Below, piece by piece: positions 1-32,000 of a stretch of 32,000 bases of DNA. Each line of letters opens with the position of its first letter. Position 1 is the first letter of the stretch. The stretch spans positions 1,410,001 through 1,442,000 of the forward strand of contig NC_010296.1 of assembly GCF_000010625.1 (NCBI RefSeq), in the 5' to 3' direction. This stretch comes from Microcystis aeruginosa NIES-843. Its GTDB lineage: Bacteria; Cyanobacteriota; Cyanobacteriia; Cyanobacteriales; Microcystaceae. A program made the translations under genes and the position numbers. The notes beneath the pieces were generated by a model. That model was not told where the DNA came from and did not search any database. It was given only the letters and a program-made list of their open reading frames with translations.

Positions 1-1010
1 CTATTATTATCAAGGAAAATTTCGGCGATGCGATTAGTTAATTGTCGATTGGCTAAAGCTCGATCGCCTAGGTAGGGTAGGGGACTAGAAACATTGAGAA
101 AGCTAGTTTTAATAATCGGTTCTAAAGTGATATTTTTCTGACGGGTTAATTCCTGTAATAAATCATGATATTCTTGATAAATATGATCAATTTCTTGCCA
201 AACTCCCCAGCGCAAAAGTATTAACAAAATCAGATAATTACTGTATAACTTTAGGGTTGGAGTTAGACAAATTTCTCGGAATTGATAGGCAGTTATCAAA
301 GAATTATCAAAGTCTTCTGCTAAAATATAGAGGTTAACCAATTGTTCCAAAAGACTCAGATCATTTGGTCTTAATTGCAGACAAAGTTTAATAATTTCCA
401 CTCCAAAAGTGGGACTTTGTTGCTCGTTGGTGACTCGTGCTGCTATCTGAAAAGCTTGCGGGATAAAACTATCGGCTAATTCCTCCAGGTAGGGTAAACT
501 TGCTTGAGCTAAGTCTAAAGTTAATTCATGGGGATATAAAAGACTTTTGAGAACTACATTTAAAAGTAATTCTCGATCGGGATTAGATCTGAGATTCTCT
601 TGAATAGGATAATTAAGTAGTTCTTCAGGATCAAATATTTCTAAATCTAAAGCTAAGTCGAATAAAGCTAATAAATTATTAATTGACTTGGGAACAATTT
701 CCTGTAGATGATAGCGAAAATATTCTACAGCTGCCAGATCACCTTTTCTTTGTTGTCGTCGCGCTTCTGCGTCTAAAACCGCTTCTAATTCTGCTTGCCA
801 TTGCTTAACTTCTTCCAGATTACCTTCGCTTAAAATACTTTGCCACATTACCTGTGCTGCTGCTTCTAAATTTTGCAGAAGATAGGCAACTCCCAAGTAC
901 CAATAGTCAGAAATATTTTCGGAATTGTTATCGATTAGTTCCTCGTAGATTGCCGCAACTTGAGGATAATCTTCGGCAATTAAAGCTTGATAAGCGTCAG
1001 GATGCCACAT
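1..1010 (-). CDS. TPR / SPINDLY-like (GT41 O-GlcNAc-transferase family) protein, N-terminal part; gene runs off the window start
   Basis: Absent from the ORF track because it is open to the window edge. Manual translation from the ATG at 1010-1008 gives MWHPDAYQALIAEDYPQVAAIYEELIDNNSENISDYWYLGVAYLLQNLEAAAQVMWQSILSEGNLEEVKQWQAELEAVLDAEARRQQRKGDLAAVEYFRYHL..., with no stop through position 3 (336 codons checked by hand). The N-terminal YWYLG..LLQ..EA..W pattern resembles cyanobacterial SPY-family TPR glycosyltransferases as I remember them. Confidence 0.6.
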   Translation of the reverse strand, partial: MWHPDAYQALIAEDYPQVAAIYEELIDNNSENISDYWYLGVAYLLQNLEAAAQVMWQSILSEGNLEEVKQWQAELEAVLDAEARRQQRKGDLAAVEYFRYHLQEIVPKSINNLLALFDLALDLEIFDPEELLNYPIQENLRSNPDRELLLNVVLKSLLYPHELTLDLAQASLPYLEELADSFIPQAFQIAARVTNEQQSPTFGVEIIKLCLQLRPNDLSLLEQLVNLYILAEDFDNSLITAYQFREICLTPTLKLYSNYLILLILLRWGVWQEIDHIYQEYHDLLQELTRQKNITLEPIIKTSFLNVSSPLPYLGDRALANRQLTNRIAEIFLDNN

Positions 1011-1047
1011 AAAAAACTTAGGGTGTGTTAACGAATTGTAACACACC
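1011..1047 (-). terminator. Possible intrinsic terminator after the sulfotransferase gene
   Basis: Perfect 9-bp stem GGTGTGTTA (1022-1030) / TAACACACC (1039-1047) with an 8-nt loop. On the minus strand it is followed by CTAAG and a T6 run (plus-strand A run 1011-1016). It sits unusually close to the next start codon at 1010. Confidence 0.35.
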
Positions 1048-1111
1048 TTGAAAATATTTAATCTTAGTGCATTACTTACAAAAAAAATAAGTGAGGAATG
1101 ATAGAATTTAT

Positions 1112-1948
1112 TTAATTACTTGATAATTTGTCAAGTATTGGGTAGTTATAATCTTGCATCACTGATTGACAAATTTGATTAATTGTCTCGACATCTTGTT
1201 CATTTAAACCTTTTAAGCTATTGGTTTTTGTAGGATTGATCGGTCGATAAGTTCTTGTCCCACCGGCTAAAGATTTACTAGGATTTACCTCATGAAAATT
1301 AAGCAAATTATCATGCCACTCAATCTCTAGAAAGTTAACTATATCTTCTAAAGTTTCCCGAGGATTGGTTATTAAATTTTCATAGGACAACTTAAAAACA
1401 CTAAAGCCACTATCTTCCATAAACTTAGTATAGCTATTTTTATAAGACCAGTAAATTGCTCCTAATTCAATTGTTGATAGTTTATCGAGATCGTACTGTC
1501 CTAAAGTTTCAGGATAAAACGGTTTGAGGCGCTCAATTTCTGTTTTGGCACATCTTTCAATCCAATTAGTTCGTGAACGAGAATTAACCAGATTAAGCAT
1601 TGAGGCAATTGCGCTATAGGGATTTCTCACAGGCCAAACTATTTTTGCTTTAAGATAAAACTTTTTCAAAAAGTCTAGTTTATTAGAATGCTCCAACATT
1701 TTCAAGCAAAGGTACTCTTTCTTTAACTTAGCTAACATCAATCGTTGAGCTGAGGGAAAAGGATAGGGACTAGGAAATTCTGATTCATCTATACTGTGAA
1801 TCTGGGGATGAGCGTTGAGAATAGATAGTAGTAAATTTGTTCCACTTCTTTGACAGCCAAAAATAAAAAACAAGTTGCCAGAAAATCTTGGAGCAAACGT
1901 TCTTAAAGTGACTAAGTTTCTGAGATGATACTTGATTTCCTCATTCAT
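1112..1948 (-). CDS. Sulfotransferase family protein
   Basis: 278-aa ORF. PAPS 5'-phosphosulfate-binding loop FGCQRSGTNLL near the N-terminus. RNP-type 3'-phosphate motif (WPVRNPYSAIAS). Confidence 0.8.
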   Translation of the reverse strand: MNEEIKYHLRNLVTLRTFAPRFSGNLFFIFGCQRSGTNLLLSILNAHPQIHSIDESEFPSPYPFPSAQRLMLAKLKKEYLCLKMLEHSNKLDFLKKFYLKAKIVWPVRNPYSAIASMLNLVNSRSRTNWIERCAKTEIERLKPFYPETLGQYDLDKLSTIELGAIYWSYKNSYTKFMEDSGFSVFKLSYENLITNPRETLEDIVNFLEIEWHDNLLNFHEVNPSKSLAGGTRTYRPINPTKTNSLKGLNEQDVETINQICQSVMQDYNYPILDKLSSN

Positions 1949-2067
1949 ATTTTTATCCTGTTTCTACATCAGCCTTCTTATCCTACAACAAACTGATGCG
2001 TTAGGACAAGAGAAAGATAATTTTTGTTGCCAAAAAATCAATGATTGCCTAACGCATCTGACCCCCA

Positions 2068-3351
2068 TTAAACCACTTTAGCGATGGCTGCTTCTAGCTT
2101 ATCCATAGCCTCATCTACTTCTGTTTCCGAGACAATTAAAGGAGGTACAAAACGGAGAACTTTCGGACCTGCGGGGGCAATTAATAAACCCTCTGCCAAG
2201 GCTGCATTAACAATAGTAGATGAAACCAACTCACTTTCTGAATTAATTTCCATACCATTAATTAAACCCCAACCGCGCACATCGACAAATAGATGGGGAT
2301 ATTGAGAAGCAATCACGCGTAAACGGCTGCGTAATTGTTCCCCTCGCTGCTGGACATTTTCGAGAAGATGATCCCGTTCAATGGTTTGTAATACTGTTAA
2401 AGCTGAGGCACAAGCGAAAGGATTACCTCCAAAGGTACTCGCATGACTACCCGGTTCAAACACATCACAGAATTTTCTGCACATCATCGCACCGATGGGA
2501 ATACCACCCGCTAAACCCTTAGCAGAAGTGAAAATATCCGGTTCCACTCCTAAATTCTCATAACCCCAGAGTTTACCAGTTCTTCCGACTCCCACCTGTA
2601 CTTCATCAAAGACAAGCAAAATGTTATTTTCGTCGCAAATTTGCCGTAAACGTTGGAAATATTCGATATCCCCTGGACGAACTCCCCCTTCACCCTGCAA
2701 GGGTTCCAACATAATCGCAGCCACACGACGATTACCCTCATCGAGATCAGCGATCGCATTTTCCACCGCTTCGATATCATTATAGGGAATATAGGCAAAC
2801 CCCGGCATCAGGGGTTCAAAGTCTTTTTGATACTTCGGTTGACCGGTTGCGGTGATGGTGGCTAAAGTCCGACCGTGAAAACTAGCGTGAGCGGTTAAAA
2901 TAACTGGCTGTTCGAGGAAATCTAGCACCGTATGGGCATATTTCCGTACTAATTTAATCGCCGCTTCGTTCGCTTCCGCACCAGAATTACAGAAAAAGAC
3001 TTTATCAGCGCAGGAATGATCGACAATCCATTTAGCTAGTTCCCCTTGTTCGGGAATATAGTATAAATTCGAGACATGATGGAGTTTTTGGATTTGCTGA
3101 CTAACCACTTCAATTAAAGCAGGGTGCGCGTGACCGAGGGTACAGGTGGCAATTCCTGCGACAAAATCAAGGTATTGTTTCCCGGAAGTATCCCAGAGAA
3201 GACAGCCTAACCCTTTGGCGATCGCAATGGGAAAACGACCATAAGTATTCATCACATAGCTGTTAAAACTATCTCGATCGAAGGGTTGATTCGGGTTTAA
3301 ATTGGGAGTGGGATCAACTAGGGTTGGTTCTAAAAGGGTTTCTGGACTCAC
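2068..3351 (-). CDS. argD: Acetylornithine / class-III aminotransferase
   Basis: 427-aa ORF with a GTG start. Class-III PLP aminotransferase motifs are present: VMNTYGRFP, CNSGAEANEAAIKL, LVFDEVQVGVGRTGKLW, and SAKGLAGG carrying the PLP lysine. Confidence 0.9.
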   Translation of the reverse strand: MSPETLLEPTLVDPTPNLNPNQPFDRDSFNSYVMNTYGRFPIAIAKGLGCLLWDTSGKQYLDFVAGIATCTLGHAHPALIEVVSQQIQKLHHVSNLYYIPEQGELAKWIVDHSCADKVFFCNSGAEANEAAIKLVRKYAHTVLDFLEQPVILTAHASFHGRTLATITATGQPKYQKDFEPLMPGFAYIPYNDIEAVENAIADLDEGNRRVAAIMLEPLQGEGGVRPGDIEYFQRLRQICDENNILLVFDEVQVGVGRTGKLWGYENLGVEPDIFTSAKGLAGGIPIGAMMCRKFCDVFEPGSHASTFGGNPFACASALTVLQTIERDHLLENVQQRGEQLRSRLRVIASQYPHLFVDVRGWGLINGMEINSESELVSSTIVNAALAEGLLIAPAGPKVLRFVPPLIVSETEVDEAMDKLEAAIAKVV

Positions 3352-3477
3352 TGGGGAACTCCTGCGCGATTAGACATAGGGGAAATTATAATCAAATCCG
3401 TCTGAGAAGGACGGGTTATTTAGATTAAAAACTGATTTTATTGTAATTTACTAGACAGTCTTAGGGGTGAATTTTGC

Positions 3478-4536
3478 TTGTCCATCAGTGAAGATAAATA
3501 TCGTCGTCTGCGTCAGGAATTAATCGGGGGAATTTTTGCCCTGATTGTGGTGTTTTTGCTGGGTACGCTTTGGTATCATCTGATCGAGGGTTGGAGTTGG
3601 CTAGATTCGGCCTATATGACGATTAGTACCCTCGCTACCGTCGGTTTTGGCGAAATTAATCCCCTAGGTGAACGGGGACGACTGTTTACAATGGTTTTGA
3701 TCGTGATGGGAGTAATCACGATCGGTTATATTGTTAATCGCTTGACCGAAGCTTTAATTCAAGGCTATTTTCAAGAGGGACTCAAACAGAGACAGGAGAA
3801 ACGCGTGATCGATCGACTATCGGAACACTATATCATCTGTGGTTTGGGTCGCACGGGGAGACAGGTGGCGATCGAATTTTACGCCGAAAATATTCCTTTT
3901 GTAGTTATTGATACGGACCCCCTACAGGTAAATCGGGCCAAAGAATTAAATTATATTGTTGTTCAAGGAGATGCTACCTTAGATAAATCTTTACAAATGG
4001 CAGGAATCGAACGCGCTATTTGTATTGTGGCCGCTTTAACTTCCGATGCGGAGAATTTATATACAGTTTTGTCTGCTAAAACTCTTAATCCGAAAATCCG
4101 CGCCATTGCTAGGGCCAGTACCGAAGAAGCAGTACAAAAATTACAACGGGCCGGGGCCGATGCGGTGGTATCTCCCTATATTACCGGCGGTAGAAGATTA
4201 GCGGCCGCGGCCCTACGACCCCAGGTGATGGATTTTGTTGATGGGATTTTAACTGGAACCGATCGATCATTTTATATGGAAGAATTTTTAATCGATCCGA
4301 GGACTTGTCCCTGTGTCGGTTTAAGTCTTAGTCAAGCACATTTAAGATCTCGATCGGGGGCTTTAGTTTTGGCTATACGTCGCGCTGATGGTACGCTAAT
4401 CGGGGGACCGACTGGCGATACGGAATTAATGGCCGGGGATCTGTTAATTTGTATGGGAACGGCCGAACAATTACGCAGTTTAACTCAGATTTTAATCCCT
4501 ATGCGCTCGGATGGTTTACGTTTACCGAAGCATTAG
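3478..4536 (+). CDS. Two-TM potassium channel with cytoplasmic RCK (TrkA-N/TrkA-C) domains, MthK-like
   Basis: 352-aa ORF with a TTG start. K+ selectivity filter TVGFGE. Rossmann GxGxxG motif (ICGLGRTGRQVA). TrkA-C-like C-terminus. The start must lie upstream of TM1, so TTG 3478 is the only candidate. Confidence 0.85.
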   Translation: MSISEDKYRRLRQELIGGIFALIVVFLLGTLWYHLIEGWSWLDSAYMTISTLATVGFGEINPLGERGRLFTMVLIVMGVITIGYIVNRLTEALIQGYFQEGLKQRQEKRVIDRLSEHYIICGLGRTGRQVAIEFYAENIPFVVIDTDPLQVNRAKELNYIVVQGDATLDKSLQMAGIERAICIVAALTSDAENLYTVLSAKTLNPKIRAIARASTEEAVQKLQRAGADAVVSPYITGGRRLAAAALRPQVMDFVDGILTGTDRSFYMEEFLIDPRTCPCVGLSLSQAHLRSRSGALVLAIRRADGTLIGGPTGDTELMAGDLLICMGTAEQLRSLTQILIPMRSDGLRLPKH

Positions 4537-4947
4537 TTAAAGAATCGATAAAAAATCGGCTGGTAGCATTGCGGGAACAGGGGCAGCGGCAAAATCTCTT
4601 AGGTTTCGCATTATGATTATTTCTAGCTTTTCCGATTCAGCAACGGCACTGGTAACGGCATCTTCAAAATCTTTCATCTGACTTGCCAATGCTTGCCTAA
4701 TTATTGCATCTGTCACCCTAGCAACTTGCAAATTCTCTAGAAGAATTATCACCAACTTTCTTGAGCTTTCTCTTCCATTTTCTCTAGACAAAATATAATA
4801 AATATTAGTGACGGCATGACCAGAAATATATCCTTGAGTTTTACCTGTCTTAACTGTATTTAATGCTTGTACAGATGCTTGAAAATGTGGTTCACGCTTA
4901 CCCAAAACATCTAGCAATACATCACTATCGAATAGGACTCGTTTCAC
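4537..4947 (-). CDS. vapC: PIN-domain ribonuclease, type II toxin (VapC-like)
   Basis: 136-aa ORF with a GTG start. N-terminal LFDSDVLLDVL acidic motif typical of PIN domains, plus later conserved acidic residues. Overlaps the upstream ORF by 4 nt (GTGA). Confidence 0.75.
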   Translation of the reverse strand: MKRVLFDSDVLLDVLGKREPHFQASVQALNTVKTGKTQGYISGHAVTNIYYILSRENGRESSRKLVIILLENLQVARVTDAIIRQALASQMKDFEDAVTSAVAESEKLEIIIMRNLRDFAAAPVPAMLPADFLSIL

Positions 4948-5906
4948 CGATACTTCTCCACTAAATAATCAATATACGATTCTTTTGGGTCTTCTGGTCT
5001 TAAATCGACAACCCCCACTAAGTCTCTTGTCCAAGGATCAAGATCGCTTAAGTCATCTGTTAGGGAATGAGAAGTAGTTTCTGAGGATACATTCTGACGA
5101 AAAACACGCCCATATTCTAATGCTTTCTCAAAAACCTCCTGATCAGAAATTGATCCAGAAAGATTATCTAACCAGTTTTCAGACGAAGATTTTTCAGTTT
5201 CTAAATCGACCAAACCTGTTAAATTTTGTGTAGAGGCATCAATATCATTGAAATTATCTGTTAGGGAATGAGAGGTAGTTTCTGAGGATACATTCTTAGG
5301 ATTAAATCGCTCTTGAATTCTGAAAATTATTAAACTGTAATAGGCTCTCAGTTGGGTGACTAAAGATTTGTCAGTATCTTGGAAATATTCGGTTATAGTA
5401 CGATGAGAAACCGATAGAGCATTTTTAGCTCCCTGGTAAATTTGCTCTAATTCTGAATCGGCAAACATATCAATAAACACATCTATCGTTTCCGAGAGAA
5501 TGCGTGAACCTTCCACCACTCTGATTAAATCGGCTTTTTCCTCACCAGTCTTTCCCTCATTGATCTGAGCAAGGCTGATAAATAATTGATTATAGGCAGT
5601 AATTTGATTAGTAAATTGGTCTATATATTGGATTAATTCCAGTGCCGAAACCTCATTCTTATATTGTTCCCATACCTGAAACCATAGTTGATTAATTTGA
5701 CAAAATATATCGGCTCTTGCTTGATAAGTTTTAGAGTTATCCTTAACTTGCTCAAATAAAATTTTAGTTTCTTGTAGTAAATTATCCAGTATGATTCGAT
5801 CAGAATCGGTGACAATTCGATCGAGTTTATCTGTAATATCTTGCAGATTTTCTAACAAAAATTGTCCTAAATTTTCCCGTTCGACTGAACTTGGCAGACT
5901 ATTCAT
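4944..5906 (-). CDS. Hypothetical 320-aa protein in the antitoxin position of the PIN gene
   Basis: The ORF track shows 4944..6041, but the first 45 codons are the antisense read of the IS left end; the same peptide recurs in ORF 29466..29681. The native start is the ATG at 5906-5904 (MNSLPSSVERENL...). Removing the IS in silico restores AGGAGAGG-8nt-ATG. The C-terminus carries a 67-aa duplicated module (NVSSETTSHSLTD...). Confidence 0.6.
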   Translation of the reverse strand: MNSLPSSVERENLGQFLLENLQDITDKLDRIVTDSDRIILDNLLQETKILFEQVKDNSKTYQARADIFCQINQLWFQVWEQYKNEVSALELIQYIDQFTNQITAYNQLFISLAQINEGKTGEEKADLIRVVEGSRILSETIDVFIDMFADSELEQIYQGAKNALSVSHRTITEYFQDTDKSLVTQLRAYYSLIIFRIQERFNPKNVSSETTSHSLTDNFNDIDASTQNLTGLVDLETEKSSSENWLDNLSGSISDQEVFEKALEYGRVFRQNVSSETTSHSLTDDLSDLDPWTRDLVGVVDLRPEDPKESYIDYLVEKYR

Positions 5907-7227
5907 CGAAAATTTGGGTCTGAAACCCCGTCGTTCTACGACGGCTTTACTGTTAAATATTAGAACATTTACGAAATATATGCTAGAATGTGAGACATGG
6001 AAAAAGCCTATTCTTACCGATTTTACCCCACACCAGAACAAGAGTCGCTATTGCGGCGCACTTTGGGCTGTGTAAGATTGGTTTACAATAAGGCACTCCA
6101 TCTCAGAACACAAGCTTGGTATGAAAGACAAGAAAGAGTAGGATATACTGAAACTTCTTCAATGTTGACCGAGTGGAAAAAGCAAGAAGAATTAGACTTT
6201 CTCAATGAAGTAAGCTGTGTACCTTTACAACAAGGCTTAAGACATTTACAAACAGCTTTTACTAATTTCTTTGCTGGTCGTACTAAGTATCCTAACTTTA
6301 AGAAAAAACATCAGGGAGGAAGTGCCGAATTTACCAAATCTGCTTTTAAATTTAAAGACAAACAAATCTATTTAGCTAAATGCACAGAACCTTTACCTAT
6401 TCGGTGGTCAAGACAAATACCAGACGGATGTGAACCAAGCACAGTAACAGTCAGATTACATCCTTCTGGACGTTGGCATATTTCAATTAGATTTGATGAC
6501 CCAACGATTAAGCCTCTACCAGTAACAGATAAAGCCATCGGAATTGACTTAGGAATTAGTAGCCTCGTGATTACCAGCGATGGCGATAAAGTATCTAATC
6601 CCAAGCATTTTAAAAAGCATTATCGGAGACTGCGAAGAGCATCTAAAAGTCTTTCTCGAAAACAGAAAGGGTCAAAAAATCGGGAAAAAGCGAGAATCAA
6701 AGTAGCCAAGATTCACGCTCGAATCACCGATAACAGAAAAGACCATTTACACAAGCTAACCACTCAATTAGTTCGTGAAAACCAAACGATTGTGGTTGAG
6801 AATTTAGCCGTCAAGAATATGGTCAAAAACCCGAAATTATCTCAGGCAATATCTGATGTAAGCTGGGGAGAAATTACCCGACAATTAGCCTATAAATGCC
6901 GTTGGTATGGGAGAAATTACATCGAAATAGATAGATGGTTTCCTAGCTCTAAAAGGTGTAGTAATTGCGGGTATATTGCCCTTGAAAATGCCGTTAAATG
7001 TTCGAGAGTGGGACTGTCCAGACTGTGGGACTCACCATGACCGAGATATTAACGCCAGTAAAAATATTTTGGCCGCAGGGCTTGCGGTGTCAGTCCGGGT
7101 CGCGACTATAAGACCAGAACAGAGTAAATCTGTTAAGGCAGGTGCGAAAAATCCTTCGGGAAAGAAACAGAAACCTAAATCGTGAGGTTTGGGAATCACC
7201 GTCCGTTCACGGCGGTGAGGATGTCAA
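5907..7227 (+). mobile_element. IS200/IS605-family, IS1341-type (tnpB-only, no tnpA) insertion sequence, copy 1
   Basis: Collinear with 29547..30867. Both are preceded by TCAT (5903-5906 and 29543-29546) and both end in ...GGATGTCAA. The flanks diverge immediately outside these ends. The left end has a subterminal hairpin CCGTCG-ttcta-CGACGG. The right end has the hairpin CACCGTCCG-ttca-CGGCGGTG. No terminal inverted repeats and no Y1 transposase gene, as expected for this family. Confidence 0.9.
5997..7185 (+). pseudogene. tnpB: TnpB (OrfB) RNA-guided endonuclease, split by a +1 frameshift into 5997..7040 and 6976..7185
   Basis: N-terminal MEKAYSYRFYPTPEQ and the GIDLG RuvC-I motif. The first zinc-finger CxxC (CSNCG) lies in the upstream frame. 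The second CxxC and RuvC-III ([18 protein letters not shown]) lie in the +1 frame. Together the pieces give a TnpB of about 395 aa. Confidence 0.85.
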
Positions 7228-7362
7228 CGTATTTACCTCTCCTAAAACTGACGATCAAACAGAAATGAGTAGTCAAAATCATCAGCCCTAAACCTCGATT
7301 GTAACAATTTTAGGGTCTAAATCCTGTTTAAAAGGTATAGGAGAGGGGGAATTATAAATTAT

Positions 7363-7442
7363 GAAGTGGGGAAGTGGGGAAGTGGGGAAGTGGGGAAGTG
7401 GGGAAGTGGGGAAGTAGGGAAGTGGGGAAGTAGGGAAGTGGG
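7363..7442. repeat. Tandem octamer array (GAAGTGGG) x10
   Basis: Counted by hand: 10 units, two of them the variant GAAGTAGG. Confidence 0.95.
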
Positions 7443-7460
7443 AAGAATAAATAAAAATAA

Positions 7461-7513
<53 letters not shown>

Positions 7514-7639
7514 TTGACTCGGAGACTACTGGCTCCTTGCTCCTCAATCTAGCGTCTGTGAGGAATTGAGAAATTGAGGATGATTTGATAGGATGTTAGT
7601 ACAATCGGGGAATAGTAAAGAAAAAACCCCCTATTGCTC

Positions 7640-8956
7640 ATGAGTCAAAATCCCAATTCTTCCTCGCGACCACTGCAGCCGCTGCCGGTTCCCTCCATGC
7701 CGATACCTCCCTCAGAAATCACGGGAACCAGCACGGGGACAACTCAAGAAATGACGCAACAAGTGGCGACACCGACCAAAAACGTGCCGAATATGCCGCA
7801 AAATGGTCAAATTTACGCCCCACGTCCTCCCCAAAATCGCGCTCCCAGTCAGGCTGCTTCTCCCCAAACCCCACCCCGGCCGGGTCGCGCTCCCAATCAA
7901 CCCACCTTAGAACATTTGATCCGGATGGCCTTTGATCGGGGTTATTCGGACGTTCACCTAGGAGTTGGAGAACAACCCCGGATGCGGGATCGTGGTGAAA
8001 TGATTATTCTCAACTATCCTGAAATTGACATCAACACTTTTTATAGTTGGTTACGGGAAATCCTAGGAGAAGAAGAAATCCTTCGCTTTAAAAAAGATCT
8101 AGAGTTTGACGGTGCAACTCAGTACGAATTCGCTAGGGTGCGGATTAATATCTTTGAAAGTCTGCGCGGTCCGGGGATGGTTTTGCGTCTAATTCCCCTG
8201 AAAATCCTCACTGTGGAACAATTGGGCTTACCGGCTGTGTTCCGGAATGTGTGCGATGTGCATAAGGGATTGATTTTAATCACCGGTCCGACGGGTTCAG
8301 GGAAATCCACCACCCTAGCAGCCATGGTCGATTACATAAATAAAGAACACGCCAAACATATTATCACCATCGAAGACCCGATCGAATTTGTCCATCAAAG
8401 TCGTCGCAGTTTGATCAAACAAAAGGAAGTGGGAATACACACCCATGAGTTCGATAATGCCCTAAAAGCCTCTTTGCGGGAAGACCCAGATATTATTCTG
8501 GTGGGGGAGATGCGGGACAAATCCACCGTTAATACTGCCCTGAAAGCTGCCCAAACTGGTCACTTAGTTATGGGAACCCTGCACACCAACAGCGCCGTTA
8601 AAACCCTGGAGCGGATTTTAACTCTTTATACCGCCGAGGAACGGGAATCGATGCGGGTGGCGATCGCAGAATCCTTGGTTTGTATTATTTCCCAGGGTTT
8701 ATGTCGCACCACCGACAGTAAACGGACCGCTTTTCACGATATTCTCGTCAACACAGAAACCGTCAAAGATTACATTTGCAGCGGCAAAAATGACGAAATT
8801 ATCGAATTAATGAGAGATGGCGAATATGATGGCATGATTACCACTAATCAATCTCTGTTTAACCTCTATCAAGAGGGACGGATTAGCGATGAGGTCGCCC
8901 TGGAAATGTCCCCGGTTCCCAATGAAATGGCGATGATGCTGCGGGGTAGAATCTAG
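7640..8956 (+). CDS. pilT: Type IV pilus retraction ATPase PilT family (PilT2-like, with a Pro/Gln-rich N-terminal extension)
   Basis: Walker A GPTGSGKSTTLAAM, Asp box IEDPIEF, Walker B ILVGEMRD, His box GHLVMGTLHTNSA. The track starts at TTG 7634; ATG 7640 is more likely. About 90 aa of low-complexity P/Q/T-rich N-terminus. Confidence 0.85.
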   Translation: MSQNPNSSSRPLQPLPVPSMPIPPSEITGTSTGTTQEMTQQVATPTKNVPNMPQNGQIYAPRPPQNRAPSQAASPQTPPRPGRAPNQPTLEHLIRMAFDRGYSDVHLGVGEQPRMRDRGEMIILNYPEIDINTFYSWLREILGEEEILRFKKDLEFDGATQYEFARVRINIFESLRGPGMVLRLIPLKILTVEQLGLPAVFRNVCDVHKGLILITGPTGSGKSTTLAAMVDYINKEHAKHIITIEDPIEFVHQSRRSLIKQKEVGIHTHEFDNALKASLREDPDIILVGEMRDKSTVNTALKAAQTGHLVMGTLHTNSAVKTLERILTLYTAEERESMRVAIAESLVCIISQGLCRTTDSKRTAFHDILVNTETVKDYICSGKNDEIIELMRDGEYDGMITTNQSLFNLYQEGRISDEVALEMSPVPNEMAMMLRGRI

Positions 8957-9046
8957 AAAAACCCTGAAGGAAATCCTTGAGGGGTCAAGAGTTTAGTAGT
9001 CTAGAAAAATAGAAGCTCCTATTGATTCCCTAGGGGAACCCCTCAA

Positions 9047-9793
9047 GTGACCACTTCCGCGATTGTGTTGCCCGATATTTTTAAAGGCATCGCCCTGTTT
9101 ACCCCCGGGGGCGACCTGATTTACTGTATCGATCCTGATAAACAAACTCATTGGCATCTGAATCTCTGCGCTGCTCTCCAGTCCGCTTTAGGGTTGCCAG
9201 AACCCCCCCATTTTTTAGTTCCTAGTTTTACCGCTACCATCGATCGCTGGCGAGATCCCTACAGTCACCGTATTCATACTAGAGCCGAAGTCTATCCCCT
9301 TGTCCGTCGCTATCAGCCTTTATTAAATGCTATTTTCGCCACGGACGAGCGAGCTTGGTTTACTGTACCTTGGCAGGAACAATCCTCTAATCCCACTATC
9401 TTAGAAACCTATCGTCAGCAGTTTCCCCAACTTTGGCAATCCCACGATCTGATTCTCCGTTATCAGGAGCGCCCCGCAACGACTTCGGGGATTAGTGCTG
9501 ACTCTGACTATACTAACCCTAGTCCCAAGGGTTATGTTTTGCGGTTATTTGTCTCCGGCAATAATGCCAATACTAAACACACCCTAGAATCGATCCATCA
9601 GCTTCTAGAGCGAGAATTACACCATCCCTATACCCTGAAAGTGATCGATATCTCTAAGCATCCAGAACAAGCGGAATCTAATCATGTCTCTGCTATTCCC
9701 ACTTTAGTCCGGGTTTGGCCGCAACCGGTGAAACGCATCATCGGCGAATTTGAGGATTTACCGCGAGTATTACAGATTATCGCCACCGCTTAG
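9047..9793 (+). CDS. Elongated KaiB-family protein (N-terminal ~150-aa domain of unknown function plus a C-terminal KaiB/thioredoxin-like fold)
   Basis: The C-terminus YVLRLFVSGNNANTKHTLESIHQLLERELHHPYTLKVIDISKHPEQAESNHVSAIPTLVRVWPQPVKRIIGEFEDL aligns by eye along its whole length with KaiB (YVLKLYVAGNTPNS...[25 protein letters not shown]...PPVRKIIGDLSD). GTG start. Confidence 0.8.
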   Translation: MTTSAIVLPDIFKGIALFTPGGDLIYCIDPDKQTHWHLNLCAALQSALGLPEPPHFLVPSFTATIDRWRDPYSHRIHTRAEVYPLVRRYQPLLNAIFATDERAWFTVPWQEQSSNPTILETYRQQFPQLWQSHDLILRYQERPATTSGISADSDYTNPSPKGYVLRLFVSGNNANTKHTLESIHQLLERELHHPYTLKVIDISKHPEQAESNHVSAIPTLVRVWPQPVKRIIGEFEDLPRVLQIIATA

Positions 9794-10035
9794 GGTTTAA
9801 AGACTTCTGACTCGATTCCTCGCCACCATTCGCCCAATTTCATTAAGTCTTGCTGAATATCATCCAATTCTTGGATATATTCCTGTTGGGAAAGACTAGC
9901 GCGACGTTCTTGCAGTTTTTTGAGACGCAATTGCACCAACAGCCAAGGCTTAGAAATACCGTTAGTTTCTTCAATATAGCGAGCAATATCCTGACTATCC
10001 ATAGTTTTTACTGTTATTATCCTATATTTTGTCAA
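9790..10035 (-). CDS. Small hypothetical protein (70-81 aa)
   Basis: ORF only. AAGGAG lies 12 nt upstream of the TTG at 10035. An alternative ATG at 10002 gives MDSQDIARYIEE.... Predicted helical. No recognised family. Confidence 0.4.
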   Translation of the reverse strand: MTKYRIITVKTMDSQDIARYIEETNGISKPWLLVQLRLKKLQERRASLSQQEYIQELDDIQQDLMKLGEWWRGIESEVFKP

Positions 10036-10073
10036 ATTAACCTGAGACTCCTTTTTTTTAGTTGCAGAAGATT

Positions 10074-11735
10074 ATGTTTGATTTTAGCCACTATTACCCC
10101 TACGCCGAATTAGTTTCTTTCCTCAAAAACCTAGCCTCATCCTATCCTAATTTAATTAGCCTCACCTCGATCGGTAAAAGCTACGAAAATCGAGATATCT
10201 GGTTAACTACCCTAACAAATCAAGCCACAGGCCATTATTTAGAAAAACCTGCCTATTGGATCGATGCTAACACCCATGCGGGGGAAGTAACAGGCTCTGC
10301 CGTCGCTCTCTACACTATCTCCCATCTTTTGCGCCAATACGGTCATAATTCCCAAATTACCAGACTTCTTGACCATTACACTGTCTATATTTTGCCGCGA
10401 TTAGCCGTGGATGGAGCGGAAAAATATCTCACTACTCCCTATCTGTTACGCTCGAGTATTCGCCCCTATCCCCACACGGATGAGAAACCGGGGCTATATC
10501 CTGAAGATATTAACGGCGATGGTTTAATTCTACAAATGCGCCAAAAAGATACCTGTGGCGCTTGGAAAATTTCTGAACAAGATCCTCGCATTATGGTGCG
10601 TCGCGAACCGGAGGAATTTGAGGGAACTTTTTACACTTTGCTCACCGAAGGTTTAATCCGCGATTACGATGGCTATAATTTTACCACTGCCCCCACCCTA
10701 GAGGGCCTGGATTTTAACCGCAATTATCCCGTTTATTGGGTTCCTGAAGGGGAACAACAGGGGGCCGGAGATTTTCCTTTTTCGGAGCCAGAAACCCGTG
10801 CAGAAGCGGAATTTTGGGCAAATAACACTAATATTAATGGCTTCGTTACCTATCATACCTATTCAGCAGTCATGTTGCGTCCCTATAGCACCCATCCCGA
10901 TGAATATTTCCCCGTGGAAGACTTAGAAATGTATAAATATATTGCTGACAAGGGAAAAGCAATGACTGGTTATGAATGCGTTTCTGTCTATCACGATTTT
11001 CGTTATCATCCCAAAGAAGTGACTAACGGTGCCATGGATGATTACGGTTACGATCATTTTGGTTGGTATGGTTTTACGGTGGAGTTATGGGATGCACCCA
11101 CCCAAGCGGGAGTGAAAAAAGATGATTATATTCAATGGTTTCGCTGGCATCCTTTGGAAGATGAATTGAAGTTACAGCGTTGGAATGATGAGAATTTGGC
11201 GGGAAAGGGTTTTATTAATTGGCAAAGTTTTGATCACCCCCAATTGGGAGAGGTGGAAATTGGCGGTTGGGACTTTAAAAATGTCTGGCAAAATGCCCCA
11301 GAAAAGTATTTACCAGATTTATGTGAGAAACAATGTCAGTTTACTATTGCCCATGCTTTAATGTCACCTCTTTTAGCTATCTCTCGTCTTGATCTTAAGT
11401 CGGAGGGAAATGGTATTTATCATCTGGTTTTACAGTTAGAAAATCAGGGATTTTTACCCACTTATACCAGTAAAAAGGCACTGGAAAGAAAGATCGTTCG
11501 TCCCATTCAAGTCAAGTTAAATTTAGCCGATGAGGTGAGTTTAATAGTGGGAAAATTAGAGCAGGAAATCGGTCACTTAGAAGGGCGATCAAATAAAGTA
11601 TATAGTAGCCTCGCTCATGGTTTAGATTATCGCTGTACGGTGGAATGGGTGATTAAAGGAGTTTCTGGTCAAGAAATCGAGATTATCGCTATAGCTGAAA
11701 GAGCCGGAACAGTCAGACAAAAAGTGATTTTATAG
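10074..11735 (+). CDS. M14-family zinc metallocarboxypeptidase
   Basis: Zinc-ligand HxxE motif (DANTHAGEVTG), a downstream His ligand region (VTYHTYS), and the N-terminal YYPYAELVSFLKNL typical of the M14 fold. The track starts at TTG 10062; ATG 10074 is preferred. Confidence 0.8.
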   Translation: MFDFSHYYPYAELVSFLKNLASSYPNLISLTSIGKSYENRDIWLTTLTNQATGHYLEKPAYWIDANTHAGEVTGSAVALYTISHLLRQYGHNSQITRLLDHYTVYILPRLAVDGAEKYLTTPYLLRSSIRPYPHTDEKPGLYPEDINGDGLILQMRQKDTCGAWKISEQDPRIMVRREPEEFEGTFYTLLTEGLIRDYDGYNFTTAPTLEGLDFNRNYPVYWVPEGEQQGAGDFPFSEPETRAEAEFWANNTNINGFVTYHTYSAVMLRPYSTHPDEYFPVEDLEMYKYIADKGKAMTGYECVSVYHDFRYHPKEVTNGAMDDYGYDHFGWYGFTVELWDAPTQAGVKKDDYIQWFRWHPLEDELKLQRWNDENLAGKGFINWQSFDHPQLGEVEIGGWDFKNVWQNAPEKYLPDLCEKQCQFTIAHALMSPLLAISRLDLKSEGNGIYHLVLQLENQGFLPTYTSKKALERKIVRPIQVKLNLADEVSLIVGKLEQEIGHLEGRSNKVYSSLAHGLDYRCTVEWVIKGVSGQEIEIIAIAERAGTVRQKVIL

Positions 11736-12197
11736 AGCTATTTTGTTCGATAAAATTGTTAAATAAGTCTCGTTAGATTCCGTGGGTAAAACTCGTAGTT
11801 TTTGGCTGCGAAGATCTGGTTCTAATCCCAAAGCTTCTAAAGGAATTACTCCTAATAAGTTGTTTTGACCTCCAGGTAATTCCAAACATTCAAAAGTCCC
11901 TTCCCGTCCCGCAATAATCAAGGTGGCATCGCGAAAAATTCTCGCTTTTCCTATGCCTTTAGCCGTAGCCACATCTACTTCTTTTAAAAGCTGTAAACCC
12001 AAGCGGGAGATGACTTCCGGCACCAGACAAAGAGTAGTTGCCCCCGTATCCACCAAGACATTTTCTAGGGTAAGAGAGCGAATTTGTTCCGGTGCGATCA
12101 TACCATCCTCCGCACGAATTTGATCGGCGCGATTAATAACTGTAATGCTGGTGTAGATTTTGCCCATATCTTCTGTAATAACTGCTGGCTCAACCAT
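11730..12197 (-). CDS. Retropepsin-like (clan AA) aspartic protease, single domain
   Basis: Active-site motif LVDTGATTLCL and the LLG..LE..GL flap/dimer region. An alternative start at 12167 (MGKIYTSITVIN) matches the usual N-terminus of this family. Confidence 0.7.
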   Translation of the reverse strand: MVEPAVITEDMGKIYTSITVINRADQIRAEDGMIAPEQIRSLTLENVLVDTGATTLCLVPEVISRLGLQLLKEVDVATAKGIGKARIFRDATLIIAGREGTFECLELPGGQNNLLGVIPLEALGLEPDLRSQKLRVLPTESNETYLTILSNKIAL

Positions 12198-12262
12198 AAG
12201 ATTACCCTCAATTCTACCTTCAATTATACCGGAATAATTGCCAACAACACTGTCTGGTAATT

Positions 12263-13255
12263 TTAATTATTAATCCGGCCATCGGGCATAATTGCACCGC
12301 GGAAGTTAACTCCCATCAGATTAGCACTCATTAACTCGGCACGAGTTAGATTAGCATTGCTTAAATCGGCACCGGTGAGATTTGCTCTAGCCAAGAAAGC
12401 ATCGACTAAATACGCTTCGCTGAAATTAACTCCTGAAAGATTAGCCCTTCTTAAGTCAGCATGATTCATTCTTGCTGCTTGAAAATTAGCTTGACTAAGA
12501 TTAGCTCGCTCGAATTTTATTTGAGTCATAATTGCACTATGGAAATTTGCCTGCATTGCTTCCGTATCGGTCATTTTTGACCGCACTAAATTGGCTCCCG
12601 CTAGATTTGCCCCCACTAAATGCGCCCCGATTAAATTAGCATCAGTAAGTAAAGCATCTTGGAGATTAGCATTAGTTAAATCCGCTTTTCTGAGGTCAAC
12701 ATTGCACAAATTAGCCTCCTTTAAATTGGCTCCTACTAGATTTGCTCGCACCAGATCAACCCCTTTCATATTAGCCCCTTGCAGGTCGGCGCAGGAGAAA
12801 TTAGCTCCTTGTAAATTAGTGTTATGATTTTTATTTTCCTGACGCATATTTGTTCCCCGCAAACAAGCACCAGTGAGGTTAGCACCACTTAAATTAGCCC
12901 CCCGTAAATCCGCCCCGATTAAGTTAGCATCAAGTAACGTCGCTAGGGTTATATCGGTATCACGAAGATTAGCCCCTTGTAGCATCGCTCCGTGTAAATT
13001 GGCACTGCGTAAATCTGCCCCATTTAAGTCAGCTTGGTTGAGACTAGCACCGCTTAAATTAGCTGTCACAAGATTAGCTTGAGCGAGATTAGCCCGGTTA
13101 AGATAGGTAAAGAGAAGATTGGCTCCGTGCAGATCTGCTTCATTTAAAACAATGCCAATTAAGTCAGCACCAACTAAATTAACTCCTGGTAATTTTAAGC
13201 CACTAAATTGAGTTTCTCCCGCGGCATAACGTGCAATTAATTCGTTGGGTTTCAT
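12263..13255 (-). CDS. Pentapeptide-repeat protein
   Basis: 330 aa, almost entirely A(D/N)LxG/A pentapeptides (ANLSGANLTGACLRGTNM...). The antisense ORFs are shadow frames. Confidence 0.9.
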   Translation of the reverse strand: MKPNELIARYAAGETQFSGLKLPGVNLVGADLIGIVLNEADLHGANLLFTYLNRANLAQANLVTANLSGASLNQADLNGADLRSANLHGAMLQGANLRDTDITLATLLDANLIGADLRGANLSGANLTGACLRGTNMRQENKNHNTNLQGANFSCADLQGANMKGVDLVRANLVGANLKEANLCNVDLRKADLTNANLQDALLTDANLIGAHLVGANLAGANLVRSKMTDTEAMQANFHSAIMTQIKFERANLSQANFQAARMNHADLRRANLSGVNFSEAYLVDAFLARANLTGADLSNANLTRAELMSANLMGVNFRGAIMPDGRINN

Positions 13256-13288
13256 AGGTAGAATATCCAGATAAATTTTAGTAAAAAA

Positions 13289-14497
13289 TTAAAGAATTTT
13301 TCGTAAAGTTTGCACCAGAATACTGACGGTTTGAACGTTAGCATCCGGATCCATTTGGGTTTGAGCAATATTGTATAGTTGAATTTCGATATCCTTGAGA
13401 GATTTCCCACTTTGGATGAGTTGTTGTAGTAAATCTTCTAGGGTATAACTTCGCAGAGTTGACCAATCTTGACCGCTCCGATCCCAAGGATGAAATAGGA
13501 GCGAGAAAATCAATATTTTGGCTCGTAAAGGATTAGCATACTGGAAAATTTCTAAACGAGTTTCAAAGGGGTCATAGGCGGTAATTTGTGGGAAATTACT
13601 GGTATTGTTATTTGAGGAAGCCGGCTCGGCCAAGGGCAATTCCATTCCTACTTGCGGTTCATTTAGATTGATAATCGAAGAGGCAAAATCCACAGGTTCA
13701 CTTCTAGAGGGGGAGAAACATCTGGTTTTAGCCGCAGAATCAGAATCATTCTTTAGATGAACTATTTGATTGTTCAAGATTTGACTTTTTGACTCATTAT
13801 CCTCTTCTTCGTCATCGTTATCATTATCGTAAAGAGGCTCTAGTTCGGTAAGAATAATATCGGCTAGGGCTAGGTAGAGAGCTTTTTTATTAATCTTTTC
13901 GGCAACTTGCTTGAAAGTTTGTCGCAAGCTTAGGAAATTGGGATTGTTTCGCTGAAGTTCTAAAACAATATTTTTTAAGCCATAATTATTAATCACCGCT
14001 TGATCGTTTTCCCAACGATTTTTACAAGCGGCAAACATTAATTTTTGAATTCTCGCTGTCTCTCGATGATTTTCTATTCCACTAACCACCTGTCTTAATA
14101 AATTATCTTCCTCGTTGTTGACATCATTATTAACGGTGGTGAAGCTAGGGTTAACTTCTGGCTCTACCAGTAATAATTGATTGTCGTAGGCGGCAGCAAT
14201 ATTACTATATAATTGACTGATTTGCTCGATAATAACCGTGGCTACTCCCAGATAAACTTTAGGACGATTGAGGGTTTTAACTAATTTATAAACAGAAAAA
14301 GTTAATTGTTCTTTATTGGTTTTCAGTTGCACTAACTCCTTCACCAAGTCTTCCATAGCCACAGTGTTCAAAATATTAGGCTCATTTTCCCAATATTTTT
14401 TACAGATACAAAAGATTAATTTTTTGATCCGTAATTTTTCTTCGTGGCTGTCGAGATAGCGAACTACATCATTAAAAACGTCGATGGATAATTGCAT
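13289..14497 (-). CDS. Hypothetical protein with three copies of a ~100-aa domain separated by acidic low-complexity linkers
   Basis: Internal repeats are visible by eye: KLRIKKLIFCICKKYWENEPNILNTVAMEDLVKELVQ, then ARIQKLMFAACKNRWENDQAVINNYGLKNIVLELQ, then RAKILIFSLLFHPWDRSGQDWSTLRSYTLEDLLQQLIQ. Confidence 0.6.
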   Translation of the reverse strand: MQLSIDVFNDVVRYLDSHEEKLRIKKLIFCICKKYWENEPNILNTVAMEDLVKELVQLKTNKEQLTFSVYKLVKTLNRPKVYLGVATVIIEQISQLYSNIAAAYDNQLLLVEPEVNPSFTTVNNDVNNEEDNLLRQVVSGIENHRETARIQKLMFAACKNRWENDQAVINNYGLKNIVLELQRNNPNFLSLRQTFKQVAEKINKKALYLALADIILTELEPLYDNDNDDEEEDNESKSQILNNQIVHLKNDSDSAAKTRCFSPSRSEPVDFASSIINLNEPQVGMELPLAEPASSNNNTSNFPQITAYDPFETRLEIFQYANPLRAKILIFSLLFHPWDRSGQDWSTLRSYTLEDLLQQLIQSGKSLKDIEIQLYNIAQTQMDPDANVQTVSILVQTLRKIL

Positions 14498-14859
14498 AGT
14501 AACCTCTGATCCGAGAAAGGAGCCAGCCCTCGCACGCCTCTACTATAGCGGTATGCTATTGGTCTCTCGCGAGTCAGCTTGCCAGAATATATAAGTTATT
14601 CCTCGCTTTTAGTGCCTGAAAATATCCTAACCTAAAAGCGTGGCACTATTGAGTTGGGGTTGCTGGATCTGGTCTATCTTCCCTAAGAGTACCCAGCCTA
14701 ATTCCTAAAATTAGCAAACGATTATTTTTTCGCCTGGCTCGTTTTTAGTACAAATGTTCAGACAAAATCGGAGTAAAGTCTTTAAGTTTAGACGACCGAT
14801 GCCCGATAGGGTTAGAGTAATCAGGGAGAAACTGATTTATCGAGAGGCCATATCATCCC

Positions 14860-15657
14860 ATGCTAGAACTCTACCAATTTGAATTATCTGCCTATTGTGA
14901 GAAAGTCCGTCTCATCCTCGACTATAAAGGACTTGCCTATAAAAAAAGGGACGTGGTGCCGGGGGTGGGACAATTGGAATTATTCCGTCTTTCCGGACAG
15001 CGACAGGTTCCCGTCCTCAAGGATGGCGATACTTATATTGCTGACTCGACGGAGATTGCTTTTTATCTCGATCGCAAGTATCCTGAAAAACCAATTATCC
15101 CCACAGATCCCCTACAACGGGGTCAATGTTTATTAATCGAAGAATGGGCCGATGAATCCCTGGGATTAAAAGGAAGAACCGCTTTTCTCGGCGCTTTTGC
15201 CCAAAATCAAAACTTTCGTACCGCTTTTTTACCCCAGGAAACTCCCGGTTTTATGCGCTTGTTGCTGGGTTCTATGCCGGGGGAATTAATTGATATTTTG
15301 GGGGCAGGTGTAGGTCTGGGAAAAGATGCTATCAATACAGCGAAAAAGGGGCTACAACAGGATTTAGAGGCTTTGAACCTCATTTTAACCAATCGTCCCT
15401 ATTTAGTCGGTGATCAGCCCACTTTAGCCGATTTAGCCGTGGCGGGATTAAGTGTACTGCTTCAGTTTCCCCAGGGTTCCTATCTCAACTTGCCCAGGGA
15501 ATTGCAAGGCAAGGGGATTCCGGGGTTAGCCGATAATAGCGCCTACGAGGGCTTTTTTGCTTGGCGCGACCGTCTTTATAGTCAATACCGTCAAACTATC
15601 ACCCCGGGAAGTTCCACCCCTCCTATCGATTCCCCCAACTCCATCCAGATTGAATAG
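14860..15657 (+). CDS. Glutathione S-transferase family protein
   Basis: N-terminal thioredoxin-like GST fold (LELYQFELSAYCEKVRLILDYKGLAY...QVPVLKDGD..IADSTEIAFYLD) and a C-terminal helical domain (PTLADLAV). Confidence 0.8.
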   Translation: MLELYQFELSAYCEKVRLILDYKGLAYKKRDVVPGVGQLELFRLSGQRQVPVLKDGDTYIADSTEIAFYLDRKYPEKPIIPTDPLQRGQCLLIEEWADESLGLKGRTAFLGAFAQNQNFRTAFLPQETPGFMRLLLGSMPGELIDILGAGVGLGKDAINTAKKGLQQDLEALNLILTNRPYLVGDQPTLADLAVAGLSVLLQFPQGSYLNLPRELQGKGIPGLADNSAYEGFFAWRDRLYSQYRQTITPGSSTPPIDSPNSIQIE

Positions 15658-15676
15658 CAGCGCTTGACTAGGCTGG

Positions 15677-15783
15677 TGGGGTTTGGGGTGTAGGGTGTGG
15701 GGTGTAGGGTGTGGGGTGTGGGGTGTGGGGTGTAGGGTGTGGGGTGTGGGGTGTAGGGTGTGGGGTGTAGGGTGTGGGGTGTG
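15677..15783. repeat. Tandem heptamer array (GGGGTGT / AGGGTGT), ~15 units
   Basis: Counted by hand. The array ends exactly at the 5' end of the first group II intron. Confidence 0.95.
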
Positions 15784-16568
15784 GTGCGATTCGTTGGCTA
15801 GAAACTAGACAGTAAGACGTTTAGAGGATTAGCCGCTTGGTAAATGTAGTACCTTGATAACTTTATAACCCTACAGGTGCGGGTTAGTAATAACCTTAGT
15901 CCTGTCCTCTAGATGCCTAGAGTGACGGCATTTCCTGCTGCTTTAGACTTGGTACATCTGAGGTAGTGAGCGAGGAAAAAAAAGCGGTATCTGATAGCCT
16001 AAATCAGAAACCCGTTGAGCCAGAACCTATGGATAGCCCTGGGGCGAAGATACGAATTAACCATCGTCAACACCCACGAGCCAAAAGGCTGACAGGCTCG
16101 AAACAAAAGTTAACAGAGTTGGGGCTGATAGCTCATACCACTATCAGTAAGGCATTCCCGTTACTCTGTTGTGGACAGTATCATCCTAAGGGTTCAACCA
16201 ATGGTTATAGGGAACGAAGTAACCCTGATTGACTCTGCCCGTTCGGGGCAGTAGGAAACCATCCGCAAGTCAATAGAGGGAGAGGATGTCCTTAAAAGCC
16301 AAGGCTTTGAGTAATATCAAAGATATGCTGACAAAGGACGGGTAACTAGGAAGTCTAAGCAACAATCAACGGTCATATACGCCCTAAAACCAACAATCTT
16401 GTCTGGTGGGGATACAGCCAAGAGGGTTGAATAGACAAGGAAATAATAATTCCCATTATTATTCTACTAATGACAGTAGCCTAGTTACTCAGGAGCCGGA
16501 TACGGCGAAAGTCGTAAGTCCGGTTTTGAAGCAGGGGGTGGGAAGGCGACTTCCTGCTCTACTGTAAC
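15784..16568 (+). ncRNA. ORF-less group II intron, copy A (785 nt)
   Basis: 5' GUGCG at 15784. Domain V at 16493-16526 is GAGCCGGAUACGGCGAAAGUCGUAAGUCCGGUUU: 34 nt, AGC triad, 2-nt bulge, GAAA tetraloop. Domain VI has the helix GGAAG-GCGA-CUUCC and an unpaired A (16561) 7 nt before the 3' terminal ...CUGUAAC. Domain IV is reduced to the hairpin AATAATAAT-tccc-ATTATTATT (16442-16463). No reverse-transcriptase ORF. Confidence 0.85.
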
Positions 16569-17353
16569 GTGCGATTCGTTGGCTAGAAACTAGACAGTAA
16601 GACGTTTAGAGGATTAGCCGCTTGGTAAATGTAGTACCTTGATAACTTTATAACCCTACAGGTGCGGGTTAGTAATAACCTTAGTCCTGTCCTCTAGATG
16701 CCTAGAGTGACGGCATTTCCTGCTGCTTTAGACTTGGTACATCTGAGGTAGTGAGCGAGGAAAAAAAAGCGGTATCTGATAGCCTAAATCAGAAACCCGT
16801 TGAGCCAGAACCTATGGATAGCCCTGGGGCGAAGATACGAATTAACCATCGTCAACACCCACGAGCCAAAAGGCTGACAGGCTCGAAACAAAAGTTAACA
16901 GAGTTGGGGCTGATAGCTCATACCACTATCAGTAAGGCATTCCCGTTACTCTGTTGTGGACAGTATCATCCTAAGGGTTCAACCAATGGTTATAGGGAAC
17001 GAAGTAACCCTGATTGACTCTGCCCGTTCGGGGCAGTAGGAAACCATCCGCAAGTCAATAGAGGGAGAGGATGTCCTTAAAAGCCAAGGCTTTGAGTAAT
17101 ATCAAAGATATGCTGACAAAGGACGGGTAACTAGGAAGTCTAAGCAACAATCAACGGTCATATACGCCCTAAAACCAACAATCTTGTCTGGTGGGGATAC
17201 AGCCAAGAGGGTTGAATAGACAAGGAAATAATAATTCCCATTATTATTCTACTAATGACAGTAGCCTAGTTACTCAGGAGCCGGATACGGCGAAAGTCGT
17301 AAGTCCGGTTTTGAAGCAGGGGGTGGGAAGGCGACTTCCTGCTCTACTGTAAC
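16569..17353 (+). ncRNA. ORF-less group II intron, copy B (785 nt), directly abutting copy A
   Basis: Same sequence shifted by exactly 785 nt; I found no differences by eye. Domain V is at 17278-17311. The junction reads ...CUGUAAC|GUGCGAU.... Confidence 0.85.
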
Positions 17354-17376
17354 GGGAGATTAAATAAAAGCAATCT

Positions 17377-17415
17377 ACTGATCACTGATCACTGATCACT
17401 GATTACTGATTACTG
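17377..17415. repeat. Tandem heptamer array (ACTGATC / ACTGATT), ~5.5 units
   Basis: Read directly. The array runs up to the stop codon (17416-17418) of the convergent response-regulator gene. Confidence 0.9.
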
Positions 17416-18105
17416 TTAAGATTCCCGTAAAACGTAGCCCACACCACGCACGGTATGAATGAGGCGTTTTTGACCACCAGCCTCCATCTTCAGGCGTAAA
17501 TAGCGAATATACACCTCAATAACGTTTGATTCTCCTTGAAATTCGTCTCCCCAGACATTTTCGAGAATTTGATCCCTCGATAATACTTCTTTGGGGTGAA
17601 TCATGAGGTAGCGCAGCAGTTCAAATTCCTTCATCGTCAACTCAATATTTTTGTTTTTATAGGAGAGACGACGACTGGCTAAATCTAATACTAAGTCACC
17701 GAAACCCAATTGTTCGGGGGTAATTTCCAGAGGTTGCAGGTAAAAACGGATTAATTTGAGAAAAGATTGCGAATTATAGGGTTTGAGAAAATAATCGTCG
17801 GCTCCCGCTTCCAAACAGGCGAGACGTTCTTCTAGGGTTTCTTGAGATACTAACAAAATAATATAAACGCGACTTCCCTGGGAACGTAAACGACTACAAA
17901 AATTCACACCGGCCTCCGCTGCGAGGAAGCGATCGAGTATAATCATCGCTGGCTGCCAACTTTTCACTTCTGGGAAAGCGATATCAATGCTAGGCACGAT
18001 CAGGGGACGATAACCTGCTTCTTTCAAGTCCGCACTAGCTAGTTTAGCGATATTCTCCTCAATTCCCACCAAGAGAATTGAAGAACTCGGAACGGATGTA
18101 CTCAT
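17416..18105 (-). CDS. OmpR/PhoB-family response regulator with a non-canonical acidic pocket (possibly NblR-like)
   Basis: Receiver domain with the phospho-acceptor context MIILDRFL, the S/T position LLVSQET and FLKPY. The N-terminal DD pair is replaced by LLVGIEEN. The C-terminal winged helix (LTMKEFELLRYLM...RLIHTVRGVGYVLR) is clear. Confidence 0.8.
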   Translation of the reverse strand: MSTSVPSSSILLVGIEENIAKLASADLKEAGYRPLIVPSIDIAFPEVKSWQPAMIILDRFLAAEAGVNFCSRLRSQGSRVYIILLVSQETLEERLACLEAGADDYFLKPYNSQSFLKLIRFYLQPLEITPEQLGFGDLVLDLASRRLSYKNKNIELTMKEFELLRYLMIHPKEVLSRDQILENVWGDEFQGESNVIEVYIRYLRLKMEAGGQKRLIHTVRGVGYVLRES

Positions 18106-18146
18106 AAATCAGCAGCGGTAAAGAAATAGGAAAGATAGGGAGGGGA

Positions 18147-18656
18147 CTACCTAATTATAGTTAATTGATTCTTGCCTAACCGATTTAATAAAAAAGTTAA
18201 CGCTGTGGTGCGTTGGACAAAATTACCATTGATAGACCAACCAGTCACTCGATCGGGGGACGACCAGAGGCTAAGATGATCTACAGGTGGATCTGCATAA
18301 AAATTTTCTTGACCGCTACCCAATAAACAGGAACTCCAATGGGTAAAATAATCGTGACTAAGGCGATAAATGGGAAAATTACCGATTAATGGCACTCCCC
18401 ACCCGTCCAGAGCTATTAAAGCGGCAATTTTTGCCCCTTGAGCTTGCCAATAATGAGCTAAAGCGATCGCATTTACCACCCCCGCACTAAACCCAATCAA
18501 GGTTAGAGCTTCTCCCGGTGAAAAAGCTTCATTTAAGCAAGAAAAAGGCGAAATAATAATATAGGAAGGTAATTTGACCGATTTGCTCCCCAGATGTCCT
18601 AAAAAATCCTCGGTCAATCTAGAATCATGAAAACCCGTACAAATTACCAAAGACAT
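18147..18656 (-). CDS. Small alpha/beta-hydrolase-like protein
   Basis: 169-aa ORF with a nucleophile-elbow GxSxG motif (GFSAG). Lies 41 bp upstream of, and co-oriented with, the response-regulator gene. Family not otherwise recognised. Confidence 0.55.
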   Translation of the reverse strand: MSLVICTGFHDSRLTEDFLGHLGSKSVKLPSYIIISPFSCLNEAFSPGEALTLIGFSAGVVNAIALAHYWQAQGAKIAALIALDGWGVPLIGNFPIYRLSHDYFTHWSSCLLGSGQENFYADPPVDHLSLWSSPDRVTGWSINGNFVQRTTALTFLLNRLGKNQLTIIR

Positions 18657-18683
18657 AAAGTTAAGTAAAAATCTATGAGGGGT

Positions 18684-18735
18684 CAGTTATCAGTTATCAG
18701 TAATCAGTTATCAGTAATCAGTCATCAGTCATCAG
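18684..18735. repeat. Tandem heptamer array (CAGTTAT / CAGTAAT / CAGTCAT)
   Basis: Read directly, ~7.5 units. Confidence 0.9.
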
Positions 18736-18764
18736 TTTTTTCTCCCTGCTCCCCTACTCCGTCT

Positions 18765-18906
18765 CCCCACACCCTACATCCCACACCCCACACCCCACAC
18801 CCCACACCCCACACCCCACACCCCACACCCCACTTCCCCACTTCCCCACTTCCCCACTTCCCCACTTCCCCACTTCCCCACTTCCCCACTTCCCCACTTC
18901 CCACTC
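18765..18906. repeat. Two abutting arrays: (CCCCACA)n at 18765-18827, then (CCCCACTT)n at 18828-18906
   Basis: Read directly. These are reverse complements of the GGGGTGT and GAAGTGGG units seen elsewhere in the window. Confidence 0.95.
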
Positions 18907-19262
18907 TGCCATAACTACTCCTACATACTTTGTGCTTTTTGTCAAAAAAACTTTTTCTTTGCAATAAAACTACACAAAAAAAAGATCATCGTTGTGGGTG
19001 AAATTGACTGATTTACCTGTCTTAATTGGGATTACCTTGTAGGTGTGGCAAGGGTTTCAACCATTGCTGTCCAAAAAAGCCAAGAATAACCCATTATGAA
19101 ATTCAGTAAAATCGCTGTAACCATTGTAACATCGTTGTTAAATAAAAATCTTTCTCAATTAATTCTTAAGAATTTGTAAATATTGCGGAATGTTAATTTA
19201 AATATTCTCAAGCTTTTGGGGTCAATAAATAATTTTTGCTTATCTTTGTCGAACATTGAGTT

Positions 19263-19304
19263 AGGAGATAGGAGTCAGAAGTCAGGAGTCAGGAGTCAGG
19301 AGAT
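19263..19304. repeat. Tandem heptamer array (AGGAGTC / AGGAGAT), 6 units
   Basis: Read directly. Followed by AGATTATTTTTATTTATTCTTCC (19301-19323), the exact reverse complement of the 23-bp core at 7441-7463. Confidence 0.9.
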
Positions 19305-19323
19305 TATTTTTATTTATTCTTCC

Positions 19324-19402
19324 TACACCCCACACCCCACACCCTACACCCCACACCCCACACCCTACACCCCACACCCCACACCCCACACCCCACACCC
19401 AC
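19324..19402. repeat. Tandem heptamer array (CCCCACA / CCCTACA), ~11 units
   Basis: Read directly. The array ends 7 bp before the ATG at 19410. Confidence 0.95.
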
Positions 19403-19409
19403 TACCCCA

Positions 19410-20309
19410 ATGCCCAATCAAGGTTGGATTTATCGAGATAAAATTAGCAAAAATCAGGCAGGATTAAGCTTATTAGCCTACTATACGGGCAAATATTGCC
19501 ATTCTAGCCCAGAAGAATGGCTCGATCGCATTTTATCGGCAGCAATTCTAGTCAACGGTCGTCCCGCTTGCCCCGATACAGTCTTGGAAATCGGGCAGCA
19601 ATTGACCTATCAGCGCCCGCCGTGGACAGAACCGGAAGTGCCGCTCTTTTTTGAGGTACTCTACGAGGATGCCGAGGTGTTAGTGGTGGCGAAACCTTCG
19701 GGATTACCGGTGTTAGCGGGGGGTGGATTTCTCGAACATACTCTCATCCATCTGGTACATCAGCATTATGCCGAGGTCACTCCCTATCCAATTCATCGTC
19801 TTGGTCGCGGCACTTCGGGCATAGTCTTAATGGCGAAATCAAAGCCCGCTAGAGCTAAATTGAGTCAACAGATGCGGGAGGGGAAAATTACTAAAATATA
19901 TCGAGCTTTAGTTGGTCAGGGCGACATACCAGATAATTTTACTATTAATCAAGCGATCGGGAAAATCGCCCATCCCATTTTAGGCCATGTTTACGGTGCG
20001 CTCACAGATGGGTTATCGGCCCGCAGTGATGGTCGAGTCTTAAAAAAACATCCCGATAGTACCCTATTAGAAGTAAGAATTTTTACGGGCAGACCCCATC
20101 AAATTCGCATTCATCTGGCCTTTTTTGGCTATCCTTTAATCGGTGATCCCTTGTATGGTCTGGGGGGATTACCGCGACCGGATGCAGTACCGGGAGATTG
20201 TGGTTATTATCTCCATGCCAATCAAATCGTTTTTAATCATCCCAGTACAGGGGAAAGAATCTCTATTTGTTGTCAGGCCCCGCCGGAATTAGTGGATAGG
20301 GCTGGCTGA
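19410..20309 (+). CDS. RluA-family pseudouridine synthase homologue lacking the catalytic Asp
   Basis: The family motif II reads HRLGRGTSGIVLMAK where HRLDxxTSG is expected. Motif III (GRPHQIRIHLAFFGYPLIGDPLYG) is present, as is an S4-like N-terminus. Confidence 0.8.
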   Translation: MPNQGWIYRDKISKNQAGLSLLAYYTGKYCHSSPEEWLDRILSAAILVNGRPACPDTVLEIGQQLTYQRPPWTEPEVPLFFEVLYEDAEVLVVAKPSGLPVLAGGGFLEHTLIHLVHQHYAEVTPYPIHRLGRGTSGIVLMAKSKPARAKLSQQMREGKITKIYRALVGQGDIPDNFTINQAIGKIAHPILGHVYGALTDGLSARSDGRVLKKHPDSTLLEVRIFTGRPHQIRIHLAFFGYPLIGDPLYGLGGLPRPDAVPGDCGYYLHANQIVFNHPSTGERISICCQAPPELVDRAG

Positions 20310-20449
20310 ATAAATCTAAAAACCTTGTTGGGTAAGACTTTTAGACTTTTTGGAAACCAAAAAGTGCCAGATCCCGGAGTGATCGGGTGGAAAATTCAGG
20401 TACTTTTTCCCTGAAAATTAGGTAATTGACCCCCTCAAAATCGCTAAAA
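20305..20449 (+). repeat. Dispersed ~145-bp repeat, copy X (partner at 28320-28463 on the minus strand)
   Basis: By-eye alignment with the reverse complement of 28320-28463 gives roughly 80% identity. Both begin GCTGAATAAATCTAAAAACCTTGTTGG. Both contain TTTTTCCCTGAAAATTAGGTAATTGA. Both end in a CCCCACA array. Confidence 0.8.
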
Positions 20450-20530
20450 CCCTACACCCTACACCCCACACCCCACACCCCACACCCCACACCCCACACC
20501 CCACACCCCACACCCTACACCCTACACCCT
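20450..20530. repeat. Tandem heptamer array (CCCCACA / CCCTACA), ~11.5 units
   Basis: Read directly. Confidence 0.95.
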
Positions 20531-20761
20531 GCCCCCAGGAAAAACTTTTTGCCGCAGACCCTATTGAAAACCCCCCAAGCCCGATCGCCAGCGATCACTA
20601 AAAGACCACTTCGGTAATCACACCCTCAATCGCCCCGAACCGAGAGCGAGAAACTAAGACAATTCGATACAATATTGTCAACAAGCATTAAGCGATTTAA
20701 ACTATCGATCGAAGGTAAAAGTCCCGAAGTTATCGAAATCTAGGGGGAGACAAAAACAAGC

Positions 20762-22924
20762 ATGGGTAGAGTAGTAGGCATTGATCTAGGGACAACTAAC
20801 TCCGTCGTCGCCGTGATGGAAGGCGGAAAGCCAGTGGTCATCGCCAACTCGGAGGGCATGAGAACCACCCCTTCTGTGGTCGGTTTTAATAAAGATGGGG
20901 AGTTAGTGGTCGGTCAAATGGCCCGGCGACAAGGGGTACTCAATCCCCAAAACACCTACTATGGAGTCAAACGCTACATAGGTCGTCGCTACTCGGAATT
21001 AAACCCCGAATCGAAGCGCGTCCCCTACACCATCCGCCGGGACGAGATGGGCAATATCAAAATTAAATGCCCCCGTCTGCAAAAAGAATTCGCCCCCGAA
21101 GAAATTTCCGCCCTAATTTTACGCCGATTAGCCGAAGAAGCCAGCCGTTATCTGGGGGAAGAAGTTACCGGGGCCGTAATCACCGTCCCCGCCTATTTTA
21201 ACGACTCCCAACGTCAAGCCACCCGGGATGCGGGCCGAATTGCGGGGTTAGAAGTGATGCGGATTCTCAACGAACCCACCGCCGCCGCCCTGGCCTACGG
21301 TCTCGATGAACAAGAAAGCAAGAAAATCCTCGTTTTTGACCTGGGAGGCGGTACTTTTGATGTTTCTATCCTGGAAGTGGGTGACGGCGTTTTTGAGGTG
21401 AAAGCCACCAGTGGCGACACCCAATTAGGCGGAAATGATTTCGATAAAAGAATCGTCGATTGGTTAGCCAATCAATTTTTGGAACAGGAAGGCGTGGAGC
21501 TGCGCCAAGACCGGCAAGCCCTACAAAGACTCACAGAAGCGGCAGAAAAAGCCAAAATAGAACTGTCTGGTGTCAGCGTCACCGATATTAATCTGCCCTT
21601 TATCATCGCCACGGAAGACGGACCCAAACACATCGAAACTCGCCTGAGTCGGGCCCAATTTGAGGAATTATGCGGCGATTTAATCAGTCGTCTCCGTCGT
21701 CCTCTCAAACGCGCCCTTTCTGATGCCGGTTTGTCCCCCGTCCAACTAGACGAAGTGGTACTGGTGGGCGGCGGCACGCGGATGCCGGTGGTTAAGGATT
21801 TGGTGCGGAGTTTTATCGATAGGGAACCCAATCAAAATGTTAACCCTGATGAGGTTGTAGCGGTCGGGGCGGCTATTCAAGCGGGAATTTTGGGCGGCGA
21901 GGTCAAAGACGTGCTGCTCCTCGATGTTACCCCTTTATCCTTGGGTTTAGAAACCATCGGCGGTGTGATGAAAAAGTTAATCCCCCGCAATACCACTATT
22001 CCCGTCCGCAGAGCTGACCTTTTTTCCACTTCCGAAAATAATCAAACTGTGGTGGAAATCCACGTTTTGCAGGGGGAAAGGGAAATGGCCAGCGATAATA
22101 AATCCCTGGGACGTTTTAAATTAACCGGTATCCCCCCCGCGCCCCGGGGTATTCCGCAAGTGCAGGTGTCCCTCGATATCGATGCTAACGGTATTCTACA
22201 AGTCACCGCTAGGGATAAAATGACCGGACGGGAGCAAAGTGTCACCATTCAAGGCGCTTCTACCCTCAGCGAAGGGGAAATTAACCGCATGATCGGCGAT
22301 GCTGCCCGATTTGCCGAAGCAGATCGTACCCGTCGCGAAAAGGTCGATAAACGCAATCGCGCCCGCTCTCTGGTGGATCAAGCCCAACGACGCTTAAAAG
22401 ATGTTACTCTCGATTTTGGTAATGAGTTTACCCGTTCCTATCGTCGTCAAATTGAGTCTTTGAGTACGGAAATTATCGACGCTTTGGAGAAAAATGATGA
22501 CCGTCGCCTTGATCGCGCCCAGGCGGATCTACAGGATGTTATCTATGAATTAAATCGCGAGGTACGGCTACAATACGACGAGGAAGATGAGGGCTTTTTT
22601 AGCGCTATTCGCAAGACTTTTACCGGGGATAAGGAAGATGATCTTCCCTCCGAACCGCGCCGCGATCGTTATCGCCAGGATTATCGTCCCAGTACACCGG
22701 GTTATCAAAGTGATTATCGACCCAATTATTCGGCTAATCAAGATAGTTATCGCCCCCGCAATCAGGACAATTACTACAATGGCCGCGATAGCGATTGGCA
22801 AAGTTCCCCCCGTTCGGAGGAAAAAAGTTATAACAATAGTAAAAGTAACCGCAGCGGCGGCAATCGTTCCCGCAATATTCCCCCCCAAAATAACTGGGAT
22901 GATGACGATGATGATTGGTTTTAA
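20762..22924 (+). CDS. dnaK: Hsp70 chaperone DnaK, paralogue with a long C-terminal low-complexity tail (DnaK3-type)
   Basis: [19 protein letters not shown] and the [10 protein letters not shown] ATPase motifs. About 110 aa beyond the canonical lid are rich in D/Y/R/N/S and end in [11 protein letters not shown]-protein gene follows, matching the dnaK3-dnaJ3 arrangement known in cyanobacteria. Confidence 0.9.
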
Positions 22925-22989
22925 TCAGTGATCAGTAAACAGTGATCAGTAAACAGTAAACAGTAATCAGTAAACAGTAATCAGTAAAA
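22924..22989. repeat. Tandem heptamer array (ATCAGTA / AACAGTA / ATCAGTG)
   Basis: Read directly. The array starts at the dnaK stop codon. Confidence 0.9.
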
Positions 22990-23054
22990 AGACAGTGGGA
23001 AACTACTATTTAATACTGCTCGCTTAATACATACTGCTCACTTAGAACTCAAAT

Positions 23055-23114
23055 CTGATCACTGATAACCGATAACTGATAACTGATAACTGATAACTGA
23101 TAACTGATAACTGA
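23055..23114. repeat. Tandem heptamer array (CTGATAA), ~8.5 units
   Basis: Read directly. The array ends 5 bp before the J-protein ATG. The unit is close to the reverse complement of the 22924-22989 unit. Confidence 0.95.
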
Positions 23115-23118
23115 ATAT

Positions 23119-23994
23119 ATGCCACAATTAGTTAATTATTATGATGTTTTAGGAGTATCTCGCACGGCTACTGGTGACGAGATCAAAAAGGCTTTTCGAC
23201 GACTGGCGCGTCAATATCATCCTGATGTTAATCCGGGGGATAAATCGGCCGAAGAAAAGTTTAAAGATATTAATGAAGCTTATGATGTTCTCTCCGATGA
23301 AGAAAAACGGGTTGAGTATAATCGTTCCTTGACAGGAAATAAACGCCGCGGGATACGTCCGGGGGAAAAAGCCAATAGTAACGGGAATGGAAAAATACCC
23401 CGTACAGAACAGGATTTATGGAAGTTTAGAGATTTTAATAACCCTAATACTAAGCGCGCTAAAATTGCCTCCTCTCCCCGTTTAACTCGTCGAGATGTGG
23501 AAGCAAAATTAACTTTACCTTTAGAGAAAGCCTATCAAGGTGGCAGACAAAGAATTCGTCTGGAAGATGGTAGATCAATAGAGGTTGATATGCCAGCAGC
23601 TATGATCGATGGGCAGAAAATTCGTCTCAAAGGTCAGGGTATTGAAGGGGGTGATTTATATTTAAAAATAACTATCGCTAGGCATCCTTTTTTTAGGATT
23701 CAAGGTTCTGATATTGTCTGTCAAGTACCGATTACTCCTAGCGAGGCAATTGTGGGCGGTTTTGTGGAAATTTCTACCATTGACGGGTTAGTTAAAATGA
23801 TGATTCCTAAGGGATTAAAAAGTGGTCAAAGATTACGTTTGGCTAACAAAGGTTATCCCACTTCCCAAGGAGAAAGGGGCGATCAATTAGTGGAAATTAT
23901 ATTAGTTAATCCTCCCAATCCTAGCCCTGAAGAATTAGAACTTTATCAAAAAATACGGGCGATCGAAACTTTTAATCCTCGTCAAGGTTTATAA
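23119..23994 (+). CDS. J-domain co-chaperone with a DnaJ C-terminal substrate-binding domain, no G/F region and no zinc finger (DnaJ3/CbpA-like)
   Basis: J domain [35 protein letters not shown] with the HPD tripeptide. C-terminal beta-sandwich domain motifs ([26 protein letters not shown]). No CxxCxGxG repeats. Confidence 0.85.
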
Positions 23995-24003
23995 AGATTA
24001 TGC

Positions 24004-24075
24004 TAGGGGTGGGTTACGGCAAATTGGAAATTTTTTGTCAAAAACATAACTTGTTCTTGCCTAACCCACCCTACA
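24004..24075. other. Long imperfect inverted repeat / hairpin downstream of the J-protein gene
   Basis: TAGGGGTGGGTTACGGCAA (24004-24022) pairs with TTGCCTAACCCACCCTA (24057-24073). About 17 bp with two single-nt bulges and a ~34-nt loop. No trailing T run, so a terminator role is uncertain. Confidence 0.3.
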
Positions 24076-24100
24076 CCTAACCCTTAATTCCTGTCTTCTT

Positions 24101-25249
24101 ATGACAAATATAATTGACACAATTAAACCTTTTTATCCTCTAGCTTTCAAGGCTATTCGGGGCAATTTAGAGGGAACACAAAAACAATTATTAAATACTC
24201 TGCAAAAAATTGATCGCTCGCGGGGGGAATTTTGGGGACAATGGTTAATCTCCCAATTAGCAGAATCCCTCTGTTTTAGCGATTCTCGCCTATCTCAAAG
24301 CCTCTGGGGGTTAAATTTCCCCAATCCCGTCGGATTAGCGGCAGGATTCGATAAAGACGGTTTAGGGGCAGGACTTTGGCCTAGTTTCGGCTTTGGTTTT
24401 GCCGAGGTGGGTGCTGTCACCCTAGAAGGGCAACCGGGCAACCCAAAACCGAGATTATTTCGTTTACCGGAAGATTTGGCCGGATTAAACCGTATGGGGG
24501 CAAATAACCTCGGTGCGCCGGTTCTAGCGGCAACCCTCCAACAATCTTGGCAACGACAACCCCGACAGATTCCCATCGGCATTAACCTCTGTAAATCGAA
24601 AAATACGCCCCTAGAAAAGGCTCCGGAGGACTATTTAGGCAGTTTTCGCTATTTATTCCCCCATGCTGATTATTTTGTCGTTAATGTTAGTTCTCCCAAT
24701 ACTCCAGGTTTGCGTTCCCTGCAAAGTGGTGAACAACTCGATAAAATTCTCGACATTTTACAAACAGAAAATCAAGGCAGAAAACCCCTATTAGTGAAAA
24801 TTTCTCCCGATTTGGAATGGGAAGATATCAGAACAATTATTGATCTAGCTTTCTCCTATGAGTTAGCCGGAATTGTCGCTACTAATACCACCACTAAACG
24901 CACGGGATTAAAAACCACAATTCTGCCTGAAACTGGTAAACCAATCACTGAAGAAGCAGGGGGAATTAGTGGCAAACCTTTGGGGGAACGTGCCACGGAA
25001 GTGATCCGTTTTATCTATCGGCAAACCCAAGGCAATTTACCAATAATTGGAGTGGGAGGAATTTTTTCTCTCGATGATGCTTGGGAAAAAATTACCGCCG
25101 GTGCGAGTTTATTACAGATTTATACCGGTTGGTTATACCGAGGACCCTGGCTAGTATCAAATATTTTACAAGGATTAACAGAAAAATTAGAGGCTAATGG
25201 GTTGACTAATATTAATCAAGCGGTGGGTTGGCAAGCTAACCAAGAATGA
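24101..25249 (+). CDS. pyrD: Dihydroorotate dehydrogenase (quinone), class 2
   Basis: Class-2 signature with a catalytic Ser ([16 protein letters not shown]), [13 protein letters not shown], and GIVATNTT...GGISG...IIGVGGI. Confidence 0.9.
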
Positions 25250-25424
25250 GCCAATTTTCTCCGGTAATTAGCAATAATTTCGCAAAAATTAGCTAAAATG
25301 TTATCTGTTACCTTTGGGGATAAGATAAGATAATTAAGATAACTACAATAGGACTGATCTAGAGACTACAGCTAGATAAAAATTGATCGCCAAGTATTGA
25401 ACTTTTTAACCAAACCACAATTCT

Positions 25425-27014
25425 ATGTCAAAAAAATCATTTTTACCCGGTTGTTTAGTCGTCCTAGGACTAACAGCAGTAACCGCAGGAGGTGTCTATC
25501 TTTATCTACGAGGACAACTTCCTTGGCAAAGATTCACCCCCTTAGAATCGGCAAAAGTTATCCCAGAAACTGCCTTTGCTAGTAGTTTTGTCTCCACGGA
25601 TGCAAAAGCTTGGTCAGTGTTAGCTAAATATGGTACACCAGAATCGCGAACTGCGGTTAGTCAAGGACTAGAAGAATTACAAAAAAATATCTTCACCGAT
25701 AAGATTGATTATCAACGGGATATCGAACCTTGGATCGGTAGTATCAGCTTTGCTTTCCTTCCCGCAACTACCCCCGGACAATCGGGATTATTAACGGTTA
25801 TCGGCATCAAAGATAAAATTAAAGCGTCAGAATTCGAGAAAAAACTAGGACAACAAGTTAATCGCAAAACTAGCACCAGTGACTACAAAGGTGTTAAAAT
25901 TACTGCTATAGATTGGCAGGATAACACCACTATTTATACTGCTGTTACTGGCGATTTTTTGTTGATATCCTACGATAAAAAGGTGTTAGAAGCGGCGATC
26001 GATACCTACCGAGGACAGCCATCTTTTAGCAGTAAACCGGAAGTGAGAAAACTGCTTTCCCAATCCCTCAACCTCCCCAATACCCTAGCGACAATTTATA
26101 TCGATGATTATGCCGCAATCTTGGGACCAGATGCTAATTTATCTCCCCAAAGTCGGCAAGAATTAGCAAAAATTCAAGATGTTGTCGCAGGAGTGGGTGT
26201 CACCGATACGGGATTACAGTTACAAATGGTGGCTAAATTGGCCCCTGAAACTATTTCTACCCTACCTTCCCCTAGCAAAAATCAAGTTTTAAATTATTTA
26301 CCCGGAGATACCATCGCACTTTGGAGTGGTAATAATCTTAAACAGGGATGGGAAGAAGCAGAAAAACAGTCCCAAACTAACCCAGAATTACAAGTTTTTC
26401 TGCGTCAGATCCGTGAGAATTTTCAGATGGCAACCCTTGACGCGGATAAAGAAGTTTTTAACTGGATGGATCGAGAATTTGCCTTCGGAATTATCCCCAA
26501 CCAGCAAGCAGTGGGAGGGTTAGGTTTTGGGGGAATGATGATCTGGCAAACCGGCGATCATAAAGCGGCAAAAACTACCCTCGATAAGTTAAATGAATTG
26601 GTGAAAACTGTTCCCTTTATCACCATAAAAAACAGTCAAATTTCTGGCCAAGATGTGACTGAATGGAAAGCGGAAGAACAAGCGATTTTAACCTATGCTT
26701 GGCCTAATAATGATACCCTAAAAATGACCGTCGGAATTCCCTATCAACCGCAACCGAATCAACCGATTAGCCAAAGTGAGAATTTCCAAGCATCGATCGC
26801 AAATTTGCCTAAAAATAATCTCGGTTATTTTTTCATCGATGTGGAGCAAATTATTGCTAAAGCAGGGGGAATTAATAATCTTCCTGCCACGGAATTAACC
26901 CCGGAAGCAAAGGCCTTTTTAGAATCGGTACGCGGGATCGGAATTACTGCCACTATGCCTGATAAAACCACCAGTAAAATTGATGTTTTATTTTCCCTGA
27001 AACAAACTCCCTAA
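25425..27014 (+). CDS. Hypothetical membrane-anchored or secreted protein (possibly the DUF3352 family)
   Basis: 529-aa ORF. N-terminal signal/anchor MSKKSFLPGCLVVLGLTAVTAGGVYLYL. No catalytic motifs recognised. The family name is a recollection only. Confidence 0.6.
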   Translation: MSKKSFLPGCLVVLGLTAVTAGGVYLYLRGQLPWQRFTPLESAKVIPETAFASSFVSTDAKAWSVLAKYGTPESRTAVSQGLEELQKNIFTDKIDYQRDIEPWIGSISFAFLPATTPGQSGLLTVIGIKDKIKASEFEKKLGQQVNRKTSTSDYKGVKITAIDWQDNTTIYTAVTGDFLLISYDKKVLEAAIDTYRGQPSFSSKPEVRKLLSQSLNLPNTLATIYIDDYAAILGPDANLSPQSRQELAKIQDVVAGVGVTDTGLQLQMVAKLAPETISTLPSPSKNQVLNYLPGDTIALWSGNNLKQGWEEAEKQSQTNPELQVFLRQIRENFQMATLDADKEVFNWMDREFAFGIIPNQQAVGGLGFGGMMIWQTGDHKAAKTTLDKLNELVKTVPFITIKNSQISGQDVTEWKAEEQAILTYAWPNNDTLKMTVGIPYQPQPNQPISQSENFQASIANLPKNNLGYFFIDVEQIIAKAGGINNLPATELTPEAKAFLESVRGIGITATMPDKTTSKIDVLFSLKQTP

Positions 27015-28235
27015 AAAGTAACCGACTAGATAAAGCGATCCACAGAGAATTATCCGACTATCGGCAGATTCTTGGATGGCTTTTTTTAGTCCTAAAAATA
27101 CATCGGAACAAGTCTCTAGGTGAGATAATTCTGGACAAATTGAAGCCGCTAATTCCGCTAAGGTTTCAGGATTGGCACTGCTATGATCTGGGACAGGAAC
27201 TAAATATAAACTATCGCCTTTTCTTAATAAAGCTTGGAATATTTCTCGATGATCTTTAGTCGATAAAATACCCATCACCCAGATAATTTTTGGAGCCTTT
27301 AAACTATCTACATACTGCCTTAAACCCATGGCAGCAGCGGGATTATGAGCGCCATCTATTAAAATTTCTCGCTGACACCAATTAACGGTTTGTAAACGTC
27401 CTAACCAGCGAGTTTTTGCCATTCCTTCTTGCACGACTTCATCGCTAATTTGCCAACCTTGCTGACGTAAAATATTAACAACAGCGATCGCTATAGCGGA
27501 ATTAGTTAATTGAAAATCTCCCGCTAAGGATAAAGGATATTCCAACCCTTGATATTTGGCCCGATTATCGGCAATTTTTTCGGCAGCTTCTACCCATACC
27601 GTCGGACAATTTAACAGCTTGATTCTCTCCCTAACTACTCCCTGCGCTGATTCCGGTAATTGTCCGATAACTGCGGGACAATTCGCTTTTAATATCCCCG
27701 CTTTCTCCCCGGCAATATCGGCAACCGTGTGACCTAAATTTTGCCAATGTTCCCGACTAATAGAAGTGATGACAGTAACTAAAGGTTGAGCGCAAACATT
27801 AGTCGCATCTAATCTTCCTCCTAAACCCACTTCCATCACGGCAATATCCACCTTTTCCTGAGCAAAATACAGCCAAGCAGCGGCAGTAATTACCTCAAAT
27901 TGAGTAGGACTTTCCTGCTGGGGATCGATAAGCGATTGTATATATTTAAGCAGGTTTTCTAAAGTCGCGGTTTCAATATTTTCGCCATTAATAGAGATTC
28001 TTTCTGTCCAAGCAATTAAATGGGGAGAAATATAACGTCCGACTTTGTAACCGGCGGTACTGAGAATAGAGGATAGATAGGCACAAACTGAACCTTTGCC
28101 ATTAGTTCCCGTGACATGAATAATCGGAATTTTATCTTGGGGATTGCCTAAAATCTCCAGCAGATTTTTTATTCTTTCTAAACCGAGATTGACACCAAAA
28201 CGCTGAAAAGGTTGCAGTAAAGAATCGATAGTCAT
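26988..28235 (-). CDS. folC: Bifunctional folylpolyglutamate synthase / dihydrofolate synthase
   Basis: Mur-ligase P-loop HVTGTNGKGSV, MEVGLGGRLDATNV, and DGAHNPAAA. The start is set at ATG 28235 (MTIDSLLQPFQRFG). The track's 33-aa upstream extension is a translated heptamer array. The 3' end overlaps the convergent gene by 27 bp. Confidence 0.9.
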   Translation of the reverse strand: MTIDSLLQPFQRFGVNLGLERIKNLLEILGNPQDKIPIIHVTGTNGKGSVCAYLSSILSTAGYKVGRYISPHLIAWTERISINGENIETATLENLLKYIQSLIDPQQESPTQFEVITAAAWLYFAQEKVDIAVMEVGLGGRLDATNVCAQPLVTVITSISREHWQNLGHTVADIAGEKAGILKANCPAVIGQLPESAQGVVRERIKLLNCPTVWVEAAEKIADNRAKYQGLEYPLSLAGDFQLTNSAIAIAVVNILRQQGWQISDEVVQEGMAKTRWLGRLQTVNWCQREILIDGAHNPAAAMGLRQYVDSLKAPKIIWVMGILSTKDHREIFQALLRKGDSLYLVPVPDHSSANPETLAELAASICPELSHLETCSDVFLGLKKAIQESADSRIILCGSLYLVGYFLGSLFQGK

Positions 28236-28282
28236 GGTTGGCAAACTATAAATAGGGTTTGCGGCAAAAAGTTTTTCGGTGG

Positions 28283-28319
28283 GGGTAGGGTGTGGGGTGT
28301 GGGGTGTGGGGTGTGGGGT
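28283..28319. repeat. Tandem heptamer array (GGGGTGT), ~5 units
   Basis: Read directly. Adjoins dispersed-repeat copy Y. Confidence 0.9.
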
Positions 28320-28463
28320 TTTACCGATTTTCATCTGCTCAATTACCTAATTTTCAGGGAAAAAGTCCAGGGATTTTCCCCCTGATCACTCCCAGACGAG
28401 GCACTTTTGGATTTCAAAAAGGTCTAAAAGTTTTATCCAACAAGGTTTTTAGATTTATTCAGC
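28320..28463 (-). repeat. Dispersed ~145-bp repeat, copy Y
   Basis: Its reverse complement aligns with 20305-20449 (see that feature). Confidence 0.8.
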
Positions 28464-28539
28464 AGACCCTAAATAAAGGAATCCGGCTAGGATCGATACT
28501 CCTACCGGCACTGATGACCCTTTCTGTGGGTGATAATGT

Positions 28540-29265
28540 CTAAAGTTTGACTAAAATGCTCGGTTCTTTTTGGATCGGTAAAACATCAAGAGAGTCAATA
28601 TTAGCGCAGTATTTTAAATCTTCTTGACAGTGGAGACGCAAGAGGCGCTGACCATGACTACAACTGTGGAACATTCCTAAAAGATCATTTTGCCATTGAC
28701 GATAAAGAGCGATCGAGGCGATAACCTCATCATTCCCGATCGCCATTTGCCCCGATTGTTCTTGTAGCGCATCGGCGATCGCTCCAGCACAGGCCGTATC
28801 TTCCAGAGAATAACCCCCTTCCCAACCAGAGCCAACAATCCAGACGGTATCGGGCTGCTTATCCAATAAGTAATTAACGGCAGCTTGCCGATTGATCATA
28901 GCCGCAGTGATCACGATCGGGGATTCTTCCACCCTTTGCAGAGCGCGAGTGCCGTTAGTGGTGCTGATAAACAGACGACGACCTTTCATTAAATCAGGGG
29001 TACAATCGAGGGGAGAATTGCCCAGATCGCAGCCTTCCACTTTCGCGCCACCTCTTTCTCCTGCTCGGAGACGTTTTTCCGGTTGCCAGGTATCACTCAC
29101 CTGCATCAGGGTTTTCAGATCGCTGAAGGTTTGCACTGCTTCCGCACCGGCATTGAGGGCAGTGGCGATCGTGGTTGTTGCTCTTAAAACATCGATAACG
29201 ACGGCGCAATCGGGTAGAGTATGGACGGGGGTAAGTTCGGGAGTATGATAAATGAAAACCTGCAC
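28540..29265 (-). CDS. comB: 2-phosphosulfolactate phosphatase family protein
   Basis: 241-aa ORF with family motifs [11 protein letters not shown] and AGERGG as I remember them for ComB. Confidence 0.8.
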
Positions 29266-29546
29266 GAGTTATACCAAGTAAAAAGTAAAAGGGGAAATAA
29301 GCTCAACATACCGCCGCTCGGCGTTGCGCTGGCAGAAGAAAGACAAGGCCGATTTTATCACGATGGATGTCAGCTAGTTAAGCTGTTCTTAATTCAAATT
29401 GCTTGTTGAGATCAGGCAAGGGGGGGCTAATCTCAGAATAAGCGGTTTAAATACGTCTTAGCTTATCACTTGAAATGCCCACGCGGATCACAAAATTGGC
29501 CAATTGTCAATAGGGTTTGAGATGCTCTCACCCTGTCGCTCGTCAT

Positions 29547-30867
29547 CGAAAATTTGGGTCTGAAACCCCGTCGTTCTACGACGGCTTTACTGTTAAATAT
29601 TAGAACATTTACGAAATATATGCTAGAATGTGAGACATGGAAAAAGCCTACTCGTTCCGATTTTACCCCACACCCGAACAAGAGTCGCTATTGCGGCGCA
29701 CTTTGGGCTGTGTAAGATTGGTTTACAACAAAGCTCTCCATGTCAGAACACAAGCATGGTACGAAAGACAAGAAAGAGTAGGCTACGCTCAAACTTCTTC
29801 AATGCTAACCGATTGGAAAAAGCAAGAAGAATTAGACTTTCTCAATGAGGTAAGCTGTGTACCTTTACAACAAGGGTTAAGACATTTACAAACAGCTTTT
29901 ACTAATTTCTTTGCTGGTCGTACTAAGTATCCCAACTTTAAGAAAAAACATCAAGGAGGAAGTGCCGAATTTACCAAATCAGCCTTTAAATTTAAAGACA
30001 AACAAATCTATTTAGCCAAATGCACAGAACCTTTACCTATTCGATGGTCAAGAAAAATACCAGAAAGCTGTGAACCAAGCACAGTAACAGTCAGATTACA
30101 TCCCTCAGGACGTTGGCATATTTCAATTAGATTTGATGACCCAACGATTAAGCCTTTACCAGTAACAGATAAAGCCATTGGAATTGACTTAGGAATTAGT
30201 AGCCTCGTGATTACCAGCGATGGCGATAAAGTGTCTAATCCCAAGCATTTTAAAAAGCATTATCGGAGACTGCGAAAGGCCCAAAAAAGCCTTTCTAGAA
30301 AACAGAAAGGGTCAAAAAATCGGGAAAAAGCAAGAATCAAAGTAGCCAAGATTCACGCTCAAATCACCGATAGCAGAAAAGACCATTTACATAAGCTAAC
30401 CACTCAATTAGTTCGTGAAAACCAAACGGTTGTGGTTGAGAACTTAGCCGTCAAGAATATGGTCAAAAACCCGAAATTATCTCAGGCAATATCTGATGTA
30501 AGCTGGGGAGAAATTACCCGACAATTAGCCTATAAATGCCGTTGGTATGGAAGAAATTACATCGAAATAGATAGATGGTTTCCTAGCTCTAAAAGGTGTA
30601 GTAATTGCGGGTATATTGCCCTTGAAAATGCCGTTAAATGTTCGAGAATGGGACTGTCCAGACTGTGGAACACACCATGACCGAGATATTAACGCCAGTA
30701 AAAATATTTTGGCCGCAGGGCTTGCGGTGTCAGTCCGGGTCGCGACCATAAGACCAGAACAGAGTAAATCTGTTAAGGCAGGTGCGAAAAATCCTTCGGG
30801 AAAGAAGCAGAAACCTAAATCGTGAGGTTTGGGAATCACCGTCCGTTCACGGCGGTGAGGATGTCAA
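29547..30867 (+). mobile_element. IS200/IS605-family, IS1341-type (tnpB-only) insertion sequence, copy 2
   Basis: Same length and ends as copy 1. Preceded by TCAT (29543-29546) and ends in GGATGTCAA (30867). The 90-bp 5' leader and 42-bp 3' trailer show no differences by eye, while the tnpB 5' half differs at several percent of positions. Confidence 0.9.
29637..30825 (+). pseudogene. tnpB: TnpB (OrfB) RNA-guided endonuclease with the same +1 frameshift as copy 1 (ORFs 29637..30680 and 30616..30825)
   Basis: 347-aa and 69-aa ORFs. There are 13 mostly conservative replacements relative to copy 1 in the upstream part. The downstream 69-aa peptide is identical. Confidence 0.85.
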
Positions 30868-30965
30868 GACTAAGTAGCTGGTTATAATTAAATTAAAAAT
30901 CGATTTTAGGTTCGATCCCCCCTGCCCCCCTTGATAAGGGGGGTGCCGATAGGCGGGGGGATCCC

Positions 30966-31010
30966 CCTTGATAAGAGGGGCATCTGATAAGTTTTAACGC
31001 CTACTTACTT
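30966..31010. repeat. Left 45-bp inverted repeat flanking the xisH-xisI pair
   Basis: CCTTGATAAGAGGGGCATCTGATAAGTTTTAACGCCTACTTACTT matches the reverse complement of 31831-31875 at 40 of 45 positions (counted by hand). An extra palindrome CCCCCCTTGATAAGGGGGG lies at 30925-30943. Confidence 0.8.
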
Positions 31011-31055
31011 AAATGTTATAATTAATAATTATTATGCCTGCTAACCTCAAGATTC

Positions 31056-31472
31056 ATGTCTGCTAAAGATCGTTTTCATGGTGCAGTGAGAAAAGGATTA
31101 GAAAAAGAGGGTTGGATCATTACGGATGACCCTTTAAGGATTGAAGTGGGTGATGTAGAAATGTATGTCGATTTAGGAGCAGAGCAACTGATAGCCGCAG
31201 AAAAAGACAATGAAAAGATAGCCGTTGAAATTAAAAGTTTTATCGGTAAATCCAGCATTTCAGAATTTCATACTGCCATTGGACAATTCTTTAATTATCG
31301 TGTTGCTTTAGAAGAAAAAGAACCTAAAAGACAGTTATATTTAGCTGTTCCCTTAGATATTTATTATAGTTTTTTTGAATTGCGATTTATTCAAACTGTC
31401 GTTAAAAGATTTCAAATTTACCTGATTATTTATGATCCGATTGGGGAGGTAATTGTCGAATGGAAAAATTAG
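31056..31472 (+). CDS. xisH: XisH family protein (endonuclease-like fold)
   Basis: 138 aa. The N-terminus MSAKDRFHGAVRKGLEKEGWIITDDPL and the following ...AAEKDNEKIAVEIKSF... are the family signature I recognise from the Anabaena fdxN-element XisH. Confidence 0.85.
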   Translation: MSAKDRFHGAVRKGLEKEGWIITDDPLRIEVGDVEMYVDLGAEQLIAAEKDNEKIAVEIKSFIGKSSISEFHTAIGQFFNYRVALEEKEPKRQLYLAVPLDIYYSFFELRFIQTVVKRFQIYLIIYDPIGEVIVEWKN

Positions 31473-31795
31473 AACAATATCGTCACTATGTCAAGCAAGT
31501 CATTACTGAATATTCTCAGATAGGTTCATCTAAAGATCCGATTGAACAACAATTGATTTTTGATACAGTTGGCGATCACTATCAATTGATGTATGTTGGC
31601 TGGAAAAATAGACGAAGATATCATGGTTGTGTTTTGCATCTCGATATTAAAAAGGGTAAAATCTGGATACAACATGATGGCACTGAGGTGGGAATTGCCA
31701 ATGAATTAGTTAATTTAGGTGTTCCTAAAGAGGATATTGTTTTAGCCTTTCATGAACCCCTAGTCAGAGAATATACAGGGTTTGCGGTGGGTTAA
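31460..31795 (+). CDS. xisI: XisI family protein
   Basis: 111 aa. YRHYVKQVITEY...LIFDTVGDHYQLMYVGW...HGCVLHLDIKKGKIWIQHDGTE.GIANELV..GVPKEDIVLAF is typical of XisI. Overlaps xisH by 13 nt. Confidence 0.85.
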   Translation: MEKLEQYRHYVKQVITEYSQIGSSKDPIEQQLIFDTVGDHYQLMYVGWKNRRRYHGCVLHLDIKKGKIWIQHDGTEVGIANELVNLGVPKEDIVLAFHEPLVREYTGFAVG

Positions 31796-31830
31796 TCTTA
31801 ATCAGAGAAAGTTGACAACATTATTGTCAT

Positions 31831-31875
31831 AAGTAGGTAGGCGTTAAAAATTATCAGACACCCCCCTTATCAAGG
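31831..31875. repeat. Right 45-bp inverted repeat flanking the xisH-xisI pair
   Basis: AAGTAGGTAGGCGTTAAAAATTATCAGACACCCCCCTTATCAAGG, the reverse-complement partner of 30966-31010. Confidence 0.8.
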
Positions 31876-32000
31876 TAGGGCTGTTTCATTCTCCCATCAG
31901 AATATCAAAAGTAAAAGCGATCACTGTCTTTGTAAAATGAGGAGTGACCGGCAACTTTTCAAATATATGTTGAGCTTAATAGAAAAACTGAAACAAGTCA

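Follow-up and report, generated by a model that had tools for sequence, protein, structure and literature searches.

The window, a stretch of 32,000 nucleotides from Microcystis aeruginosa NIES-843, contains two copies of one insertion sequence, the tnpB genes of which are broken by an identical frameshift, and the sequence behind the break still resembles coding sequence. The locus thus raises the question of whether the downstream reading frame is translated, as the initial annotation had suggested, or whether tnpB has been inactivated. From the data described below we conclude that the frame break is very probably an ordinary disabling pseudogene allele of tnpB, which is shuffled among the paralogues of the family by recombination, and that no programmed frameshift is involved. 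The features of the two elements, which are called W1 and W2 throughout this paper, are summarized in Table 1.

Table 1. Features of the two insertion sequence copies (positions refer to the first nucleotide of the window)
Feature	Position	Strand	Basis or remark
IS copy 1 (W1), TnpB-only IS200/IS605 element (IS1341-type)	5903..7227	+	similarity borders between both copies at 5903 and 7227
IS copy 2 (W2), same element, other insertion site	29543..30867	+	offset 23640; flanks differ on both sides
Left-end hairpin (CCGTCGTTCTACGACGG)	5928..5944	+	direct sequence reading
tnpB frame-0 ORF of W1, 347 aa, BAG01398.1	5997..7040	+	ORF reading, exact protein match
tnpB frame-0 ORF of W2, 347 aa, BAG01423.1	29637..30680	+	ORF reading, exact protein match
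tnpB remainder of W1, +1 frame: second CxxC (CPDCG), RuvC-III (HHDRDINA), C-terminal tail	6982..7185	+	
tnpB remainder of W2, +1 frame	30622..30825	+	counterpart of W1 6982..7185
Lesion in W1, CCTT in place of TGA	6980..6983	+	alignment to 80 genomic loci
Lesion in W2, identical	30620..30623	+	W1/W2 comparison
Predicted omega-RNA (reRNA) scaffold of W1	~7045..7227	+	overlaps tnpB 3' end and right end; RNAalifold, covariation
Predicted omega-RNA scaffold of W2	30685..30867	+	second row of alignment
Right-end hairpin (CACCGTCCG-TTCA-CGGCGGTG), helix 8 of the omega-RNA	7197..7217	+	

W1 and W2 are collinear without any indel and differ from each other by 54 substitutions over 1325 bp. Their flanking sequences are unrelated on both sides, and this indicates two insertion sites. 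The 94-nt left end is the same in both copies, and no differences were found between positions 5903 and 6010. About 25 Microcystis elements are full-length relatives, which share 92-94% identity with W1. The element does not carry tnpA (IS1341-type). It is probably ISMae10 of NIES-843, an assignment based on length (1330 bp listed, 1325 bp here), family and host genome. ISMae10 is listed as an IS605 family element of 1330 bp with 49 copies (Kaneko et al. 2007, Table 1; PMC2779907), which is the highest copy number among the IS605-type elements of this genome (PMC2779907).

Both 347-aa reading frames match annotated NIES-843 proteins exactly. Frame 0 encodes the HTH, OrfB_IS605, RuvC-I/II and the first CxxC of the zinc finger, and its final residues (about 19) are out of frame. 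The initial annotation had correctly placed the first CxxC motif (CSNCG) in the upstream frame, but its coordinates are 6957-6971, one base off the earlier reading of 6958-6972. The claim that the +1 frame is open only from 6931 was confirmed: in W1 this frame is preceded by a TAG at 6928-6930 and extends to a TGA stop at 7183-7185. The protein sequence encoded by the +1-frame remainder is the same in W1 and W2, and its alignment with ISDra2 TnpB covers the zinc finger and RuvC-III. When one base is taken out of the CCC at 6979-6981, conceptual repair yields a 395-aa protein, for which the Pfam models PF12323, PF01385 and PF07282 (HTH_OrfB_IS605, OrfB_IS605 and the Cas12f1-like TNB zinc ribbon) all score above their curated cut-offs. 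The repaired protein matches ISDra2 TnpB (8EXA, 8H1J) with E = 5e-74 over residues 2-364. In both window copies, the D of IGIDLG and the E of VVENL are encoded in frame 0 and the D of HHDRDINA in the +1 frame, and thus the RuvC D-E-D triad is not present in one polypeptide in either of them, as it is in the intact 395-aa relatives. A 65-aa ORF starting from the ATG at 6988 comprises the zinc ribbon/RuvC-III part and has been annotated automatically as 'zinc ribbon domain-containing protein' (WP_432760604.1). Apart from the lesion, both window copies are undamaged, with 347 aa open upstream and a +1 frame that is open to the normal stop.

For characterization of the lesion, we aligned the junction in 80 loci of a genome scan that covered one genome per species. 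The window copies read ATTGC-CCTT-GAAAATG and the intact ones ATTGC-TGA-GAAAATG; in a longer context, TATATTGC-CCTT-GAAAATGCCG stands against TATATTGC-TGA-GAAAATGCCG, the latter encoding YIAEKMP. The linker between the two CxxC motifs comprises 28 nt in the window copies and 27 nt in intact ones, and when we tabulated the linkers, 27 nt were counted for every other cyanobacterial variant and 28 nt only in GCCCTTGAAAATG alleles. The lesion is a derived 4-for-3 replacement at 6980-6983 and not a change in the length of a homopolymer. Its identical counterpart at 30620-30623 confirms that one frameshift is common to both TnpB copies. It is not universal, since some 24 Microcystis copies that span this position, 92-96% identical to the window copies, have ATTGCTGAGAAAATG or a different variant in frame. 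Among the Microcystis copies of the genome scan, 14 carry the full 395-aa ORF. Within Microcystis, a minority of copies carries the frameshift allele, and none of the other cyanobacterial relatives has it.

Outside NIES-843, the allele was found in the complete genome of M. ichthyoblabe FBCC-A1114 (L048), in which this locus is the sole carrier among the retained copies, and in a metagenome-assembled genome of M. wesenbergii (L053). An allele-specific 21-mer matched 14 metagenome contigs, of which 12 were true occurrences from different projects (JGI, ENA, NCBI); the remaining two (L084, L085) were dropped as chance matches without similarity beyond the pattern. Four further contigs encode the identical 65-aa C-terminal ORF. 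Altogether, 13 distinct 3' flanks bear the allele, which corresponds to at least 13 insertion sites spread over several strains and blooms of Microcystis. In one lineage of Microcoleus (L023), the junction is in frame as ATTGCCCTTGAATTGCCG, a sequence whose 12 leading bases are those of the allele. On account of this likeness, misaligned recombination at GAA could be entertained as an idea for the origin of the allele; the flanking markers do not separate such an event from a local complex mutation.

Downstream of the lesion, W1 and W2 differ at five positions (7008 G/A, 7029 G/A, 7032 T/A, 7107 T/C, 7167 A/G). As stated in the initial annotation, all five occupy third codon positions in the +1 frame, where they are synonymous, and when 7008, 7029 and 7032 are read in frame 0 they correspond to V/M, D/N and S/T exchanges. 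Under uniform neutral mutation, five third positions out of five are expected with P = 0.004, so that chance does not account for the pattern. The 13 amino acid differences upstream of the shift were also reproduced. The conclusion drawn from this pattern, namely that the downstream frame is translated, is not supported by the comparison with intact copies. At 48 of the 54 W1/W2 differences, both alleles are present among intact copies, and these include 7008, 7029 and 7032; the remaining six are private and fall on codon positions 3, 1, 2, 1, 3 and 3. Upstream of the lesion, the polymorphism shared across the family is distributed 41:33:123 over the three codon positions and is thus biased towards third positions. 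Singletons in copies with an intact site (26:32:32) show no such bias. The W1/W2 differences mostly stem from variation that had already been filtered by selection in functional lineages, and they are therefore silent on selection after the frameshift. The shared variants are either imported by recombination or ancestral, and in both cases they lie beside the lesion. The density of W1/W2 differences falls at about position 6804 from 48 in 901 to 6 in 424 nucleotides (P = 0.0005; 5 of 300 permutations reach this drop), and this fits a more recent 3' segment, with the lesion in it, being common to W1 and W2. The synonymous appearance of the five downstream differences can be attributed to three sites that are polymorphic in intact paralogues and to two sites in the tnpB tail, which is overlapped by a predicted omega-RNA.

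When the last 190 nt of 50 relatives were analysed with RNAalifold, we obtained 43 base pairs, 17 of which show compensatory double changes; the structure comprises eight helices, and in five of these compensatory changes occur. The fraction of paired cells was 97.2%, compared with 33-41% in slid controls, and 118 double-change cells were counted, compared with 7-21 in these controls; none of 500 shuffles reached the observed values. In helix 8, the A-U pair of columns 184/204 is replaced by G-C or C-G in 23 of 48 distinct sequences. No Rfam family matched between 5800 and 7400 at E <= 1, and the prediction of the omega-RNA is therefore based on covariation. The RNA overlaps the final 47 or so tnpB codons, and its predicted guide is the adjoining flank (from 7228 onward in copy 1), with CGTATTTACCTCTCC as the guide in copy 1 and GACTAAGTAGCTGG in copy 2. 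The C/T difference at 7107 corresponds to column 90, which pairs with column 124 in a covarying helix (C-G to U-G), and position 7167 is A or G across the family. In the family, the latter position (column 152) pairs with column 81 as U-G or U-A. In W1 and W2, column 81 is G via the CGGGTCGCG block and neither allele pairs, so that of the two tail sites only 7107 is pair-preserving in W1/W2. The same block breaks two predicted omega-RNA pairs in the window copies.

The tail region (7091-7185) of intact copies shows no codon position bias (9:8:6). Its block alleles alter the peptide freely (KNPS vs EPRK) while they exchange UUCG for GCAA tetraloop hairpins, and an in-frame TGATGA allele leads to 370-aa proteins in two otherwise intact copies (L008, L020). 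This natural stop variant shows that the C-terminal tail of tnpB is dispensable as protein. Taken together, the tail is constrained as RNA and not as protein, and the synonymy of 7107 and 7167 carries no weight for this reason.

The copies of the family recombine extensively. It can be seen from 300-nt segments that the nearest neighbour of W1, W2 and L048 switches along the element; frequently it belongs to another genome and is intact. Between 6501 and 6800, for instance, W1 differs at 9 positions from L007 and at 16 from W2, and W2 differs at 6 positions from L002. For 185 biallelic informative sites, all four gametes were observed in 61% of the site pairs, and a PHI-like statistic of 0.511, compared with 0.613 +/- 0.009 after permutation (0 of 1000 as low), indicates that neighbouring sites are more compatible with each other. 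When the frameshift itself was treated as a character, it was incompatible with 68 of the 185 sites, including 6947, 7008 and 7029. Three downstream blocks (ATAAGA vs TGATGA, TCTGTTAAGG vs ACTGGGGCGG and GAAAAATCCTTCGGG vs GGAACCCCGCAAGGG) occur in many combinations in frameshifted and intact copies. A fourth block (GTCCGGGTCGCGAC vs GTCTGTAGAGCGAC) recombines with the frameshift among carriers, and its CGGGTCGCG form was present on none of the intact Microcystis copies compared and in carriers only. The family is a strongly recombining mosaic. As the initial annotation had listed repeated gene conversion among its explanations, we note that exchange with intact copies is supported by these data; gene conversion would be the presumable mechanism of the shuffling, and the published copy number suggests that intact conversion donors may be located inside the NIES-843 genome.

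In a larger set of copies, we inspected the changes that are private to 16 carriers of the frameshift. In the segment encoding the zinc finger and RuvC-III (6985-7090), four such variants were found (N>D, T>R, H>D and one synonymous first-position change), so that three of four are non-synonymous and none is located at a third position; these counts are small, and W1 has two private downstream variants. Upstream of the shift, 16 synonymous and 14 non-synonymous carrier-private changes were counted, a ratio that is close to relaxed constraint once under-sampled family polymorphism is allowed for. Additional lesions are common among the carriers. One codon of CPDCG is deleted in L082, MITE insertions are located in the ORF, just upstream of this segment, in L081, L082, L091 and L093, and truncations were observed at about 7069 (L089, L092) or on both sides (L086). 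Faster decay of carriers was also considered, but the singletons look neutral in carriers and intact copies alike and the comparison cannot discriminate. Judged from these sequences, the carrier changes would represent an absence of support for selection rather than a proof of decay, and intact copies appear to decay as well.

According to the explanation we favour, a disabling tnpB allele in a recombining family, the replacement of TGA by CCTT in the zinc-finger linker adds one base, and neither the second CxxC nor the aspartate of RuvC-III is in frame any longer. The allele would have arisen once and then reached at least 13 insertion sites. In the IS200/IS605 family, TnpB is not required for TnpA-driven transposition, and the element is presumably mobilised in trans. 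Spreading of the allele would thus be possible because TnpB is not needed for mobilisation in trans and because the copies of the family recombine, and its persistence could be explained by the same dispensability together with constant exchange between copies. The coding-like pattern of the W1/W2 differences would then be pre-filtered shared polymorphism plus omega-RNA constraint. The earlier statement that simple decay does not fit is not supported: what the data contradict is purely vertical decay, and a pseudogene allele combined with recombination does fit.

Purely vertical decay, in which the frameshift is older than the split of the two copies, no recombination has occurred and the synonymous pattern is due to chance, gains some credit from the fact that it has to account for five downstream sites only. 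We consider this scenario very unlikely, since third-position bias throughout the element and differences shared with intact copies do not result from neutral decay after a shared frameshift, and since recombination is pervasive by the four-gamete and PHI-like tests.

Retention of a functional split or truncated protein appears similarly improbable. Here, the 347-aa and 65-aa products would reassemble, or the 347-aa product alone would act as a nuclease-dead omega-RNA-guided DNA binder (TldR-like) or would regulate the family in a dominant-negative manner. The 65-aa ORF begins at an ATG and carries an independent annotation, but this annotation is automatic and no recognisable ribosome-binding site precedes 6988 when the sequence is read. 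The four-cysteine zinc finger is divided between the two products, and neither is expected to fold a zinc finger alone. The 347-aa product retains HTH/REC, WED and RuvC-I/II, and the omega-RNA region is largely kept; however, two predicted RNA pairs are broken by the CGGGTCGCG block, the upstream private changes (16 synonymous, 14 non-synonymous) are near relaxed constraint, and MITE insertions, deletions and truncations are common in carriers.

In a related scenario, the allele would owe its persistence and spread to an advantage: TnpB production would be throttled by unconventional +1 recoding at a low level, or the 347-aa product lacking RuvC-III would serve as an omega-RNA-guided binder without nuclease activity, by which the activity of the family of about 49 copies is dampened or redirected. 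We give this scenario very little chance. The 13 or more sites are compatible with some retained function, but they are no evidence for it, and both window copies are otherwise intact. If true, such a functional reading would represent an early step towards nuclease-dead RNA-guided regulators inside a mobile element, a pre-domestication analogue of TldRs.

We consider it highly improbable that TnpB is restored at GCC-CUU-GAA-AAU, be it by programmed +1 frameshifting or by transcriptional slippage, and that the allele is kept for dosage regulation. After a +1 shift behind GCC, the protein would have its usual length and differ by one exchange (E>L) only, the downstream frame is open in both window copies with all five differences synonymous, and the allele occupies at least 13 sites. 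However, the shift is not conserved, with most Microcystis copies and all other cyanobacterial relatives being in frame, and the five differences are accounted for by shared polymorphism and the omega-RNA. Measured against the known sites of prfB, antizyme and Ty, GCC CUU GAA AAU offers no slippery codon ahead of a stop or rare codon, and tRNA-Ala or tRNA-Leu would re-pair poorly once shifted by +1. The Shine-Dalgarno-like element of prfB has a spacing of 3 nt, and the nearest GGG at our junction lies 9 nt upstream, which is too distant for an RF2-type stimulator. RNA polymerase slippage needs a run of roughly seven or more identical bases, and the junction offers no run longer than A4 (6985-6988). 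Folding of 6960-7070 was unremarkable (z = -1.18) and no stable structure was found nearby. The carrier-private downstream changes, small as their number is, are mostly non-synonymous, and many carriers have additional lesions. Programmed frameshifting and slippage, which the initial annotation had put forward as candidates, thus find neither a conserved shift nor a slippery site nor a stimulatory structure at this locus. No report of programmed frameshifting in tnpB came to light in a full-text literature search, the matches of which were followed in part, and a phylogenetic paper on TnpB elements mentions neither frameshift nor pseudogene, gene conversion or recombination.

A sequencing or assembly error at both loci, including the systematic base-calling error that had been suspected, is excluded by the identical 21-mer in an independent complete genome, in metagenome-assembled genomes and in metagenome contigs of different projects, and a 4-for-3 replacement is no homopolymer miscount.

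For the interpretation of similar loci, our data call for caution: in recombining multi-copy families, synonymous differences between copies that share a lesion do not show readthrough. Such variation may have been acquired from paralogues that are functional, and where an RNA gene overlaps, as the omega-RNA does here, it imposes a further constraint. For those who mine cyanobacterial TnpB proteins for genome editing, the well-supported omega-RNA structure, the alternative tetraloop modules and the 370-aa stop variant are possibly useful.

When the window copies are compared with ISDra2 TnpB and its omega/reRNA (8EXA, 8H1J, 8BF8), the same order of domains is apparent (HTH/REC, WED, split RuvC with D-E-D, CxxC...CxxC zinc finger). 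As in ISDra2, a structured RNA, which is predicted here, extends over the tnpB 3' end and the right end, and the adjoining flank would supply its guide; the Microcystis omega-RNA has an extra 17-nt hairpin. Unlike ISDra2, the window copies have their zinc finger interrupted between its CxxC halves and lack tnpA. As domesticated genes, TldRs are present in single copy, with ORFs that are intact and a genomic context that is conserved. In contrast, the window elements belong to a mobile family inserted at many sites, and many carriers have decayed further. A likeness to TldRs, which Wiegand and colleagues reportedly described in 2024 as lacking an active RuvC, would consist in the missing RuvC-III of a 347-aa product. 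With the programmed frameshifts of IS1 and IS3 (-1) and of RF2/prfB (+1 at CUU UGA), the locus shares two overlapping frames that are one base apart and a CUU at the junction. In contrast to these systems, it has no conservation, no slippery heptamer, no A-run, no stop or hungry codon, no properly spaced Shine-Dalgarno-like element and no downstream structure.

A resemblance is also found with multi-copy IS or repeat families that undergo concerted evolution or gene conversion. In such families, the same mosaic blocks occur, four gametes are present at most site pairs, one lesion is found on several backbones, and old shared polymorphism is biased towards synonymous changes while recent singletons look neutral. 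Compared with them, there is nothing unusual about the Microcystis family, and the sole extra layer is the constraint imposed by the overlapping omega-RNA.

When substitutions were tallied from an alignment comprising the Microcystis copies L001-L022 and others, we found that singletons were spread evenly over the first, second and third codon positions (26:32:32) in copies with an intact junction, that is, with the in-frame 27-nt linker between the two CxxC halves. In contrast, shared polymorphisms were heavily skewed to third positions (41:33:123). Taken together, these data indicate that selection is visible only on lineages that are still propagating and not on individual insertions. Four carriers of the CCTT frameshift allele (L081, L082, L091 and L093) contained MITE-like insertions within tnpB. 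The insertion point was a TAGATAG site equivalent to window position ~6929-6935, a CCCCACA repeat was found inside the insertions, and in L082 and L093 the insertions were nested.

In both window copies a minus-strand ATG (CAT on the plus strand, 5904-5906 and 29544-29546) is located exactly at the left similarity boundary, and because of this position the 320-aa gene flanking copy 1 may begin at the IS junction. Long minus-strand ORFs start within the left end of each copy and extend into the flank. Judged from their translations alone, the ORFs neighboring copy 1 resemble ordinary genes of the chromosome. Two microsatellite-like arrays, which are perfect or near-perfect, were observed ~135 nt past the right end of this copy.

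Features flanking the two IS copies (window coordinates)
Feature	Position	Strand	Repeat content or basis
TrkA-like or K+ channel-like ORF	3478-4536		translation reading
Possible PIN/VapC-like ORF	4537-4947	minus	translation reading
ORF at copy 1 left end	4944-6041	minus	
Array 1	7363-7442		10 copies of GAAGTGGG
Array 2	7461-7520		7.6 copies of TCTCCTG
PilT-like ATPase ORF	7634-8956		translation reading
ORF at copy 2 left end	29466-29681	minus	

The 3' end of tnpB overlaps the omega-RNA, and at a site within this RNA (equivalent to window 7108-7113) L008, L020 and L048, the latter being the frameshift carrier from M. ichthyoblabe FBCC-A1114, have TGATGA in place of ATAAGA. This allele introduces two in-frame stops, so that otherwise intact tnpB copies encode 370-aa proteins, which suggests that the last 25 residues of TnpB are dispensable as protein. 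A second block, CGGGTCGCG, replaces CTGTAGAGCG in both window copies (7095-7103 and 30735-30743) and disrupts two of the base pairs predicted for helix 3 of the omega-RNA. It is shared by half of the metagenomic frameshift carriers and was detected in L081, L082, L083, L086, L088 and L091. Within the Microcystis copies it was found only alongside the frameshift; L057, an intact copy from Oscillatoriales, also has it.

Folding of the omega-RNA predicted a long-range helix, in which GAUAUU of the RuvC-III coding region (7045-7050) pairs with GGAUGUC, the terminal bases of the right end (7220-7225; columns 26-31 with 208-213 of alignment A1, which holds 50 relatives). It is 95% paired over 48 distinct sequences, but since all changes are one-sided the helix is plausible and not proven. 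An additional hairpin of ~17 nt at 7146-7162 (columns 129-146) is present in the Microcystis copies and in a few other lineages. It occurs as two alternative modules, with either a UUCG-type loop (AAUCCUUCGGGA) or a GCAA-type loop (CCCCGCAAGGGA). Most other cyanobacterial relatives in the alignment lack this hairpin, which accounts for the difference between TnpB lengths of 395 and 390 aa.

Follow-up and report, generated by a model that had tools for sequence, protein, structure and literature searches.

A zero-spacer tandem of ORF-less group II introns in a heptamer repeat array of Microcystis aeruginosa

Introduction

How do two identical group II introns come to lie end to end, without a nucleotide between them, in an intergenic region of the Microcystis aeruginosa NIES-843 chromosome? 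The pair is located in a 32-kb stretch of DNA that was analyzed as a whole and is referred to here as the window. It is established that cyanobacteria contain group II introns that lack an ORF and rely on a maturase supplied from another locus (PMC4649490; PMC12584367), and M. aeruginosa NIES-843 has seven group II RTs (PMC8934634). For the IIB1 intron EcKTE56.groEL, tandems have been shown to form via a second integration at the junction of the 5′ exon and G1, with EBS3-IBS3(G) pairing (PMC12584367). Such tandems made up 22.4% of the delta-ORF integrants, compared to 4.2% of the full-length integrants, and their junction has the form ...intron 3′ end/GTGCG (PMC12584367).

Results

Two identical intron units are joined without a spacer

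The features that define the pair and its surroundings are as follows (a slash marks the junction).
14860 to 15657, plus strand: GST-like gene, 265 aa, upstream of the introns and in the same orientation (Pfam GST_N_3/GST_C_2)
15784 to 16568, plus strand: intron copy A (785 nt), the later arrival under the model favored below
16569 to 17353, plus strand: intron copy B (785 nt, identical to copy A), the first arrival under that model
16554 to 16583, plus strand: head-to-tail junction ...CUGCUCUACUGUAAC/GUGCGAUUCGUUGGC..., the form of which matches the diagnostic tandem junction of PMC12584367
17416 to 18105, minus strand: OmpR-type response regulator gene, downstream and convergent (Pfam Response_reg and Trans_reg_C)

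Comparison of the two 785-nt units within the window gave 0 mismatches (100% identity), and the units are arranged head to tail with a spacer of zero. The 785-nt spacing was recovered again for the same repeat in a separate repeat analysis. The repeat does not extend to the left of 15784 and extends to the right by only 1 nt (G). Read directly, the junction CTGCTCTACTGTAAC/GTGCGATTCGTTGG adds or loses no nucleotides, and no ORF spans it. The intron ends, GUGCG...GUAAC, satisfy the consensus (5′ GUGYG, 3′ AY). A preliminary description of the locus had proposed two identical ORF-less group II introns, each starting with GUGCG, fused without a spacer and interrupting no gene. This picture was confirmed by the absence of mismatches, by Rfam matches in both units, by the lack of an ORF in DIV, and by the position of the pair between the GST-like gene and the response regulator gene.

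A scan of the plus strand found no terminator-like site between the GST-like gene and the introns, and promoter and terminator scans gave nothing above shuffle expectation. Synteny is normal on both sides of the tandem.

Each unit is a complete group II intron ribozyme

The domains were assigned as listed here; all are on the plus strand.
15790 to 16218: DI of copy A
~16223 to 16280: DII of copy A
~16288 to 16339: DIII of copy A
~16340 to 16490: DIV of copy A, a branched domain of ~150 nt (unit positions ~557 to 707)
16493 to 16526 (A) and 17278 to 17311 (B): DV, 34 nt, GAGCCGGAUACGGCGAAAGUCGUAAGUCCGGUUU
16529 to 16565 (A) and 17314 to 17350 (B): DVI, with a GCGA loop
16026 to 16032 (CCUAUGG half) and 16185 to 16190 (partner CCUAAG): putative GAAA-tetraloop receptor of the 11-nt type, identified by sequence

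Rfam covariance models, which had been suggested as a check, returned RF00029 (Intron_gpII, DV plus DVI) at 16491 to 16568 and 17276 to 17353 on the plus strand with 55 bits each (E = 2e-8; gathering score, 40); the match to group-II-D1D4-2 was below threshold in each unit (26.7 versus 36 bits). The DV sequence GAGCCGGAUACGGCGAAAGUCGUAAGUCCGGUUU displays the AGC triad, a 2-nt AA bulge, and a GAAA loop, and DVI carries an unpaired A, the 8th nucleotide from the 3′ end, as the branch point (16561 in copy A and 17346 in copy B). The textbook DV and the DVI with GCGA tetraloop and unpaired A that had been noted earlier were therefore recovered, while the supposed bare AT hairpin of DIV turned out to be one part of a branched domain.

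The unit folds with -259.5 kcal/mol (z = -5.1 versus shuffles). The helices of DI match an alifold consensus of 15 sequences (the unit and 14 relatives) and are backed by compensatory changes; the closing helix of DI is 7-12/430-435 in the consensus, and the copy in the window keeps the consensus helices. In helix 78-87/420-429, compensatory changes were found for 8 of the 10 pairs, and only 1 of 150 cells was unpaired. DII to DIV also fold, so that a foldable DI to DIII, whose absence would have spoken against an intron, was found and the six-domain architecture is present. The 11-nt-type motif, which we take to be the zeta receptor for the GAAA loop of DV, lies between helices (240-244/408-412 and 247-251/400-405) that are conserved with compensatory changes. 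The identity and structure of the intron are thereby evident: each 785-nt unit is a complete group II intron ribozyme. Since both ends of the unit are defined by empty and single-copy alleles, we rejected the idea that it is only the 3′ part of some larger intron.

The introns encode no RT, and their relatives are distant

The claim that neither the introns nor the window encode a maturase or RT held up: a Pfam search and a tblastn search with the IEP of a relative detected none in the 32 kb. Likewise, blastx and tblastn revealed no RT similarity in the unit, and its DIV is without an ORF. The only long ORF of the unit (88 aa, 15966 to 16232) lies inside DI and has no Pfam match. The genes and Pfam domains tabulated for the syntenic locus L001 likewise include no RT.

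A search for an ORF-containing parent with an exact DV 33-mer, run on one genome per species, yielded only ORF-less copies, in one Microcystis MAG. A scan of metagenomes with a 5′ 22-mer detected ORF-less Microcystis copies and distant ORF-containing relatives in other cyanobacteria. These relatives show ~55 to 61% identity in DI and encode IEPs of 580 to 625 aa; homologs of one of them (the IEP of L067) carry PF13655, PF00078, PF08388, and PF01844. The IEP of a relative gave no tblastn match to any fetched Microcystis locus or to the window. Microcystis was also absent from the top 120 homologs of such an IEP, all of which came from other cyanobacteria, and the named matches among these 120 were filamentous cyanobacteria only. 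PLSDB plasmids contained only short, distant matches, in Nostocales. Thus, the exact-match probes and IEP searches found neither a cognate IEP nor a close ORF-containing parent.

The presence of EBS1 and EBS2, the 34-nt DV, and the chloroplast-like IIB relatives would class the intron as IIB-like or chloroplast-like. The plastid ndhA/ndhB DV model scored 41.7 bits, which is below its own threshold.

The exon-binding sites read two successive heptamers

The elements involved in target recognition, all on the plus strand, are the following.
15676 to 15783: heptamer array of GTGGGGT/GTAGGGT, serving as 5′ exon and target site (TRF, EBS pairing, and empty-site alleles)
15770 to 15775: IBS2, GGGTGT, pairing with EBS2
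15778 to 15783: IBS1, GGTGTG, pairing with EBS1
16070 to 16075 (A) and 16855 to 16860 (B): EBS2, ACACCC, pairing with exon positions -14 to -9
16134 to 16139 (A) and 16919 to 16924 (B): EBS1, CAUACC, pairing with exon positions -6 to -1 (GGUGUG)
16176 (A) and 16961 (B): candidate EBS3, the C at unit position 393 in the ID internal loop
16045 (A) and 16830 (B): alternative candidate EBS3, the C at unit position 262
17354 to 17415: 3′ exon GGGAGATTAAATAAAAGC... and, after it, an ACTGATC array; IBS3 is G17354

EBS2 and IBS2 form six Watson-Crick pairs (ACACCC with GGGUGU), and the EBS2 column covaries with the exons in relatives (e.g., AACCU/AGGUU versus AGCC/GGCU). EBS1 occupies the 9-nt terminal loop of a hairpin (16124 to 16148), the stem of which (341-347/358-365) has 6 pairs with compensatory changes; its column also covaries with the exons across the ORF-containing relatives. 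Together, EBS1 and EBS2 pair with two successive heptamers. IIB introns are defined by the presence of EBS2 and by an EBS3 in the ID internal loop that pairs with position +1 of the 3′ exon (PMC8643678). Since every natural +1 is a G, EBS3 must accept G. Both candidate nucleotides are C and would pair with this G; the C in the ID internal loop is the likely, though tentative, EBS3 for the invariant +1 G. Watson-Crick pairing with +1 was seen in 15 of 20 introns for column 393 and in 16 of 20 for column 262, counts that are confounded by lineage structure. The variable N of the conserved CGU-N-A motif just 5′ of EBS2 was rejected as EBS3 because it shows no covariation with +1.

Each of the ~15 5′ flanks with available sequence terminates in RGGGTGTRGGGTGTR, every 3′ flank begins with GG, and every copy sits inside GGGGTGT/AGGGTGT heptamer arrays, which makes the target specificity evident. 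Judging from these pairings, the exon-binding sites are matched to the abundant GGGGTGT/AGGGTGT arrays of the genome. The target pattern GGGTGTRGGGTGTRG matches positions 15770 to 15784, i.e., the 5′ exon plus G1 of copy A, and has 42 matches in five arrays within the window, ~5 to 6 of them in the occupied array. Copy A is thus flanked by canonical IBS2 and IBS1, and its last nucleotide is followed directly by GUGCG.

The element is mobile among Microcystis strains

The interval between the GST-like gene and the response regulator gene was empty in nine syntenic loci, with the flanks joined exactly (...GGGGTGTG/GGGAGATTAAAT..., with GGGAGA on the 3′ side). Four further loci (L006, L020, L079, and L080) carried one copy at the same interval, without a target duplication, and copies identical over 785 of 785 nt were detected at four other loci (L074 to L077). 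Because the interval is empty or single-copy between strains and identical copies occur at other sites, the element is mobile, and its insertion is precise. In one M. aeruginosa MAG, nine intron 3′ ends were located at contig breaks, which corresponds to at least nine copies. The 88-aa intron ORF is on record in 7 contigs, each with a single copy. On this comparison of strains, the element appears to be a recently active, non-autonomous (ORF-less) mobile group II intron of some Microcystis strains.

Among 54 metagenome loci, no second tandem was found, as no upstream flank equaled the intron 3′ end; a short-read assembly would collapse or break a tandem. The junction 29-mer was absent from viral contigs. 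The DNA of the locus is repeat-rich and rearranged between strains (L005 and L078).

Discussion

We think it reasonably probable that the tandem arose by a second retrohoming event at the target regenerated by a resident copy, the element being a non-autonomous mobile intron of the IIB or chloroplast-like kind whose IEP is encoded elsewhere. The intron would be excised from read-through transcripts, for which the GST-like gene is the likely source, and we infer that an RT/maturase encoded elsewhere in the genome mobilizes it in trans. The RNA would reverse splice into DNA between ...GGGUGUG and GGG... and would then be copied back into DNA. The intron starts with G like every 3′ exon; therefore, the junction between 5′ exon and intron keeps IBS2, IBS1, and IBS3. 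The retention of the target at this junction is directly observed, and all positions read by the RNA, from -14 to +1, would remain available after a first insertion. A second retrohoming at the 5′ junction would insert a further copy immediately 5′ of the resident one, resulting in the seamless pair ...GUAAC/GUGCG.... The upstream copy would splice normally and thereby restore a single-intron precursor, which would be spliced again. Because copies A and B are identical, the sequence does not reveal which arrived first; this order, as well as re-targeting instead of concatemer formation, we infer from this model.

The preliminary description had regarded the junction as unexpected for two independent retrohoming events. 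This view was mistaken, since the junction keeps IBS2, IBS1, and IBS3 and an experimental tandem precedent exists (PMC12584367). The same description had read the junction as that expected for a circle or a rolling reverse-transcription product; such an origin is no longer needed, as re-targeting gives the same junction, and the junction can no longer be said to require a circular or rolling-circle intermediate. It had also pointed out that the 5′ exon of copy B is intron sequence, unlike that of copy A. The two contexts indeed do not match, but this is irrelevant if the upstream copy arrived later.

Re-targeting has a cost. With 42 matches in the window and ~5 to 6 in the array, a random second insertion exactly at the junction is a priori rare, and the model must invoke either a local bias of some kind or an ascertainment effect from the scanning of many windows. 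In the E. coli system that serves as precedent, no target other than the junction remained (PMC12584367). In addition, the junction offers U at position +2, where every natural 3′ exon has G, and would be a poorer target site if the IEP is sensitive to this position.

An origin of the dimer in a single event, via a head-to-tail concatemer, is unlikely but deserves to be weighed. Here, on reaching the 5′ end of an intron RNA during target-primed reverse transcription, the RT would switch to the 3′ end of a second intron RNA. Alternatively, it would copy a circular intron RNA, possibly in more than one round, and the product would enter a resident copy by homologous recombination; a Campbell-type integration of a monomer circle would yield exactly such a tandem. 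Both end-to-end template switching of group II RTs and intron RNA circles are known, and the zero spacing, the 100% identity of the copies, and the many equivalent heptamer targets nearby, which an independent second event could have used instead, all agree with this origin. However, extra or missing nucleotides are common with template switching and intron circles, and the junction has neither. A concatemer also requires additional repair or recombination steps, and the searched literature holds no chromosomal tandem of such origin, whereas re-targeting is documented (PMC12584367). Template switching is listed among the RT activities in PMC8934634. That the zero-spacer dimer is itself the genomic footprint of a concatemeric intermediate (from reverse transcription of circular RNA or end-to-end template switching) and not of two insertions seems distinctly improbable to us. 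If true, it would be natural evidence for the circle/concatemer branch of bacterial group II mobility, and the 1570-nt dimer could itself be excised through the 5′ site of A and the 3′ site of B, and could then spread as a whole.

We regard it as very unlikely that only one copy is real and was duplicated by the assembler or scaffolder. In favor of such an artifact, the copies show 100% identity, short-read assemblies break at this multi-copy element (as seen at contig ends), and no other assembly of the locus has two copies; yet the boundaries of the duplication coincide exactly with the intron ends, misjoined contigs should have left shared flank (heptamers 5′, GG 3′) between the copies, which is not present, synteny is normal on either side, and a known biological mechanism yields exactly such a junction (PMC12584367). 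Replication slippage or unequal crossing-over could also have duplicated the unit without any involvement of intron mobility, and the repeat-rich DNA of the locus, with its rearrangements between strains (L005 and L078), would fit such an event, but we consider it highly implausible: the microhomology at the boundary is only 1 nt (G), unequal exchange between arrays would leave heptamers between the copies, and it is very unlikely that both breakpoints fell on splice sites by chance.

Hardly credible is a domesticated, free-standing, HYER-like DNA- or RNA-cutting ribozyme, possibly dimeric, in place of a selfish insertion. HYERs are described as class IIC, ORF-less elements with a single 6-nt recognition site and hydrolytic cleavage (Liu et al. 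2024; PMC11754743, PMC12990946). The Microcystis unit is likewise ORF-less, compact, and derived from a group II intron, and it is structurally intact and intergenic. However, while a HYER is defined by one 6-nt site and hydrolytic cleavage, the IIB-like unit has EBS1 and EBS2, which read 12 nt, and keeps all splicing signals (GUGCG, branch A, and exon pairings). In addition, several loci contain it in some strains but not in others, and its identical copies indicate recent spread rather than a conserved gene. The autonomous HYER-type function that had been called conceivable is therefore unsupported.

The pair thus compares most closely with EcKTE56.groEL: both are zero-spacer pairs of introns of the IIB kind with an intron 3′ end/GUGCG junction and an upstream copy with the canonical 5′ exon, and the explanation given for EcKTE56.groEL, with the resident intron's G1 acting as IBS3, would apply to the Microcystis pair as well (PMC12584367). 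Tandems of EcKTE56.groEL are commoner in its ORF-less form (PMC12584367), and the Microcystis unit is also ORF-less. The tandem of EcKTE56.groEL formed under laboratory conditions, in a mobility assay, and was also present in reads of the native host, whereas the Microcystis tandem is a natural chromosomal allele. EcKTE56.groEL has one unique target, the groEL stop codon, with a non-canonical U-G pair; in Microcystis, the canonical +1 is already G, so that the regenerated site is a perfect match and not a wobble match, and the element has thousands of alternative targets and an IEP that would be located elsewhere. The dnaN introns of Trichodesmium (PMC4649490) resemble the Microcystis family in being chloroplast-like/IIB, in having lost the DIV ORF, in forming multiple related copies per genome, and in presumably using an IEP encoded elsewhere. 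They interrupt housekeeping genes, whereas the Microcystis family is found only in intergenic heptamer arrays, and exact-match probes revealed no close ORF-containing sibling of it.

The locus would provide a natural chromosomal example of a tandem integration that has so far been experimental in one E. coli intron system. It does not represent a new class of RNA, and tandem behavior has already been demonstrated experimentally (PMC12584367); the targeting of heptamer arrays is the sole, mildly new aspect. The searched literature contained no earlier description of group II introns in STRR/heptamer repeats or in Microcystis, an absence that is no proof. The lineage may be the first group II lineage described that specializes in using arrays of short tandem repeats as landing pads throughout the genome, which we rank as more likely than the reading of the dimer as a concatemer footprint. 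It reveals a recently active non-autonomous group II family in bloom-forming Microcystis, with guides that appear tuned to the heptamer arrays of the host; these arrays would be landing pads for a retroelement and possibly hot spots of rearrangement. The compact 785-nt ribozyme of the IIB kind, with its defined 12+1-nt target, could be used for mobility and targetron-type work.

Target-specialized lineages include IIC introns, which insert after terminators or at attC sites, and the IIB1 clade of the groEL stop codon. Their niche strategy, insertion into a recurring harmless feature and not into genes, is shared by the Microcystis element, which differs in that it recognizes a short tandem repeat, two units of which are read through ordinary EBS1/EBS2 pairing. 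In its central part, DV-DVI followed by DI-DIV, the tandem looks superficially like a circularly permuted group II intron (PMC8637638). This assignment was rejected: two complete units in standard order are present, the same site is single-copy in other strains, and the inner spacer has zero length and contains no exon. As in twintrons, two introns are in direct contact, but neither Microcystis unit is nested in the other.

The introns interrupt the region between a GST-like gene and a response regulator gene

Both introns lie on the + strand between the following two genes.

14860-15657, + strand: GST-like gene, left of the introns
15784-16568, + strand: intron copy A, 785 nt, 0 mismatches against copy B
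16569-17353, + strand: intron copy B, 785 nt, 0 mismatches against copy A
16493-16526 and 17278-17311, + strand: domain V (DV) of each copy, with AGC triad, 2-nt bulge, and GAAA loop
17416-18105, - strand: OmpR-type response regulator gene, convergent, right of the introns

The exact GST protein was found on many public contigs, including NCBI assemblies, with the gene order of the window. Copy A passes into copy B without a spacer (...CUGUAAC|GUGCGAU...), and the 785-nt repeat has no leftward extension and a rightward extension of one G. The covariance-model search suggested in a preliminary description placed the Rfam model Intron_gpII (DV plus domain VI [DVI]) at the 3′ end of both units with 55 bits (E = 2e-8; gathering score, 40 bits); matches of the plastid DV and D1D4-2 models in the units stayed below threshold. 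The description's reading of two identical, abutting group II introns, each with a DV of this architecture, was confirmed. In DVI of each unit, the loop is GCGA and the eighth nucleotide from the 3′ end is an unpaired A. The unit folds at -259.5 kcal/mol (shuffled sequences, -218.5 ± 8; z = -5.1), and consensus folding of 15 members of the family backs the domain I architecture with many compensatory pairs, which the window copy keeps. CCUAUGG/CCUAAG, a GAAA-tetraloop-receptor-type motif, is situated where the DV loop would dock and probably serves as its receptor. Domain IV, previously taken for a bare AT hairpin, proved to be a branched domain of ~150 nt that includes this hairpin. As had been stated, no reverse transcriptase (RT) or maturase was found within the window by Pfam, the gene table of the syntenic locus L001, or tblastn.

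The intron is a mobile multicopy element

Nine syntenic loci lack the intron and read ...GGGGTGTG|GGGAGA..., which corresponds to both window flanks joined without loss or duplication. Exactly one copy, at the same position and with 99.1 to 100% identity, is present in four loci (L006, L020, L079, and L080), and a further locus (L078) has one copy with the 3′ flank of the window and a different 5′ flank. Copies identical at 785/785 nt were recovered from four more loci (L074 to L077) through a spurious 88-aa ORF inside the unit, and L021, L034, L052, and L060 constitute additional insertion sites. Among species-representative genomes, the DV 33-mer occurs only in one Microcystis aeruginosa MAG, in which nine contig ends stop in the 3′ part of the intron, each with a different 3′ flank. 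Such a distribution of empty, single-copy, and multiple sites is typical of a multicopy retroelement with recent activity. Empty and single-copy alleles show exact ends and thereby refute the view of the unit as part of a larger intron.

In L005, an ABC transporter operon and not the response regulator gene follows the GST gene (L005 10799-10975); together with L078, this suggests that rearrangements between strains had a breakpoint at the heptamer array or intron site. In L030, a transposase-encoding element of ~1.1 kb is located inside an intron copy at unit positions 113-115 (L030 3296-4670), and in L021, the intron breaks off at ~140 nt, with a 384-aa ORF behind it (L021 12471-13867). From their translations, the former transposase appears to be IS630-like and the latter ORF an ISL3-like transposase.

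Exon-binding sites are matched to heptamer arrays

All copies lie inside GGGGTGT/AGGGTGT heptamer arrays. Their 5′ flanks end in RGGGTGTRGGGTGTR, and their 3′ flanks all begin with GG, mostly GGG. CAUACC, in the 9-nt terminal loop of the hairpin at unit positions 341-365, pairs with exon positions -6 to -1 (GGUGUG), and ACACCC (unit 287-292) pairs with positions -14 to -9 (GGGUGU). Since an exon rich in G and U has many potential pairing partners, these assignments of exon-binding sites 1 and 2 (EBS1 and EBS2) were tested in relatives. The intron shares its 5′ 22-mer with a wide family of cyanobacterial introns that contain ORFs and occupy unrelated sites, and in a domain I alignment the EBS1 and EBS2 columns vary in step with each relative's own exon (e.g., AACCU for exon AGGUU and AGCC for exon GGCU), with the same 2-nt gap between the two binding sites. 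For EBS3, the variable base adjoining EBS2 showed no covariation with the first 3′ exon nucleotide (+1) in these introns. Candidate internal-loop columns at unit positions 393 and 262, both C in the window intron, match +1 in 15 to 16 of 20 introns, a count confounded by lineage structure. EBS3 must accept G, because +1 is G at every site. The resulting target pattern GGGTGTRGGGTGTRG (IBS2, 2-nt gap, IBS1, and +1 G) matches 15770-15784, a stretch that runs from the 5′ exon into G1 of copy A. It has 42 matches on one strand or the other in five arrays of the window, with only a single site occupied; the occupied array offers some five or six sites of equal quality.

The intergenic regions of the window are full of 7- to 8-nt tandem arrays with several unrelated units (e.g., 7363-7442, 7461-7520, 17377-17415, 18683-18737, 18765-18905, 19258-19409, 20449-20529, 22922-23114, and 28279-28319). 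The same ~50-nt sequence, TTTTACCGATTTTGAGGnnGTCAnTTACCTAATTTTCAGGGAAAAAGT, follows the GGGGTGT array at many sites (3′ flanks in L012, L014, L016, L017, L019, L034, and L077). This shared flank suggests that the heptamer arrays are part of a dispersed repeat or MITE-like element.

The tandem can be explained by a second retrohoming event

As the first base of the intron is G and the target pattern spans the exon and G1, the 5′ boundary of a resident copy keeps the target intact. A second retrohoming at this boundary would place the incoming copy after the exon and ahead of the resident one, so that upstream copy A would be the later arrival; the product is exactly the observed tandem. The preliminary description had regarded the junction as not expected from two independent retrohoming events and had noted that the 5′ exon context of copy B is intron sequence unrelated to that of copy A. 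The kept target and the E. coli precedent below contradict the former, and the mismatched "5′ exon" of copy B is expected if the upstream copy is the later one. The tandem would stay competent for splicing: with a correct 5′ exon and a +1 G available to copy A, excision of this copy would leave a normal single-intron precursor.

Such tandems are formed in the E. coli chromosome by the IIB1 intron EcKTE56.groEL (Mob DNA 2025, PMC12584367), in 22.4% of ΔORF compared to 4.2% of full-length integrants and in about 3% of intron-containing long reads. Their junction is likewise "intron 3′ end|GTGCG", which the authors attribute to EBS3 pairing with G1 of the copy already in place. No other target was left in that system, whereas many equivalent targets exist here. 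A hit exactly at the junction and not n × 7 nt upstream therefore needs local bias or ascertainment, which weakens retargeting, as does position +2, where natural sites always have G and the tandem junction has U. No second tandem was found among the flanks of the metagenome loci, the contigs with the 88-aa ORF, or viral contigs. Short-read assembly cannot reconstruct a tandem of identical 785-nt units, so "single-copy" alleles may conceal tandems; the intron visibly breaks short-read assemblies, as seen at the Microcystis MAG contig ends.

Zero spacing would also be given by the mechanism itself if the RT switched templates between intron RNAs or if a circle-derived cDNA integrated into the resident copy; we consider these two routes, taken together, rather unlikely. 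An assembly artefact has only a slight probability, as joined contigs ending in the repeat should share flanking sequence at the seam, but neither heptamers nor GG are found there. We regard slippage or unequal exchange of the ordinary kind as very unlikely, given a microhomology of only 1 nt and breakpoints that both coincide with splice sites.

Probable mobilization in trans and ORF-containing relatives

We infer that the intron must be mobilized by a protein encoded elsewhere in the genome. Seven group II RTs have been reported for M. aeruginosa NIES-843 (PMC8934634), and ORF-less cyanobacterial introns can rely on the maturase of another intron (PMC4649490; PMC12584367, introduction). Relatives encode proteins of 580 to 625 aa, and homologues of one of these carry RVT_N, RVT_1, GIIM, and HNH domains. 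No Microcystis intron-encoded protein (IEP) or close ORF-containing parent was retrieved with the DV 33-mer in species-representative genomes, the 5′ 22-mer in metagenomes, tblastn, the best 120 IEP homologues, or PLSDB plasmids.

In nine relatives (L043, L045, L053, L031, L027, L025, L051, L048, and L062), the IEP frame runs past domain IV through DV and DVI and stops only 5 to 6 nt before the 3′ splice site; the coding sequence thus overlaps the catalytic core. Some relatives have two same-strand Intron_gpII DV/DVI matches per contig, about 1.6 to 3.5 kb apart (L027 10685-10784 and 7212-7288; L040 1042-1141 and 4538-4614; L063 3140-3217 and 4792-4870), which may represent neighboring or nested introns in other cyanobacteria.

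Comparison with known systems

The earlier analogy to HYERs did not hold. PMC11754743 and PMC12990946 describe these as ORF-less class IIC introns that recognize a single 6-nt site and are defined by their hydrolytic cleavage. In contrast, the window intron reads 12+1 nt through EBS1, EBS2, and a putative EBS3, its relatives are IIB/chloroplast-like, none of its splicing signals has been lost, and its presence varies from strain to strain. Both units are complete, un-nested, and in standard order, which rules out a circularly permuted intron or twintron. Mobile group II introns without an ORF are already known, and so is tandem integration via a regenerated target. In the literature searched, we found no prior account of a group II family in Microcystis or of any such family with guides matched to the heptanucleotide repeat arrays of a genome. 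Heptamer-array targeting is an apparently new target niche served by an ordinary mechanism, with no new RNA function. The tandem is a clear-cut case from nature of a behavior demonstrated only recently, and the 785-nt intron is possibly useful as a compact IIB-like element.

Other elements in the window

5997-7040, + strand: TnpB/IS605-OrfB gene 1, 347 aa
29637-30680, + strand: TnpB/IS605-OrfB gene 2, 347 aa
31056-31795: adjacent XisH/XisI gene pair (Pfam PF08814 and PF08869), adjoining one TnpB copy

The two TnpB proteins are 95% identical (Pfam OrfB_IS605, HTH_OrfB_IS605, and Cas12f1-like_TNB), and each gene is preceded, at about 95 nt, by the start of a DNA repeat (5903-6202 and 29543-29842).
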